Assembly (NCBI GenBank): GCA_965279515.1
Contig: CBDIID010000003.1
Location: 4,096,001 to 4,160,000 of the forward strand
Length of the DNA stretch: 64,000 nt
Direction of reading: 5' to 3'
From: Turneriella sp.
GTDB lineage: Bacteria > Spirochaetota > Leptospiria > Turneriellales > Turneriellaceae
Numbering within the stretch: the stretch's first letter is position 1; each line of letters starts with the position of its first letter. The notes beneath the pieces were generated by a model. It saw nothing but the letters and a program-made list of their open reading frames with translations, was not told the DNA's origin and did no database searches. Made by a program: the position numbers and the translations under genes. Shown piece after piece: positions 1 to 64,000 of this stretch.

Positions 1-151
1 CGAGGGTTTTCAGCAGCATGGTTTTTCCCGAGCCGTTTTTTCCCATGATAACCAGCGTCTCGCCGGGCTGCATTTCGATGCTGATGTCTTCGAGAATTTT
101 TTTTTCAGCTATGGTGAGCGAAATATTTCTGAGCGCGACTGCCTGTTCCAT
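1..151 (-). CDS. ABC transporter ATP-binding protein (N-terminal part, runs off the window)
   Basis: Manual translation from ATG at 151 gives MEQAVALRNISLTIAEKKILEDISIEMQPGETLVIMGKNGSGKTMLLKTL, with Walker A GKNGSGKT; the start overlaps the TonB stop. Confidence 0.85.
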   Translation of the reverse strand, partial: MEQAVALRNISLTIAEKKILEDISIEMQPGETLVIMGKNGSGKTMLLKTL

Positions 152-909
152 TACGTATCCCTCATGCGGAATGTGACGATGACGACGCCCGTCGCGCGCT
201 CGCCCGAAGCCGAGGGTGAAAACACCGCGTTGCGGTAGGCGTTCTTGGCATTGATATCGAGCTTTGCATAACCCGAAGATTTAATGACTTCGATCTCTTC
301 GACGCGGCCATCGGGCCCCACTTCAATCAAAAGTTCAACGCGGCCCTGTCCCGATTTTTTGCGCACGCTTTCGGGATAGTCGATGGCGGGCAGGGTGATG
401 AGTCTCCGTGCCGCACCTTTTTTCCAGCGCGTGCTGGTACCGGTGTCGCCCTTGGGTACAACCACCGCTTCATTTTCACCGCGCTTTCCGGTTTTGCCTG
501 TGGTTTCATTCCCCCAGGAAGTGTTTTTTGATTTGGGCCGTGTCGCATTTGTCTCAGAATTGTTGCGCGTATGCATTTTCTGCTCGTAGGCGCTCCAGGG
601 ATCTGAAGGCGTCGAAGGCGCGTTGCTGTTAGTTTTGCTGCCTTTTTGCGGCCGTGACGCTGCCGATGCGGCGGATTGACTGCGTTTCTGTTTACGGCTT
701 TTCTGCGGAACTTCTTCTTCCGTTTCTTCGTCACGCTCTTCGAGCCGATTAGGTGTGTCGTTGCGCTCGATGACGAGTTTGACTTCGAGCGGATTGCCCA
801 GATTGCGGCTCGCGAACAATATCAGCAACAAAAATAGTATGGCATGCGCCGCAACAGAAATAAAAAACGCGCGGCGTTCGTGGGATTTAAAAGAGAAAAT
901 TTCGGGCAT
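151..909 (-). CDS. TonB family energy transducer
   Basis: N-terminal TM with SxxxH (ISVAAHAIL), low-complexity linker, C-terminal YPESVRKKSGQGRVEL...VIKSSG...LD TonB_C pattern. Confidence 0.85.
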   Translation of the reverse strand: MPEIFSFKSHERRAFFISVAAHAILFLLLILFASRNLGNPLEVKLVIERNDTPNRLEERDEETEEEVPQKSRKQKRSQSAASAASRPQKGSKTNSNAPSTPSDPWSAYEQKMHTRNNSETNATRPKSKNTSWGNETTGKTGKRGENEAVVVPKGDTGTSTRWKKGAARRLITLPAIDYPESVRKKSGQGRVELLIEVGPDGRVEEIEVIKSSGYAKLDINAKNAYRNAVFSPSASGERATGVVIVTFRMRDT

Positions 910-912
910 AGC

Positions 913-2163
913 TCATTTGCGGAAGATCTTTTTTACATAACCGATTCCGTCTATGAGCCTGTCAACATCGTCACGGGTATTATAAACAGAGAACGAGGCC
1001 CGGGCAGTCGCCGGTACGCCGAGCGCGCGCATCAAAAGCTGGCAGCAGTGGTGTCCGGCGCGCACGCAGATATCCTGTTCGTCGAGCAAGGTGCCGGTAT
1101 CGTGGGCATGCACGCCCGCAATTTCAAAGGAATAGATCGGCGAGCGGCGGGGGGCAGAGCCACCGAAAAACCGCACGCCGGCTGCCTTGAATTTTTCATC
1201 CGCATAGGCCATGAGTTCGCTGTCGCGCCCGTGGATGGCCGGCGCAAATTCACCGGCAAATTCGAGGGCCTTGCCGAAGGCATAGATTTCGCCGACGGCC
1301 TGCGTGCCGGCCTCGAATTTCGCCGGCGCTTCGAGGTAGCTGGATTTCTCCCGTTCGACAAGGCTGATCATACCGCCGCCGCCCTGGTAGACATCTGCCG
1401 CGTCGAGCACGGGTTTGCGGGCGACAACGGCGCCGACGCCTGTGGGCCCGAAAATCTTATGCGCCGAGAATGAAACAAAGTCGGGCGCGAGTGCGCGGAT
1501 CGTTTCGGGGGCATGGATCACGGCCTGCGCGGCGTCGAGTACGAAAGCCGCACCGGTATCACGGGCTGCCTGCCGGTACGGTGCCAGGTCATGGACGATG
1601 CCCGTGACGTTCGACTGCAAACTCAGCGAAACGATGCGCAGTGAATAGGTGGATTGAATTTCCTGCAGGAAGTTTGGGGCCGCGTTGAAGTTGCCATCCG
1701 CGTCGACGGGAATATAGAGCAGCTTGTAGCCGCGCTCTGCCGCGAAAATCTGCCACGGGACAATATTCGCATGGTGCTCGCTGTCGCTCAGCAGGATAGC
1801 CGGCGGTTTGGTGCCGGCAAAACTTTTAAAGAAATCGGTTAACTTTGATTTCGGTGAAGTCAGGATATGCGCAATCAGGTTCAGGCCGTCTGTGGTGCCT
1901 TTGACAAAAACCGCCGTCGTATCGCTTTGATCGGAAACAAATTGTACTACCTGTGACCTGACTCTTTCAACGGTGTCGGTCGCGCGCTGCGACAGGCGGT
2001 AGACACCGCGGTGTATGTTCACCGATTCGCGCGCGGTGTATTCGACCAGGGCATCGACGACGCGCTGTGGTTTGAGTGACGTCGCCCCGGAGTCGAGATA
2101 GACGATGCCGGGGTTCGCGGAGAAAAAAGGAAACTCGGCGCGGGGATCTTTCTGCATGAACAA
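913..2163 (-). CDS. sufS: SufS-type cysteine desulfurase (class V PLP enzyme)
   Basis: YLDSGATS, EHHANIVPW, DAAQ, FSAHKIFGPTG (PLP Lys), VRAGHHC catalytic motif; start probably the internal Met of MQKDPR. Confidence 0.9.
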   Translation of the reverse strand: MFMQKDPRAEFPFFSANPGIVYLDSGATSLKPQRVVDALVEYTARESVNIHRGVYRLSQRATDTVERVRSQVVQFVSDQSDTTAVFVKGTTDGLNLIAHILTSPKSKLTDFFKSFAGTKPPAILLSDSEHHANIVPWQIFAAERGYKLLYIPVDADGNFNAAPNFLQEIQSTYSLRIVSLSLQSNVTGIVHDLAPYRQAARDTGAAFVLDAAQAVIHAPETIRALAPDFVSFSAHKIFGPTGVGAVVARKPVLDAADVYQGGGGMISLVEREKSSYLEAPAKFEAGTQAVGEIYAFGKALEFAGEFAPAIHGRDSELMAYADEKFKAAGVRFFGGSAPRRSPIYSFEIAGVHAHDTGTLLDEQDICVRAGHHCCQLLMRALGVPATARASFSVYNTRDDVDRLIDGIGYVKKIFRK

Positions 2164-2182
2164 CGAGAAGATAATCTAAAAA

Positions 2183-3688
2183 TCAAAGCTTGTCCAGTTT
2201 AGGCTCGACTGTGAAAAGTACCGGTCCGTCAAAAATTCTCTGCACAACCTTGCCATCGACCTTGGCAGCCAGCGGAAAATTACCGCTGCCGATGAGCAGG
2301 CGTTCTCCCGCCGGCACGAGTACGGTCGGCCGCGAGGGCAGGGTTATGTGGCGGCGGGTGAAGGTGAAATCCGTGCCCGGCTCAAGCAGCGTCAGATCCT
2401 GTTTTCGTGATGGGTCGGTATAAAACCGGGCGATCGCGATCGTGTTTTTTTTGCCTTGGGGAATGAGTGCCATCGTTAGTGCACCCGGTACAGATTCAAA
2501 GCGTAGTTGTCTGAGGGATGCGGCATTCTGCTCGAGGCGGTAAATCCTGAGGCCCTGATCGGGCTTGTTTTCGTTGTAGGGGCCTGAATCCGCATTGTCG
2601 CCACTTAACACCAGAATTTCGGGATTGCCGTCGCCGTCGATGTCGGCTATTTCGAGCCAGACAGCGCCGAGATGTGGCGGAAAATCGATCAGGCTGCGCT
2701 CGGTGGTGCGGCCATTTTCATAGACGAGATGCAGCAGTGCCTCGCGCGCCCCGCCTGCCAGGGCAAGAAATTCCGTGCGTTTCGCCCTGAGCGACAGGGG
2801 TGCCAGCCGCACGATCGAAGCATGGTTAGAGAGTGTTTTCTCTTTATAACCCGCCGGGCTGCTTTCAAACAGCAAAATGCCGCCACCCGTCACTGCGCCG
2901 AAACCTGCAACGATGAAATCCGCCTTGCCGTCGCCGTTCATATCGGCGGTTAAAAAATGCCCCGAGCGCGGCAGGTCTTTGAGAATTTTTCGCGCTGAAT
3001 GTGTTTTCGCATCGATGGAGTAGAGCGCAGCCTTGTTTTCGTCGCTGAGCGCGCCAAGAAGGCTACCGAGCGTCAGAACATAAAACCCACCGTCGGCCGG
3101 GGCGATATGCACCGGAGGCGAATCGAGCATCACAGAAAAATCTGCAGAGAGATCGCTCTTTAGGAATTCCAGTTTGCCCGTGACACCGCCCCCGATTGCA
3201 ATGCGCCCGTCGGCGAGCTTTTGCAACATGGTCACACCCTGGTCCGCAAAGGGCACGGGAGTCGCTTTCAGCTCGCCGGCACTTTCATGGGATTCGAACG
3301 GATAGCGGGCAAGGCCCAGGTAATAGGCGCGCAGGTTTTTCCAGTCAGCGGCAGAAATCTGCGGCGTCGCGGGGATTAAACCGGATTTTTTGAGAAGCTC
3401 ATAGCGGCCTTTGAACTGCGCCCGTTCAACATCATCGAGCCCGCGCGAGGCGTCGATGCCGTGGAAGAGTCCCATATACGCGAGCATAAAGGCCGCATTG
3501 TCCTGCGACATCGATTCGGGCTGTGGTGTGAGATGGCAGCTGCTGCAGTATTTTTCGGCGACGGCGCGGCCCTTCGCTACATTGGCCCGGCTGGCATCCA
3601 GGTCTTCGCCGCGGAAATCGCTAAAGCGCGCGCGCGTGCAGTGAGAAGTGAAAAGCGCCGCGATCAGTATCGCGGCTGTACGCTTTAT
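2183..3688 (-). CDS. Cytochrome c (CxxCH) / FG-GAP-repeat lipoprotein
   Basis: ORF extends 59 codons upstream of the listed Met 3511, adding signal peptide IKRTAAILIAALFTSHC and heme motif CSSCH (3533-3547); FG-GAP repeats DMNGDGKADF and DIDGDGNPEI; start appears to be ATA. Confidence 0.75.
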   Translation of the reverse strand: MKRTAAILIAALFTSHCTRARFSDFRGEDLDASRANVAKGRAVAEKYCSSCHLTPQPESMSQDNAAFMLAYMGLFHGIDASRGLDDVERAQFKGRYELLKKSGLIPATPQISAADWKNLRAYYLGLARYPFESHESAGELKATPVPFADQGVTMLQKLADGRIAIGGGVTGKLEFLKSDLSADFSVMLDSPPVHIAPADGGFYVLTLGSLLGALSDENKAALYSIDAKTHSARKILKDLPRSGHFLTADMNGDGKADFIVAGFGAVTGGGILLFESSPAGYKEKTLSNHASIVRLAPLSLRAKRTEFLALAGGAREALLHLVYENGRTTERSLIDFPPHLGAVWLEIADIDGDGNPEILVLSGDNADSGPYNENKPDQGLRIYRLEQNAASLRQLRFESVPGALTMALIPQGKKNTIAIARFYTDPSRKQDLTLLEPGTDFTFTRRHITLPSRPTVLVPAGERLLIGSGNFPLAAKVDGKVVQRIFDGPVLFTVEPKLDKL

Positions 3689-4143
3689 CGTGCCCCCGAT
3701 TTAATGAGCAAGGTTGCGAGCTCGGTATGACCGCCGCGCTGCGCCAGCATCACTGCCGTTTCGCCATTGGGCGATCTATAGTTCGGATTTGCCCCGGCGG
3801 CGAGCAGGGCACGCGCAGCTTCGGTATGACCACCGACACAGGCGAGCATGAGCGCGTTCCAGGTGAATTTATTCAGCGTATGCACGTCGGCCTTGGCTGC
3901 AAGAAGCGCGGTCAGGACTTTTAATTGTCCTCGTTCCGACGCGGCCATGAGCGCGGTATAACCCGTCGAACTCTTCTGGTTGATATTCACACCCTGGGCG
4001 ATGAGTTCAGCGACGCGTTTTTCGTCGCCGTTTTCCGCGGCGTCGACGAGGTTGTCTGAGGGCGTCGCAAAAGTTTTTTTCTGCGACGAGCCACAGTACG
4101 TGAACGCTGTTAGAATCAGAACCGGGAAAAGAACCTTGTGCAT
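3685..4143 (-). CDS. Ankyrin-repeat lipoprotein
   Basis: Signal peptide ending FTYC; ankyrin repeats GYTALMAAS, TWNALMLAC, GETAVMLAQ. Confidence 0.85.
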   Translation of the reverse strand: MHKVLFPVLILTAFTYCGSSQKKTFATPSDNLVDAAENGDEKRVAELIAQGVNINQKSSTGYTALMAASERGQLKVLTALLAAKADVHTLNKFTWNALMLACVGGHTEAARALLAAGANPNYRSPNGETAVMLAQRGGHTELATLLIKSGAR

Positions 4144-4154
4144 GGGAGATCCTC

Positions 4155-4958
4155 CTAACCTTTTTCGTATTTTGACTGGTTTTCGAGCCCCGCTTTGCGG
4201 AGCGTATCGATGAGAGCGGGGGCAAGGCCCGGCAGGGCGCTGGCGGTTTTTGCAAACAGCCCGCGCCAGAAGGGTAGCGTGATCTCGGGTTCATTCTTGC
4301 CCAGAACGCCCAGAATCGCATCGGCGATATCTTTTGCTGTCAGCGGAGCGCTGCCTGAAAAGGTCAGCGCCGCTTCGGGATAATCTTTTTGCAGGTCGAG
4401 CATCGGTGTCTTTACCGCGTCGGGGCAGACGACCGTAACGCAGACACCGTGGTCTTTGAGTTCGCTCGCGAGCGCGAGCGTAAAGCCGCGCACGGCAAAT
4501 TTAGAGGCGCTGTAGAGGCCGATACCGGGAATCGGCGCCACACCGGCGAGCGAGGCGATGTTGATGATGTGGCCCGTTTGGGCCTTCTTAAATTCGCGCG
4601 CGGCGATCGAAGAACCGAGCATCACGCCTTTGACATTGATGTCGATGTGGAAATCGATATCCTTCGAGGTTATTTTGTCTATATAACCGGGCTTAAGAAC
4701 ACCCACCGCGTTGATGAGCGCATATACGGGGCCCAGGGCCTGAGCATGGTTAAAAACCTTTTCCCATTCGTCGGCGCTGCGCACGTCGAGCTTCAGCGTC
4801 TGCACGCGCGTGTGTGTGCCGAGCTTGCGCAGCGCTACCTCGTCGACATCGGTTGCGACGACAATCGCACCGCTCTGGTGCAGGGCGGTGACGAGCTCTT
4901 GCCCGATGCCGCCGGCCGCGCCGGTGACGATGATGACTTTACCTGAAATTTCCGCCAT
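4155..4958 (-). CDS. SDR family oxidoreductase
   Basis: TGAAGGIG, NIASLAG, YSASK catalytic motif; start taken at MAEISGK. Confidence 0.9.
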   Translation of the reverse strand: MAEISGKVIIVTGAAGGIGQELVTALHQSGAIVVATDVDEVALRKLGTHTRVQTLKLDVRSADEWEKVFNHAQALGPVYALINAVGVLKPGYIDKITSKDIDFHIDINVKGVMLGSSIAAREFKKAQTGHIINIASLAGVAPIPGIGLYSASKFAVRGFTLALASELKDHGVCVTVVCPDAVKTPMLDLQKDYPEAALTFSGSAPLTAKDIADAILGVLGKNEPEITLPFWRGLFAKTASALPGLAPALIDTLRKAGLENQSKYEKG

Positions 4959-4968
4959 TGCTTGTCCT

Positions 4969-5886
4969 TTAACCGGTTTTGCGTCTGTCTTCGTTCTCGG
5001 TAAATTTAAAAATTTCCTGCGCGATGCGTTCGTCACTCTCCATGGTCAGAAAATGCCCCACCTGCGGCAGAATGCGCAGCGTGAATTCGCTGGCGATTTC
5101 TGCATGCATACCTTCAAACATCTCGGGTAGAATACAGCCGTCACCCGAACCAGTGAGTGTCAGTGTGGGAATTTGTACAGGCGCCAACGATAATTCCCGG
5201 CTGCGGTTATATAACGCCAGCTCGCTTACAAACGGGCTCATGAGACCGCGGTAATAGGCGAGCGCATTTTTCAGAATCTGTTCATCGCCAAAGGCGTTTT
5301 TGACCGCAGTGAGTGCATCGGCGTCGAGCGTTGCACCGGGTGACCATTTGGACCACAGGTTTTCGATGAAAGCAAAATTGTCTCGGGCCACGCGTGCTTC
5401 TGGTATGCCGAACCGCAGCTGGAAGAACAAAATATACCAACTCTGCAAAATCTGCGAGGGGTTTTTCCACAGGTTGGACAAAAATACTTTTAAGTGCGGC
5501 ACGCTCAGCGTCACGAGACAGGAAAATTTTTCAGGGGCCAGGTTCGCCGCGGCGTATGCGGTGATTGCTCCCCAGTCATGGCCAATGAGGAGTGCATCTT
5601 TAAAACCCGCGGCCTCGACCATGGCAACGGCATCTGCCGCAAGATCGGCGACCTGAATGGTTGCCATGGGATTTTCCTGTAGTTCGCGCGGCGTATTCAT
5701 CTGCGTGTAGCCGCGCAGGTAGGGCGCAATACAGGTGTAACCCGCCGCGGCAAGGCGCGGCATCAGGCGGTTCCACGTGCGTGGTGTATCGGGAAAACCG
5801 TGGAGGAGTAGAGCGAGGCGTTTGCCTTCGCCTTGTTTCAGTGCGGGGTGAGAGAGGCCATTCGCGGTAAGAGTAATTTGTTGCAT
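4969..5886 (-). CDS. Alpha/beta hydrolase (epoxide-hydrolase-like)
   Basis: LLHGFPD, GHDWGA nucleophile elbow, C-terminal GHF. Confidence 0.9.
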   Translation of the reverse strand: MQQITLTANGLSHPALKQGEGKRLALLLHGFPDTPRTWNRLMPRLAAAGYTCIAPYLRGYTQMNTPRELQENPMATIQVADLAADAVAMVEAAGFKDALLIGHDWGAITAYAAANLAPEKFSCLVTLSVPHLKVFLSNLWKNPSQILQSWYILFFQLRFGIPEARVARDNFAFIENLWSKWSPGATLDADALTAVKNAFGDEQILKNALAYYRGLMSPFVSELALYNRSRELSLAPVQIPTLTLTGSGDGCILPEMFEGMHAEIASEFTLRILPQVGHFLTMESDERIAQEIFKFTENEDRRKTG

Positions 5887-5937
5887 AGAAGAGAGTGGGT
5901 CATTACGATCAGAGGCGCGTCAACGGGATCAATCCCC

Positions 5938-6288
5938 CTAGCTTGCCTTCTGCTGCATCTCACACTGACCTTCAAAGATAACGCCGTCGTCGATCTCGAG
6001 TTTCGGCGCACGGATGTTGCCAATGAGTTTCGCGCCCTGCTTGAGTTCGACCTTTTCAGTCGCGACCACGTTGCCCGTTACCTGCCCATATACAACGACG
6101 TATGCCGCTTCGATATGCGCAGTGACTTTTGCTTCAGGCCCGATCTCGAGCATTTCGCCGCCCTTGATCTCGCCCTCGTAGTTGCCGAGAATGCGCAGCG
6201 GTTTTGCGAACTGCAGAATGCCCTTGAAACTCGAGCCGTGCGCGAATGTGGTGGCGTCGCCGCGACGCCGTGGTTCTCTGGATGCCAT
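5938..6288 (-). CDS. Bactofilin (polymer-forming cytoskeletal protein)
   Basis: Beta-helix repeats FKGIL, YEGEI, VTGNV, LIGNI; C-terminal GVIFEGQCEM. Confidence 0.9.
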   Translation of the reverse strand: MASREPRRRGDATTFAHGSSFKGILQFAKPLRILGNYEGEIKGGEMLEIGPEAKVTAHIEAAYVVVYGQVTGNVVATEKVELKQGAKLIGNIRAPKLEIDDGVIFEGQCEMQQKAS

Positions 6289-6289
6289 A

Positions 6290-6511
6290 TTATTTCGTCT
6301 TCATTACATACACGCCATCCCAATCGGGTGGCGGCGGCTCTTCGATAAAATGTTCGCAGCGCTCGAGGTAAACCTGCGACGGGCCGTCTTCTTTTCTGAT
6401 CGCCAGAGCCTTTTTGAACATCTCGGCGGCCATTTTGAACTCGCGTTTTTTGTAAAGCGCCAGCCCTTCATTATAGACCTGCAGCACCTGCTGCATCTGT
6501 TGCGAAAGCAT
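6290..6511 (-). CDS. Small TPR protein
   Basis: YNEGLALYKKREFKMAAEMFKKAL TPR helix pair; C-terminal PPPDWDGVYVMKTK. Confidence 0.75.
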   Translation of the reverse strand: MLSQQMQQVLQVYNEGLALYKKREFKMAAEMFKKALAIRKEDGPSQVYLERCEHFIEEPPPPDWDGVYVMKTK

Positions 6512-6557
6512 GGGCGTGTGTAGAGATAAAGGGAGGGATGTAAAGAAAAAAGGGCGC

Positions 6558-6693
6558 GGTATATCTAAAAGGCGCGCATTCGGGGCAAGCGGCCGAAAAG
6601 AAAACCGAAAGCAGGCCGTTTCGGCCGCTTTAGCAGGAAATCGCGAAGCGATTTTCGAGGCTTTCGGTTTTCTTGCGCCTCTTTAGATATACC
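6558..6693. repeat. Palindromic MITE-like / structured intergenic element
   Basis: Terminal inverted repeats 6558-6575 / 6675-6693; internal pairs 6587-6598 / 6619-6630 and 6598-6612 / 6660-6674. Confidence 0.6.
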
Positions 6694-6704
6694 CTAGCGG
6701 CGAT

Positions 6705-7706
6705 TCAGGGCTTCAATTCGGTCGGTATTATTTCGAAGTTCATCCGCCGGTTATCCCGAATTATAGTCAGATCCACACGATTCAACGCCTCCTTTTGACT
6801 CAGAAGGCGGTGTAGTACGTCGATGCTCGCGACTGCTTCGCCGTTCAAATAGACAATAATGTCGCCGTATTTGAGCCCAACCGTGGCAGCCGGCGAACGG
6901 CTCTCCACATGTGTCACCAAAACCCCGGTTTCACCGATTCTAAGGGACCGCGAAACGACGCGCGGAAAGCGTGTGTTCGAGACACCGACGCCAAGATACG
7001 CGCGGCGTATCTTACCCTCGCGTATCAGGTGCATCACCACAAACTGCGCGGTATTTGCAGCAATCGCAAAACAGATGCCCTGCGCCGAGGGGATGATGGC
7101 ACAATTGACGCCGATGACGCGCCCTGCCGAATCGATGAGTGGCCCGCCGCTGTTACCGGGGTTTAAGGCAGCGTCGGTCTGTATGATGTCGTCCATCAGG
7201 CGCCCCGACTGGGCGCGCAGCGACCGGCCCGTGCCGCTGACGACGCCGGCGGTTAGGGTGTAGTCAAAACCATAGGGGTTGCCGAGCGCGATGGCGATCT
7301 GGCCGGCGCGCAGAGCCGCCGAGTCGGCGAATTCGAGGGCCTTGAAGCCAAAGCCGTTGATCTTCAGCACGGCGAGATCGCTATGCGGGTCATTGCCCTG
7401 TATCGTCGCAAAATAGCGGCCGCCGTCGAGTGTGCGTACCTCGATGTCGCCTTGTGCCGCGACGACATGCGCATTGGTCACGACATAACCTTCGGGGCTG
7501 ATAAAAAATCCGGAACCTGTACCCAGTACCGAATCGCGCTTGCCCTTTTTGAGCATTGTGATTTTGACCACCGAGGGAGAAACCGCGGCGGCGACGGAGC
7601 TCACCGTATGCGAGTAGGCATCGAGCAGCACCGCATCGTTGCTTGCGGGGGCGCTTTGCGCCCCGGCTACCGAGTGTTCAGAGGAGACAAGTTTTAAGGC
7701 CGGCAT
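6705..7706 (-). CDS. HtrA/DegQ-like serine protease with PDZ domain
   Basis: TNAHVV, DLAVL, IQTDAALNPGNSGGPL catalytic triad; single C-terminal PDZ; no signal peptide. Confidence 0.9.
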   Translation of the reverse strand: MPALKLVSSEHSVAGAQSAPASNDAVLLDAYSHTVSSVAAAVSPSVVKITMLKKGKRDSVLGTGSGFFISPEGYVVTNAHVVAAQGDIEVRTLDGGRYFATIQGNDPHSDLAVLKINGFGFKALEFADSAALRAGQIAIALGNPYGFDYTLTAGVVSGTGRSLRAQSGRLMDDIIQTDAALNPGNSGGPLIDSAGRVIGVNCAIIPSAQGICFAIAANTAQFVVMHLIREGKIRRAYLGVGVSNTRFPRVVSRSLRIGETGVLVTHVESRSPAATVGLKYGDIIVYLNGEAVASIDVLHRLLSQKEALNRVDLTIIRDNRRMNFEIIPTELKP

Positions 7707-7751
7707 GGCGAGAAGATATTCCTCCCGCGCACGATCGGCTCAAAAAACTTC

Positions 7752-9587
7752 TTAGCGCTTCTCAGAGCCGAGCTTTTCAAAATCCACCGCGAGCTCGATC
7801 TTGTGATCGCTCAGGTACCTGAGAATCGCGAGGTTGTTACGGCTCACCGTTTCATGGTAGCGGGTGTATGGCTCGACAAAATATTGTATGCGGATATAAA
7901 AACCGAAGGCGTCGAATTTCATAAAGTGCACCTCAGCCTCGGGGCTATAACCTGAGGTTTCGATGATTTTTTTGATTTCAACAATCGTCGTTTCTACGGT
8001 GGCGACGCCGGTTTTCTGGTCGAGCAGAATCTTACCGCGGAACATCCGCTTCTGCCCGCCCGAGGTGACGTTGTTGACAAAACCGTTTGCCAAAATCGAA
8101 TTCGGTACGACGAGAATACTGTTATACTTGGTACGGATCGTCGTCGAACGCATGCCGACCTTTTCGACGCGGCCCCAGGTCTTGATCGGCGCATCGAGCA
8201 GCAGGTAGTCCCCCTCTTTAATGACCTTATCAATGTAGAGAGAGATGCCGGCAAAGATATGGCTCACCGCCTCGCGGCCTGCCATCGCCAGCGCGAAACC
8301 CCCGACCCCGAGACCCGCGACGGCAGAGTAGATATTGTAGCCGACCCGGTTCATCATCACCAGGAAGCCCATGAAATAGATGACGATTTTGCCGGTGCGT
8401 ATCAGCAGCGGAAAAAGGTGAGCCATTTCGGAGTCGTCGGGCCGCGCACGCAGGCGTTCGCGCCAGCGCAGCATCGAATTGGTAAAGAGCCGCGACGCAA
8501 ATATTGTCAGCAGCCAGATGACGGCTACCATGAGCGCCGATTGCACAATAACAAGAATCTGCGACGGTATCGCCAGAAATCTGATGCCGACCTTGATCGA
8601 GACGAGAAAGGCAATGGAGTAGATATATTTTTTCAGCGTGCTCAGAACCAGGTCAAAAAAAGCCACGCTCTTTTGCAGGTCTTCGTCCTTACGCATTTTC
8701 AGCCGCAGCAGAATCAGCAAAATACGGCTGAAGATCAGTGCAGCGAGAATCAGTGCGCCGAAATAGATCCACTGCAAGAGCGGGTTTTCGAGAAACATCG
8801 TGCGTTTGAGGTATTCGATCGGATTATTCGACGGTTCTTTATGCGCAGAAATACTGAAATGACCGTGCCCGAGTTTGGCGAATTCATAGAGAATTCGCAA
8901 AATCCCCTGGGGGTTTCCTTCGAGGGCCGTGACTTTCAGATCGGGAATCTCTTTAATCTTCACGCTTGCCGGGTCGGCCAGCAGCTCGTAGATCTTGCGC
9001 TCTTCAAAATATTTGAATGGCTGAAACATTTGCCGGTACTCTTCGGGTTTGCCGAGAAACCGGCGTACGAACAGGCATGTTGCCCAGCGGTGGTGGCCGT
9101 CGAGAATATAATATTTACCGTTTTCGTATGCAGTGAGAATGCTACCGTCGCAGGCGGAGAATTTTTTCTCGATGCTCAGGGTATCGATCACCTTAGGCGC
9201 GATGTTACCCCAGTAAATTTCAAACTGCGTCGGCACGAGGTCGCCGAGATTATCGAGGCGTTCATCGCGGCGTATCTTAACCTTGTCCTCAGGTTCGCCG
9301 GTTTCCAGTAGTTTTTCGAGTGAGCTGATGAACTGAAAATCCTTCGCCTGGTCGCCGGGGTTCAGTTCAATTTTACCGTCAGAAAGCCAGGCGAGAATTT
9401 CTTTTTGTTCCGCACCCGAGAATTGCGGCATGTCGGCATGGTGCATTGCCCATTTCGGCGCAGGCGTCGTGAAGAGCTTCATCTGCGCAATCCGCTCCGG
9501 GTGGGCGTTCTTATCGATGCGCGGCTCGAGACAGCCCGCTAAAGAAAAGGCAAAAAACGCCCAGGAAAGTCTTCCGGAGAACTGCAT
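7752..9587 (-). CDS. MscS-family mechanosensitive channel with N-terminal lipoprotein/ParB-like domain
   Basis: C-half: TM helices, AGLGVGGFALAMAG, GRVEKVGMRSTTIRT, VPNS. N-half: lipobox LAGC, LVPTQ and YYILDGHHRW. Confidence 0.85.
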   Translation of the reverse strand: MQFSGRLSWAFFAFSLAGCLEPRIDKNAHPERIAQMKLFTTPAPKWAMHHADMPQFSGAEQKEILAWLSDGKIELNPGDQAKDFQFISSLEKLLETGEPEDKVKIRRDERLDNLGDLVPTQFEIYWGNIAPKVIDTLSIEKKFSACDGSILTAYENGKYYILDGHHRWATCLFVRRFLGKPEEYRQMFQPFKYFEERKIYELLADPASVKIKEIPDLKVTALEGNPQGILRILYEFAKLGHGHFSISAHKEPSNNPIEYLKRTMFLENPLLQWIYFGALILAALIFSRILLILLRLKMRKDEDLQKSVAFFDLVLSTLKKYIYSIAFLVSIKVGIRFLAIPSQILVIVQSALMVAVIWLLTIFASRLFTNSMLRWRERLRARPDDSEMAHLFPLLIRTGKIVIYFMGFLVMMNRVGYNIYSAVAGLGVGGFALAMAGREAVSHIFAGISLYIDKVIKEGDYLLLDAPIKTWGRVEKVGMRSTTIRTKYNSILVVPNSILANGFVNNVTSGGQKRMFRGKILLDQKTGVATVETTIVEIKKIIETSGYSPEAEVHFMKFDAFGFYIRIQYFVEPYTRYHETVSRNNLAILRYLSDHKIELAVDFEKLGSEKR

Positions 9588-9785
9588 CCCTCATATTTTG
9601 ACGGAAGGCGTATGGGTCAATAAATATAGTGGTGGTTAGCTCCAGGGATGACAATATTCTAATCCCGGGGCCTGTCGATCGCTGATATTTCTGTATTTCT
9701 ACGCAATCCATCCTGCGTGATCGCGAATTGCTTTTTTGGGAGAGGCAGATTAAATGATGGCATGCGCGGGATTGGTGAACGTTAT

Positions 9786-10844
9786 ATGATGAACTACGAA
9801 GAGGTTCGGGCGCCTGCGCCCGCACAAATTCTCGTCATCGAGGATGATGCAGCGATACGGCAATCGCTGAGGATACTATTGGAATCCTGGGGTTACAGCG
9901 TGCTCGAAGCGGAACACGGCGGTTATGCGCTCGCGTTGTTGTCTGCGCAGCCGGTTAACCTGATTCTTTCTGATATCGAAATGCCGGTTCTCGGTGGTAT
10001 TGATTTTCTGGAGATCGTCCGAAGGGAATATCCACAGCTTCGTGTGATCATGGTCAGTGGAATTACGCGGGAGAAAACGATCGATGAGGTTATTGCCCGT
10101 GGCGCCATTGGTTATGTCCAGAAACCAGTCCGGTTGCCTGAGTTGAAGTCGCAGATTCTAAACGGGCTTCGTCAGGAATCTATTGACCAGCGCCTGGCAA
10201 ATCCCGGTCTCCCGGGCTTCGTTCCTGAAAATCCCGCGCTTTCGCCGTCTTCGAAGATTAAAGATATCGCCCGCCTGTTTGTTGTCACCTCTGATCTGCA
10301 CCACGGTGAAACAGGGGCTCATATCCAGCGTATCGGCAAGTTCAGTCGGCTACTCGCCGAGCTCAGTGGTATGCCCGCCTTATTTGCCTCGGATCTGGGC
10401 GAGGCTGCGGTGCTACACGATATCGGAAAGCTCGCCATACCTGATGCTATTCTCAAAAAACCCGGTCCCTTAACTGTCGAAGAATTTGAGATTATGAAAA
10501 CACATCCGGTTTTAGGCGGAAAAATTCTGGCCGGCTGTCAAGATCCGTTTCTGAAGCTCGCACGCACGGTCGCACTCTACCATCATGAGCGTTGGGATGG
10601 CTCCGGGTATCCTGAAGGATTAGTCGGTGAAGATTGTCCCATTTCCGCCAGGATTGTCGGCGTTGTCGACGTGTTTGACGCACTGAATGAAAAACGTGTT
10701 TATAAAGAACCGTGGCCGCGCCAAAAGATCACAAATTTTTTTCGGGAAAAGAAGGGAAGTTTCTTCGAACCCGGACTCATAGAGGCACTGTTGGGCAATT
10801 ACGAGCGGTTTGAGCAAATACGCCTGTCGCATGCCGGGGATTGA
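9786..10844 (+). CDS. Response regulator with HD-GYP (c-di-GMP phosphodiesterase) domain
   Basis: REC (VIEDD, SDIEMP, QKP) plus HDIGK and HHERWDGSGYPEGL. Confidence 0.9.
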   Translation: MMNYEEVRAPAPAQILVIEDDAAIRQSLRILLESWGYSVLEAEHGGYALALLSAQPVNLILSDIEMPVLGGIDFLEIVRREYPQLRVIMVSGITREKTIDEVIARGAIGYVQKPVRLPELKSQILNGLRQESIDQRLANPGLPGFVPENPALSPSSKIKDIARLFVVTSDLHHGETGAHIQRIGKFSRLLAELSGMPALFASDLGEAAVLHDIGKLAIPDAILKKPGPLTVEEFEIMKTHPVLGGKILAGCQDPFLKLARTVALYHHERWDGSGYPEGLVGEDCPISARIVGVVDVFDALNEKRVYKEPWPRQKITNFFREKKGSFFEPGLIEALLGNYERFEQIRLSHAGD

Positions 10845-10903
10845 TTGTAGCGGAAAAACTATTCCGCAGATTTTTCGGAGTATGCCTGAATCCTGGGTTG
10901 GTA

Positions 10904-11992
10904 TCAGTTAAAGAACATAACTTCCCGTTCGGGTGCAAGCTGTGCCTGCGCAAGACCGTCGACGAGGAAAATATTCATTGGCTGCGTTCTGCCACGGATG
11001 CGATTGAGTTGTAAGCGGCGGACTGCGATGTCGTCGCCGATGAGCTTACGGGTTTTTTCATCGATGATAAGATCGAACTTTGTTTTTTTCGTCAAACCTT
11101 CAAGCCGCGATGCAATGTTGACTGTGTCGCCGATTACCGTGTAATCCATTTTGCGGAAGGATCCAATCGTGCCCGCAAAGACGCGTCCTGTGGCAATACC
11201 CATACCGATGCTGATATCTTCATGAAGCCATTCCGGTTTTGCATTGTTGAATGCCTTGACGGCTTCACGTACAGCAAGGGCGCATTCAACGGCGTTGCGC
11301 GCGTCGTTCTCGCCGCGTACCGGACAACCAAAAGTGCTGAGTAATGCATCGCCGATAATCTTATTCACAGATCCCTTGTACGTCAAGACGAGATCCATGA
11401 TGTCGGTATATAAATGGTTGAGCAGGCTGGCTACGAGATTAGGTTCGAGCGTTTCGCTGATCGAGGTAAAATTGCGTATGTCCAGAAAGAAGATTGTTGC
11501 ATCCAGATTCTCCCCGTAATTTTTCCCCAGTGTCTGCTCATTCATGATTTTGTCAGCAACGTCGACAGAGAAATACTGTGATAACCGGTTCAGCCTATCC
11601 TGCAGCGCATCGCGTTCGGCCAGCGCCTGTTCATATTTTGCGAGGCGATGGATTCTCATGACTAACTCATCTGCGGCATAGGGGGGGGTCAATATCTCTG
11701 ATACCCCCGCCTTCAAGGCTTCGATGCGGTGCTTAAAGGATATTTCCCGGCAAAGCAAGATAACGGGTTTCATGAGAGCTCCAGGGCTTAACTGAATATC
11801 CTCTAATGCTGCCGCTTCCTTGTCTCCGTAGTGATCTGCATGTATGAGGATAATGTCGGGCAACAGGCCTTTCAGGTTACCGTAGGGGAGGTATAGTTCG
11901 GCGAGTGTTGTTTCGAAAAAGGAATTCAGCGGTTGCAGCAAGGCCTGCAGGGACGAGGGGGAGACCGAAAATATCAGGATCTTTGTTTTCAT
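10904..11992 (-). CDS. Class III adenylate cyclase with degenerate N-terminal receiver
   Basis: FLDIRNFT, NKIIGDA, DYTVIGDTVNIASRLE give a full catalytic set; REC has His at the phospho-Asp position (PDIILIHAD). Confidence 0.88.
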   Translation of the reverse strand: MKTKILIFSVSPSSLQALLQPLNSFFETTLAELYLPYGNLKGLLPDIILIHADHYGDKEAAALEDIQLSPGALMKPVILLCREISFKHRIEALKAGVSEILTPPYAADELVMRIHRLAKYEQALAERDALQDRLNRLSQYFSVDVADKIMNEQTLGKNYGENLDATIFFLDIRNFTSISETLEPNLVASLLNHLYTDIMDLVLTYKGSVNKIIGDALLSTFGCPVRGENDARNAVECALAVREAVKAFNNAKPEWLHEDISIGMGIATGRVFAGTIGSFRKMDYTVIGDTVNIASRLEGLTKKTKFDLIIDEKTRKLIGDDIAVRRLQLNRIRGRTQPMNIFLVDGLAQAQLAPEREVMFFN

Positions 11993-12159
11993 GGGAGTTT
12001 GTATCGCAAAATTGAGGCAAGGTCAATTGGGCACCGTTGGGAGAAATCTGTGTGGAAATACTGAATTCACGGCGAAAATGCGTTATTTTTACGTTGACCC
12101 TCCGCCCGGTTAATGGCAGGAAAGATATGGGAATGCGCTACACAAAAACAGGAATCTAA

Positions 12160-12525
12160 ATGCGTCCGGGTCTGGAAAAGAAAGTTTTGAAAATTTTGGA
12201 TACAGAACCGGTGTTGCATCCGCCCGAAATTTCGGCTGAGGTTTATGACAAGTTTTGTGAGATTTTTCTCGAATCTGTCCCTAAGACAATTCATTCTCTG
12301 CAGGAAAATTCCGGAGACGAGGCGGTAATCCAGAAGATTGCGCATAAATTGAAGGGCGCGTGCGGCTTCGCTGGAGCCATTCGGTTGAGCGCAGTGGCTG
12401 CTGAACTAGAGCAAATAGCTGAGTCCGCATCCGCTGAGGAATTAACATATTTTCACCGCATACTGAGCCAGGTTCTTGCGCAGACACGGGTGGCGATGCG
12501 ACGCCCGGGGGACGCAGGAAGTTGA
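12160..12525 (+). CDS. Hpt phosphotransfer protein
   Basis: AHKLKGACGFAGA Hpt motif. Confidence 0.85.
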   Translation: MRPGLEKKVLKILDTEPVLHPPEISAEVYDKFCEIFLESVPKTIHSLQENSGDEAVIQKIAHKLKGACGFAGAIRLSAVAAELEQIAESASAEELTYFHRILSQVLAQTRVAMRRPGDAGS

Positions 12526-15500
12526 GGATAGCCATAATCCTGCTACTGGCTTCTTTTCTGGCCTGCAATGCAACAAAACGCGAACAGCCAAAAGTAAAGA
12601 ACGGCGAATTAGACCTGCGGACCTGGGATTTTAATGAAGACGGACCGGTTGCGCTGGATGGTGATTGGGCTTTTTACTGGCAACAGAAGATCGTCGGAAA
12701 AAAAAACGCCGATTTTGCGGAACCTGAAAGCCGGCAATATTTGCATGTTCCCGGAACATGGAATAATCTGGTGCGAAAACAGCATCCTGAAAATCCGAAA
12801 CCCGGACAGGGTTTTGCAACGCTACGTCTGAAACTGCTGCTGCCTTCACGAAAGGACCTGCTGCTGTTCAATGCGTGGGCCGCGAACTCATTTGTTTTAT
12901 ATTGCGGTGATAAGCCCATCGGGCAAGCGGGCCGGTTTGCTTCCGAACCGGGTTTGGTTTCGCCCTTCCATGGGCCAACCCTGGTTTCTTTGCAGTCCTG
13001 CGAGTCCACCGATCTATTCTGGCAAATCGCTAATTTTGAAACGTACTTTGGTGGTCCCAGAAACGGTTGGCGAATTGGCAACGATGCCTCTCTGGCGAGA
13101 GAACTGCTTTATCGCGATTTCTTCACCTCGGGTTTTATTGCCCTGACCGGTTTTCTGTGTTTGTCCTTTTTTATTGCATGGTTACTGGTTAGAAACGCAT
13201 GGCACTACCTGGTCTTTAGCGGCCTTAGTTTTGTCGCGGCGTTGCTCCGTTTGTCCGGAGAGAAAGTCATCCAGAGATTTTTTTCAGAAAATATATTTGA
13301 TTTTCAGATTCGAATGGAGTACGGCGCTACAGCGTGGTGTGGAGTTCTGGTCTTTTGGGGACTACACCTGCAATACCCGCGCCGGGTGAGCCGCAATTTC
13401 GCGATTCTTGTTTCGCTACCGGTATTGGCGGCGACGTATTTGGCCTTGGCGACGCCTGTCGGCAGTTTCACCCGAACAGTGCCTTTTTTGGTGGTTTATT
13501 TAGTAGTCCTGTTGCTGTTAAGCACGGTTTACCTGATTTTACTGACTCTCAAAAGAGAAGCAGATTCGGGAGTTTTTCTCTGGGCAGTGATTGCCTTGTT
13601 TGCCGTCGTTATCTACGATATTCTCGTGCTCAGGGGCATCTTTACAAGTTCCAGATACTCTGGGATAGGCTTCATCGCTCTCCTGGCTACGCAATCCCTG
13701 CTGACGATACGCACCTTTTGGCGCTCGGCACATGAGGCCCAGGCAATGCAGGGGAGACTTGCCGCGGATCTCGCAACCCAACTGGCGGTAACGGAGCGCC
13801 AAAATGCATTATTGGCCGCCGCTACGGATATGTGGATTATCAACGATCCGCATGACTTTGGCCGGATCAAAGATGCGAGCCTGAAAGCCTGTGAAAATCT
13901 CGGTTATCGAAAGGAAGAACTGTTATCGCTCTATATCAAGGATATCGAGGTGGAGTTTCCGGTATCCACAAAAGCACAATGGAAGCAGCATATCGAAGCG
14001 ATTCGTTCCGCCCGGGCGCCACTGCAATTACGTGGAGTGTGGAAACGAAAGGACGGCTCCTGTTTTCCCGTTTCTGTATCGGTTTCCCTGCACCACTTCC
14101 AGGGGCAGCAATACCTCGTCGGCATCGGGCGCGACATGACGCAGACGGTAGAAAGCGGTCTCGCATTGCGCCGCAGCGAAGAAAAATTCCAGGAATTTTA
14201 CCGAAATAACCCGGTTACACTTTTGATCCTCAATAATGACGGGACAATCTTTGATGCCAACCCGGCCGCCCTGGAACAACTGGGATATACGTTAGAGGAA
14301 TTTCTGAACCGCCCGATGCACGAGTTCGTCTTCTCCGAAGACCGTGCCGCAGCCTGCGGCTATTTTGAAGGTTATCTGAGGAATCCGTTGAATTCAATCC
14401 CTGTTGAATACCGGCAGGTTACCAAAAACGGAAAGATTATCTGGGTCTCGCAATCGCTTCAAATTCTGCGCGGGGATAACGAGCCAGACAGGATTCTCGT
14501 CAGTTGCCGGGATATCAGTAAGCGCAAAACGGCAGAGAGGGCACTTTTTGAAAGTGAGGCCCAGATGCGGCTGATTACGGAGGCTATTCCCGGGCCAGTG
14601 TCGCATATCGGCCGCGATGGCACTTATGTCTTCGTCAATAAGCATTATGAAGAATGGTTCGGTGATAAAAGGGAAGATATTATCGGAAAAAGACCAGATG
14701 AGGTACTCAGACCTGAGCTTTTTGCCGCAGTGGAATCCCATTTCGCTCAAGTTCGCTCCGGCAAAGAAGTCAGCTGGGAGACGACGATCAGGCCGGCAGA
14801 CGGAAAGGAACGAGCCGTGCAAATTATGCACATTCCCGATTTTGATCTCCAGGGAAAGGCTGCCGGCATATTCACCATCGTTTACGACATCTCGACGCGC
14901 AAGCTCGCAGAAAATACGCTGCGGAGTTCACTGGAAGAGAAGGAGATGCTGCTGGCTGAGATCCATCACCGCGTGAAAAATAATCTCCAGGTAATTTCGT
15001 CGCTGATTAGCATGCAGGGCAGATTAATCAGCGATTCGGTGGCGCAGACGCATTTGGAAAGTCTTGGTCTGCGTATCCGGGCAATGGGCTTATTGCACAA
15101 TATACTCTATAAATCCATCGGCACGGGTAAAGTGGATATGCATTTGTATCTGACTTCAATTACCGAACAGGTGATGTCGGTGCAGCGCCAAGTCGCGGAA
15201 AAGATACCCATGGAGATTGAGATCGGGGAGATTCACCTGAATATCGAGACAGCTCTGCCGATTGGCTTGATTGTCAATGAGGCCATTTCGAATTCTATTA
15301 AATATGCCTCCGCAACAAATGAAGCTCCGCGTCTGCGGCTGAGTCTTCAAAAAGGAAAATCTGAATATAAACTGCTTATTGCTGACAATGGCCCGGGAAT
15401 GCCAGCCAAGATCCCGAAGGATACGACATTGGGACTGCGTTTAATTGAAACCTTGGTGCGGCAGTTACGGGGAAACGTCGTTATGGAGACGCGTGGTGGG

Positions 15501-15578
15501 GTTACGTTCAGAATAACTTTTGTTGAGCAGAAAAAAGAAGAAAACCGGTGGTCGCGGCTGTCAAAGAATAATGGCTGA
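12522..15578 (+). CDS. 7TM-DISM / triple-PAS sensor histidine kinase (HisKA_2 type)
   Basis: Lipobox FLAC; 7TMR-DISM ectodomain LDLRTWDF..LDGDWAFYW; 7 TM; three PAS/PAC; EIHHRVKNNLQ H-box; NEAISNSIKYA; DNGPG. Confidence 0.9.
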   Translation: MRIAIILLLASFLACNATKREQPKVKNGELDLRTWDFNEDGPVALDGDWAFYWQQKIVGKKNADFAEPESRQYLHVPGTWNNLVRKQHPENPKPGQGFATLRLKLLLPSRKDLLLFNAWAANSFVLYCGDKPIGQAGRFASEPGLVSPFHGPTLVSLQSCESTDLFWQIANFETYFGGPRNGWRIGNDASLARELLYRDFFTSGFIALTGFLCLSFFIAWLLVRNAWHYLVFSGLSFVAALLRLSGEKVIQRFFSENIFDFQIRMEYGATAWCGVLVFWGLHLQYPRRVSRNFAILVSLPVLAATYLALATPVGSFTRTVPFLVVYLVVLLLLSTVYLILLTLKREADSGVFLWAVIALFAVVIYDILVLRGIFTSSRYSGIGFIALLATQSLLTIRTFWRSAHEAQAMQGRLAADLATQLAVTERQNALLAAATDMWIINDPHDFGRIKDASLKACENLGYRKEELLSLYIKDIEVEFPVSTKAQWKQHIEAIRSARAPLQLRGVWKRKDGSCFPVSVSVSLHHFQGQQYLVGIGRDMTQTVESGLALRRSEEKFQEFYRNNPVTLLILNNDGTIFDANPAALEQLGYTLEEFLNRPMHEFVFSEDRAAACGYFEGYLRNPLNSIPVEYRQVTKNGKIIWVSQSLQILRGDNEPDRILVSCRDISKRKTAERALFESEAQMRLITEAIPGPVSHIGRDGTYVFVNKHYEEWFGDKREDIIGKRPDEVLRPELFAAVESHFAQVRSGKEVSWETTIRPADGKERAVQIMHIPDFDLQGKAAGIFTIVYDISTRKLAENTLRSSLEEKEMLLAEIHHRVKNNLQVISSLISMQGRLISDSVAQTHLESLGLRIRAMGLLHNILYKSIGTGKVDMHLYLTSITEQVMSVQRQVAEKIPMEIEIGEIHLNIETALPIGLIVNEAISNSIKYASATNEAPRLRLSLQKGKSEYKLLIADNGPGMPAKIPKDTTLGLRLIETLVRQLRGNVVMETRGGVTFRITFVEQKKEENRWSRLSKNNG

Positions 15579-15674
15579 GGGTATTACTTTTGTGTATCCA
15601 AAAAAAAAATTGTATTTCTATCAATATAGACAGCCCGGGATCGTTGAATTTTGCGCAAAACAACAAGGAAAGAA

Positions 15675-16043
15675 ATGGAAAAACTAAAGGTCCTCATAGT
15701 GGAAGATGAAGCCATCGCTGCCATGGCGCTGGAGATGGAACTGGCCGCCTTTGATCCAATATCCGTTCAGATTGTGAGTTCAGGCGAAGATGCTATTGCT
15801 CTTACGGGTACTTTTGAACCCGATCTCATTTTCATGGACGTCTATCTCGACGGGCCAATGAATGGCATCGAGGCTATTAAAAAGATACATGCGTTAAAGA
15901 AAATACCTGTCGTATACACTACTGCCTCACAGAATATCGAAGTTGAGCGACAAATCAATAGTACGGATTTTATCGGCTTTCTCCAAAAACCGTACCTAAC
16001 GGCTGAGATTCAGGCTATCATGCACGCTTTTCAGGCGAGGTAA
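15675..16043 (+). CDS. Single-domain response regulator
   Basis: IVEDE, FMDVYL, QKP. Confidence 0.88.
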   Translation: MEKLKVLIVEDEAIAAMALEMELAAFDPISVQIVSSGEDAIALTGTFEPDLIFMDVYLDGPMNGIEAIKKIHALKKIPVVYTTASQNIEVERQINSTDFIGFLQKPYLTAEIQAIMHAFQAR

Positions 16044-16044
16044 T

Positions 16045-16692
16045 TTAGTTGAGATCGTTATCGACGGCGAAACGTATGAGGCCCGAAAGAGTATTGATAC
16101 GAAGTTTGGTTTTCATGTTTAGCCGGTGTGTTTCAACCGTTCTGAAATTTATTCCCATGCGCTCGCCGATTTCCTTGCAACTCATACCCTGCGCAGTGAG
16201 GCGGAGCACTTCCCGTTCTTTTTTCGTCAGTATTTCGGAAGCCACCGTTTTTTCCACGTCCAGGCTTAGATTATCGAGCATCACGGAGGTCAGCTCAGGG
16301 CAGAGGTATTTCCGGCCGGCAAAAACCTCATCGATTGCCCGCGACAAACGGGCCATAGCGTCTTCTTTCAATACATATCCACGGGCGCCTTTGGCGAATG
16401 CTTTTTTTACAAAAGCGCGGTCGCTATGTGAAGTGAGTACAACAGGTCTTACTTTGGGAAATTTTTCGCGCATTTTCTCAAGCGCTTCAAAGCCATTCAT
16501 CTGCGGCATGGCCAGATCCATAATGACAACATCGCAGGGCACAGAGGCCAGTTTGCTGAGTAATTCCGTCCCGTCAGAGGCTTCAGCAACAACCTGGTAT
16601 TGGGGTTTTGACTCGATCAGTAGTTTTAATCCCGCACGTATCAGCTTGTGGTCGTCAGCAAGGATTAAGCGGCATTTTTTGGTATTATTCAC
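16045..16692 (-). CDS. NarL/LuxR-family DNA-binding response regulator
   Basis: LADDH, MDLAMP, LTKKEREVL...TVETHR HTH. Confidence 0.92.
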   Translation of the reverse strand: MNNTKKCRLILADDHKLIRAGLKLLIESKPQYQVVAEASDGTELLSKLASVPCDVVIMDLAMPQMNGFEALEKMREKFPKVRPVVLTSHSDRAFVKKAFAKGARGYVLKEDAMARLSRAIDEVFAGRKYLCPELTSVMLDNLSLDVEKTVASEILTKKEREVLRLTAQGMSCKEIGERMGINFRTVETHRLNMKTKLRINTLSGLIRFAVDNDLN

Positions 16693-16806
16693 GGTAACTA
16701 TTTCCGGAAAAAAGGTTGGCTATACCTTGTTACTACCGTCCCAAAAGATAAACAACAATATGCGGGCAATCACAATGAACGTGAGTCTCGTTTGATATGA
16801 TATGAT

Positions 16807-17292
16807 ATGATACAGAAAGAATTAATACTCGATATTTATCTGCATCCCAACGAAATGTATTGGGGTGACGGCGAAACACGCATTAAAACCGTGCTCGGCT
16901 CCTGCATTGCCATATGCATGTGGCACCCCGGTCGAAAGGTCGGTGGAATGAGCCATTCGCTCTTGCCCACAAGGCGTAATCCCGAAGATAAAAAAGTCAA
17001 AGCCGACCCCCGTTTCGTTGACGAAGCCGTAGAACTCTTTGTGAAGGCGGTACTGGAGTCAGGACTTAAACCTGCGGAATTCAAAGTAAAAATATTCGGT
17101 GGAGCTAACCTGCTTGCCACGAATCGCGAAGAAGCTACGATTGGCGAACAAAACAGGGAAATCGCCTATGCAGCGCTGGAAAAACATGGTTTCTTCGTTT
17201 TTTCTGAACATACGGGGGGTGCGGAAACGAGAAATGTAATACTCGACCTGTGGAGCGGTGAAACTTGGCTCCGGAGCATTGTGAAACAGTGA
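16807..17292 (+). CDS. cheD: Chemoreceptor glutamine deamidase CheD
   Basis: TVLGSCIAIC, GGMSH, KIFGGA. Confidence 0.9.
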   Translation: MIQKELILDIYLHPNEMYWGDGETRIKTVLGSCIAICMWHPGRKVGGMSHSLLPTRRNPEDKKVKADPRFVDEAVELFVKAVLESGLKPAEFKVKIFGGANLLATNREEATIGEQNREIAYAALEKHGFFVFSEHTGGAETRNVILDLWSGETWLRSIVKQ

Positions 17293-18335
17293 AAAAAATC
17301 AACGTTATGGTCATCGACGATTCTGCGTTGATCCGGCAGCTCTTGACCGATCTCCTGCCGCAGGATCCGGAAATTGGCAGTGTCGATTCGGCGCCGGACC
17401 CCCTGTTTGCGCTCCGTAAAATGGAAAAGCTGTGGCCCGATGTCATAGTCCTGGATATCGAAATGCCGCGCATGAACGGAATCGAGTTTTCGCGAAAAAT
17501 TATGCGGGAGCGCCCGACACCCATAGTAATCTTGTCGTCAAAGACCGAAAATAATCTGGCACTGGGACTCGAAGCGCTGAAAAACGGTGCCGTCGAACTG
17601 ATCCATAAACCCGAATCAGGAATTAAGGATTTCATCGAGACATCCGCGCACTCGCTGCTCGACGCCGTCAAAGCTGCCGCGGCTTCGCGACCGGCAGCCC
17701 CGGCTGCGCAGGTTTCCGCGCCGCGCCGCAACGTCGTCAAGAAGGTCGGAGGGCTGGCTCAAAAGGCCGATAGAATCATACTAATGGGCGCATCGACTGG
17801 CGGTACATCTGCAATTGAAGAAATCTTTTCGCGCATTGATTTTCCCCATTGTCCGATTGTCATCGTCCAACATATGCCTGCGGGTTTTACACGGGCCTTT
17901 GCGGAACGCCTCGACAGAAATTACGCTTCGAATTTCTCAGAAGCGGTCGATGGCCAAAGACTCAATCACAACTGTGTTTATATCGCACCTGGCGGATTAC
18001 AGACGGAGATATCCCGGCGGGCCGGAGAAGTGTTCCTGACAGTTTCTGATAAGCCTCCCGTAAACCGCCATAAACCATCTGTGGATGTTCTCTTCCATTC
18101 ATCGGCAATGATGCCTGACACGCGTTTTCTCGGCATTTTACTGACAGGAATGGGGGCCGACGGCGCGCTGGGTATGGTGGAAATGAAAAAAAATGGTGCC
18201 TTAACGATCGCGCAAGACGCCGAGAGCTGCGTGGTATTCGGCATGCCAGCCGCCGCCATCGCCCAAGGTGGAACCACTCAAGTGAAGGCGCTCACCGAAA
18301 TCTGGCAGGAAATCGCCGCCTTCTGTGGTCACTAA
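17289..18335 (+). CDS. cheB: Chemotaxis methylesterase CheB (REC + esterase)
   Basis: IDDS REC; GASTGG, QHMP, HKPSVDVLF, LTGMGADGA; GTG start overlaps cheD stop. Confidence 0.93.
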   Translation: MKKINVMVIDDSALIRQLLTDLLPQDPEIGSVDSAPDPLFALRKMEKLWPDVIVLDIEMPRMNGIEFSRKIMRERPTPIVILSSKTENNLALGLEALKNGAVELIHKPESGIKDFIETSAHSLLDAVKAAAASRPAAPAAQVSAPRRNVVKKVGGLAQKADRIILMGASTGGTSAIEEIFSRIDFPHCPIVIVQHMPAGFTRAFAERLDRNYASNFSEAVDGQRLNHNCVYIAPGGLQTEISRRAGEVFLTVSDKPPVNRHKPSVDVLFHSSAMMPDTRFLGILLTGMGADGALGMVEMKKNGALTIAQDAESCVVFGMPAAAIAQGGTTQVKALTEIWQEIAAFCGH

Positions 18336-18464
18336 GAACCCAGGTAAATAAAACTGCAAGAGATTTGGCTAGGTAATTTCTGAAAAAGCAAAATTAGGAG
18401 TGCTTGAGTCATCGCAAGCGCGTATTCCCTCGTGCGGCCTTGAACGCGCATGACTTTTCAAAAA

Positions 18465-18944
18465 TTACCCAGGTTCTGATTGTCCTGGGCTAGCCTCATC
18501 GGCGCTATTTTTTTCCGGTTTTCGATTTAGGTACCTTAATACTTTAATCAAGCTAAGTAAATTTTCCGGAGGAATTCCCTCATGGCCCGAAGATGTGAAG
18601 GTGTCCACAACGTCACGGATTGGTCGCGCTAAGTTCTTACGGTCGTCATAGTACATAGTCCATATCGGTAAAATTCTTTGATCGGAGCTTGCCTAGCAGA
18701 CAACCTTTACCATTGAATGCCTGTCGTCGTGAGCAATGTTTCTGAACAGAGTCCTGACATCAGTCTCACGACCCTCTATTAACTGAAAAAATGTATGATC
18801 ACCATACGTTAGAAAGCCTGTCACATTAAATTCTCCGTTGCGCTTTCTTGCATGGTAGAGCAAATTTCTCACCTTGGAAGAATTCATCGTCGGTGAAGCG
18901 GTGCTAACATAAACCAAGTGAAAAATCTTATCTGGAGCTGCCAT
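18465..18944 (-). pseudogene. BLUF blue-light sensor interrupted by an in-frame TAG
   Basis: LVYVS, RNGEFNVTGFL, FFQLIEG, DDRH, then TAG at 18693-18695, continuing in frame ASSDQRILPIWTMYY (BLUF W/M motif) to stop at 18465. Confidence 0.75.
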
Positions 18945-19012
18945 GATTACCTCTTGTGTGAAAATTTTTCATTTTTTTAGGGACTTTTTTTGACCGGGAT
19001 TGCAGAAATGTT

Positions 19013-19396
19013 TTATTCCGCGGCGCCGATGATTTTCTCCACGACTGACAGTACCCTTGCAGGTAAGAATGGTTTTACCATCCACGCCGAAGCTCCGGCC
19101 AATTGACCTTCTGTACGTTTTTCTTCACTACTTTCGGTCGTCAGCATTACGATGGGCGCAAATTTGAAGGCTTCGTAGGACGAATCATTTTTCATCGCCT
19201 TGACAAAATCAATGCCGTTAAGATTTGGCATATTTACGTCGCAGATGATGAGATTCGGGCTAAATGAGACTACGTTGTCGAGAGCCATTTTTCCATCTTC
19301 TGCGGTATGAACCTCGTATCCGGCGGCTTCTAACGTAACGCTGACTAATTGACGAATCGTTCTTGAATCGTCCACGACCATAACTTTTTTTGCCAT
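19013..19396 (-). CDS. cheY: CheY-like response regulator
   Basis: MAKKVMVVDDS, CDVNMP, LTTES, WMVKPF. Confidence 0.9.
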   Translation of the reverse strand: MAKKVMVVDDSRTIRQLVSVTLEAAGYEVHTAEDGKMALDNVVSFSPNLIICDVNMPNLNGIDFVKAMKNDSSYEAFKFAPIVMLTTESSEEKRTEGQLAGASAWMVKPFLPARVLSVVEKIIGAAE

Positions 19397-19415
19397 AATT
19401 TTCCTCCTAAGGATT

Positions 19416-20570
19416 TTAAAAAAATTCCACCTCTCCAGGCTTGTTGCTGTAGGTCTGAAGCAGTTCCGCTTCGGTGAGTGCTGTCGCGATCGGAGCATCT
19501 GCTTTCATATTTAACACGCAGTATAATGTAAGTACTTCCGATTTTTCCCGGACTTTATGCAGCTTGACCTGCTTCACCTCAAGCTGAGGGCGCAATGCCT
19601 CGCAGGTCTCGGCGTCGATCAGGATATCCACACTTGCCTGTCCTGTCCACGATTGCAGCTTCTCTGCGAGGTCCACCGGATCGCCCAGAATCGTGTGCTC
19701 TTTCCGGTATTTGGAACCAACGTTTCCGGCAAAAAATTTTCCGGTACTGATGCCGATGCCGTACGAAATCGGTTCAGTCACGAAAACAGGTCGCCGGTCG
19801 TTATAGGCTCTCATGAAATTCCGTATCTCAAGGGAGCATTTTACGGCGTTGTATGTGTCATTATTGTAGAACACAGGATAGCCAAATGTTGCCAGAATAC
19901 CATCTCCGGTATATTTCGTCAGCGAACCGTGGTTGGCATAAACGATGGCAGCGACACCTTCAAACAAGGATGACAGAAAAACCGCGAAGTCGTCAGGAGG
20001 TAAGTCCTTGCTGATCTCCTCCGGTATTTTGAGTTCAAAGTGAAATACTGAGGCATAAGTCAGAATGCCTTTGTCGTCACCCTGAAGTCTGCCGCCCAGC
20101 AGATGGTCACGAATATCGCGCGAAAAATACTTTCCCAGAATCTGAGTGTTGCGGGTGAGTTCAGTGATTTTTGCTTCGAGGCCTTTGCGATTCTGCAGCT
20201 TACCGAAAGCGCGCTCAATTAACAGTGAGAATTCATGGAGATCGATAGGTTTTTGGAGAATTTGGGTAACACCGTTTTTTAACGCGAGTATACGGGCCTG
20301 CGCCGGCAGGGGTGCACTGGTGAGCAGATAAATTTCAATCCCTGCGTCGAGATGGTTTTCTGCTATCTTGGTGAGCAGAGCAAACTGTTCCTTGGGATCG
20401 TCGTCGAGATCCAGAACCAGGATATCCGCCTGTCTTTCCTGCAGCTTCACGTAGCAGGTATCCAGATTGTTTGCCTGGAAAATCCGGCAATCCAGAATCT
20501 GCCCGAAATCGAGAAGTTTCTCCGTATCGCTGTTGCCGGTGTATAAGATGTTGATTGCTGTTTCAGTCAT
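19416..20570 (-). CDS. REC + degenerate class III nucleotide cyclase
   Basis: Paralogue of 10904-11992; FHFELK (D>E), KYTGDG, GDPVDLAEKL (N>D, R>K); REC keeps VLDLD, LLTS and QKP. Confidence 0.8.
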   Translation of the reverse strand: MTETAINILYTGNSDTEKLLDFGQILDCRIFQANNLDTCYVKLQERQADILVLDLDDDPKEQFALLTKIAENHLDAGIEIYLLTSAPLPAQARILALKNGVTQILQKPIDLHEFSLLIERAFGKLQNRKGLEAKITELTRNTQILGKYFSRDIRDHLLGGRLQGDDKGILTYASVFHFELKIPEEISKDLPPDDFAVFLSSLFEGVAAIVYANHGSLTKYTGDGILATFGYPVFYNNDTYNAVKCSLEIRNFMRAYNDRRPVFVTEPISYGIGISTGKFFAGNVGSKYRKEHTILGDPVDLAEKLQSWTGQASVDILIDAETCEALRPQLEVKQVKLHKVREKSEVLTLYCVLNMKADAPIATALTEAELLQTYSNKPGEVEFF

Positions 20571-20573
20571 CGG

Positions 20574-21077
20574 TTAATTCCTTTTCCCTGCTGTCATATC
20601 ACGCAGTTGCTGTATTTCCTCTACATCGAGTAAACGGGCGATGTTTAGGAGCAATACGAATTTTCCGGCAATTTTACCTACATTGGAAATAAAATCCGCG
20701 CGGATGCGTGTGCCGAAGTTGGGCGAGCCTTCAAGATTGTCCTTTTCGAGGCGTACAACTTCATTAACGGCGTCGACCATGAGGCCCACGTCGAGTTTTG
20801 AACCGTCATAATCCATCTCCGTGACGACGATGCAGGTCATTTTTGTCTGCTCCGTTTTTTCCCAGTCAAAACGCCTGCTTACGTCAAGAACAGGCAGAAC
20901 ATTCCCGCGCAAATTCAGGATGCCCTTAATAAATTCGGGCATCAGTGGAATGGGTGTCACATTACCATACGCCATGATTTCCTTGGCGTGATTGATGTTT
21001 AATCCAAATGCCTGATCTTTTACCCGAAAAGTCAGGAACTGGCCGCTGAGGTAACTGGTGGCTGTTTCGGTTGCCAT
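20574..21077 (-). CDS. cheW: CheW
   Basis: QFLTF, GILNLRGNVLPV, GLMVDAVNEV. Confidence 0.92.
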   Translation of the reverse strand: MATETATSYLSGQFLTFRVKDQAFGLNINHAKEIMAYGNVTPIPLMPEFIKGILNLRGNVLPVLDVSRRFDWEKTEQTKMTCIVVTEMDYDGSKLDVGLMVDAVNEVVRLEKDNLEGSPNFGTRIRADFISNVGKIAGKFVLLLNIARLLDVEEIQQLRDMTAGKRN

Positions 21078-21083
21078 ATTACC

Positions 21084-23330
21084 TCAGTCAAACTTCACGA
21101 ATTGCGCCCGCGATTCCGGTAGCTTGGGAACTGCTGGTAGTTTCACATGGCCGTTGCCGTTTGCCATGTGATTTTGTTTCTGGGCCTGAACGGCCTCGGT
21201 TTTTTTGGGCGCCGTTTTTGCCACTGCATATTGCTGTGACAGGGTGAAGAAGCCGATCGTCTCCTGCAGGGCCGAAGCCTGCGCATTCAATTCTTCGGCG
21301 GTGCTGGCCATTTCTTCAGAAGCAGATGCATTGGTCTGTGTGACTGAATCCAATTGCTGCATCGACTGCTGCATTTGGTCCACGCCAATTTTCTGTTGCT
21401 GTGACGCGGCGTTGACTTCCTGTACTAATTCAGCGGTTTTCTTTATGGTGGGCACGATTATTTCCAGAAGCTCGCCGGCTTTTTCCGTAACTCCGACACT
21501 GCGCTGTACGAGGCCACCAATTTCCTGCGCGGCCGCCCGACTGCGTTCTGCGAGTTCGCGCACTTCTGATGCCACAACTGCAAAGCCGCGGCCGTGTTCG
21601 CCTGCCCGGGCAGCTTCGATAGCCGCATTCAGGGCCAATAGATTAGTCTGGTAAGCGATTTCCTCTACGAGCTCGATTTTCTTGGAAATGTCGCGCATGA
21701 CTTTCACGGTTTCGTTGACTGCTTCACCACCTTCCACAGCCTTCTTCGCCGCATCGACTGCAATGTCGCTGGTGCGCTTTGTGTTCTCGGTGTTTTGTGC
21801 GATTGTCGCGACCATCTCTTCGAGCGAGGCGGAGCTTTCTTCAACGTTAGCAGCCGCTTCGGTTGCCGCCTGGCTTAGGCCCTGCGCGGAGCTGTTAATC
21901 TGCTCTGAGGCACTCTGCACCCCAAGCACGGCCGAAAGAATACCACTCATAGAAGATTCAAGTTGCTCCATCGCACTGTTGAGGTTGTCCCTGATTTTAT
22001 TGAATTCCGGATCAAATTCCCCTTTGACGCGAGTGCCCAATATGCCTTTTTGCAGTTCTTCAAGGCTGGCGCTGATTCTTACAACGGCGTTTTTTTTCTG
22101 GGTGATATCGGTTGCGTACTTCACAACTTTGAACGGTTTGCCGTTGAGGTCAAAAATCGGATTGTACGTTGCCTGCAGCCAGATTTCTTTTCCGCCTTTT
22201 CCGATGCGACGGTATTCGTTGGCCTGAAACTCACCCTGGTTGAGCTTCGCCCAAAAGCTCCGGTATTCCTCGCCGACGGCATATCCAGGTTCAACGAACA
22301 TACGGTGGTGTTGCCCCTGAATTTCGGGTAAAGTATAACCCACCGCACCGAGGAATGCTGCGTTGGCTGTAATAATAGTACCATCGAGTTTAAATTCGAT
22401 AACAGCCTGTGACTTCTGTATGGCATCGAGTTGGCCCGTGAAATCCGCATTGCGCATCTTTTGTTCCGTGATATCGATAGCGAATTTGACAACTTTCCAC
22501 ACCTTACCCGACGGATCCAAAACGGGATTGTACGCGCCCTGAATCCAAACCTCGCGGCCGCCTTTGGCGATCCTTTTGAATTCGCCTGACTGGTACTGGC
22601 CCTGATTTAACTTGTTCCAGAAAAGCCGGTAATCTTCGCCCGCTGCCGTCGCGGGGTCGACAAAGATCCGGTGGTGCTGACCTGCAACCTCACTCTGATC
22701 GTAGCCCATGAGGCTGAGGAAATTTTTATTCGCGCGTACGATCGTACCGTCGAGTTTGAACTCGACAATTGCCTGCGTTTTATCAACTGCGTCAAGTTGC
22801 CCCGTAAAGTTCGCATATTCTTTTTTCTTTTCCGTGATATCGGTGGCGAATTTTACAATCTTCACAAGTTTTCGGCCCTCAAAAACAGGATTGTAGGCGC
22901 CTTGAATCCAGACCTCGTGTCCGTCCCGTGCGATACGTTTGAATTCGCCGGAGTTATACTCCCCCGAATTCAGGCGACTCCAGAATGATCTGTATTCATC
23001 GCTTGACGAGTATGCGTTGTCGACGAAGATACGGTGGTGTTTTCCCTGGATATCTGCCAGAGAATACCCCATCAGGTTCAGAAAATTTTCATTTGCGGTG
23101 ATAATAGTGCCGTCGGTCCTGAATTCAATGACAGCCTGCGATTTATTGATAGCCTCAATCTTGCCCTCTAAATCGCTTATTTTACCTCCACCGCGCCGGC
23201 GCAAAAACAAAAAGACCGCGAGCGCTCCCATCAGAAGCAGCCCTGCTGCCAACACGATGATGAGCAGTGACTCATTTCCACGCTGTGGCAACCCTTCCAC
23301 CATCAGAAATACCAGATTATTGAAATTCAT
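21084..23330 (-). CDS. Methyl-accepting chemotaxis protein with three tandem PAS domains
   Basis: One N-terminal TM; three repeats of SQAVIEFxxDGTIxxANxNFL...[37 protein letters not shown]-terminal QFVKFD. Confidence 0.93.
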
Positions 23331-23347
23331 TTTTCCTCCATAACATT

Positions 23348-25291
23348 TTACGATTGCAGTTTCGATTTTTCATCGGTAATTAACTCGACGATTCCCTGAA
23401 TATCGACTATCAGAGCCATATCTCCGTCTCCGAGTATGGTAGCCCCGCCGAGACCGGGGATTCCCGAAAGAAATCCATTCAGGGGTTTGATCACGGTCTG
23501 ATATTCACCGAGGGGTTCATCGACAACAATGCCAATCCTTGCCGCACCCCACTGAATGACGACCAGGCTCTCACGGTCTATTTGTTTGCCCGGGATGTGG
23601 AAAATTTGTTTGAGCCGCACGTAGGGAAGAACCTCGCCGCGCAGATTGAAAAGCTGGCTTTCATACTCGGATTTTTTTTCCGCATCCTGCCTGAAATCGA
23701 TGCACTCTTTGATGGCTTCCAGGGGAATAATGAATCTCTGACTCTCTGACCGCACGAGAAAACCGTCGATGATGGCGAGGGTAAGGGGTAAGGCGATACG
23801 CATTGTCGTACCTTTGCCCTCTTCAGAATAGATGCGGATCGTACCACGCAGCGCTTCGATGTTCTTCTTCACGACATCCATGCCCACGCCGCGGCCTGAA
23901 AGCTCGGTTACGGTGTCAGCGGTTGAGAAACCGGGTTGCAGAATAAATTGCTGTATCTCCGTCGCCGAATATTCGCGATCTTCACCGGCGATGCCGCGTT
24001 CACGCGCTTTTTGAAGGATTTTCTGGTAGTTAAGACCGCGCCCATCATCTGTAATCTCAATGACGATGGTGCCGGCTTCATGAAAAGCCGTGAGAGAGAT
24101 TGTGCCTGATCTGGCTTTGCCACGTTCTTCGCGTTCCTCGGCTGATTCGATCCCGTGATCTATTGCATTACGTATGATGTGCACCAGCGGATCGTTAATT
24201 TTTTCAATGACGTTTTTATCGAGTTCGGTTTCCTCACCGTGGAAAGCGATCGTGATTTCCTTGCCAATTCGCGCCGCAGTATCACGAACGATGCGCTCCA
24301 TTTTCCGGAATGTTGCACCTATGGGAACCATCCGCAGATTCATCGCCAGTTCGCGGACGTTCTCCACAAGCCGCGACATTTCCTTCACTGGTTTCAGGAA
24401 AGCCCGCACCTGGTGTGCCTGAACCAATTGCTGCAGGCTGCTGTTTTTCATAACCAATTCGCCGACTAAATTGACGAAATCATCAAGTTTGCCGGCGTCC
24501 ACGCGGATCGAGTGCCCCGTACGCGTTTTCGCTTCCTGCTTGGGGATACTTCCGTGTATAACTGCCGCGCCCTCTGGCTCTGCCTGCCGGATCGCAGTGA
24601 TCGTGGCCTGGGATTTCAGGAATTCAAATGCTTCATCGATAACGGTTGCGGCTGTGACAGCATTGACATGCTCAGAAAATTGAATGCCTATTTTCAGATA
24701 ACACGATTCCGGATCGTAGTTTTCGGCAAGGGGAATGGAGTCCGGATAGACCCATACCGAATCGACATCGCTGTTTTTCAGCAGATAGCCCAAGGCGTTT
24801 TCGAGCGACATGCGCGAGCGGAAGAGATCCTCGCTGGTGGCGATGGAATAACTTAAGGGCGCGGGTCTCGATGCCGGAGTTGCAAGAAGCTGGTTGAGCC
24901 GCAGCATCAGGGCATTGCTGATTGCTGTGAGCTCCGTGTCGGCCGGTCCGGTATTTTCAGCCTCGGTATAATAAGCCAGTAATGCCTGCAGGTGGTCATA
25001 ACCATTAAAGAGTAGTGTCGTAAGTTCCCTTGTAAGTACAAGGTTTTGACTGCGCAGCGCATCCAGAACATTCTCCATGGTATGCGCAAAACGGATGAGT
25101 TCGTCGTAAGCAAAAACGGCTCCAGACCCTTTGATCGTGTGCACGGCGCGAAAAGCTGTGTGGATGGACTCCATATTAGAAGTATCTTTCTCCAGATCCA
25201 GGAGCGCACGCTCAAATGCTGTCATGTGCTCTCTCGCATCTTCAAGATACGCAGAACGCAGATTATCCATGTTGATCTGAAGGTTTGCCAT
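23348..25291 (-). CDS. cheA: CheA histidine kinase
   Basis: FRAVHTIKG (P1), [28 protein letters not shown]-terminal CheW-like domain. Confidence 0.93.
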
Positions 25292-25674
25292 TAGAACTCC
25301 TGTGGGGCTACCCCATAGCGAAATCGGCTGCCAGCTTCCGGACCTTTCTGTAAAACAATTTTATCCCGAAACAGCCCGGTGACTCCGTACATCTCGATCA
25401 GTTTAAGAGCGGGGGCGGAATGGTTGATGAATTTTACTTTCGTTCGCGTCAGGTGTGCGTTTTTCTTAAGCACTGCCAGAAGTTGAATTCCCGCTGTATC
25501 GATATCATCCAGAGATTTCAGATCCAAAACGAGCATGTCATAGGCACGCAGGTATGGAAAAATATCCAGCCAGGCGTTTTTGACAGACATCGCTGTGAGC
25601 GGTCCGGCGCATGTGATGACGCAGCGCCGGTCCTTATCGTAGGTCTTCTCAATGCGCATCGATGAGTTTTGCAA
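25291..25674 (-). CDS. STAS domain protein
   Basis: LDLKSLDDIDTAGIQLL motif; directly upstream of cheA; start may be MRIEKT. Confidence 0.8.
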   Translation of the reverse strand: MQNSSMRIEKTYDKDRRCVITCAGPLTAMSVKNAWLDIFPYLRAYDMLVLDLKSLDDIDTAGIQLLAVLKKNAHLTRTKVKFINHSAPALKLIEMYGVTGLFRDKIVLQKGPEAGSRFRYGVAPQEF

Positions 25675-25957
25675 AGTAACCTGAAAAGTTAAGATCCCGG
25701 ATCAGACCGATAATTTTAGGCGTACTTTCAAGGTTTGCCGGTAGGGTGTTTTGCTGTAGTTTTAACCCCAGAGATGCAAGAACGCTAAGGTTCTGCATGG
25801 AAAGCACCGAATCATCGTATACGCGCACGGTTACGTTCTCCAGCTTTTCCTGGTCGAGCACGTATTCCAGTTCTGTCCAAATCTTGTATGTCCCCTTATC
25901 GAGATCTGTTTTCTCCAGGGATAAAAAAAGCTTATTGCTATTTCTGACTAAATTCAT
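25649..25957 (-). CDS. Hypothetical protein (possible degenerate STAS fold)
   Basis: Overlaps next gene; GGAGG Shine-Dalgarno upstream; first gene of the che operon. Confidence 0.55.
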   Translation of the reverse strand: MNLVRNSNKLFLSLEKTDLDKGTYKIWTELEYVLDQEKLENVTVRVYDDSVLSMQNLSVLASLGLKLQQNTLPANLESTPKIIGLIRDLNFSGYFAKLIDAH

Positions 25958-26201
25958 TTGCGTTCCTCCCGCGGTGCGTATGATTTAACACATTTTCAGT
26001 CCGGTGTCAATTTGCCCATGAACGTAATTTTCTGCGCGGAAACACGCAGATTTGGGGAAAATTTGATGATTTTTGGCAGCCATCGGGGGTACTTACTGCC
26101 AAAACTTCCCGCTTTTCATGATTGACGGGGTGATCTGTAGCCTGTACGAGTGTGCATCTTATGTCGTAATATTTCCAAAGAAACCGTCTTACACTGCGGG
26201 A

Positions 26202-26636
26202 ATGGGTTTACTTGTCGATGTGAGGTTTAACGAAATGGTAATTGCAAATCATCAAAAGAATCGGGTTGAAAACGTGGTAGCGGAATATTGGATTCAAGAC
26301 GGTATTTTGCACGGGCGGTTCAAAAGTGGAGCCCTGATTGATCTTGAGGCGGCCAAGGACTGTTTGAAGATTCGCAACCAGATTCTCGGCGATCAGACAC
26401 TTCCTCTTCTTTTAGACGTCCGCGGCTTAAAAGAACTCACGAAATCGGCACGTGATTTTTTGGGTTCCCCGCAGTGCATGAAAGGGACGTCCGCCGGGGT
26501 ATTGTTGACGAATAACTCAATTTTCGTGCGCACCGTTGCCAATATTTTTTTTCGCCTCGCGACACCGGCGATTCCCCACCGCATGTATTCGGATTTGGCA
26601 ACAGCAGAGAAATGGCTGTCCTCGTACAAAGCCTGA
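26202..26636 (+). CDS. STAS/SEC14-like (SpoIIAA-like) small protein
   Basis: YWIQDGIL..IDLEAAK..LLLDVRGLKELTKSARDFL..MYSDLATAEKWL pattern; start uncertain. Confidence 0.65.
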   Translation: MGLLVDVRFNEMVIANHQKNRVENVVAEYWIQDGILHGRFKSGALIDLEAAKDCLKIRNQILGDQTLPLLLDVRGLKELTKSARDFLGSPQCMKGTSAGVLLTNNSIFVRTVANIFFRLATPAIPHRMYSDLATAEKWLSSYKA

Positions 26637-26754
26637 TTGCTTGCCGATGGAATATCATATCTGGCAAATAGCCGAACACCGCCCGTGGGTTCTGCTCTGA
26701 TTTTTTTACTGTCTAGACCGCCGGTTGAGGACGGAATATTAATGCAGGAGAAGA

Positions 26755-27675
26755 ATGATATCCGAGGGATTCGAAAATACGGATAAGGAAGTCCCGGATT
26801 CTGCATCTGAGGAAAAAATCCAAAAACTCATTGATTGTATTCTAAAAGCCGCTGCCGGTGACCGCTCCGCATTTTTTGATTTCTCACCCGATGGTGATTC
26901 TGTCGATGCAATTGGCCTTGCTTACAACAGTCTTCTGGAGGAAGTTCGCAGTTCTCACGACCAGCGTGAGAAAGACCTTTTGGCGTGGCGGCGTGCCTTG
27001 CACGATATTCGCGGTCCGATCAGTTCGATCCCATTGCTCATTGAGACATTGACTCAGGCTCGCCATAGGGGTGAAACCAGCGAAGATGCATCGGCGCAGA
27101 TTTTGTCAGCAATCGCCGCCTCCTGCAAAATCATGCTCTCAAAAATCAGCCATGCCCTCACCGGTGAATACGCCGCTGCAATAAGTACAGAGAAAATTTA
27201 TATCCGGGACCTGGTTGAAGAAGCGGTAACGGTCTCTATGATTAACCAATTGCTGGCAAATTATACGATAAGTCTCAGCGTCCCTGATGATTTTATGCTC
27301 TTCAGTGATCGTCACCTCTTACTGTCCGTGGTGAAAAATCTCATAGAAAATTCGTGTAAATACCGTCGTCCTGAGGTTCCCGGATTGCTGAATATTTCAG
27401 CTTTCAATAAAGCGGGAAAAAGCGTGATACGGTTTGCCGATAATGGCACGGGTATTCAGAGGGAACATATTTCGCGTATCTTTCAGGCGTATACTCAACT
27501 AAACGAAAAAGCCGAGGGCTTGGGCTATGGGCTATATTCAGTGAAACGTGATGTTGAAGCTCTGGGCGGGGACATCTCTGTCTCCAGTATATTCGGACAT
27601 GGGGTTACGATTGAAGTCAGTCTGGATCAGGTAACTGACAGTAACGCATTCCGGCGTAAAAAAGATATTACATAA
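26755..27675 (+). CDS. Soluble sensor histidine kinase with HAMP-like N-terminus
   Basis: HDIRGPI H-box, NLIENSCKY, DNGTGI, GLGYGL; no TM. Confidence 0.85.
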   Translation: MISEGFENTDKEVPDSASEEKIQKLIDCILKAAAGDRSAFFDFSPDGDSVDAIGLAYNSLLEEVRSSHDQREKDLLAWRRALHDIRGPISSIPLLIETLTQARHRGETSEDASAQILSAIAASCKIMLSKISHALTGEYAAAISTEKIYIRDLVEEAVTVSMINQLLANYTISLSVPDDFMLFSDRHLLLSVVKNLIENSCKYRRPEVPGLLNISAFNKAGKSVIRFADNGTGIQREHISRIFQAYTQLNEKAEGLGYGLYSVKRDVEALGGDISVSSIFGHGVTIEVSLDQVTDSNAFRRKKDIT

Positions 27676-30115
27676 TGGACATTTTGCTCATTGCAAAATT
27701 ATCTTCATTATCCGCAAACATCACTGTCGGTAGCGGTAAGGCTCCTAATCTCTGTTTTTCCACAGATGCGGTGAAAGCAAGCTGCACTGTTCCACAATGC
27801 AGCTCTTTCGCACGAATGATATTGCGGTACATGATCTGACGGTAGGGTTCGTGTTTTTCCATCAGGGAATAATCTGTTCCAACCAGCATGGGGCAGTAGG
27901 TCTTTCCATTCACGAAATTAAAGCAGAAAGCCGCAACGTTGTCGTACGCGGTCTTTCCGTGTTCCTGCCGCAAGCGGATGATAAGTATTTCCCAGCTCGG
28001 AGATTTACCAATAGCCGCGAAAAGTGAGAAGGGCAGATCAAACGTATTCAGTTCGGTTTTATTTTTTTTCAGGCCACAATAAAGTCGGTAAAGTGTTTGC
28101 AGCCCTTCAGTCGTGGGGTTTTTCCACAGTTCAAGGTTGAAATCCGAGAAATGGTCGAATACATGGCGACGAATGTGGCGGCGGGAATTCTTCGAAAGAC
28201 CATAATAATACTCCTCCGCTGTTTTCCAGGCAGAGATATCGAGAATATGATTGTCAGGCATATCGTATGGAAAAAAGCCTTCTTTGATGAACAAGTCTTT
28301 GAGCTCGGCATCATTTTTTGCGAAGTCGCGCAGCACTATTGCTTTGGCGCCCATTTCCTGCCGATCTTTGCCGGCGCGTTCGAGTAGGGCTACCATAGCT
28401 CCCTGCCATTGTTTATGCGCGCGGTTTAAATACAGGTGATCGCCTTCGGTCAGCGGTGTGCCCATACCGTAGTAAACCGCACAGAGGTAATAGGGATCCG
28501 ATTTGCGTTGTTCTTCGACAGCGGAAGAAATGCGGGCCGAGGCGAGCATATCTTCTTTTGTCCAAGCCAGCGTAAAAAAAGTCACCAGAATTATATTACC
28601 TTCGCGGTCAAGCACCTGATAATAGCGGATTTTCCAGTTATTTTCTTTTTCCGGATTATTCTGAAAAGTTTCCTCTAGCAGTCTTAAGCCTTGCCAGTTA
28701 AACGCCCCTTTGCCTTCAAAATAGTTATCCCATTCCGCCGCCGGTATCTGCTTGATCGAATCAAAACACTTTACGGTGAAAATTTCACTTCCGGTTTTTT
28801 GCGCACGACCGCCGTTGAATGCCGGAGTTTCCTGGGCACCGTCGATTTTGAAAGCTTTGTAGACGTCTTCAATCGTTCGGCCTTCTTCGGCAAGGGCGAG
28901 CGGAAGGTGGTATTCGACAGCATCCATCAGGTTCTTTATATCTGCCTTGCTCGTATGTAGCGTAAACGTTAGCCTTAACCCTGTGTTCTTCACGGGGACG
29001 GCGGGGAAAATCGCAAGATTGGTGTAGAAGCCGTCGAGCATGAGCCGGCGTGAAATATTATATCCGACCCGGGGGTGTCCCAGGCAAATAAAGAATATCG
29101 GCGATCGGCTGAGTTCGACATACGGCAGTTTCTTATCGATGATCAGCTGATTCCCGTAATCAATGCGGGCCATGAGTTCTTGCTGCATTGGTGGTAATTC
29201 ATCAGAAAGCATGATATCGGCGGAAGCTAAGGAGGCCCCGAGCACCGGGGGGACCAATGGGCCTGAAAAAATCATCGTATAGCCAATGGTGCGGACTTTT
29301 TCCGCCGTTTTCTTATCAGGGAAGACCAGCACCCCCCCCGTGGTGCCGAATGCCTTGGCTAGCGAGGTCGCAAGTACCATCTTGGGGTGTAGCTCGATCT
29401 GGCTGAGTGTATATCCCCTTCCGTATTTCCCTGCCCAGCCCATACCATGGGCGTCATCGACATAGAGGTGGAACTGGTCGTATTGGTCGAGCATTTGGCT
29501 TAGTTGCGCGACGGGCGCCAGTTGACCGTACATCGAATAGACGCCATCGATCATATACCAGATGCGCCGGTGTTTTTGCCGCAGAATTTTGATCTGCTCC
29601 TCCAGTTTGTCCAGCCGGTTATGCCGCAGAATGTCGACTTTGACGCCCCGGCTTTTTTCCGTGGTTACCGCCCTCTGCACGCTGGCATGCACAAACTGAT
29701 CCAGAATTACGGCATCATCGTCGGTCAAAAGAGTTGGTAAGGAAGAAAAGTGTCCCAATGTCGTCGTTGGGGCGATAACGATATGCCCGCCAAAGAGTTT
29801 TTCAAATTTTTCTTCGAGGGCGTCATAAAGTCCCGAGGAAAGGTAGGCTCGCGACGAAGAAACCTGGGTCCCATGCTTGAGCACAGCGGCGATGGCCCCG
29901 TCTTGCAATCTTTTATCAGTTTCTAACCCCAAATAGCTGCAATTTCCGAAGTTAATAAGGGGGGTGTCATAGGTTTTCAGCTTTAGTAGCCGGCCGTCGA
30001 TTTTATCGAGTTTTTCAATATAATCGGTATCTGAAGAAAGCTGCCACACGCCATTTTGCATTGCTCCCTTAAAAACTTCGTCCACAGTATCAAGAAAGCT
30101 ATTGTGTTTGCTCAT
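27668..30115 (-). CDS. Alpha-oxoamine synthase (BioF/CqsA-like PLP enzyme) fused to a GNAT/FemAB-like domain
   Basis: NCSYLGL, DQFVHAS, RHN, DGVYSMYG, DDAHG, TSLAKAFG (PLP Lys); C-terminal ~370 aa resembling the FemAB-like GNAT at 30569. Confidence 0.85.
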   Translation of the reverse strand: MSKHNSFLDTVDEVFKGAMQNGVWQLSSDTDYIEKLDKIDGRLLKLKTYDTPLINFGNCSYLGLETDKRLQDGAIAAVLKHGTQVSSSRAYLSSGLYDALEEKFEKLFGGHIVIAPTTTLGHFSSLPTLLTDDDAVILDQFVHASVQRAVTTEKSRGVKVDILRHNRLDKLEEQIKILRQKHRRIWYMIDGVYSMYGQLAPVAQLSQMLDQYDQFHLYVDDAHGMGWAGKYGRGYTLSQIELHPKMVLATSLAKAFGTTGGVLVFPDKKTAEKVRTIGYTMIFSGPLVPPVLGASLASADIMLSDELPPMQQELMARIDYGNQLIIDKKLPYVELSRSPIFFICLGHPRVGYNISRRLMLDGFYTNLAIFPAVPVKNTGLRLTFTLHTSKADIKNLMDAVEYHLPLALAEEGRTIEDVYKAFKIDGAQETPAFNGGRAQKTGSEIFTVKCFDSIKQIPAAEWDNYFEGKGAFNWQGLRLLEETFQNNPEKENNWKIRYYQVLDREGNIILVTFFTLAWTKEDMLASARISSAVEEQRKSDPYYLCAVYYGMGTPLTEGDHLYLNRAHKQWQGAMVALLERAGKDRQEMGAKAIVLRDFAKNDAELKDLFIKEGFFPYDMPDNHILDISAWKTAEEYYYGLSKNSRRHIRRHVFDHFSDFNLELWKNPTTEGLQTLYRLYCGLKKNKTELNTFDLPFSLFAAIGKSPSWEILIIRLRQEHGKTAYDNVAAFCFNFVNGKTYCPMLVGTDYSLMEKHEPYRQIMYRNIIRAKELHCGTVQLAFTASVEKQRLGALPLPTVMFADNEDNFAMSKMSIM

Positions 30116-30217
30116 CTATCCCCCCGCAATCTGCTTTTGCGAATATGTTCTGTCGAGGCGGAAATCTACAAAAATTTGACAACCTCAGCCAAAAATTGCG
30201 CCACGTATTCCGTGGCG

Positions 30218-30580
30218 GTGAAAATTCTCGTGGTTGAAGATGATCCAGCCACCCAGTTTTTACTGAAGATTTGGCTTGAACCATTGGGGGAGATTTTTAT
30301 CTGTAATCACGGCGGAGAGGCATGGGAAATCCTTACCGGCGGGGCCATGTTCGACTTAATCGTGACGGATCACGAAATGCCTTGGCTAACCGGAAGAGCC
30401 CTGGTCGAGAAGATCCGCTCCGAGAAAAAATTTGATGGGATTCCAATTATTATGGTAACCGCGTCCATCGATCCTTTGGAAGTAGATGACCTGAAGATCC
30501 ACGGCTTTTTTGAGAAACCGATCAAACCAGAGGCCTTAATTGCCGCCGCACAAGGTGCTATGCGGAGCTCAGGACTCTAA
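30218..30580 (+). CDS. Single-domain response regulator
   Basis: VKILVVEDD, TDHEMP, EKP; GTG start inferred. Confidence 0.85.
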   Translation: MKILVVEDDPATQFLLKIWLEPLGEIFICNHGGEAWEILTGGAMFDLIVTDHEMPWLTGRALVEKIRSEKKFDGIPIIMVTASIDPLEVDDLKIHGFFEKPIKPEALIAAAQGAMRSSGL

Positions 30581-31729
30581 TTCCGGAATATACTGCGGCT
30601 CGTCTTTATTGGGGGACGCCGCACGGTAGGCCTTAAGTGCCCGAACGGTTGCCCGCCGCTCACGGCTGAGAAAAGCGCCGATAGCCTCTGCACCCTGGGG
30701 ATGAAAAAGCTTATGGCTGCTATAGACGGGCATTGCGGTGAAGCCCCGCTGGAATTTATGTTCGCCCTGCGCCCCAGCCTCAAAAAGCGAAATCTTCTCT
30801 GCAATGGCAAAATCGATCAGCCGGTAAAAACAAAGTTCAAAGTGCAGATAAGGGTAATGCGCCGCGGCGCCCCAGTAGCGCCCGAACAGGCGGTCATCCT
30901 TGCGGAAGGCGATCGAACCCGCAACCCAGGCTTTACCTTCGCGTGCCAGCACCAGAACAAGCTGATCTGCCATACACTGGCGCAGCAATAAAAAACATTC
31001 GAGGTTGAGATAGGGGGATCCCCACTTGCGGGAGTAGGTCTGGATATAAAATGTATACATGGCACGCATATGCTCTTCAGAAATTGCCTCGCCGGTAAGC
31101 GTCACAATTTCCAGTCCGAGTTCGCTGCATTTACGGCGTTCGCGTTTGATCTCTTTGCGGCGGTGAGAGCGCAGTTGCGCCAGGTAGTCCTCAAAATCCT
31201 GGAATCCCCGGTTCAACCAATGGTACTGGTGCGTGAGACGGGGCATGTAGCCGAATTCAGAAAGCAGTTTTTGTTCTGCGCGGGTCAGGCAGAGAAAATG
31301 AATTCCTGAGGCGCCTGTGGCCTCGGCCTCGTCGAGTTTTTCAATGAGTCCTCGTGCAAGACCGGCAGCGTCACTGCCCACGAGAATGCGCCGGCCCGAG
31401 GCTGGAGTAAAGGGCGCCGCTACGGTAATTTTCGGGTAATATCTCAGCCCGCCCTGTTCATAGGCATTGGCCCATGCCCAGTCGAAAATATATTCGCCGT
31501 AAGAGTCGCCGCGCAGGTAGGCGGGAATCACTCCCACCAGTTGATCATCTGCGAATGCCGCGCTAAAGGCCGTCAACCAGCCGCTTTTTTTACCGGTGCA
31601 GCCGGTTTCCTCGAGCGCTGAGAGAAATTCATGGCGCATAAAAGGATTACCCGCTTCGACGAGCGTATTCCACGCATCGGGATGAATTTCCTTTATGGAA
31701 GTCAGGCGCCTGAATGTGTATTTAGCCAA
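30569..31729 (-). CDS. FemAB-like GNAT protein (DUF482 type)
   Basis: NPF..HEFLSALE, SYGEYIFDWAWA, GRYWG, HFELCFY, EAGAQGEHK. Confidence 0.88.
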   Translation of the reverse strand: MAKYTFRRLTSIKEIHPDAWNTLVEAGNPFMRHEFLSALEETGCTGKKSGWLTAFSAAFADDQLVGVIPAYLRGDSYGEYIFDWAWANAYEQGGLRYYPKITVAAPFTPASGRRILVGSDAAGLARGLIEKLDEAEATGASGIHFLCLTRAEQKLLSEFGYMPRLTHQYHWLNRGFQDFEDYLAQLRSHRRKEIKRERRKCSELGLEIVTLTGEAISEEHMRAMYTFYIQTYSRKWGSPYLNLECFLLLRQCMADQLVLVLAREGKAWVAGSIAFRKDDRLFGRYWGAAAHYPYLHFELCFYRLIDFAIAEKISLFEAGAQGEHKFQRGFTAMPVYSSHKLFHPQGAEAIGAFLSRERRATVRALKAYRAASPNKDEPQYIPELES

Positions 31730-32504
31730 ATCGAACCGAAGTCATGGTGATCGCGCCGCCGACGGGCTCTGCGTTAAAATATTCTGCTTTTTCTGCCGGA
31801 TGGCTGAGGCCCAGAATGTAGAGCAGCGGCACATAGTGCTCCGCGCTGTTGATGGCGGTCTCTGCGCTTTTGCCGAGCGACTTCCAGTCGATGAGCCGCT
31901 GCCAGTCTTTTGCGTTGATGAGTTTGACGACGAGGCTGTCGGCCTCGCGTGCCCAGTCATGCGCGTAACCGGTCTCGTTCAGCCGCGCCCAGTCGACGAG
32001 ACGCAGGTTGTGCACGATATTGCCGCTGCCGATAAAGAGGATTCCCTTGTCGCGGAGCGGCCGCAATTTTTCACCGATCTTGAAGAACATATCCGGCGAC
32101 GCCGCCGCGTCGATCGATAGCTGTAAGACCGGTACATCGGCGGCCGCATGCATATGGACAAGCACGCTCCAGGTGCCGTGATCGAGGCCCCAGTCTTCCG
32201 TCAGAGTGGCTGCGCAAGTACCCACAAGTGCCCTTTTCAACTCCTCTGCGACTTCGGGTGAACCGGGAGCCGGGTACTGAACTGCGAAAAGCTCTTGCGG
32301 AAAACCGCCAAAATCGTGTATGGTTTTTGGTTTTTTATTCGAGGTGATCTGGGTACCGCGTGTCAGCCAGTGCGCGGAGATACAGACGACGGCGCGGGGT
32401 TGCGGCAGCGCTGCGCCGATTTTTTTCCAGGTTGCAGAAAATCCGTTATTCTCAATCGCATTCATCGGCGAGCCGTGGCCGATGAAAAAAACGGGAAGTT
32501 TCAG
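31722..32504 (-). CDS. ygiD: 4,5-DOPA extradiol dioxygenase (YgiD-like)
   Basis: Upstream extension LKLPVFFIGHGSPMNA, ISAHW, IHDFGGFP, GLDHGTW, GSGNIVHNL, EHYVPL; CTG start after AGGAGG. Confidence 0.88.
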   Translation of the reverse strand: MKLPVFFIGHGSPMNAIENNGFSATWKKIGAALPQPRAVVCISAHWLTRGTQITSNKKPKTIHDFGGFPQELFAVQYPAPGSPEVAEELKRALVGTCAATLTEDWGLDHGTWSVLVHMHAAADVPVLQLSIDAAASPDMFFKIGEKLRPLRDKGILFIGSGNIVHNLRLVDWARLNETGYAHDWAREADSLVVKLINAKDWQRLIDWKSLGKSAETAINSAEHYVPLLYILGLSHPAEKAEYFNAEPVGGAITMTSVRFG

Positions 32505-32513
32505 GCTACCTCC

Positions 32514-32786
32514 TCATTCAGTGAATGAAACCTGCATCTGCAGGCCGCCCGCTGCCTCTTGCATCGAAGAGTAGAGGTTGTTGCTCGTGGCGTCGTCGTC
32601 CCACCACGTTGCCGTTAGGGCAAAAGCGCCGATAAACAGGGCCGATACAAACGCCATGATGCGCACACGCACATGTGTGCGGTCTTTGCGCTCGTTTTCG
32701 ATACGCGCGTGCATTTTGCGGTCCCACTCGCCGCTATGCAGCCGCATGCTGAATTCGTTTCCCATGGATTGTTTTTTTTGTTTCAT
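32514..32786 (-). CDS. Small single-TM protein, probable anti-sigma factor
   Basis: Directly downstream of the ECF sigma; basic N-terminus plus one TM. Confidence 0.55.
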   Translation of the reverse strand: MKQKKQSMGNEFSMRLHSGEWDRKMHARIENERKDRTHVRVRIMAFVSALFIGAFALTATWWDDDATSNNLYSSMQEAAGGLQMQVSFTE

Positions 32787-32793
32787 GTTGTCC

Positions 32794-33297
32794 TCAAGCC
32801 GCCTGCACGATTCGTTCCCTAAGCAGGGCCAGACCGCGCGACAAGCGCGATTTCACCGTGCCGGGTTTTATTTCCAGTCTTTCTACAATTTCGCGCGCCG
32901 AAAACCCCATCAGTGTCAGTTCGACCACCCGGGCATAGTGTTCGGGTATATGGCGCAGTTCGTCGATAACCTGCGCCGTCATTTCAGCGAGGCCCTCTTC
33001 CTGGGGTGGCGCCACATTCCAACGGCGGCGTTCCCCCTCGATAAACCGTTCTGCTTTCAGCTCTTCGCGGTGGCAGCGCGAGTTCATGCGCAGCGATTCG
33101 TTTTTCGCGATGGTGTACATATAAGAGCGCAGTTTACTCTGTTCCTTGAGTTTGCCCTTGGTGAGGGCCCGGTAGGCCCGCAGGTAGACTTCTTGCGCGA
33201 CATCGTCGATCGCGTAGGCAAACTTGGCATCGAGGTGCCTGCGGATCGACGCCAGTACCGGGCGCTTCGTCTCCGCAATGATTTCTGAAAACTCCAC
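32794..33297 (-). CDS. ECF RNA polymerase sigma factor
   Basis: DDVAQEVYLRAY, YMYTIAKN, GTVKSRLSRG. Confidence 0.9.
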   Translation of the reverse strand: MEFSEIIAETKRPVLASIRRHLDAKFAYAIDDVAQEVYLRAYRALTKGKLKEQSKLRSYMYTIAKNESLRMNSRCHREELKAERFIEGERRRWNVAPPQEEGLAEMTAQVIDELRHIPEHYARVVELTLMGFSAREIVERLEIKPGTVKSRLSRGLALLRERIVQAA

Positions 33298-33311
33298 CTG
33301 TTCAGCGCCTG

Positions 33312-33761
33312 TTATTTTTCGCCGGAGAATTTTTTTTCGTATTTGAGCAGCGCATCCGCTGCTTTTATGCGCTGTTCGGGTGTCAGCACTTTGTGCAGCT
33401 CGGCAATCTTATCGAGAAAGAGTTCTTCTGCAGAATCGCGCAGGGCAACATGGCGTTTTTTAAGGTCGGCAAGTTTCGTGCGATCGATGTTCTGCGCCCT
33501 GACGATCTCTGTCAGGGTTTTAAACTGTGCATCGCGTTCTGTTTTATCGGCATTGTGTTTTGCCAGCATTTCTTCTTTAATTCTGGTCAACGTGCCGATC
33601 TGCGCCTGGTTTAATTCCAGTTCCTTGGTGATGCGCTTGGCGATCGTCTCTGCCCGTTCTTCTGGTGTCCTATTTTTCCAGGGCTTGCAGTAAACAAATA
33701 CCGTGGCAAAAAAAACAGCCCCCAGCACCAGAAAGAAGCGTTTTGTGCTGTATGTGCTCAT
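33312..33761 (-). CDS. Spy/CpxP-family periplasmic chaperone (lipoprotein)
   Basis: LELNQAQ and VLTPEQR motifs; signal ending FVYC; GGAG before MSTYSTK. Confidence 0.8.
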   Translation of the reverse strand: MSTYSTKRFFLVLGAVFFATVFVYCKPWKNRTPEERAETIAKRITKELELNQAQIGTLTRIKEEMLAKHNADKTERDAQFKTLTEIVRAQNIDRTKLADLKKRHVALRDSAEELFLDKIAELHKVLTPEQRIKAADALLKYEKKFSGEK

Positions 33762-33784
33762 CGGGTTATGCTCCATAATATATG

Positions 33785-33811
33785 TAGACCGTAAATATAA
33801 GTATAAGTTCC
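33785..33811 (-). promoter_or_regulatory. ECF/sigmaE-type promoter of the spy-sigma operon
   Basis: Minus strand GGAACTT (33811-33805), 15 nt, then GTCTA (33789-33785). Confidence 0.7.
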
Positions 33812-33839
33812 CGGAAAGACCGGATTTTTTAACGCTTCG

Positions 33840-35111
33840 TTACTTATCGAGCAGGATAATTTCGACGCGCCGGTTCTTTGCCCGCCCCTCGGCCGTGGTA
33901 TTGTCGGCCACAGGGTCTTTGGCTCCCTTACCGTCATAACTCATGCCGTCGGGGTTGAGCTCCGCGCTGTCGATCAGGTATTCGGCGACGCGCTCAGCCC
34001 GCTTCTCCGACAATGTCAGATTGTAGGTCTCGTCGCCGGTCGTATCGGTGTGGCCGCGCACGCGGATATGCTTCGCATCGGAAATTTTGAGGATCTGGCC
34101 GACCCGGTCGAGTGCTTCTTTTGCGGGTTTACTCAGTTTCGTACTGTCGGTGTCGAAAAAAACATCGGGGAGCGAGATCGCCACACCCTGATCGGTGACA
34201 CGCACGCTCAGCTCGGGATTATCCTTTTCGATGGATTCCTTGAGTTTTGCGGCAAGATCGACCTTGGCGGTTTCGGTACGCCCCCGGAACTTTCGGTAGT
34301 AGCTGCGGCTTTTGATTTTGAATTCGTTGGCCATGCCCTGTTCATTGACGATGATAACATTATACTCTTCCGTAGCGTAGTAGGGTATCCCCTGCGCGGC
34401 ATCCCAGAACCAGACCGCGGTGACATAACCGAAGACGCGCGGGCCTCCCGGGTCGTCACCGCCGTATGAGAGTTCGTAGTTGGAGATAAATTTGTGGCAG
34501 TTTTTTTCTCCCTCTTCGGATTTTACGTTTTCAACACCACGGTACTCGTAGCGCACACTGAATGGCACCGAGATCAGTGAAGCAAAACGCATGACTTCTT
34601 CGCCGGGTCTTTCCCACGTGGCACCGACCTCAAGCCCGGCCTCGCCCGTCAGCGCGGGATCGCGGTTTTCGGTAAAGGTTGGCACCGAGCGGATGTTTGG
34701 CATGTATTGGCTTTTGTCGACGACGAACTCGCCGCGGGGTTTCAGGAAAAAACTTGCGGTATATTTTTCCGATTCGCCGTAGGCATTCTTGGCATCGGCG
34801 CCGCGGATGAGACTGACGAAAGTACCTTCGAGCGGATAACCCCTGACAGGATCAGGATTTTTTGCTTCGAGCAACACGCGGTGGAATACCGAACGCTTCT
34901 GCGAAATTTTGCCGACTTTGATGGTTTGCTCTGAAAATTTTTTGAGTTCGAGAATCTCACCGGCGGCAAACTGCCAGCGCAGGATTTTCCCTTTGGCTTC
35001 GGCATAGATATCGATCGCGGGCTTTTTTTCAGGCTTCGCCCCGCGCGGGGCGGGGTAAAGCCCTGCTGCACAGATGAGGAAGATAACCGTAGCAGTGCTG
35101 TGCTTAGGCAT
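33840..35111 (-). CDS. OmpA-family protein
   Basis: Signal peptide; C-terminal FDTDS, GHTD, NLTLSEKRA, NRRVEI. Confidence 0.9.
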   Translation of the reverse strand: MPKHSTATVIFLICAAGLYPAPRGAKPEKKPAIDIYAEAKGKILRWQFAAGEILELKKFSEQTIKVGKISQKRSVFHRVLLEAKNPDPVRGYPLEGTFVSLIRGADAKNAYGESEKYTASFFLKPRGEFVVDKSQYMPNIRSVPTFTENRDPALTGEAGLEVGATWERPGEEVMRFASLISVPFSVRYEYRGVENVKSEEGEKNCHKFISNYELSYGGDDPGGPRVFGYVTAVWFWDAAQGIPYYATEEYNVIIVNEQGMANEFKIKSRSYYRKFRGRTETAKVDLAAKLKESIEKDNPELSVRVTDQGVAISLPDVFFDTDSTKLSKPAKEALDRVGQILKISDAKHIRVRGHTDTTGDETYNLTLSEKRAERVAEYLIDSAELNPDGMSYDGKGAKDPVADNTTAEGRAKNRRVEIILLDK

Positions 35112-35185
35112 AGTCTGTTAAGTTGTACAAAACCATAAATTCCGGTTCTCTTTTAAATACGGCAAGAACGCAGCCGTAGGCCAGA

Positions 35186-35378
35186 ATAATTGCGTATCAG
35201 GACAAGCGAATTATGTCACCTGATGGTCAGGATGACCTCAGGCTGGCGCCGTCAAGGATGACGTCCATGCGCCAGCTCGGAAACAGGAGGTTTCGAACCT
35301 GTCGCCGCCAAGGATGGCGTCTTCGCGACAGGCGGAAACAGGAGGTTTCGAACCTGTCGCCGCCATGGATGGCATCTT
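35186..35378 (+). ncRNA. Candidate CsrA/RsmA-sponge-like RNA or REP cluster (array of GGA-loop hairpins)
   Basis: Seven AGGA/ATGGA loop hairpins; 46-nt direct repeat at 35278-35323 and 35333-35378. Confidence 0.45.
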
Positions 35379-36423
35379 AGCGGCTGGGTATGGAAGGCTG
35401 TTTCCGCTGCAGCATGCCAGTCAGCGTCGCTGTCATAAGTTCGCCGGTAACTCCTGACAGACACTGCCATGCCACCGGATTGGTGCAGGTCACCTTGCCT
35501 GGCAATTTCGTGCACGGGCGGCAGGGAAAATCACCGGCAAGCACCCGCGCGCGGGTAGCAAAGGGTTGCCACACGCGTTCATTCAGGGGGCCGAATAGAC
35601 TGAGGCCCGGCACGGCGCAGAGCGCGGCGATATTCAGCGCCTCGGCGTCCGTGCCCGTCACCCAGGCGGCCTCACGTGTGATGGCGATTTTTTGTTCCGT
35701 GCTCGGATGCATAATGAGCTCGGTGACGGCGACCGCGCGTTCGGTCATTGCCTGGCTCAGGTGCCGGGCGAGTTCCTGCGCAGGCAGTGTCTGTTGTGCG
35801 TCGTCTGCCGACGAACTAATCAGCAACATTAGGTGCAGGTTGCGCGCAGACAGGTTGATGAATTTTGTCAGCTGAATCTTCAGCTGTTCCGTCGCCATAT
35901 CTGCCGTGTCGACCGCGATCACGCCGTAACTTTCCTTGGGCAGGTTTATGTTTCCAATCCCTGCTGGCAGTTCCGGTTTTTTCCAGTCGGTAATTTTCTC
36001 CCCGACCAGGTATTCAAAAAAAATCTTCAATTGATGGACATAATGGTGGTTCTCAGTATTAAAAGGCAATGAGTAGTTGAGCGTAGAGAAACCTTTCAGC
36101 GGCGCAAAGCCGGCGCGGTGCTTCAGGAATAACAGCCGCGCCGCCCACTTAAGCGGGCGGTCGGCTTTGGGGTTCGGGTTCAGAAAAACCACCGTGCTGT
36201 ATCTCGCCCGGAAGAAAAACCGCAGGCTGGCGAAAAAACCGACGGGGACAGAAACGGGATTTGCCCAGTGTTCCGTCAGCGCGTGGATACCGTTCACATC
36301 AGGCCTGATGGAAAAGCGGTCGCCCCATAATTTCAGAAAGTAGGGAATGAATGCGTTATAACGCGCATCGAGCGACGAGACGATCAGGGTTTTGGCCGGA
36401 AACTGGATACGTTTGAATTTCAT
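35377..36423 (-). CDS. Glycosyltransferase family 9 (heptosyltransferase-like), divergent
   Basis: RAGF, HHYVH, GTDAEALNIAA, LFGP..W.P, PCRPC...C. Confidence 0.7.
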   Translation of the reverse strand: MKFKRIQFPAKTLIVSSLDARYNAFIPYFLKLWGDRFSIRPDVNGIHALTEHWANPVSVPVGFFASLRFFFRARYSTVVFLNPNPKADRPLKWAARLLFLKHRAGFAPLKGFSTLNYSLPFNTENHHYVHQLKIFFEYLVGEKITDWKKPELPAGIGNINLPKESYGVIAVDTADMATEQLKIQLTKFINLSARNLHLMLLISSSADDAQQTLPAQELARHLSQAMTERAVAVTELIMHPSTEQKIAITREAAWVTGTDAEALNIAALCAVPGLSLFGPLNERVWQPFATRARVLAGDFPCRPCTKLPGKVTCTNPVAWQCLSGVTGELMTATLTGMLQRKQPSIPSR

Positions 36424-37511
36424 AGAGTTTCTGCGCTCAGTTGCGTCCGGTCCGGAAAAACAATACGCGATGCGAGTCCGGGTGAATCCGCATCCAGGTA
36501 AACCAGGGTCTGTCTTCTTTGGCGGGGCGAAAGTTTCTTTTCGCTGAAAATTTTGGCGACCGATTTTTTGCCATAGGGCTGCCGAATCGCATGCGAGCGG
36601 GTAACCGCGTTGCCGCGAATGAAGGTGCCGGTTTCTGCTGCAGGTAAACCCATATCCTGCCCCAGACCGCGGCGGAATATGATGAGAGCGGTACTTCCGC
36701 TATTTTCAAGATGCGCAAAAAAAGGCGGTAGTGCGAAGGGCAATTTGTGGGCGCGCGAAAAATGGCTGCGTGTGAACTTGCGCACAATGGCGAGACGGCG
36801 GAAAGCAGAGAAAGTTGTGCGGGCTTGTTCGGTTGTAGAGAGAGCGTTCCACTTGGTAAGGGGAAGGCGGAGTTCTCGGGTTTGCCCCTCCCCAGCACAA
36901 CAAGTCTCCTCCCCCAGACTTGGGGGAGGACGGGAGGGGGCGATTGGGGCGTTTCTTACCCGATTTCGCGCAAAGCGCAAATCTCCATTCGCCGGATCTT
37001 CAAACCAGCTAAGGCCCAATGTGATGAGCTGCCCACGCACTTCTTCGCGCGTCAGGCGATAGAGCGGGCGCAAGAAACCCGTATTTTCGTCGCGATCCGA
37101 TAATGCCGGCAGAAATGCGTCCGGAATTTTACGCTCGCGGCGCAGCGCCATCGTTTCCCGGTAATCGGAATAATGGTGCCCGGTTACGATAGCTGAACCC
37201 GGTGTCATACGGCGTAAACGGAGCAGGCGCTTGCGGCGTATGAGCGAAGCGGTATGCTCCCAGCTGTAACCAAGGCGTTTTGCGGTGGCGTTTACATCCG
37301 CCTCATCGCTCAGCAAGCGCGCCTGCGGAAAACGTTGCTGCATGGCTTCGAACACTCTCTGGCGTTCCGGTTCGATAGGGGTGTTATAGTGGTGGAGGTA
37401 CCAAAGCAGGAACGGTTTGCCCGTTTCTGCCGCGGTGTGTGCGGCGAGTACGCTGTCTGCCCCGCCCGAAAATGCTACGATGAAAATCTCTGCGTCGGAC
37501 GGCAGGCTCAA
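36420..37511 (-). CDS. tilS: tRNA(Ile)-lysidine synthetase (PP-loop), divergent
   Basis: AFSGGADS, TGHHYSD, RPL, EDPAN..FARNRVR; follows pth. Confidence 0.75.
   Translation of the reverse strand: MSLPSDAEIFIVAFSGGADSVLAAHTAAETGKPFLLWYLHHYNTPIEPERQRVFEAMQQRFPQARLLSDEADVNATAKRLGYSWEHTASLIRRKRLLRLRRMTPGSAIVTGHHYSDYRETMALRRERKIPDAFLPALSDRDENTGFLRPLYRLTREEVRGQLITLGLSWFEDPANGDLRFARNRVRNAPIAPSRPPPSLGEETCCAGEGQTRELRLPLTKWNALSTTEQARTTFSAFRRLAIVRKFTRSHFSRAHKLPFALPPFFAHLENSGSTALIIFRRGLGQDMGLPAAETGTFIRGNAVTRSHAIRQPYGKKSVAKIFSEKKLSPRQRRQTLVYLDADSPGLASRIVFPDRTQLSAETL
36884..36941. repeat. G/C-rich palindromic element inside tilS
   Basis: gcccctccc...gggaggggg flanks with inner tcctccccca-gact-tgggggagga hairpin. 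Confidence 0.65.
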
Positions 37512-38137
37512 GCGTTAGCTTTGCTGAACTTGGCGCCGAGTTTGAAGCGCGCGAGTACGTCTTTGATGTCCTGGGTGAGAATCGAGCGCAACGCAGCTTC
37601 AGCATCGTTGATGACTTCGATGATCTTCATGTTCTCTTCAAGCGTAAAATCCGAGAGCATGAACGCTTTGATTTCATTGTCTTTCGGCGTCGCCAGTTCT
37701 TTGCCGCGGATCCTCACAGGGCCAACGCCCATGCGGATGCGCACAAATTTATCGGACTTAAGGCCGCGAGCAATCGATTCAACGCCGATGTTGGGAATCT
37801 CGGGAGGACCCTGTGCCACGACGACTTCGCCGTACTTCATCGTGATATCGTCGTGGACAACGATGATGTTGGCGACCTGTACGCGCAGAAACGAAGCGAT
37901 GTAGAGCACAGCTTCGCCCGAAAGGTCCATGAAGGTTTGGGGCTTCAGGAGCACAATATCATGCCCCTCGAAGTCGCCCTGGCCCAAAAGGGATTTTTTC
38001 TTTTTGGTCTTGATCTGAATACCGGTGTTGTTCGCCAAAACATCGACGACTTTAAAGCCGATGTTCTTGCGGTTGTTCATGTACCGGTCCCCGGGATTAC
38101 CGAGGCCGATCACCAGTTTCAGGTTAGACAGTGCCAT
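37508..38137 (-). CDS. pth: Peptidyl-tRNA hydrolase homologue with substituted active site
   Basis: GLGNPG, NIGF, LLKPQTFM, VVHDD, RIRMGVG; synteny prs-rplY-pth-tilS. Confidence 0.85.
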   Translation of the reverse strand: MALSNLKLVIGLGNPGDRYMNNRKNIGFKVVDVLANNTGIQIKTKKKKSLLGQGDFEGHDIVLLKPQTFMDLSGEAVLYIASFLRVQVANIIVVHDDITMKYGEVVVAQGPPEIPNIGVESIARGLKSDKFVRIRMGVGPVRIRGKELATPKDNEIKAFMLSDFTLEENMKIIEVINDAEAALRSILTQDIKDVLARFKLGAKFSKANA

Positions 38138-38169
38138 GCGTTGCGTTAGCGATTAGGCCGCCTGCAAAA

Positions 38170-38823
38170 TTATTTTTTCGCAGGTTCTGCCTTTGCCGCA
38201 TCGCCCGCCGCAGGTGCAGCAGCACCGGCAGCAGGAGCAGCGCCCGCCGCAGCCGCGGCTGGCGTCGCTTCTTCTTCTTTCGCCTGGTGCGTGACGTGGC
38301 AGATAACAGTCTGTGGATCCATGAGAATCTTCGAATCGGGCGGCAGCTTCACGTCGCTGACGTGTAAGCTATCGCCGATGCCGAGGTGAGAAATATCGAT
38401 CGTCAGGAATTCCGTGAGGTGTTTTGGGAAAGTTTCGTATGGAACTTCGGTCAGGAACACTTCCATGATACCACCGTCTTTCACGCCCTGTGCCTTACCT
38501 TCGATATGAACCGCAATGCGCGTACGGAGTTTTTCATCCTGAGAAACACGGTAGAAGTCGAGGTGTTGCAGAATTTCGCTGACCGGGTGTGACTGGTAAT
38601 CTTTGACGAAAACCTGTTCGATCTTGCCTTCGATGTCGAGGTCGATGAGCGTCGATTCTGAAATACCGTGCGCGAAAAGTTTGCGCGTGTCTTTTTCCAG
38701 GATCTGGATGTTTTCCGCTTTGCCGTGGTTATAGATGACCGCTGGAATGATGCCGGTGCGCAAGAGATTCTTGCCGCCGATTTTTCCGTCCCGTTTGGTC
38801 GCCTTGAGTGTCGCTTTTGCCAT
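38170..38823 (-). CDS. rplY: 50S ribosomal protein L25/Ctc
   Basis: IPAVIY, QSHPVS..HLDFY, GVKDGG. Confidence 0.92.
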   Translation of the reverse strand: MAKATLKATKRDGKIGGKNLLRTGIIPAVIYNHGKAENIQILEKDTRKLFAHGISESTLIDLDIEGKIEQVFVKDYQSHPVSEILQHLDFYRVSQDEKLRTRIAVHIEGKAQGVKDGGIMEVFLTEVPYETFPKHLTEFLTIDISHLGIGDSLHVSDVKLPPDSKILMDPQTVICHVTHQAKEEEATPAAAAAGAAPAAGAAAPAAGDAAKAEPAKK

Positions 38824-38837
38824 TTTATTCTCCCTTT

Positions 38838-39779
38838 TTACAAAAACAATGAACTGACGGATTTCTCTTCGTGGATACGCGCAATGGCCGTGGCGAAAAT
38901 CGAGCCTACGGACAGTACACGCATACGCGGGAACCGTTTTTCATCGGATATTTTAAGTGTATTTGTGACTACAACTTCGTCGATCGGGCTGCCGATCAGG
39001 TTCTGTATCGCGCTGCCCGAGAGCACACCGTGGGTGGCTGAGGCGATAATTTTCTGCGCGCCCTTTTCTTTAAGCGCGAGTGCGCCTTTGCAGATCGTGC
39101 CGGCGGTATCGATCATGTCGTCGATCAGCAGGCAGTTTTTGCCTTCAACGTTACCGACAATGTGCATGACCTCGGCTTCGTTCGCCCGCTCGCGGCGCTT
39201 GTCGATGATGGCCATGCTGGCGCCCAGCTGTTTGCCGAAGAAGCGCGCACGTTCTGCACCGCCGACATCGGGTGAGACGACGACGAGATCGTTCAGCGCG
39301 AGTTCTTTAAAATATTTGATGAGAATGGGGGCGCCGAAGAGATGGTCGACGGGAATTTCAAAAAAGCCCTGAATCTGGTTGGCGTGCAGATCCATCGTCA
39401 GCACGCGTTTGACGCCGATGGCTTCGAGCATCGTTGCCACGACTTTTGCCGAGATCGGCACGCGTGGCTCGACCTTACGGTCTTGTCGCGCATAACCGTA
39501 GTAGGGAATAACTGCAGTGATGCGGCGCGCCGAAGCGCGGCGTAAGGCATCGACGATCAGCATGAGTTCCATGAGGTTGTCGTTTGCCGGGTTAGATGTT
39601 GACTGGATCACGAATACGTCGGTGCCGCGCACGTTTTCAGAAATTTTGACAGAGATCTCGCCGTCGGAGAAACGTTTGATATCGACGCCGCCGAGCTTGA
39701 CGTTCATCGCTTCGCAGATTTCATTTGCGAGCTCGGTGTTCGAGCGTCCTGAGATAATTTTGAGTTCCGCTTCTACCAT
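38838..39779 (-). CDS. prs: Ribose-phosphate pyrophosphokinase
   Basis: FSDGE, YARQDRK, DLHA, IDDMIDTAGT. Confidence 0.96.
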   Translation of the reverse strand: MVEAELKIISGRSNTELANEICEAMNVKLGGVDIKRFSDGEISVKISENVRGTDVFVIQSTSNPANDNLMELMLIVDALRRASARRITAVIPYYGYARQDRKVEPRVPISAKVVATMLEAIGVKRVLTMDLHANQIQGFFEIPVDHLFGAPILIKYFKELALNDLVVVSPDVGGAERARFFGKQLGASMAIIDKRRERANEAEVMHIVGNVEGKNCLLIDDMIDTAGTICKGALALKEKGAQKIIASATHGVLSGSAIQNLIGSPIDEVVVTNTLKISDEKRFPRMRVLSVGSIFATAIARIHEEKSVSSLFL

Positions 39780-40510
39780 TATGATGCCAAGCCCACGAGA
39801 TCTTCCTGCGAGTTCACGCCGCGAAATTCATTCGCATGGGGATGCAGGTGCGCGGAAACTTTTTTTCCGTCGTTTAGAAGTATCTGTACAATGTCGGTGA
39901 GGTAATATTCGCCCTGTGAATTCTGCGGCTGAATTTTCTTCAGCGCCGGCCACAGGTCGCCACCTTTGAAAAAGAAAATACCCGTATTAACTTCATGGAT
40001 CATCTTCTGGTCATGTGAGGCGTCGCGTTCTTCGACAATCGCGCGGATGCCGTTTTCGGAGCGTACAATGCGGCCATACCCCGTCGGGTCATCGAGCTTC
40101 ATGGAGACCACCAGCGCTGACGGTAGAGCAGCCTTAAATTCGTTGGCGATCCCACTGAGGGTTTTTGCCTGAATGCCGGGTACATCACCCAGGCAAACAG
40201 CAATATCTTTGCCAGCGGGAACGCCCTCTTCGGCGGCGAGCAGGGCATGACCTGTACCCTTGGGTTCGCCCTGGTCGGCGAAATTGACTTTGAGCGCAGT
40301 GTTGGTGCGCGCCCAGACATTCACGGAATCGATCACGAGATCTTTCTTATAACTGACGACAACCGTGGCCGAGGTAAACCCTGCGGTTTGTACTTGGTCG
40401 AGAACATGCCAGAGCAGCGGGCGACCGCTCAATACATGCAAAACCTTCGGCAGGTCGCTCTGCATACGCTTTCCGCGACCGGCCGCCAAAATGACGGCAT
40501 GAATATCCAT
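39779..40510 (-). CDS. glmU: GlmU-like nucleotidyltransferase (uridyltransferase domain only)
   Basis: ILAAGRGKRMQSDLPKVLH, GTGHA, TGYGRI, EVNTG, EYYLTD, GVNS; no hexapeptide acetyltransferase domain. Confidence 0.8.
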   Translation of the reverse strand: MDIHAVILAAGRGKRMQSDLPKVLHVLSGRPLLWHVLDQVQTAGFTSATVVVSYKKDLVIDSVNVWARTNTALKVNFADQGEPKGTGHALLAAEEGVPAGKDIAVCLGDVPGIQAKTLSGIANEFKAALPSALVVSMKLDDPTGYGRIVRSENGIRAIVEERDASHDQKMIHEVNTGIFFFKGGDLWPALKKIQPQNSQGEYYLTDIVQILLNDGKKVSAHLHPHANEFRGVNSQEDLVGLAS

Positions 40511-40563
40511 GGAAACTGTGGCTAAAACATGGGTTTCAGACACCCTGTAAAGACTTTAGCCGG

Positions 40564-40986
40564 TCAGATATCGAGTTCGCCGCGGCTATCAAAGGGAAAG
40601 AACGGATTATAGGCAATTTCAATCAAATTGCCGTCAAAATCGGCCGCATAACCCGAATAGCCGCCCCAAAACACCTTCTCGGGCGGCTTTACGCCCTTCG
40701 CGCCCAGTGCGATTGCTTCTTTATAGAGGGTGTCAACTTCTGCCTCAGAGCGGGCGTTATGCGCCAGGGAAAAGCCCCGGTAGCTGCCGCAGTCATTTTT
40801 AACTTTGGCGTCTTCTGCCAGGGCATCGAGGCCAAAGAGCCCGAGCGCGATGCCATCCAGTTTCAGAAACACCACAGCTTCCTGGCTTTGTTTCGAACGC
40901 TTCGTCTCAAAAAGTTTTTCGTAGAAGGTTGCCGACTGTTCCAGATTTTTTACTCCGAGGGTTAAGAGGTGAATGCGGGGCTGCAT
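40564..40986 (-). CDS. VOC/glyoxalase family protein
   Basis: TLGV..L..S..FY, FWGGYSGY..D.DG..IE. Confidence 0.88.
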   Translation of the reverse strand: MQPRIHLLTLGVKNLEQSATFYEKLFETKRSKQSQEAVVFLKLDGIALGLFGLDALAEDAKVKNDCGSYRGFSLAHNARSEAEVDTLYKEAIALGAKGVKPPEKVFWGGYSGYAADFDGNLIEIAYNPFFPFDSRGELDI

Positions 40987-41073
40987 TGCGCAAAGTAGGA
41001 TGTTTCCCCGCGGTGAAAACTGTTATCCTGCTTCATGCTCTTTACAACGCAAGTGTCTATGCAGTTACAACCC

Positions 41074-41625
41074 ATGCATTTTTCCGCCGCTTTGCCCCGG
41101 ATTTCCTTTTTCGTATTGCTCTCTGCAGCCCTCTGGGCCGGTGAAACTGCGCAAGCGAAGTTGCGCACAGAATACACCTCACTCGAAACCAAAAACTGCA
41201 AGGCCCTGAAGTCGGGGGCCGAAGACAGCTATGCCGGCCGCTGCAAGGGTGTCGCCGGCTACCAGCTGGAATTGCTCGAAGGCGACCTGCGGCAATCGCT
41301 CAATATTATTAATCCTGCGAAGAAGAAGACAGAACTGAATTTATGGCATTCGGTTTCCGGCGGTTTTTCCACCATAGGCGATAAGGCCGAATGGCGGCTG
41401 GAGAATGACGGTAAGAAGGATATCCCCCGTGCGCTGATTGTGCGCTTTAACGCTTCAGAAAATCCCGAAGATTCGACCAAGATCACTTCGTATCTGGTGG
41501 TCATCAAAATCACTGCCGGTGAAATTTGCGTGACCGACATTGTGAAGCCTAAGGCAAAACAGAACGAAGAGGCGCGCAGCCTTTCTGACACAGCTGCACA
41601 CCGGCCGTGCAAAAAGAGCGAGTAG
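41074..41625 (+). CDS. Secreted hypothetical protein
   Basis: Signal peptide; YTSL...C, C.G..GY, GDLRQS, EWR, four Cys; start uncertain. Confidence 0.6.
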   Translation: MHFSAALPRISFFVLLSAALWAGETAQAKLRTEYTSLETKNCKALKSGAEDSYAGRCKGVAGYQLELLEGDLRQSLNIINPAKKKTELNLWHSVSGGFSTIGDKAEWRLENDGKKDIPRALIVRFNASENPEDSTKITSYLVVIKITAGEICVTDIVKPKAKQNEEARSLSDTAAHRPCKKSE

Positions 41626-41631
41626 TCCTGT

Positions 41632-42837
41632 TTACGGTTCGGCTGCGTTTCCGGACATCACAAATGGCGCGGGCTTCGAAAGCCGCGCCGCCTTCTTCGC
41701 GATAATCTCATCCGAATACTTGCGCAGGTAGTGTACGATGGTCTCGATACGGATTTTAATCCCCCCTGACGGCTTTGTCGAATCCAGATCGCCAAATTTG
41801 AAAAACAGCGTGCCCGAAGCCTCGACGGTCTTCTGCGTCGGCGTGTATGTCGGCTGGTCCATGCCGCACTCATAGCTCGAAAGCCGTATCACGCAAGTGA
41901 TATTCGGGCAGCGCGCGGCGACGTTGGCACCCCACATGATTTCGTTCGTGTTTGAGCTATAAGACGAGGTCCAGATATTCGAGATGTCGAAGGCCGATTT
42001 CATTTCACCCGCGCGTATCTCGTCGCCAAAGAGCCAATCCATGATGTCTTCGTCGACGGGAAAATATTGCAGCCAGAGAATGGAATAACCCTGCGACTGC
42101 AGCTCGACTTCGATCTCGTGGCCGATGCCCGAATCCATGTGGTAGGGGCGCGCGAGCACCATGACGACGGGTTTGTTTTCGCGGTATGCTTTTTCGAGCA
42201 CTGCACGGCTTTCAGCGCGCGCCTTCTCGTTAAAACGTTTCAGCGCATCGAAACCGCGCGCCACCGCACGCTCGGTTTCTGCATGCGTGAGGTTGAAGGT
42301 CTCTTTGAGCGCCGTAAAAAGCTGAGTCGTCACAACTTTGGGATGTTCCCCGAGGGACACAAATGGCGTCGTGTATGCAATATTATTCTCTTTAAAGATA
42401 TCTCTCTCTTTGAGAAATCCGGACTTGATGTTCTCGGGGCCAGCCATGACGCGCGGGCAAGACAAGGTTCCCTGCACATGGCCCTGCATGAACGAAGGGA
42501 GATCATGGATCATCGGCGATAAGACGATGTCGACCTTCTTGCGCTTTGAGAATACAAGCTCGCCATAATGACCGCTGATGCACTTCACCGGGTAACAGCA
42601 ATCCACAGTTCCCCGGCCTTTGCCGAATTCCCGCCCTTGCTCTTCCGAAGTCTCTGAGCTGAAGATAATGTTTTCAGACTTGATTCCCAGCTCGCGCAGA
42701 AAACCGATCCAGAACTGGTGGGTGTTCCAGACGTTGAGGACTCGTGGGATGCCTACCCTGAGCTCGGCGCGTGCACTGTTACCTTTAGGCGACGGGTTGG
42801 TGCCCGCGCCGCTGTCACGTTTGAAGAACTTAAGCAT
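41632..42837 (-). CDS. Acyl-CoA dehydratase activase-related Fe-S subunit (DUF2229-like)
   Basis: VGIPRVLN, CYPVKC..GH, CP, RPYH.D.GI.H, SYECGMD, IRIET. Confidence 0.8.
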   Translation of the reverse strand: MLKFFKRDSGAGTNPSPKGNSARAELRVGIPRVLNVWNTHQFWIGFLRELGIKSENIIFSSETSEEQGREFGKGRGTVDCCYPVKCISGHYGELVFSKRKKVDIVLSPMIHDLPSFMQGHVQGTLSCPRVMAGPENIKSGFLKERDIFKENNIAYTTPFVSLGEHPKVVTTQLFTALKETFNLTHAETERAVARGFDALKRFNEKARAESRAVLEKAYRENKPVVMVLARPYHMDSGIGHEIEVELQSQGYSILWLQYFPVDEDIMDWLFGDEIRAGEMKSAFDISNIWTSSYSSNTNEIMWGANVAARCPNITCVIRLSSYECGMDQPTYTPTQKTVEASGTLFFKFGDLDSTKPSGGIKIRIETIVHYLRKYSDEIIAKKAARLSKPAPFVMSGNAAEP

Positions 42838-45055
42838 ATTCAATCTCCTTGAACGCCTCTTTGCGAACCAGTTCACCGATATTGGGGTAGGCCGCCTTGG
42901 TCTTATCCATCTCGGTTTTGATGATCTTCATCTCATTCTTGTCTTCGACGAGTCCCTTGGGGCATGAATTGTTTGTAATCACACGCTCCCAACCGGCCGC
43001 CACCGGAATCTTGCTCCATTCACGGCCGGCACTGCCTTCGAGCTCGACGTCGATAAACGTGCGCTTGCAGCTGACCGGGCACCAGGTACAGATGGTATCG
43101 CTGTTGGTTGTCGTTTTATAGGTCAGCTTCTCGATCACACGAAAGCCGCGAAAGCTCGATACCTTACCGCGTTTGTATTCGTCGATGGCGCAGAGCCCTG
43201 CACCGATCGCTCCGGCTTCGCCCGAGTAGGGATGCACTACCACTTCGGCGTCCGGAACCTTCGAACGGATGAAATCCACCTGGGCTTTCACAACCGCGAG
43301 GTTGCGGTGCGTGCCGCCTTGCAGAATGAATTTTTTACCGACGGCCGCGAGATTGTTGAAACCGCCGGCATAGACCCAGCAGTTGAGCGGCATAATGCCC
43401 GCCAAACCCGCCATGATCTCTTCGGCGCTCCAGCCCTTGCGCTGCTGGTTAACGATATCGCTCTGCAAGAAAACGCCGCAGCCCATCGAGAGTTGCGGGC
43501 GCGATTCGGCCTGGAATGCGCGGTCGGCGTATTCATGGAGGGGGACTGAATAGCGTTCGGCAACACCTTGCAAAAAAGCGCCGTTGCCTGAGCTGCACTG
43601 CGAGTTCAGGCGAAAGTCTGTGACGGCGCCCAGCTTGATGAGCATGATTTTCACGTCGACGCCGCCCACGTCGCAAATGCAGTCGGCGTCGGGGAAATAT
43701 TTCAGCGCCGCTGTGGCATGGGCCACGGTTTCGACAACGGGGGCATCGGCGCCGATGATGTTGCGGAGCAGGTCTTTACCATAGCCGGTGATGCCGACGC
43801 CGAGAATTTTGGTATAACCAGCCGCCTCGACCTGCTCAAAGAGTTTTTTCGCATCTTCGATTGGGTTGCCCTTCGAGAGCGCATAGCACGAGAACAGCAC
43901 ATCGCCCCCTGCGGAAAGGCAGACAGCCTTCGCGGTCGTTGAGCCGAAGTCGCAACCGAGGATCGCCGTCAACCCCACCCCCGGCCCCTCCCCACCATGT
44001 GGAGAGGGGAGTGTGTGGTCCCCCCTCTCGATGTTAATGGGGAGGGGGCTAGGGGGTGGGGTGGGTATACTGCGCTGCGTGTCGCCGTATTCACTCTTAA
44101 AATTCGTCAGTTCGTCGATATTGGCCCACAGCCCGGTCGAACCCGACTTCTTTTTCTCGGCATGCTGGCCTTCGTCGAGCCACCATTGCAGCTTTTCACG
44201 GCCTGTGTAGAGACCGACATCTGTAGCTTCAGATTTTGCCACTTCGATGCATCCCAACGCCGCATAGTAGAGCGCTTCATCGGGAATCAGAATGAGCTCA
44301 TCAATGGATTTACCTTCGGGCAGCTTCACCTTGCGCTCTGCCCAGAGTTTGCCGAGGTGGTGTTTCCACGCCTCTTGTAGGCCTTTGAAGAACATGTTGG
44401 GCCCGCCCAAAAGCAGCACTTCGGGCATGGGCGTATTGCCTTTGGTGAGCGTCGAAAGGTTCTGGTAGACCACGGCTTCGAATAAACTCGCGATAATTTC
44501 TTCAATCGCGACACCGGCCTTCACCAGCGTGTTGGAATCCGCCTCGGCAAAGATACCGCATTTCGATGAGATCTTGTGCAGGGTATAGTTGTTATAGCCC
44601 ATCGTTGTCAGCTGGTCGACCACACCAAGCTTGCGCGCCGTCTTCTCGACGAAGGTGCCGGTGCCGCCCGAGCAGGCGCTCTGCATCAGCACCTGTTTGT
44701 TCTTGGATTCGGCATTACCGGTGAAGAAGATCGTCTTCATATCTTCGCCGCCTATCTCGCTCACGAACTGTACGTTCGGGTGGAGCTTTTCCACGGCCGC
44801 CGCCACCGCGACGACTTCCTGGATAATCTTGCCGCCGACCTGCGGTGCGATAAAGCCCGAGCCCGAGCCGGTGAAATAGACGCGGTCGCGTCCCGGTGTC
44901 AGGCCGTGTTCCGCCTCGAGTTTACCCAGAAACTCGAGCACCTTTTCGGCCTGCTTGCTGTTGTGTCGGCCATACTCGCGCGCGATGATATTACCATCGT
45001 CGTCGACCAGAGTATACTTACAGGTGGTCGAACCTGCATCGACGCCGAGTATCAT
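42830..45055 (-). CDS. Tandem BadF/BcrA-type ATPase activator (HAD/BCR activase)
   Basis: Two ASKHA domains: GVDAGSTT..IGGED..CSGGTG..CGIFA and DFGSTT..TGYG..DVGGVD..CSSGNG..CGVF; C-terminal CxxC...C cluster. Confidence 0.88.
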   Translation of the reverse strand: MILGVDAGSTTCKYTLVDDDGNIIAREYGRHNSKQAEKVLEFLGKLEAEHGLTPGRDRVYFTGSGSGFIAPQVGGKIIQEVVAVAAAVEKLHPNVQFVSEIGGEDMKTIFFTGNAESKNKQVLMQSACSGGTGTFVEKTARKLGVVDQLTTMGYNNYTLHKISSKCGIFAEADSNTLVKAGVAIEEIIASLFEAVVYQNLSTLTKGNTPMPEVLLLGGPNMFFKGLQEAWKHHLGKLWAERKVKLPEGKSIDELILIPDEALYYAALGCIEVAKSEATDVGLYTGREKLQWWLDEGQHAEKKKSGSTGLWANIDELTNFKSEYGDTQRSIPTPPPSPLPINIERGDHTLPSPHGGEGPGVGLTAILGCDFGSTTAKAVCLSAGGDVLFSCYALSKGNPIEDAKKLFEQVEAAGYTKILGVGITGYGKDLLRNIIGADAPVVETVAHATAALKYFPDADCICDVGGVDVKIMLIKLGAVTDFRLNSQCSSGNGAFLQGVAERYSVPLHEYADRAFQAESRPQLSMGCGVFLQSDIVNQQRKGWSAEEIMAGLAGIMPLNCWVYAGGFNNLAAVGKKFILQGGTHRNLAVVKAQVDFIRSKVPDAEVVVHPYSGEAGAIGAGLCAIDEYKRGKVSSFRGFRVIEKLTYKTTTNSDTICTWCPVSCKRTFIDVELEGSAGREWSKIPVAAGWERVITNNSCPKGLVEDKNEMKIIKTEMDKTKAAYPNIGELVRKEAFKEIEYA
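43972..44062. repeat. G/C-rich palindromic element inside the activase gene
   Basis: Terminal inverted repeat 43972-43994 / 44038-44062 with inner hairpins; read in frame as PTPPPSPLPINIERGDHTLPSPHGGEGPGVG. Confidence 0.7.
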
Positions 45056-46659
45056 CCGAGTTTACCATAGACCGAGCTCTCTTTATAAGAGCTCTTGATC
45101 CCCATTCTCTTCGCGATGTGGATGGCATAGTTCGCCGCCGTGCCTGCGACGCCATAGTGCGGAATGCGGTACGTTGCCTGGCGCAGCTCAGGGTGTTTCA
45201 CCTCGCATTCACGGATTTTTTCTTCTGTCAGGCCAAGCCCTGAAAGTACCTTGTCGTACTCCGCCTGCGAGCGTTTGCGCGCTTCGGTCAGAATCATCTG
45301 GCAGCGCGAGATGGCATGTACTTCGGCGTCGCCCTTCACTTCGATGGGAGCATAGAGCAGATCGGGATATTTACCCTGCACATTCGCCATGGCGCCGATC
45401 GACATTGTGTTCGGCATGCACGAGTAAGGAGAGAGTTCGCAGATCATGTGCGCGGTCTTTTTCTGGTATGCCATGATCGATTTGCCGACAAGCATGTCGC
45501 CTTCGCCGCCCGAAAGCCGCATATGAAAATACGGCTCGGCGAGCTTGCGGATCTCGTATTGATCGGGCACATAGTAAGGGATATATCCTATCGCCTTGCG
45601 CAGGCGGTTGTAGAGATAGTGCAGCATCTTTTGCGCCATCTTACCGAGCCAGATCTTGAAGCCGGCATACTTCGTGACTTCGCGGCGCGCTTCGAGCGTC
45701 TGTACCAAATCGGCTCGAATCAGGTAATCAATCCACACCACAATCGGCGGCGGAATGAGTTCGGCGCCTTCTTTCTCGAGCCAGCGTTTGATATTGTAGT
45801 TGCCGTCGCCTTCATGCGTCTGCAGCCAGAACTCACCGGTGATTTTTACCTTCGGCTTCATGCGCAGGCGATCGACCTCGATAGTTGCCCATTTCTTGCC
45901 AACTTCCTTCAGAGCATTCTGGAAATACGAGGTCGTCAGGTTCCAAAGCAGCGATCCCCATTTCTTACCCACGATGGGGCGGTTCTTGAAAACGCCATAG
46001 AGATAGTCGGCGCATTCTTTCAGCACCCGATCGGTTGTGCCCGGCACGACTTCATAGGGCCGCGTGATGTACTCGAGATCGGTGAGGATGTCACCCATGA
46101 GCACAGCCATGTACGCCGCGGTGGTGAATGGCATCGACATATCGATGGCGCCGCCTTCGGTTTCGCCCTGATCCATTTTGTCCTGCGCCAAGAGGAAGAT
46201 GCGGAAGTCTTTGAGACCCATGGCATCGAGCGCCATGTTGTACGATTCATGGTACTGGCCGAAACGGCAGGCACCGCAGGCTCCCGCGGTGAGGTAGGCA
46301 TACTTGTTCACGGCGGCATCTTTGCCTTCGGTTTCAACTTTTTTCTTTAAGAAGTTTGCTAAGTTGCCGGTGACAAAGGTCGTCGGGCAGCAGGCGCCGG
46401 CATCGATCATCTCTTTGCCGGTGTCGAGGTCGGCGCGCTCGACGTTGGGTAGCGCCTCGGCCTTGAGGCCCATGTTCTGGAACGCACCTTCGAGCAGGCG
46501 TTCGTGCTTCCAGGTTAGCCCGCCGAAGAGGAAGGTGACGTCTTTGCGCTGATCTTTTGTCAGGGGTCTCGCTTTATAAGCCCGGTACGGCTCGAATTTC
46601 TCCTTTTGTGAAATGGCTCCGCTCTTGAGTTCCGGCGCCTCGGCAACGGGATTTTTCAT
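45052..46659 (-). CDS. 2-hydroxyacyl-CoA dehydratase/reductase-like Fe-S subunit (PlsR-like)
   Basis: ACCPT...G, GACGACRFGQY, RPYE, ITGE, GGEG, PYSCMPN; start at MKNPVAE. Confidence 0.8.
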   Translation of the reverse strand: MKNPVAEAPELKSGAISQKEKFEPYRAYKARPLTKDQRKDVTFLFGGLTWKHERLLEGAFQNMGLKAEALPNVERADLDTGKEMIDAGACCPTTFVTGNLANFLKKKVETEGKDAAVNKYAYLTAGACGACRFGQYHESYNMALDAMGLKDFRIFLLAQDKMDQGETEGGAIDMSMPFTTAAYMAVLMGDILTDLEYITRPYEVVPGTTDRVLKECADYLYGVFKNRPIVGKKWGSLLWNLTTSYFQNALKEVGKKWATIEVDRLRMKPKVKITGEFWLQTHEGDGNYNIKRWLEKEGAELIPPPIVVWIDYLIRADLVQTLEARREVTKYAGFKIWLGKMAQKMLHYLYNRLRKAIGYIPYYVPDQYEIRKLAEPYFHMRLSGGEGDMLVGKSIMAYQKKTAHMICELSPYSCMPNTMSIGAMANVQGKYPDLLYAPIEVKGDAEVHAISRCQMILTEARKRSQAEYDKVLSGLGLTEEKIRECEVKHPELRQATYRIPHYGVAGTAANYAIHIAKRMGIKSSYKESSVYGKLG

Positions 46660-46776
46660 GGTGCTCTCCTTGGTCGGTAAAATACCGCCATCGCAGGCGA
46701 TGACAGTTGAGTCTACCAAAAAGCATGCCATTACCCAGTTTGTCAATGAAAAATGGATAATAAATGACGATTCAGT

Positions 46777-47808
46777 CTATTTCGTTTTAAGAATGATTTT
46801 GCCGGTCGAGTTGCCTGATTCGAGCAGGCGATGGGCTTCGGCCACATTTTCCAGAGGGATTTCGGTAATGGCGGGGGCCTGCAGCTTGCCCGCCGCGAGC
46901 CATGCTGAAAGTTCAACCATCGCCTCATTGAGCAGGTCGGTGCGCGAGAACAGAAAAGAGATGTTGAAGCCGCTGACGGTCTTGTTGCTGCTCAGCATCT
47001 GCAAGGGATTAAAGCGCGGCGTTTTCCACAGTCCCCAGGCGGCTTTGAGGTAATTGATCCGTCCGCCTTTTTTCGGCAAGAGCGAATGCGAGCCGTAAAC
47101 AATCAACTTTCCCGTTGCTGCGAGGTGCTCGTAACTTTTCGCCAGCGTGGTATAGCCGTTAGCGTCCATGATAGCGTCGTAGCCATCCGGTGCCAGGGCC
47201 GCGGCGCGCGCCCAGAGATCTTCACTGCTTTTGTCTATGACCTCGTGCGCGCCGAAATTGCGGGCAAAATCCACTTTATGGCGGGCACCGACGACCCCGA
47301 CCGTGGTAAAACCCGCAATCCGGCAAAGTTGGAGTAGCGCCGAACCCACGCCGCCGGCCGCCGAATGGATCAGAATTTTTCCGCCGCGGCGGATGCGCAC
47401 GAGCTGAAAGAGCGCATGGTAGGCAGTCATGTGCACCGCGGGAAATCCCGCGGCCTGTGGCATGCTTAGCTTTTCGGGCAGCGCATATACCTGGTGGGAT
47501 GGCACGCAGACATGGGTGGCATACCCGCCAAAAAAGCTGATGCCGAAAACTTTGCTGCCGACTTCGTGTTTTGCCGCGGCGCCTTTCGCGACAACAGTTC
47601 CCGAAAATTCAAAACCCGGCGTGATTGGCCAGCCGACAAATTTTCTCGCTGACTCATATACGCCCCAGCGCACCGCGCAGTCGGCGTAGTTGACACCAAC
47701 CGCTTGGGTCTCAACGACGACTTCATTTTCCGCAGGGATAGGATCGGGAAAATTTTCCAGGCGGAGTTTCTCATAACCGCCGGGAGAGTGGATGACAATT
47801 TTCTTCAC
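46777..47808 (-). CDS. MDR-family NADPH oxidoreductase (VAT-1/QOR-like)
   Basis: GVNYAD, PGFEFSG, HSAAGGVG, GKIIL. Confidence 0.88.
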   Translation of the reverse strand: MKKIVIHSPGGYEKLRLENFPDPIPAENEVVVETQAVGVNYADCAVRWGVYESARKFVGWPITPGFEFSGTVVAKGAAAKHEVGSKVFGISFFGGYATHVCVPSHQVYALPEKLSMPQAAGFPAVHMTAYHALFQLVRIRRGGKILIHSAAGGVGSALLQLCRIAGFTTVGVVGARHKVDFARNFGAHEVIDKSSEDLWARAAALAPDGYDAIMDANGYTTLAKSYEHLAATGKLIVYGSHSLLPKKGGRINYLKAAWGLWKTPRFNPLQMLSSNKTVSGFNISFLFSRTDLLNEAMVELSAWLAAGKLQAPAITEIPLENVAEAHRLLESGNSTGKIILKTK

Positions 47809-48456
47809 TTATTCGGCCGTGATTCTGCAGCCCGTCACTTTGTTCTGAGCGCAGGCATAGCCGTTGTACGAGTCATAATAGCCGCGGTCGACCAGCTCAA
47901 TCATGACGCCGTGGTGCAAATCCTTCGCGGGTTTCTCGCGCACATGGTGCAGGCGCGAACGGAAGGCGAGGACAATCGTGTCTGGCATCATGATAATTTT
48001 TTCGTGGTTGAACTTGTAATAGCTGTCGATCGCGCAGCAACCCCGGATGCCGGGTTCGACTTCTGCGATGAGGCCAATAGCGATGGCATTTTGTGTGAGT
48101 TCCGCGAACGGCATTTCGAGAATCTGTAACAAAAGCTCCGGATAGACAACCGATTTACCTTCGACCGAGTTCATTTTTGTCCACAGTGTGGCAAAGTCAG
48201 CTTTAACGGGCTTTGTCCGGTTCGTCGCAAGGTGTTTCACCAGTTCTTTCAATCGCTCCACGGCGGTATTTAAACGGGTACTGGTTTTATTTTCGTCCGC
48301 GGCACCGATTTTTGCTAACGGACGGCTCAGCATGCTGATTTCGGTGAGTATCTGCGTCAGGTCGCGGGCGCGGGAAGACTCTCCGGAGATCTGTGAAAGG
48401 GTGATTAAGTAACCTATGGCAAGAAACGTCCGTATGAACGGTTTTACGCGCGTCAC
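47809..48456 (-). CDS. Hypothetical exported protein
   Basis: Translationally coupled between TetR and MDR genes; signal-like N-terminus. Confidence 0.55.
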   Translation of the reverse strand: MTRVKPFIRTFLAIGYLITLSQISGESSRARDLTQILTEISMLSRPLAKIGAADENKTSTRLNTAVERLKELVKHLATNRTKPVKADFATLWTKMNSVEGKSVVYPELLLQILEMPFAELTQNAIAIGLIAEVEPGIRGCCAIDSYYKFNHEKIIMMPDTIVLAFRSRLHHVREKPAKDLHHGVMIELVDRGYYDSYNGYACAQNKVTGCRITAE

Positions 48457-49067
48457 TGCATCACGCCCCGGGTGTAGAAGCCATACAGGTTGACACGGAT
48501 GATCTCATCGATCACGTCGTCTAATTTTTGCGCAGAGGGTTTCCGTGTCAGTATCACACGCACCAAAACTTCTTTGACGCTGCCGATAATGCTATAGGCT
48601 GCGATCTGCGGATCACATTTGTTTAACAGCCCAATCGTCATGCCCTGTGTCAGCGCGCGCGCGATGAGGTCGGCGATTTTTTTGTAGAAAGAATTCAGGG
48701 TTTCCATTGCCTCATCGTCGATGCCAAGTGCGCGCACGAACAAAATGTCTGCGAGATCGCGGTCTTCGATCAAAAGTTCGAAAACCCGCCGCACATTGGC
48801 CTTGACCTGATCGACGGGCGAAGGCTGGCCGGCATCGAGCCGTATCGCCTCAATGTGGCTATCCACCTCTTCGAGCGTCAGGTTTAAGATGGCGTCGAAG
48901 ATGGCACGTTTGCCGTTATAATAGAGGTAAAACGTGCCGCGCGCAATATCGGCTTCTTTAATGATATCGTCGATGCTCGCGTCATGGTAGCCTTTTTCCG
49001 CGAAGACTTTCTTTGCCGCCGCGAGGATAGCACCCTCGCGTTCGCGTTTGGCTACCTTCTCTTCCAC
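48453..49067 (-). CDS. TetR-family regulator
   Basis: ILAAAKKVFAEKGY..SIDDI..ADIARGTFYLYY. Confidence 0.92.
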   Translation of the reverse strand: MEEKVAKREREGAILAAAKKVFAEKGYHDASIDDIIKEADIARGTFYLYYNGKRAIFDAILNLTLEEVDSHIEAIRLDAGQPSPVDQVKANVRRVFELLIEDRDLADILFVRALGIDDEAMETLNSFYKKIADLIARALTQGMTIGLLNKCDPQIAAYSIIGSVKEVLVRVILTRKPSAQKLDDVIDEIIRVNLYGFYTRGVMQ

Positions 49068-49073
49068 TTTAGG

Positions 49074-49358
49074 TTAGGCGATAAATTCGCAGAGGTAGGC
49101 GGCGTCGCCCGTAATTTTGAGCTGGAATTTGGAGTTCGCGGCTACTTCAAATTTCTGCCCCGCGGAAAAATTCTTAAAATCACCCGCGCCGGGTAGTTTC
49201 ACCGCCATCGCTCCGGCGACGACTGTCATGATTTCTTTAAGGCCGGTCGGAAATTCGTATTCACCGGCTTTCATAACGCCGACCGTCGCCTTGTTGCCGC
49301 TGGCCTCGAGCGTCAGGGATTTTACATTTCCATTGAAGTATTCGTTGACTTGCACCAT
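49074..49358 (-). CDS. ppnP: Pyrimidine/purine nucleoside phosphorylase
   Basis: VNEYFNGNVKS, TVGVM..GEY.F.T, AYLCEF. Confidence 0.88.
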   Translation of the reverse strand: MVQVNEYFNGNVKSLTLEASGNKATVGVMKAGEYEFPTGLKEIMTVVAGAMAVKLPGAGDFKNFSAGQKFEVAANSKFQLKITGDAAYLCEFIA

Positions 49359-49446
49359 GGGAAAGTTTTTGTTCTTGCGACGCCGCGTCACGCGCTGTGA
49401 CCACTTGTTGGATTGACGCTCCGGGGGCCCGGGTCAAGTCTTGTCC

Positions 49447-50097
49447 ATGGTAAAAAAGATTGGCATTTTGGGTTCGGGCAGTGTTGCGCAGACTCTGGCC
49501 GCGGGTTTTTCAAAGCATGGTTACGAAGTTAAAATGGGGACACGCAGCCCAGGTAAGCTGGATGATTTTCTAGCCAAAGCCGGTGGCAAGATTACCGTGG
49601 GCTCATTTGCCGAAGCGGCTGCTTTTGGTGAAATTCTGGTCCTGGCGGTTAAAGGCAAGATTGCACACGAGGCATTGGTGCTGGCGGGCGATGCGAATCT
49701 CAAGGGTAAGACGGTCATTGACCCGACGAATCCCATCGAAGACGGTGTGGCACCTGAAAATGGTGTGTTGAAATTTTTTACCAGCATCAACCGTTCTCTG
49801 ATGGAAGATCTGCAGGCTGCAAATCCAGATGCGCATTTTGTCAAAGCATTCAGCATGATTGGCGGGCCGCATATGGTGAATCCGGAGTTTTCGTCGAAAC
49901 CGACGATGTTCATCTGCGGTAACAATGCAGGGGCGAAAAAAGATGTTTCGGAGATTCTCGTCCAATTTGGTTTTGAGGTCGAAGACATGGGTGCCGCGAC
50001 CGCGGCGCGCGCGATCGAACCGCTCTGTATTCTCTGGTGCATCCCCGGCCTGACGGGTGGCGGCTGGAACCATGCCCTGAAACTCTTGAAAAAATAG
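49447..50097 (+). CDS. NADPH-dependent F420-reductase-like oxidoreductase
   Basis: IGILGSGSVA, VIDPTNP, VKAF, ARAIEP. Confidence 0.85.
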   Translation: MVKKIGILGSGSVAQTLAAGFSKHGYEVKMGTRSPGKLDDFLAKAGGKITVGSFAEAAAFGEILVLAVKGKIAHEALVLAGDANLKGKTVIDPTNPIEDGVAPENGVLKFFTSINRSLMEDLQAANPDAHFVKAFSMIGGPHMVNPEFSSKPTMFICGNNAGAKKDVSEILVQFGFEVEDMGAATAARAIEPLCILWCIPGLTGGGWNHALKLLKK

Positions 50098-50140
50098 AAC
50101 TGCAAGGATGCAGCGTTACACAAAGGAAAGACCCCTACGC

Positions 50141-50533
50141 ATGAATAAAAATATTGCCGCTTATAATAAGGGCCAGAAAGGCATTGAACGCGAGATCTGC
50201 GACGCGCTTTGCGCGCTCATCGACGCCCACCTCAAGGGCGCGGAAAATAAGATCTGGCACAGGCATCCTGTTTGGTTTTTGGATGGCAATCCCATTGTCG
50301 GTTACAGCAGGCTGAAGGCGGGCATTCGCCTGATGTTCTGGAGCGGAGCGAGTTTTGATGAAGACCAGCTCGTACCGGGCACCGGAAAATTTAAGGATGC
50401 TTCGATTGTCTACACCCATGCGAATGAGATTAAAGCCGCAACCTTAAAGCGCTGCCTGAAAAAAGCGGCGGCGATCCAATGGGATTATAAAAATATCGTG
50501 AAGCGGAAAGGCGAGCTGGTGCGGTTGAAGTAA
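50141..50533 (+). CDS. DUF1801-like protein
   Basis: KIWHRHPVWFLDGNPIVGYS, RLMFWSG, QWDYKN. Confidence 0.8.
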   Translation: MNKNIAAYNKGQKGIEREICDALCALIDAHLKGAENKIWHRHPVWFLDGNPIVGYSRLKAGIRLMFWSGASFDEDQLVPGTGKFKDASIVYTHANEIKAATLKRCLKKAAAIQWDYKNIVKRKGELVRLK

Positions 50534-50565
50534 GAATTTACCTTGGTGGATAGACAGTGGGTGCT

Positions 50566-50925
50566 CTACGAATCTTGCTGAAAGATATCTTTTTCGTGTT
50601 TCCGCATCTCTTCTAATTGCGCTTTGATCGCCGGTAGCTTATTTGTAGCTGCGTCCCAGACTATCTTGTAGTCCACGATGAAATAACCATGAATTAACTT
50701 ATCCCGCGTTCCAGCAATAAGGCGCCACGGGATTTCGGAATTTTTTGATTTTAACTTCGGAGAGAGAGTTTTCACTGCTTCGCCGATAATTTCGAGGCTG
50801 CGTGCAGTCGCTCTTTTTAGCAGTTCCGATGCAAGAAAGTCTGTCTCCGACAGGCCTTTTAATTCTTTCTCGAGAAAATTGATTTCTGCGAGAATATAAT
50901 TAAGGCACTCAAAATCAGACTTCAA
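50566..50925 (-). CDS. HEPN (HepT/DUF86) ribonuclease toxin
   Basis: LEIIGEA, IPW..IAGTRDKLIHGY (Rx4HxY); TTG start overlapping the MNT gene end. Confidence 0.88.
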   Translation of the reverse strand: MKSDFECLNYILAEINFLEKELKGLSETDFLASELLKRATARSLEIIGEAVKTLSPKLKSKNSEIPWRLIAGTRDKLIHGYFIVDYKIVWDAATNKLPAIKAQLEEMRKHEKDIFQQDS

Positions 50926-51223
50926 GATAGACGATCTCTTTCTCCACCGTTTTTTTGAAATTTTCGGGCAGAGAATCAAAGGTTAAAAGGTCAATCTTGC
51001 GCTCTAATTTATCTTCGAGGTAGTAAGCCAGATTCATAAAATTGTAGAAATCGGTGGAATTTTGCTTAAAGCGCACCACGAAGTCCACATCACTGTCCGG
51101 GCGTCCTGCGGAACGGGAGAATGAACCAAAGAGGCCTAGATTTTGCACGCCATAGCGGGCAAAGTCGGGTTTGGCATCTTTAAGCCGGTTGAGTATGTCA
51201 GCTTTATCCATCACGGGCTGCAT
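50915..51223 (-). CDS. Minimal nucleotidyltransferase (MntA) antitoxin
   Basis: LFGSFSR....DSDVD. Confidence 0.88.
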   Translation of the reverse strand: MQPVMDKADILNRLKDAKPDFARYGVQNLGLFGSFSRSAGRPDSDVDFVVRFKQNSTDFYNFMNLAYYLEDKLERKIDLLTFDSLPENFKKTVEKEIVYLEV

Positions 51224-51466
51224 GGCTTGTACTTGGCGTGCGGATTTGGCGCGTCAATTCGAAATGGAAGTCACTGCATCCCCCATGTCTCCCCTGCCTC
51301 TGCTGGGCGCTGGTGCGATCACTTTTTGGGTCCTGGGAGCGAAGACAGTCCAAGTTCCTTCAGAAAGGCGTTGTGCTTCGCCGCGGATTCCTGAATGTCC
51401 TTCTCAATCTCCGCCATCTCGACCCGGCGGAAGTGCAACAAGTGTAGCCTTCCACCGGGCTCAGCT

Positions 51467-51904
51467 TTATTTCACCGGCACCGCATGCGTTAGGTCGTTC
51501 AAGAGCTGCCAGCCCCCGGCCGTCATCACCCACTGCATATAGTTTTCAAACTTCAGCGCGTTTGATTGCATGCGCAATTTACAGACGGCATGGTTGCCGC
51601 GGATTTCCACCGAGACGATAGTCAGCTCACGCTTTGTGCCGCCCATCTTCCCTGCAGCAAGCGCCCCGGTATACCCGGCTTTGTCGATGACCATGCCTTC
51701 TACCGCGTCGCCCATATAAGCCACGAGGCGAAAGTCCTTGTGCAGCACCGTATCGATCGCCGCGGCATCGCGTGTATCGCCGGCGTTTCTAAACGCTTCG
51801 ATGCGCTGCCTCAGCGCCGCTTCGGTGTTTGTCCCCTTTGCTTCGGCAATGCCACCGGCCGCTGCTATCGTAGCCAAAAGTGTTGTTGTTATCCAATTGT
51901 TCAT
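51467..51904 (-). CDS. Secreted NTF2-like (DUF4440/lumazine-binding) protein
   Basis: Signal peptide; LHKDF; GWQL terminal strand; GGAGG Shine-Dalgarno. Confidence 0.75.
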   Translation of the reverse strand: MNNWITTTLLATIAAAGGIAEAKGTNTEAALRQRIEAFRNAGDTRDAAAIDTVLHKDFRLVAYMGDAVEGMVIDKAGYTGALAAGKMGGTKRELTIVSVEIRGNHAVCKLRMQSNALKFENYMQWVMTAGGWQLLNDLTHAVPVK

Positions 51905-51923
51905 GTTTCCTCCGAAAATTTTT

Positions 51924-51951
51924 CATAATAGTTGCCTAGGCAACTATTATG
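51924..51951. promoter_or_regulatory. MarR-type operator, perfect 28-bp palindrome
   Basis: cataatagttgcct-aggcaactattatg upstream of the NTF2 gene. Confidence 0.75.
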
Positions 51952-51995
51952 CCTATAAAAGGCCGTTATATCTCGCAGATGTTTCTTGTTTCGCA

Positions 51996-52442
51996 TCAGT
52001 GTTTCTGGAATGAGCCCATGATGTTTTTTTCGAGCGTGTTCACGACGTGCATCAGGTTCTCAAAATCTTTTTCCTGAAGGCCGGCATGCACGCGGTCGCG
52101 CTCGCTTGTCACCAGGCGCGAAAAATCGTCATGCAGGCTTTGGCCGGCTTTGGTTAAACTCACGCGCATCACCCGCTTGTCGTTCAAATCGACGCGGCGC
52201 TGCACCAGTTTCTTTTTTTCGAGGCCGGCAAGAATACGTGTGATATTGGGTTTGTCGTGGATCAGGGAGTCGGCAAGGCCAAGCTGCGATACACCCGGCG
52301 TTTGCGCGAGTTTATTGAGAATCAGCCACTGTTCCTGTGTGACGTCGAACCCGGCGCTTTCGGCAAAGCGCGTAAAGTGCACGCGCAACAGCCGCGCCAT
52401 GCGCACAATCTGGAAGCCATATGCCTGTTCGACACGAACCAT
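51996..52442 (-). CDS. MarR-family regulator
   Basis: TQEQWLIL, DKPNITR, D..DKR..RV.LT..G. Confidence 0.92.
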   Translation of the reverse strand: MVRVEQAYGFQIVRMARLLRVHFTRFAESAGFDVTQEQWLILNKLAQTPGVSQLGLADSLIHDKPNITRILAGLEKKKLVQRRVDLNDKRVMRVSLTKAGQSLHDDFSRLVTSERDRVHAGLQEKDFENLMHVVNTLEKNIMGSFQKH

Positions 52443-52457
52443 GGCGGTAAGTTAATA

Positions 52458-52485
52458 AATAATGGTTGCTATGGCAACTATTATT
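52458..52485. promoter_or_regulatory. Second MarR-type operator (autoregulatory)
   Basis: aataatggttgcta-tggcaactattatt, near copy of the 51924 palindrome, just upstream of marR. Confidence 0.7.
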
Positions 52486-54031
52486 AGAGCTGGTGGATAA
52501 ACCAGTCGGAAAAAGCCTTAACTTCTGCGGCTTTGAAATCCCCCGGATTAAAGGCAAAATCACGGATTTTTCGCGCCCCGGCATCGGCAATGCCCGAGGT
52601 CGTGAGTTTTTCCATCACCGTTTCGGTCATCTCGGCTTCAGGGGTGCCGGCAAAACCGGGAGGATTGAGACTTAAGGCCGTCAGCTTTTTACCGGATTTG
52701 AATTTCACGGTCACCGTCGCAGGGTTAATAAACCTAAAGCGGCTGAAATCTTCGTCGGGGGTGACGAGATTCTCCGTGGGGTAGCGGTTCTTGCGGAAGA
52801 GGTTTATCCCCGCTTCGAGCGGCATCTGGAAAGCGTCGGAAAAACCACCCATACGTTTCATGTAAGGGCCGAGGCGGTGGATGTTTTTGAGCACCAGGGT
52901 GCCCGAATCTTTCAGCAGCGATGTGTATTTCATCATGATGCGCGTCGCTTCGAGGTCGTGCCCGACATCAACCTTACCCGCCAGCGACCAGAGTTCGTTG
53001 CGTGCAAGTGAGCTCTCAGAAAAACTTTCGGGTGTGATATTGCCGTCGATCAACATCGTCGCGCAATTGACCGGCAGCGAGAAGTTAAGCGTGGTGAGCG
53101 AACTCGCCGCACCGTTGAGATAGGGTTTCGAAAGATCGTTCATTTTCTTCGAGAGCATATTGCACTCGACGTTAACGCCGGTGATGTCGGCAGCACTCAG
53201 GTGTTCTGCCTGCATAAGTTTGCGTATGTTGCGGCAAGCTTCGACGGGGCCGCCGATATAGGCACAACCCGGATATTTTTTGACAGAGATCGACTGCGAA
53301 TACCAGCGCTCGCCGATGTCGTTCCAGACCTGCATCAGCGGTGCATAAGAGAAGGCGCCATAAAAATCAGAGCCGTCGCGGAAAAGATCGGGGCCGGCGA
53401 TACCGTCGGCTGCAAGTGCAGCGGTGAGGCCGGCGTTTAATGACGAAGAAGCGGTGAAAACTTTTGCCGACGAGGAAAAAAAACTGTCGAAGAGCGCATA
53501 GACCGGGAAAGCCATCGCGCGTGAAATTGTCTCGCGTATCGTTGCCGTGGAATCTTTCGCTTTCGCGGCCTTGAGCCGACCGACGACGAGGCCGGCATTG
53601 AACTGGTGGATAGATGACCACATCTGGCCATTATGCGGGCCGAAGAAGAGTGAAGCGCCGAGGCGCGCACCGGCTTCGTTGCCGACCGACTGCAAGGCAA
53701 GAAATTCATTGCCAGAAACGGGGAAATCCGGCGCGAGCACGAGCGGCAGAATCACGGAGGAGTGGCCCGTATGCCCCGCGAACATAAAATCGTCGAAATC
53801 ATAGAACATCGCGAGCGTTGCGAGATAGCTGGCACAAGAGATGGCGTCGCCCGCGGGCCTTTTCAGTTTTTTATAATATTTACTTTTCTTGCCGTGCAGA
53901 ATTGCCGCGAGCATCGAGATTGTCTGCCAGGCATTGATCTTACGGATGTGCTCCGGAATCTTGTCGGCGGTGAGTCCCGCATGCGGATCGGCGAATTCTG
54001 CGATGCGATTAATAACTGACATTAGTGTCAT
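52484..54031 (-). CDS. MmgE/PrpD family protein
   Basis: DFDD....GH.GHS, KKYPGC, NFSLP. Confidence 0.8.
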   Translation of the reverse strand: MTLMSVINRIAEFADPHAGLTADKIPEHIRKINAWQTISMLAAILHGKKSKYYKKLKRPAGDAISCASYLATLAMFYDFDDFMFAGHTGHSSVILPLVLAPDFPVSGNEFLALQSVGNEAGARLGASLFFGPHNGQMWSSIHQFNAGLVVGRLKAAKAKDSTATIRETISRAMAFPVYALFDSFFSSSAKVFTASSSLNAGLTAALAADGIAGPDLFRDGSDFYGAFSYAPLMQVWNDIGERWYSQSISVKKYPGCAYIGGPVEACRNIRKLMQAEHLSAADITGVNVECNMLSKKMNDLSKPYLNGAASSLTTLNFSLPVNCATMLIDGNITPESFSESSLARNELWSLAGKVDVGHDLEATRIMMKYTSLLKDSGTLVLKNIHRLGPYMKRMGGFSDAFQMPLEAGINLFRKNRYPTENLVTPDEDFSRFRFINPATVTVKFKSGKKLTALSLNPPGFAGTPEAEMTETVMEKLTTSGIADAGARKIRDFAFNPGDFKAAEVKAFSDWFIHQL

Positions 54032-54076
54032 TAAATATCCCGACGCTGCCCGTGGGCAGAGCGTCGAGCAAAAAAA

Positions 54077-55720
54077 TCAAATTTCGCGGTCGACGCCCTC
54101 AGGTAAAAAGAACAGGCCGATGATCGCCGAAACTGCCGCGACCACAACAGGATACCACAGGCCGAAATAGACGTCACCCGTCGCCGCCACCATCGCGAAC
54201 GCCACCGTTGGCAGAAAACCGCCGAACCAGCCATTGCCGATGTGGTAGGGCAGCGACATCGACGTGTAGCGGATGCGGGCCGGGAAGAGTTCCACAAGCC
54301 AGGCGGCGATCGGGCCATAGACCATCGTCACGTATAATACAAGGAGCGTGAGTAGCCCCAGCACGAAGGGAATCCTGATTTCGGCAGGGTTGGCCTTAGT
54401 GGGATAACCCGCCGCGACAGTCGCGTCGCCGATCGTCTTTTCAGCGGCCGCAAATTCTTTTTTGAAATCGGCGTCATTCATACCCGTGCCGTCGAAGACC
54501 GGCGTCGCGGTTTCACCGATGCGTATGTACGCCTCTTTCACGCCATTGACGTGCTCGGTTTTATAGGGGATGGCCCGTTTCGCGAGAATGGCTTTCGCGA
54601 CATCGCAGCCACTGACGAATTTTGCCGAACCGATCGGGTCGAATTGGAAGCTGCAGTGTTTGGTATTGGCGACGACGGTCACGGGTTTTTCCGCCGCGGC
54701 GCGGCTCACCGCCGGGTTCGCGTATTGGGTGAGGGCTTTGAAGATCGGAAAGTAGGTCGTCGCCGCCAGAATGCATCCGGCTAAAACAATAGGTTTGCGG
54801 CCGATGCGGTCAGAGAGCCAGCCGAAGACGATGAAGAACGGCGTGCCGAGCGCCAGCGCGCCGGCGATTAAGAGGTTCGCCGTGCCGGGATCGATTTTAA
54901 GAATTTGCAGCAAAAAGAACAGCGCGTAAAATTGCCCCGTGTACCAGACCACAGCCTGGCCGGCGGTGCCACCCAGAAGAGAGAACAGCACGATCTTCAG
55001 GTTGGGCCATTTCGTGAAAGAATCGCGCAGCGGCGATTTGGATGTCGACCCCTCTTCTTTCATGCGTTTGAAAACCGGCGATTCATTGAGCTGCAGGCGT
55101 ATGTAGACCGAGATCGCCAAAAGGGCAATCGATAGCAGAAACGGAATGCGCCATGCCCAGACATCGAAAGCTTCTTTAAACACCGTACGGCAGGCGAGGA
55201 TAACCAACAGTGAAAGAAACAGCCCCAGTGTCGCGGTCGTCTGGATGAAGCTCGTGAAAAAGCCGCGGCGTCCCGGCGGGGCGTGCTCGGCGACATACGT
55301 CGCGGCACCACCATACTCTCCGCCCAAGGCCAGGCCCTGCAAAAGCCGCAGGGAAACCAGAATCACGGGCGCAGCGAGACCAATCGTCGAATATGAGGGC
55401 AGCATACCGACAAGCGCGGTGGAGACGCCCATGAGCAGAATCGTTATAAGGAAGGTATGTTTGCGGCCGATGAGGTCGCCGAGGCGGCCAAAGAATAGAG
55501 CGCCAAACGGGCGCACGGCAAAACCCGCTGCGAAGGCGAGCAGGGCGAAGATAAAGGCTGTCGTCTCATTCACCCCTGAAAAGAACTGCTTGCTGATGAT
55601 GCCGGCAAGCGAGCCATAGAGATAGAAGTCGTACCACTCGAAAACCGTGCCCAGCGAGGCCGCGAAGATGACCTTGCGTTCTTCGGCGGTCAGCGGTTTA
55701 TGTTTGGCCCTTTTGGTCAT
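54077..55720 (-). CDS. MFS transporter, MHS family
   Basis: GTVFEWYDF, RPFGA..FG..GD..GRK, GGEYGGA, WRIPF, ELFPARIRY. Confidence 0.92.
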   Translation of the reverse strand: MTKRAKHKPLTAEERKVIFAASLGTVFEWYDFYLYGSLAGIISKQFFSGVNETTAFIFALLAFAAGFAVRPFGALFFGRLGDLIGRKHTFLITILLMGVSTALVGMLPSYSTIGLAAPVILVSLRLLQGLALGGEYGGAATYVAEHAPPGRRGFFTSFIQTTATLGLFLSLLVILACRTVFKEAFDVWAWRIPFLLSIALLAISVYIRLQLNESPVFKRMKEEGSTSKSPLRDSFTKWPNLKIVLFSLLGGTAGQAVVWYTGQFYALFFLLQILKIDPGTANLLIAGALALGTPFFIVFGWLSDRIGRKPIVLAGCILAATTYFPIFKALTQYANPAVSRAAAEKPVTVVANTKHCSFQFDPIGSAKFVSGCDVAKAILAKRAIPYKTEHVNGVKEAYIRIGETATPVFDGTGMNDADFKKEFAAAEKTIGDATVAAGYPTKANPAEIRIPFVLGLLTLLVLYVTMVYGPIAAWLVELFPARIRYTSMSLPYHIGNGWFGGFLPTVAFAMVAATGDVYFGLWYPVVVAAVSAIIGLFFLPEGVDREI

Positions 55721-55812
55721 CCGCTGCTCCACAGAGCGGCGATCATTGCGGCAACCTTAATTTGGGCCGTGTTTTCGCTTGGAGTGGTAACTCCGTTTGC
55801 GGGTGCTGCCGT

Positions 55813-56988
55813 ATGGCCTTGCCCGACGGTATATTTTCCGACAGAATCAGCGACGTGCCGCGTTCGTTCATCCGCGAAATTCTGAAGACCACCATTCGGC
55901 CCGAGATTATCTCGTTTGCCGGGGGATTGCCAAACCGTGACCTTTTTCCGGTCGAAGAAATACAGGAAGCGACGATGCATGTGCTGCAACACGACCTGAA
56001 AGAATCGCTGCAGTACAGTACCTCGGAAGGTTACCTGCCGTTGCGCGAATATATCGCCGGACGTTATCTGAGCCGGCATCAGTTGAAGGTGCACCCGGAT
56101 GAAATTCTCATCACGAACGGTTCGCAGCAGGGTCTTGACCTCCTCGGCAAAATTCTGCTCAACGAGGGTGACACCGTCATACTCGAGAAGCCCGCCTACC
56201 TGGGGGCGATCCAGGCGCTTTCTCTTTACAGGCCCCGGTTTGAAACGGTGCCATTGCTGGCGCGGGGCGCTGACACGGCCGCGCTCGCCGAAATTCTCGG
56301 CCGCTGTACGCCGAAGCTGTTCTACTCCGTGCCGAATTTCCAGAATCCATCGGGTATTACCTACGACGAAGACGTGCGGCGCGCGGTATCGGCACTCTTG
56401 CAGCCGGGCAGAACTTTTTTTATTGAGGATGACCCCTACGGCGAGCTGCGTTTCCGCGGCGCAGACCGGCCGTCGTTTAGGCACTTCATTCCGGACAAAA
56501 CGATTCTGCTCGGCTCGTTCTCAAAAATTGTCGTGCCCTCCTTTCGGCTGGGCTGGATCGTGGCGCCGCCGCAAATTATGGAAAAACTCATTGTCGCGAA
56601 GCAGGCGGCGGATTTACATACAAACTTTTTTTGCCAGAAGATTATCCACCGCTATCTCACCACCAATGATCTCGATGCGCATATCGCGAAGATCAGGGCA
56701 GCGTATGGCCGCCAATGCGATGCGATGCTAACCGCGATGAAAAAATATTTTCCTGGAGATATCGAATACACCGAGCCCGAGGGTGGCATGTTCATCTGGG
56801 CGACCCTGCCCGAAGGAAAAATCGCGCTTCGCATTTTTGAAAAGGCGATCACCAATAACGTTGCCTTCGTGCCCGGTGACCCGTTTTATGTTGTGCCGGG
56901 CGAATACAGCACGATGCGGCTGAATTTCTCCTGCGTCGATCCCGCGACAATTGAAGAAGGCATACGGCGCCTCAGCGCCGTAATCTGA
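55813..56988 (+). CDS. PLP-dependent aminotransferase class I (LysN/MocR-like)
   Basis: ISFAGGLP, NGSQQGLD, FQNPSG, EDDPY, GSFSK..P..RLGW. Confidence 0.9.
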   Translation: MALPDGIFSDRISDVPRSFIREILKTTIRPEIISFAGGLPNRDLFPVEEIQEATMHVLQHDLKESLQYSTSEGYLPLREYIAGRYLSRHQLKVHPDEILITNGSQQGLDLLGKILLNEGDTVILEKPAYLGAIQALSLYRPRFETVPLLARGADTAALAEILGRCTPKLFYSVPNFQNPSGITYDEDVRRAVSALLQPGRTFFIEDDPYGELRFRGADRPSFRHFIPDKTILLGSFSKIVVPSFRLGWIVAPPQIMEKLIVAKQAADLHTNFFCQKIIHRYLTTNDLDAHIAKIRAAYGRQCDAMLTAMKKYFPGDIEYTEPEGGMFIWATLPEGKIALRIFEKAITNNVAFVPGDPFYVVPGEYSTMRLNFSCVDPATIEEGIRRLSAVI

Positions 56989-56993
56989 ATCCT

Positions 56994-57578
56994 CTAGAAC
57001 CGCCAGCCGATCGAGACATTGGCAAACAGGCCAAAGTCATGTGCCTGGTGCGTCTGCCCATCGGCAAAGGTGAATTTGTTTCCCCCGAGCGTTGAGGCGA
57101 CATTCGGCCAGAAGCGCAGCGACGGCACGATGAGCAGGTGATCCCCCAGCGGCAGCCAGAAGTAATAAACCCCCGCACCAATACTGTAGGTTGTATAGGC
57201 AAAGGATTCTGCACCGCGCGTGACGTCGTAGCGGTGTACTTTGAATTCCGCGCGTATGTTGAAGCCCTCGGTGATGCGGTAGCCGATGCCGCCGCCCGTC
57301 GAGTAGGGCAGGTTGATCGATAATCCCTGCCCGCGTTCGTCCGCGGTTTTCGTCGCGCCGGGATAGACATCGAGGTTGAGCAGAAAACCGTGCGAATATT
57401 CGAACACCCAGTTCTTGGTCAGGTAGTTCACCTCGATATTGCCGCCGTGCATCAGAATTGGCTGCGTTAGCCCTGCGACCAGTTGCCAGCGGTTTTCGGA
57501 ACGTGGGGTATCCGCCGCTGCCGCATATGCCGGCGTTAAGCCTGCCATAAGAATTAGTTTGAGTAGTGTTTTTTTCAT
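56994..57578 (-). CDS. Putative outer-membrane beta-barrel protein
   Basis: Signal peptide, alternating aromatic beta strands, C-terminal IGWRF. Confidence 0.7.
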   Translation of the reverse strand: MKKTLLKLILMAGLTPAYAAAADTPRSENRWQLVAGLTQPILMHGGNIEVNYLTKNWVFEYSHGFLLNLDVYPGATKTADERGQGLSINLPYSTGGGIGYRITEGFNIRAEFKVHRYDVTRGAESFAYTTYSIGAGVYYFWLPLGDHLLIVPSLRFWPNVASTLGGNKFTFADGQTHQAHDFGLFANVSIGWRF

Positions 57579-57673
57579 TGAAAGCCTCCGTGAATTTTCC
57601 CTGAAGGTAGCACGTAATTCGGCGTCTGTCGTCCGAGCCCATCGGCTCAGACGACTTTTTGCGGAACCCAGCT

Positions 57674-58771
57674 ATGGAATTTGTCTATTTTGCCGCGATC
57701 TTGCAGATGCTCTTTCTGCTGGTGTTGCTCTGGCGCCGGCGGCGCCAGCCGGGAATGGCGTACTTTCTCGCGCTGGTCGCTGTCTGTAGTTTTGGGATTT
57801 TTATCGGATATCTCTATGCGACGCGCCGCATTCTCGGCATGCCGAATCTTGCGCGCCTGGGCTTTCCCATGGCCGCGCTCATGGGGCCGCTCCTCTATCT
57901 CGCCTTCCGCAATTTCTGGCACGCAGAACACAGGGTGAGGTGGAGCGACCTCGTGTTCTTTGCGGTACCTTTGGGTGAGCTGATTTACCTCATGCCGTTT
58001 TTCCTGTCTTCGACCGAGGTGAAGGTACGCTACCTGCTCGAAGATTTGCGGCAGATCCATACGGATTGCCTCGTGATTCTCTATATCACGCTCGTGCAGA
58101 ATTTTTGCCTCGTTGGTTTTGCGTGGTTCTCTTTCCTGCGCAAGTCGCAGCCGACCTCTGTTTATTCTGCCCCCGCCGAGGCAAAGCGCCTGCGCCATAT
58201 TTTGCAGGCGACGACATTTTCCCTGGCGCTGGCATTCTCGCTATTCTTCGCGGCTTCGCTCGCAGACCAGAACCTGTTAAATTCCAATATTTTCGGAGCT
58301 TTAATCTCGGTACTGGTTTTGGTGATGGGCTACCTTATCCTTTGGGGCATTATCGATCCGGCACTGATTGTGGGCATGGCCGAACCGGCACCGAAATATT
58401 CAAAGTCGGCGCTGCCGGATGCCCAGCTTGCCGGTATCGGTAAACGCATCGATGCGGCTTTCGTCACGGAAAAATGCCACCGCGACAACGAGCTGACGCT
58501 CGCAAAACTTGCGAGCCTCGTGGGAGAAGGCGTCGCAGTGGTTTCCCAGGTCGTGGCCCGCCACCATGGCAAAACCTTCTATGAATTGTTATCGGAGCAC
58601 AGGCTCCTGGAATTTACGGCCTTAGCGCAGGAAGAAAAGGAAGCTTCGGTTTTGGAACTTGCCTACCGCGCGGGCTTTAATTCAAAAGCGACCTTCAACG
58701 CGGCTTTCCGTCGCAAGTATCAGCAAACCCCGCAGGAATGGCGGCGCCGGCAGGCGATTAAGGATTTGTAA
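57674..58771 (+). CDS. Membrane-anchored AraC-family regulator
   Basis: Multi-TM N-terminus; KYSKS, LTLAKLA, AYRAGFNSKATFN..F...TP. Confidence 0.88.
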   Translation: MEFVYFAAILQMLFLLVLLWRRRRQPGMAYFLALVAVCSFGIFIGYLYATRRILGMPNLARLGFPMAALMGPLLYLAFRNFWHAEHRVRWSDLVFFAVPLGELIYLMPFFLSSTEVKVRYLLEDLRQIHTDCLVILYITLVQNFCLVGFAWFSFLRKSQPTSVYSAPAEAKRLRHILQATTFSLALAFSLFFAASLADQNLLNSNIFGALISVLVLVMGYLILWGIIDPALIVGMAEPAPKYSKSALPDAQLAGIGKRIDAAFVTEKCHRDNELTLAKLASLVGEGVAVVSQVVARHHGKTFYELLSEHRLLEFTALAQEEKEASVLELAYRAGFNSKATFNAAFRRKYQQTPQEWRRRQAIKDL

Positions 58772-59720
58772 TCAGCACTTTACCCGCGTGGCCGCCGTCT
58801 TTCAGCGATTGGTAAGCTGCCCGCGTCTGGGAAAGGGGAAATTTTGCCGCGATCACGGCTTTGAGTTTTCCTTCGACGAGTAGTTTTTCCACAAGTTCAA
58901 ATCCCGATTTGCGCGTGCTGAGGTTCGCCATGAGCACGCGGGGGCCGGAAAACAAAAAAGGAATGATGGCGCGCACGATGTTGAGGCCGCGGGGCGTTGT
59001 CGTCACATACTTGCCGCCTTTGAGCAGCAGCCGGGAAGCCGTTGGCAGCGGTGTTGAGCCGAAGGCGTCGTAGAACAGATCGAATTTTTCTCCGTAGGTC
59101 TCCAGGCTCGTCTCTTTATAATCGAGTGCGACATCGGCGCCGAGCTGTTTGACGAAGGCGATATTCTTCTTGCTGCAGACTGTCGTGACATGCGCGCCGA
59201 AATATTTGGCGAGCTGCAGGGCAAAGTGTCCAACGCCGCCCGAGGCGCCCGCAAGCAGAATGCGTTTGCCACGAACGGCGCGACCGCCGTCACCATAGAG
59301 ATAGAGACCGTTTAATGCCGTGAGCGCTCCGACGGGGATTGCCCCCATCGTTTCAAAACTTTGCCCCTCGGGAATGTGGCGGACAACCTTCGTATAGGTA
59401 ACTGTTTTCTCGGCATGCGATCCGGGGCCGCCCAGAAACGAGGTACTGATGCCATAAACCTTATCTCCCTTTTTGAAGCGCGTCACATTGGGGCCTGTCT
59501 CGACGACGACACCGGCGAAATCGCTGCCGGGTATGCGTGGGTATTTCCGGCCGCCGAAAAGTTTCAAACCCTCGCCTTCGAGGATCTTATAATCGACGGG
59601 GTTGACGGAAGCCGCTTTCACTTCGACGACGACTTGCCAACGGCCAGCTGTTGGCTTGGGCTGTTCGCCAAATTGGATAACATCGGGCGTTCCCAATTTT
59701 TCGAAGTAGGCGGCTTGCAT
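58758..59720 (-). CDS. NAD(P)-dependent MDR oxidoreductase
   Basis: SVNPVD, GSDFAG, GASGGVG, GKVLI. Confidence 0.88.
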   Translation of the reverse strand: MQAAYFEKLGTPDVIQFGEQPKPTAGRWQVVVEVKAASVNPVDYKILEGEGLKLFGGRKYPRIPGSDFAGVVVETGPNVTRFKKGDKVYGISTSFLGGPGSHAEKTVTYTKVVRHIPEGQSFETMGAIPVGALTALNGLYLYGDGGRAVRGKRILLAGASGGVGHFALQLAKYFGAHVTTVCSKKNIAFVKQLGADVALDYKETSLETYGEKFDLFYDAFGSTPLPTASRLLLKGGKYVTTTPRGLNIVRAIIPFLFSGPRVLMANLSTRKSGFELVEKLLVEGKLKAVIAAKFPLSQTRAAYQSLKDGGHAGKVLITNP

Positions 59721-59775
59721 GGGTTAGTCTATGCGCGAGTTCTGCCCGGTCAAAGCATCTTTAGCGGCGAGCGGT

Positions 59776-60618
59776 TTATTTTCGCAGGGGTATATAGATG
59801 TCGGTCAGCTTCTCACCGTCAGCGAGCGGATTCAGGTAAACTTCAAACGGCGGCAGATTACGTATTTTTAATCTGCGCCCGTCGGCATACGCGCCCAAAA
59901 GAAAGTCATACGCCGCGGGCAGATCTGTATAGGGGCCACGGTGGCGGGCGCGTAGAAAAAGACCGCCGCGTATCACGCGCACCCCGAATTTTTCCGGCGG
60001 CCGAAAGCGGTCGGGTAGGGTGAGGCCAAGGTCGAAGCGGATTTTCTCCGGCGGAGTAATTTCGGGATCGTCGTTGGATATCCCAACCCACTTACTCCGC
60101 TGCAGCGCCGGTGAGAGGGCAAGAGCTACGAGCGCCGCAACCTCGCGGGAATCGGGCAGCGGGCCGGGGAAATCTGTATAGCTGCCGAGACGGCGCAGGT
60201 AGGCGATGCGAAAGGAATCGACCCTCAGTATAACCGGCGCTGCGCCGGACAGGGCTGTGTGCGTCACGGTGAGCCTCGACGTCTTACGGGCGAATTTTTC
60301 CCGGTAGGCCCTGGGGCTGAGATGGAAGATCTTTTTAAATGCCCGCGTAAAAGCTTCGTTTGATGCGAAGCCGGCAGCGAAGGCGATCTCTAAGACCGGG
60401 GTGGCCGCTGTTTTGAGTTCGTATGCCGCACGTTCGGCGATCAGGCGGTTGAGGTACTGTTTCACAGACTCACCCGTCACCCGTTGAAACAGCCGGTGAA
60501 AGTGGTAGTACGAAAAGCCCGAGAGGAAAGCGAGCTGCGCGGGTTTCAGCTGCTTGGCGAACGCGGCTTCGATTTCATCGTAGACCCGGTAAATCCATTC
60601 ACCCTTGTCGTTTTTCAT
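59776..60618 (-). CDS. AraC-family regulator with GyrI-like effector domain
   Basis: S.YHFHRLF, GF.S.EAF.RAFK; DDPEITPPEK.RFD, H.GPY, FEVYLN. Confidence 0.9.
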   Translation of the reverse strand: MKNDKGEWIYRVYDEIEAAFAKQLKPAQLAFLSGFSYYHFHRLFQRVTGESVKQYLNRLIAERAAYELKTAATPVLEIAFAAGFASNEAFTRAFKKIFHLSPRAYREKFARKTSRLTVTHTALSGAAPVILRVDSFRIAYLRRLGSYTDFPGPLPDSREVAALVALALSPALQRSKWVGISNDDPEITPPEKIRFDLGLTLPDRFRPPEKFGVRVIRGGLFLRARHRGPYTDLPAAYDFLLGAYADGRRLKIRNLPPFEVYLNPLADGEKLTDIYIPLRK

Positions 60619-60672
60619 CGCCGCGTCCCGGGGCTTGAAAACGCCGCCGGAACGCGCGGTAAATCATTCGTG

Positions 60673-61050
60673 TCAGGCGTCGCGTTCGGCAACGACGTCG
60701 ACCGCAATGCCGTTAGGGTCCAGCACCGTGAAATGGCTATCACCCCATTCTTCGCGGGTAAGTTCGAGGGCAAAGGGAATGTTCATGGCTTGCACGCGCT
60801 TGTATTCCGCGTCGATATCGCCACTCTCCAGAATCAGCCAGGTTCCCCCGCTATACGGTCTTTGAAAACCTTGAAGGCGCAGATGTTTTTGGTGCGGCAG
60901 CATCAGCGCCAGTTCATTTTCGGGACGGCCGGGGGCGCTCAGTAACACGAACCAGTCGCTCTCGAATTTGCGTTCAAAGCCGAACACGTTTTGGTAAAAA
61001 TCACGGGATTCGGCGAGCTTTTCGGTAATAATTCCTGTCTGCAATTTCAT
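60673..61050 (-). CDS. VOC/glyoxalase-bleomycin resistance family protein
   Basis: SRDFY, EEWG..HF...DPNG. Confidence 0.85.
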   Translation of the reverse strand: MKLQTGIITEKLAESRDFYQNVFGFERKFESDWFVLLSAPGRPENELALMLPHQKHLRLQGFQRPYSGGTWLILESGDIDAEYKRVQAMNIPFALELTREEWGDSHFTVLDPNGIAVDVVAERDA

Positions 61051-61114
61051 GCAACTAAGGTATTGCAGCCAGGCTGATTGACTTGATCGTTTTTGCTTTC
61101 CCGGTTTTTTTAGC

Positions 61115-61774
61115 TCAAACCACCTGACGCATTTTACCGACCGGGTGGCGCAGCACGGTCTTCATTTTTTCGGGCTTGGTTTTCCGCGGGTCGCTGAGAT
61201 AGATTTCATGGTGCTTTCCGCCCTTCGGGCCTACGTTATCTTCCAACCCGTTTTGTTTCATGTATTCGCGCATGCGTTCGAGGGTCAGAGGCTCGGTTGC
61301 ATACGGCCCGACATGCATGGTCTGGACACAGGGACCTTCGTTGAACAAGGCCAGGCGGACCTTGCCGATGAGGGGATTCTCTGCCTTTTTCTCTGCGGCG
61401 CGATTTTGCGCTTCTTTGAAGTCGGCTTTGGTGACGACATCGGGTGTCAGAATCATCAGCGTATAAAACCAGTTATCTTTCACGGTGATATCAAAAAAAC
61501 CGTCTTCGACCCACCACAATCCCTCGAGCGGCATTACGGGGTAATCTATGGGATTCTTCGCCCGCTTTTTGTACGTAAATTTAAGCGTATAGGCGATGCT
61601 ATAGAGCGCCTCGGTGGCCTGGGCAAAACCGGGTGATTTTCCCGGCTCAGAACCTTTTTCAATAGTGCCGTCGATCATCGCGAAGCTGAGTTTAGGGATT
61701 TTTACGGTTTCGATCTTTCTCGCCGAAGGCTGATACAGGTGTTTGTACTGCTTTTTCAGATCGAGGGTCTTCAT
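61115..61774 (-). CDS. GyrI-like domain protein
   Basis: PLEGLWW, VQTMHVGPY..E, HHEIYLSDPR, KTVLR.P. Confidence 0.85.
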   Translation of the reverse strand: MKTLDLKKQYKHLYQPSARKIETVKIPKLSFAMIDGTIEKGSEPGKSPGFAQATEALYSIAYTLKFTYKKRAKNPIDYPVMPLEGLWWVEDGFFDITVKDNWFYTLMILTPDVVTKADFKEAQNRAAEKKAENPLIGKVRLALFNEGPCVQTMHVGPYATEPLTLERMREYMKQNGLEDNVGPKGGKHHEIYLSDPRKTKPEKMKTVLRHPVGKMRQVV

Positions 61775-61853
61775 GGCCGCGGTTTCGGAAACCCCGGTAT
61801 GCGCGTAAATGGTTTTCCTTTACGCCCTCTCTCTTTTCTTGTTTTCGCAAGTC

Positions 61854-63914
61854 ATGCCGATGCGCGGTACTCTCACTTTTCCCGGCGATAAATCGCTCTC
61901 GCACCGCGCCGCGATTTTAGCCACCTTAGCCCAAGGCACCTCAACGATCACGAATTTTCTCGATGCTGGCGACACCTTAAATACGCTGAAGGCCATGCAG
62001 GCGCTCGGCGCACGTGTCACAGATTTAGGTAACCGCAGCTTCCGCGTCGAATCCGATGGTCTTCACAGTCTGAAATCCCCAGCAGGAGTGATCGACTGCG
62101 GCAATTCAGGCACCGGGTCACGCCTCATTATGGGCCTCATTGCTGGTCTCGAAGGCGTGACCGCGGTCATCGATGGCGATGCGAGTCTGCGCAAGCGCCC
62201 CATGCGCCGTGTCACCGGGCCGCTTGAAAAGGTCGGTGCGAAGTTCGAGTGGCTGGGCGAAAAAGACTGCCTGCCCGTGCGCGTCACGGGAACAAAACTG
62301 CCGCCGATTGAATTTACGGAAACATTGGGTTCTGCGCAGGTGAAATCCGCCGTCATTCTCGCCGCGCTGGCGTCTCAGACATCGCTCACGCTCTACGAGC
62401 CGATACCCTCGCGCGACCACAGTGAAAACATGCTGCGTTTTGCGGGCGTCGATTTGCAGATCGCCCCACCCGGGGGAGGGGGGAAAAAAATTTCGCTCGC
62501 GCCCGGCGCCCTCGTCGAAGCGCGCGACTACAAGATCTGGGGCGATGTCTCTTCTGCCGCGTTCTTTGCCGTCGGCGCGAGCCTTTTGCCTAAAAGCGAG
62601 CTTTTGCTGCGCGGCATTCTGTTAAACCCCTACCGTGACCGCTATCTGGAAGTGTTGCAGAATATGGGCGGCGACATCGAGATTTTGCCGCAGCGCGATG
62701 AATGCGGTGAAAGGGGCGGCGACGTGCTCGTGCGCACAGGCCATCTGCGCGGCATCAAAATTCCCGCGGAGAGTATTCCCTCTGTGATCGACGAACTTCC
62801 GGTGCTGACGATCGCCGGGGCATTCGCCAATGGCAGGTTTTCATACCGCGACGCGAAAGAGCTGCGTGTGAAAGAATCGGACCGCATCGCGATCATGGTG
62901 CAGAATCTCGCGGCATGTGGCGTAAACGTACAGGAGTTCGACGACGGCATGGCGGTCGAGGGTGATCCCGGCCGCGCACTTTCAGGCAAAGTCGAACCGC
63001 ATATGGATCACCGCATCGTCATGTCGTTTGAGATCGCCGACCGCGTCTCACGGCACCTGCGCCACCCCAACGAGAGTGAGGCGGCGGCAGCACCCTGTAT
63101 TCACATCAGCGGCCGCGAATGGGTGGAGACGAGTTTTCCGTCGTTTTATGAGAAACTGAATGCCGTGACGGCGGGCGGGGTAGAGGCGCAAAATCCTGCG
63201 TCTCTACAAAATCACCCCCAGGTTATTACCATCGACGGCCCGGCCGGGTCGGGTAAATCCACCGTTGCGTATATGCTGGCAAAATCTCTCGGGCATAGCC
63301 AGATCGATTCGGGTGCGCTTTACCGCGCCTTCACCTATGCGGGTTACCAGGAGTTCGAGCGCTTGAAGATCGGGGGTCTGTGGCCGAAGGCCGTTGCCGA
63401 AGATGAGCGTATTATTTCCTATCTTGAAGCTATCCCTCTGGAACTCAGATTCTCAGGGGATGGCAAACAGCATGTGATCGTTGAGGGGAAAGAGCTCACG
63501 CATGAGCTCAGGTCGCCTGAAATTGCCGGGCGGATTAAGCCGGTCGCGGATGCCCGTTATATAAGGGAGAGAGTGCGCGAGGTGCTCGTGGCGGCAGCGG
63601 CGAAATATTCGCTGGTGGCCGATGGCCGTGACATGGGGACTGAGGTGTTTACTGAGGCCCGGTTCAAATTCTTTCTCACCGCGCAGAGCCGCACCCGCGC
63701 CGAACGCCGGCTGGCTGAGTTTCGGGAGAAATCCCCCTCGATTACATTGGAAGAGGTGGAGCGGCAGATTATCGAGCGCGACCGCGACGATGCGACACGC
63801 GAATTTGGCGGCCTGCGCCCGGCTGATACGGCCATTTTCATTGACACCTCGTCTCACACTCAAGAGCAAGTGGCAGATATAATGCTCGCGTACATCCGGT
63901 GCGCGGCAGTTTAG
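61854..63914 (+). CDS. aroA: EPSP synthase fused to cytidylate kinase (AroA-Cmk)
   Basis: PGDKSLSHR, GNSGT, SAQVKS, RDHSE, RVKESDR, DHRI; then IDGPAGSGKST, DSGALYR, DGRDMGT, RDRDD in one frame. Confidence 0.92.
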   Translation: MPMRGTLTFPGDKSLSHRAAILATLAQGTSTITNFLDAGDTLNTLKAMQALGARVTDLGNRSFRVESDGLHSLKSPAGVIDCGNSGTGSRLIMGLIAGLEGVTAVIDGDASLRKRPMRRVTGPLEKVGAKFEWLGEKDCLPVRVTGTKLPPIEFTETLGSAQVKSAVILAALASQTSLTLYEPIPSRDHSENMLRFAGVDLQIAPPGGGGKKISLAPGALVEARDYKIWGDVSSAAFFAVGASLLPKSELLLRGILLNPYRDRYLEVLQNMGGDIEILPQRDECGERGGDVLVRTGHLRGIKIPAESIPSVIDELPVLTIAGAFANGRFSYRDAKELRVKESDRIAIMVQNLAACGVNVQEFDDGMAVEGDPGRALSGKVEPHMDHRIVMSFEIADRVSRHLRHPNESEAAAAPCIHISGREWVETSFPSFYEKLNAVTAGGVEAQNPASLQNHPQVITIDGPAGSGKSTVAYMLAKSLGHSQIDSGALYRAFTYAGYQEFERLKIGGLWPKAVAEDERIISYLEAIPLELRFSGDGKQHVIVEGKELTHELRSPEIAGRIKPVADARYIRERVREVLVAAAAKYSLVADGRDMGTEVFTEARFKFFLTAQSRTRAERRLAEFREKSPSITLEEVERQIIERDRDDATREFGGLRPADTAIFIDTSSHTQEQVADIMLAYIRCAAV

Positions 63915-63922
63915 GGGTTTCC

Positions 63923-64000
63923 ATGGCAACGCGCAAAGTTCTCTTTCAAGACAGTAACGTCTCAATGGCAGACGTTTTTAAGACTGATACTGAAGTTGCC
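63923..64000 (+). CDS. Start of a downstream gene (possibly ribosomal protein S1, by synteny only)
   Basis: Open frame MATRKVLFQDSNVSMADVFKTDTEVA, 8 nt after the cmk stop; cmk is commonly followed by rpsA. Confidence 0.4.
   Translation, partial: MATRKVLFQDSNVSMADVFKTDTEVA

Follow-up and report, generated by a model that had tools for sequence, protein, structure and literature searches.

The closest described systems are the CqsA/CqsS and LqsA/LqsS pairs of alpha-hydroxyketone quorum sensing (PMC3376566). Like CqsA and LqsA, as the available portions of that paper present them, the enzyme analyzed here belongs to the alpha-oxoamine synthase (AOS) family and lies beside a histidine kinase, an arrangement seen at 43 of 53 homologous loci. 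Unlike CqsA, it carries an extra FemX-fold domain, has a DUF7793 partner and reaches 78 bits against the CqsA-family model NF005526, whose cut-off is 428; unlike CqsS and LqsS, its kinase is without a membrane receptor region, and zero hydrophobic segments occur in 75 of 75 such HAMP kinases. The CqsA-like layout is found instead among unfused relatives of the enzyme, where the adjoining kinases carry four to five hydrophobic segments (nine of nine, picked by hand). NCBIfam models gave no match to the membrane sensor regions beside the unfused enzymes and so show no link to CqsS.

Other described systems resemble parts of the locus. Alb29, the AOS of albogrisin, uses L-glutamate and acyl-CoAs (PMC11906848), but unlike the fusion it stands alone and belongs to a natural-product pathway. 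FemX-type aminoacyl-tRNA transferases have been described along with DhpH-C and Sbb17 (PMC12945691), and the second half of the fusion is like FemX and Sbb17 in its double-GNAT build; its invariant late Lys and basic helix may be further points of likeness. In the formation of the pyrazinones AI-3 and DPO, an aminoketone and an activated amino acid are joined and then cyclized (PMC13220807), chemistry that the fusion could perform within one polypeptide; these compounds differ in their origin, which lies in Tdh and in abortive products of tRNA synthetases and involves no dedicated synthase in the available portions of that paper, and in having other receptors. BioF2/Rv0032 of M. tuberculosis also combines an AOS with an N-acyltransferase region, is unable to complement bioF and is of unknown function (PMC12910592, PMC6923341). 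It differs, by description rather than by sequence, in that its extra domain is N-terminal (the reverse order) and its AOS SPT-like, and no kinase link is reported in the available portions of either paper. Lastly, the SpoIIAA-like/CRAL-TRIO-like proteins of Shewanella, with a small SpoIIAA fold and an opening hydrophobic cavity (PMC2954212), provide a model for DUF7793 as a ligand binder, although they belong to family PF11964 and the available portions of the paper describe no kinase partner.

The window, a 64,000-nucleotide stretch of a Turneriella sp. contig, was checked for open reading frames, and the four genes of the initial annotation proved real and intact. They encode a DUF7793 protein (26202..26636, plus strand; ~130-144 amino acids, with the ATG at 26235 as a possible start), a soluble HAMP-HisKA-HATPase histidine kinase (26755..27675, plus strand; 306 amino acids), the 815-amino-acid fusion (27668-30115, minus strand) and, divergent from the synthase, a single-domain receiver (30218..30580, plus strand) with a PF00072 match and the motifs VEDD, VTDHEMP, MVTA and EKP. 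As annotated, the 3' end of the fusion overlaps that of the convergent kinase, by 8 bp, and the gene does sit amid signalling genes: in the scanned interval 9717-30580, the other Pfam-matched proteins except DUF7793 are all signalling proteins. The cassette lies in an island of assorted signalling genes that is specific to the lineage; across the genome, a kinase or receiver is found within 4 kb of 11-12% of genes. One public contig (run X4), which may come from the source of the same DNA, spans 24500-32000 with 0 differences; read mapping with three metagenomes gave short pieces only. No plasmid match at E<=1e-40 was found, nor any tRNA in the window. On the right, the receiver is adjoined by a FemAB-like gene and a dioxygenase, both core genes. 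The FemAB-like gene was rejected as part of the module, as it is a syntenic core gene in three congeners without the fusion and its similarity is weak (E 0.002).

Taken together, sequence and predicted structure indicate that the 815-amino-acid protein is an Alb29/PRK07505-like AOS fused to a FemX-fold double GNAT. The AOS half (residues 1 to ~425; 28841..30115, minus strand) matches PF00155 and has the expected motifs SYLGL (60), HAS (143), DGVYSM (190), DDAH (220) and SLAK (251), with the PLP fold type I residues K254, H143, D220/H223 and R381 kept in 117 of 117 homologues. Against AOS structures it gives Z-scores of 37-44. Its best solved relative is Alb29 (sequence E-value 2e-32; rank 1 in Foldseek), with a VIA Z of 44.0 that is tied with SPT at 44.1 and an identity of only 26-28%. 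PRK07505 (NF005697) is the best NCBIfam model, at 246 bits below its cut-off of 342, and group members among six homologues and relatives tested score 245-289. Scores are far lower for the BioF model TIGR00858 (151 bits, cut-off 426) and the SPT models NF047600/599/603 (133/132/91 bits, cut-offs 640/500/670); a separate BioF-like gene elsewhere in the genome, at 378 bits, is the better BioF candidate. These comparisons place the enzyme nearest to Alb29/PRK07505 rather than to CqsA. The neighbors that recur beside fusions include no biotin cluster and no reductase, ACP or lipid-export cluster. Some fusions are longer, such as P0167, with an extra AMP-binding and two carrier domains, and P0274, with an extra acyl-CoA-binding domain.

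The other half (residues 441-815; 27668..28795, minus strand) had been called FemAB-like GNAT, and its predicted structure upholds the FemX fold, though PF13480 reaches only 21.3 bits (cut-off 22). The predicted model (pLDDT 94.4) is closest to FemX (Z 23.5), Sbb17 (22.7) and FemA (22.3); its four best structural matches are all FemX, FemA or Sbb17 (Z 21.0-23.5), in keeping with a double GNAT, at 12-15% identity to FemX-type structures. NMT protein N-acyltransferases share the fold (Z 16.4), and the GNAT profile has no PDB sequence match. K787, Y758 and G746 are invariant in all 95 GNAT halves, and K787 may be the equivalent of FemX Lys305, as judged by position and motif rather than by residue-level superposition. 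A basic helix (639-652) carries 3-6 Lys/Arg in all 95 and could bind either tRNA or an acidic ACP. DhpH, with its N-terminal PLP domain, is likewise a fusion of a PLP domain and a GNAT.

The small protein, initially taken for a STAS/SEC14-like protein, belongs instead to Pfam family DUF7793 (PF25056; 92 bits, cut-off 26, E-value 3.4e-26). PF01740 (STAS) has no match in it, and comparing the DUF7793 profile with the window's true STAS protein revealed no similarity. A conserved DSSG-type motif, the phospho-Ser motif of STAS anti-anti-sigma factors, does not occur in the DUF7793 alignment (A3); lacking both profile match and motif, the family was rejected as a phospho-STAS. Its possible connection to SpoIIAA consists of two elements. 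The profile matches PDB 3bl4, an 'uncharacterized protein' (E 2e-15), which may tie DUF7793 to SpoIIAA-like proteins and which is absent from PMC2954212, and the Atlas look-alikes of one homologue include a DUF7793/SpoIIAA-like cluster with PF11964 on 13% of its members. For 91 of 106 HAMP kinases, the gene immediately upstream encodes DUF7793, and a lone DUF7793 occurs in 10 of 13 congeners. We regard it as a candidate ligand-binding subunit of the kinase.

The kinase itself matches PF02518 and NCBIfam kinase models covering residues 82-290, with H-box LHDIRGP at 82, N-box at 195, G1 at 229 and G2 at 255, and, as first described, contains no predicted membrane segment. What is conserved among the partner kinases is a HAMP-like N-terminus (26800..26988, plus strand, from alignments A2/A4), which Pfam HAMP (PF00672) at E<=0.1 detects in 16 of 68 members (best 8e-6), the window's member being unmatched. 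The domain has one match in the window's genome and none in 13 congeners. It is carried by 41 HisKA_3-like, 16 HisKA-like, 1 HisKA_2 and 3 other cores; the HAMP input is retained while kinase cores and outputs vary. Half of the HAMP-carrying genomes (16 of 32) have it without the fusion, and at loci fetched for weaker HAMP matches DUF7793 is upstream in 18 of 20, with no synthase in the stretch. DUF7793-HAMP pairs are thus common without the enzyme, and the sensor pair can therefore do without it.

A neighborhood survey, on which the initial annotation had staked its proposal, found signalling partners enriched and the module conserved. Within 4 kb of the fusion at 53 homologous loci with full flanks were DUF7793 (44), a HAMP kinase (39) and HATPase (43); collapsed at 75% identity, the counts are 27, 22 and 26 of 34. 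Part of this enrichment is circular, because these loci were themselves the source of the HAMP and DUF profiles, as they were of the palindrome discussed below. High-GC loci L033, L035, L060 and L140 were left out because of ORF calling; guessed ORFs in L033 and L035 have almost no Pfam matches. Distal flanks contain DUF7793 at 2 of 40 and HATPase at 5 of 40, and the genome background for HATPase is 423 of 3850. None of 19 unfused relatives has DUF7793 or the HAMP kinase within 4 kb, and DUF7793 linkage follows the GNAT half; 17 of 20 unfused enzymes fall in one clade of a quick tree, and the contrast appears close to a single event. Some unfused relatives lie beside short-chain reductases, or beside a fatty-acid hydroxylase and a glycosyltransferase. 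In an evenly drawn sample of 201 genomes, DUF7793 is within 4 kb of 22 of 24 fusions and a HAMP kinase of 16. Across 100 fusions, DUF7793 is divergent in 58, downstream in 16, convergent in 1 and missing within 4 kb in 25, the last including some short flanks. Joint duplications of synthase and kinase occur in L006, with identities of 47% for the synthases, 43% for the kinases and 38% for the DUFs, and in L102 (72% and 55%). Other sensors also occur: the fusion is paired with an unrelated multi-TM HisKA sensor in L002 and L102, and with a TonB receptor, YfiR and a CHASE8 kinase in L061 and L091. A split AOS and FemX-like pair, from another AOS subfamily, lies among kinases in four genomes, two of them with FadL.

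Elsewhere the output is most often a NarL/LuxR-type regulator, assigned by HMM at 24 of 50 fusion loci, and single-domain receivers are near 12 of 50; that of the window is the likely output of its cassette. A palindrome with consensus TACGT-N6-ACGTA, a putative operator, lies upstream of the synthase at 20 of the 43 loci that have a NarL-type regulator vs 0 of 26 without, at 0 of 29 unfused relatives and in 9 of 875 controls. In 10 of 24 it is followed, 83-86 bp on, by a -7-like element that faces the synthase. It is absent from the window's synthase promoter (best 7/10). This association suggests feedback on the synthase. The proposed relay to local che/cAMP/c-di-GMP genes found no support: the che operon was rejected as an obligatory output, as its orthologue is placed elsewhere in the fusion-less G013 of the same genus and the usual partner is the NarL/LuxR-type regulator.

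The initial interpretation as a signal synthase/sensor module is thus partly supported. The cassette is probably, though far from certainly, an autoinducer-like circuit in which an alpha-aminoketone, N-(amino)acylated, is sensed by DUF7793 and the HAMP kinase. From its enzyme class, as given by sequence and fold, the PLP half would form an alpha-aminoketone by condensing an amino acid and a fatty acyl-CoA/ACP, and the FemX-fold half may acylate the new amine. The donor could be an aminoacyl-tRNA, giving an N-aminoacyl-aminoketone that, like AI-3/DPO precursors, could cyclize to a pyrazinone. About equally, it could be a second acyl thioester, in which case the product would be an N-acyl-aminoketone. 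The genetic linkage suggests that the product would enter the cytoplasm, bind DUF7793 and control the kinase via its membrane-free HAMP. The kinase would phosphorylate the receiver, in many Bacteroidota a NarL/LuxR regulator, and the regulator, presumably binding the putative operator in the synthase promoter, would close a feedback loop. The window's version, in its lineage-specific island, would use a single-domain receiver without the operator.

Against this circuit stand the DUF7793-HAMP pairs without the enzyme, the 25 of 100 fusions that lack a DUF7793 neighbor within 4 kb, and 5 of 26 full-flank loci without a NarL regulator at which DUF7793, HAMP and HATPase genes are all missing. The putative operator alone would account for the clustering of regulator and target without any signal. 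The synthase may then be a regulated biosynthetic gene, the DUF7793-HAMP kinase sensing an unrelated cue and the product being a lipid, namely a ceramide-like N-acyl-aminoketone, or some other metabolite. The tracking of NarL by the palindrome, the many DUF-HAMP pairs without enzyme, the ligase-carrier-AOS-GNAT fusion P0167, the reductases, hydroxylase and glycosyltransferase near some unfused relatives, and the proposal of N-acylation before reduction in Caulobacter ceramide synthesis (PMC9386255) all fit. We nevertheless consider it unlikely: the linkage of DUF7793 and HAMP persists in 13 of 26 full-flank loci without NarL/operator, the window's type, unrelated sensors are recruited in other lineages, enzyme-kinase pairs are co-duplicated, and there is no recurrent reductase, ACP or lipid-export cluster. 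With a single-sequence template, hhalign gave no clear similarity (E 0.17) to YghO, which is the homologue in E. coli of the ceramide N-acyltransferase that has been proposed. Still less probable is an intracellular switch, with the enzyme reporting amino-acid, acyl-CoA or charged-tRNA status via a non-diffusing product or (amino)acylating DUF7793/HAMP. The parts are indeed all cytoplasmic, the DUF7793 linkage follows the GNAT half and NMT shares the fold, but fusions also pair with membrane/periplasmic sensors and a TonB receptor, the split system carries FadL, and orphan DUF-HAMP pairs come without an enzyme to modify them. That a BioF/SPT-like housekeeping enzyme lies here by chance, for which the mixed island and the 11-12% background speak, is barely credible and largely refuted by the survey, given the same partners in several gene orders at most homologous loci, the low BioF and SPT scores and the better BioF candidate elsewhere.

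In the full text of mainly open-access papers, we found no description of such a cassette, nothing on an oxoamine synthase-GNAT fusion or DUF7793, and nothing on a STAS/SEC14 protein with a histidine kinase or a GNAT-type bacterial ceramide synthase. From its gene content, the cassette appears to be a previously undescribed circuit for signalling between cells. A more specific form of the autoinducer-like circuit is possible, if doubtful: a widespread, Bacteroidota-centred quorum sensing in which a single polypeptide makes a long-chain pyrazinone or N-aminoacyl-aminoketone from acyl thioester, amino acid and aminoacyl-tRNA, DUF7793 proteins are cytoplasmic receptors gating HAMP kinases, synthase-less pairs are eavesdropping 'solo' receptors, and unfused relatives make a plain aminoketone for membrane kinases. 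Synthase, candidate receptor, kinase, regulator and putative operator are all named, and the circuit is therefore directly testable. In the major Bacteroidota class sampled, the fusion occurs in about one in ten genomes (20 of 201) and DUF7793 in nearly half (96 of 201). If the circuit is real, it would provide an autoinducer system for Bacteroidota and a function for DUF7793, a new form of histidine-kinase control in which a small partner acts on an unanchored HAMP, and perhaps an enzyme dedicated to the kind of chemistry that AI-3 and DPO owe to side reactions.

The four genes called in the initial annotation are present as described in the window sequence: a small gene at 26202-26636 (+), a kinase gene at 26755-27675 (+), the 815-aa fusion at 27668-30115 (-) and a single-domain receiver at 30218-30580 (+). 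The small protein had been labelled STAS/SEC14-like; the gene stands, but a Pfam search places it in family DUF7793. A motif check of the kinase finds its H, N, G1, F and G2 boxes all intact, a scan shows no hydrophobic segments, and the protein begins with a HAMP-like domain at residues 15-79, as judged by alignments and Pfam comparison of homologues. The predicted fold of the fusion is confident (pLDDT 92.8), with a PLP half and a second, GNAT half. Sequence assigns the PLP half to the alpha-oxoamine synthases (AOS), with H143, D220, H223, K254 and R381 kept in 117/117 aligned homologues (120 listed, three partial ones omitted). It scores under all curated NCBIfam cut-offs, including BioF (151/426), SPT (133/640), the CqsA family (78/428) and the highest-scoring model, PRK07505 (246/342). 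Separate BioF-like and SPT/Kbl-like genes occur elsewhere in the genome. The closest solved relative by sequence and structure search is Alb29, whose substrates, in the available part of the source, are L-glutamate and acyl-CoAs (PMC11906848).

Folded alone, the GNAT half matches FemX best (Z 23.5, rmsd 4.7, 307 aligned), followed by the aminoacyl-tRNA peptide synthase Sbb17 (Z 22.7, rmsd 3.0, 271 aligned), FemA (Z 22.3) and MprF (Z 18.3), with acyl-CoA tandem GNATs at Z 18.1 or below. Lys787 is invariant, and a basic helix is likewise kept, in 95/95 homologues. These are putative counterparts, matched by kind, of the pair of features that PMC12945691 reports in FemX and DhpH-C. A search of 198-676-aa proteins with this half gave 22 matches, a good number of them lying on short contigs or marked as partial, so its close relatives are mostly fused. 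Among 381 clusters found with the profile at E<=1e-30, one carries AMP-binding and two carrier domains in front and another an acyl-CoA-binding domain, which points to a fatty acyl thioester.

The signalling partners predicted for this enzyme do recur. Of 160 loci fetched, 156 were anchored (100 fused, 39 with unfused ~425-aa enzymes, 17 unclear), with neighbours labelled by profiles built from these same loci and the window's genome, and the main counts are confined to loci having at least 4 kb on both flanks. Among 53 such fused loci, DUF7793 occurs in 44, the HAMP kinase in 39, HATPase in 43 and a receiver in 41; the corresponding counts for 19 unfused loci are 0, 0, 10 and 12, a contrast amounting to roughly one event, since 17/20 unfused enzymes form a single clade (SH 97, quick tree). 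After dereplication at 75%, DUF7793 remains in 27/34 fused loci, the HAMP kinase in 22/34 and HATPase in 26/34. For comparison, the outer flanks (more than 4 kb away) of 40 fused loci contain DUF7793 in 2, HATPase in 5 and a receiver in 7, and 423/3850 genes of the window's genome have a HATPase within 4 kb. As a check free of locus-choice bias, 201 genomes were sampled from the class of the Imperialibacter genome G042 (which holds L006 and was itself counted). The fusion is found in 20 genomes, the HAMP profile in 32 (16 of them with the fusion) and DUF7793 in 96 (one, G133, unpublished), including 20/20 with the fusion. Within 4 kb of the 24 fusion genes lie DUF7793 in 22 cases, HAMP in 16 and HATPase in 17.

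Gene order differs between loci, and HAMP is the conserved part of the partner kinases, being joined to 41 HisKA_3-like, 16 HisKA-like, one HisKA_2 and three other cores. No hydrophobic segments were found in any of 75 HAMP kinases, and DUF7793 is directly upstream of 91/106 (not dereplicated). Outputs near 50 fused loci are NarL/LuxR (24), single receivers (12), hybrid kinases (10) and LytTR (1). At 21 loci, including L027:10540-10770 and L028:10421-10654, a ~77-aa protein of no Pfam family follows directly 3' of the fusion; its cluster (cluster 2) covers 23 loci, and the window has no copy. The fusion gene is broken by a stop or frameshift in L034, L055 and L141, the first two of which still have apparently intact sensor genes; assembly error or lost signal production could account for the breaks.

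The divergent promoters of these loci also yielded a palindrome, TACGT-N6-ACGTA, which presumably resembles NarL 7-2-7 sites. Scored at >=9/10 matches in the 250 bp ahead of the synthase, the palindrome is present in 20/43 loci with a NarL-type regulator versus 0/26 full-flank loci without one, and in 5/30 short-flank loci, 0/29 unfused loci and 9/875 other upstream regions. Bacteroidota promoters have a -7 element, and 10/24 palindromes, several from related Chitinophagaceae, stand 83-86 bp before a loose -7-like match facing the synthase. The palindrome is absent upstream of the window's synthase, as expected where the likely output is a single-domain receiver.

The analysis establishes the class of the enzyme, its folds, the conservation of its active sites, the linkage and an operator correlation. 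We consider the cassette more probably than not a signal circuit. The PLP half would form an aminoketone, which the GNAT half would N-acylate or N-aminoacylate. The product might cyclise, giving a pyrazinone in the way reported for precursors of AI-3 (PMC13220807), and may bind DUF7793, by analogy with SpoIIAA-like proteins, which form a cavity (PMC2954212, in part); that likeness is drawn solely from Atlas cluster look-alikes of a DUF7793 homologue. DUF7793 would then control the kinase via HAMP. Limits on the signal-circuit reading come from the near-single-event contrast between fused and unfused loci and from the frequent occurrence of DUF7793-HAMP pairs without the enzyme; in addition, certain unfused relatives adjoin reductases or lipid genes, and 5/26 full-flank non-NarL fusion loci are without DUF7793, HAMP and HATPase genes. 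A regulated lipid or metabolite enzyme is a considerably less probable reading, an intracellular sensor or protein-modifying switch is unlikely, and chance placement is hardly credible.

As a signal circuit, the cassette would work like CqsA/CqsS, yet it falls outside that group. BioF2 also joins an AOS to an acyltransferase, but in reverse order and, in the accessible parts of PMC12910592 and PMC6923341, without assigned function. Main texts, mostly of papers free of subscription, gave no account of an AOS-GNAT fusion with kinases or of DUF7793, and both the synthase chemistry and the receptor design appear undescribed so far.

Other pairings of enzyme and sensor occur. Multi-membrane HisKA kinases flank the fusion in L002 and L102, the latter having enzyme and kinase duplicated as a pair; L006 holds the synthase, kinase and DUF7793 genes in two copies each, arranged as a mirror; and in L061/L091 the fusion has a TonB receptor on one side and YfiR with a CHASE8 kinase on the other. 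The unfused clade sits beside multi-helix membrane kinases (one MASE7) in L013, L019, L032, L053, L071, L075, L081, L087 and L129. Nine hand-picked kinases beside unfused enzymes have 4-5 hydrophobic segments each, a CqsS-like layout; CqsS binds its signal by its first helices (PMC3376566, in part). An NCBIfam search of their membrane regions brought up no model, and so no link to CqsS; the Bacteroidota loci of this clade are candidates for CqsA/CqsS-like systems. Four genomes from a single family of the window's phylum (L213-L216; G421, G495, G532, G346) have an SPT/Kbl-like AOS and a FemAB-like GNAT as separate genes among kinases, which may be another lipid-signal cassette not yet described. 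The two genes are flanked by hybrid kinases and by tandem ~545-aa kinases, of which one gives a weak V4R match; FadL (two genomes) and B12 radical-SAM or desaturase-like genes accompany them.

The FemAB-like gene (window 30569) is one gene away from the MscS gene (window 7752) in three congeners, which makes the 21-kb signalling stretch that separates the two genes in the window specific to its lineage; these congeners carry a PRK/cNMP gene in its place. The island (~9600-30580) comprises HD-GYP, adenylate cyclases, a 7TM-DISM kinase, CheD/CheB, BLUF, a che operon and the cassette. Its ORFs 16049-16795, in a position that would suit a CheR-like gene, and 25649-25957, the first gene of the che operon, belong to no Pfam family, and an 83-aa stand-alone BLUF protein (18693-18944) lies within the che/cyclase cluster. 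The fusion occurs in 1/301 genomes of the phylum, and the window's kinase core finds its best matches among the fetched loci (91 bits vs 69 within its own genome), which is consistent with joint acquisition. The suggested relay from the cassette to the che genes is unsupported: in G013, a genome without the fusion, the che operon orthologue is located elsewhere.

Neither the HAMP kinase nor the fusion was found in 13 congeners, 10 of which have a lone DUF7793. A second DUF7793 in the window's genome (G000:C3:3295292-3295624) has no kinase nearby and adjoins VTT and EcsC genes. Among 20 fetched loci with weaker HAMP matches, DUF7793 is upstream in 18 and no synthase occurs within the fetched stretch; the DUF7793-HAMP pair is thus common without the enzyme. 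Some of these operons (L162-L181) hold up to five tandem DUF7793 copies (L170, L180). As a side reading, DUF7793-HAMP operons would represent cytoplasmic sensors of a general type in Bacteroidota.
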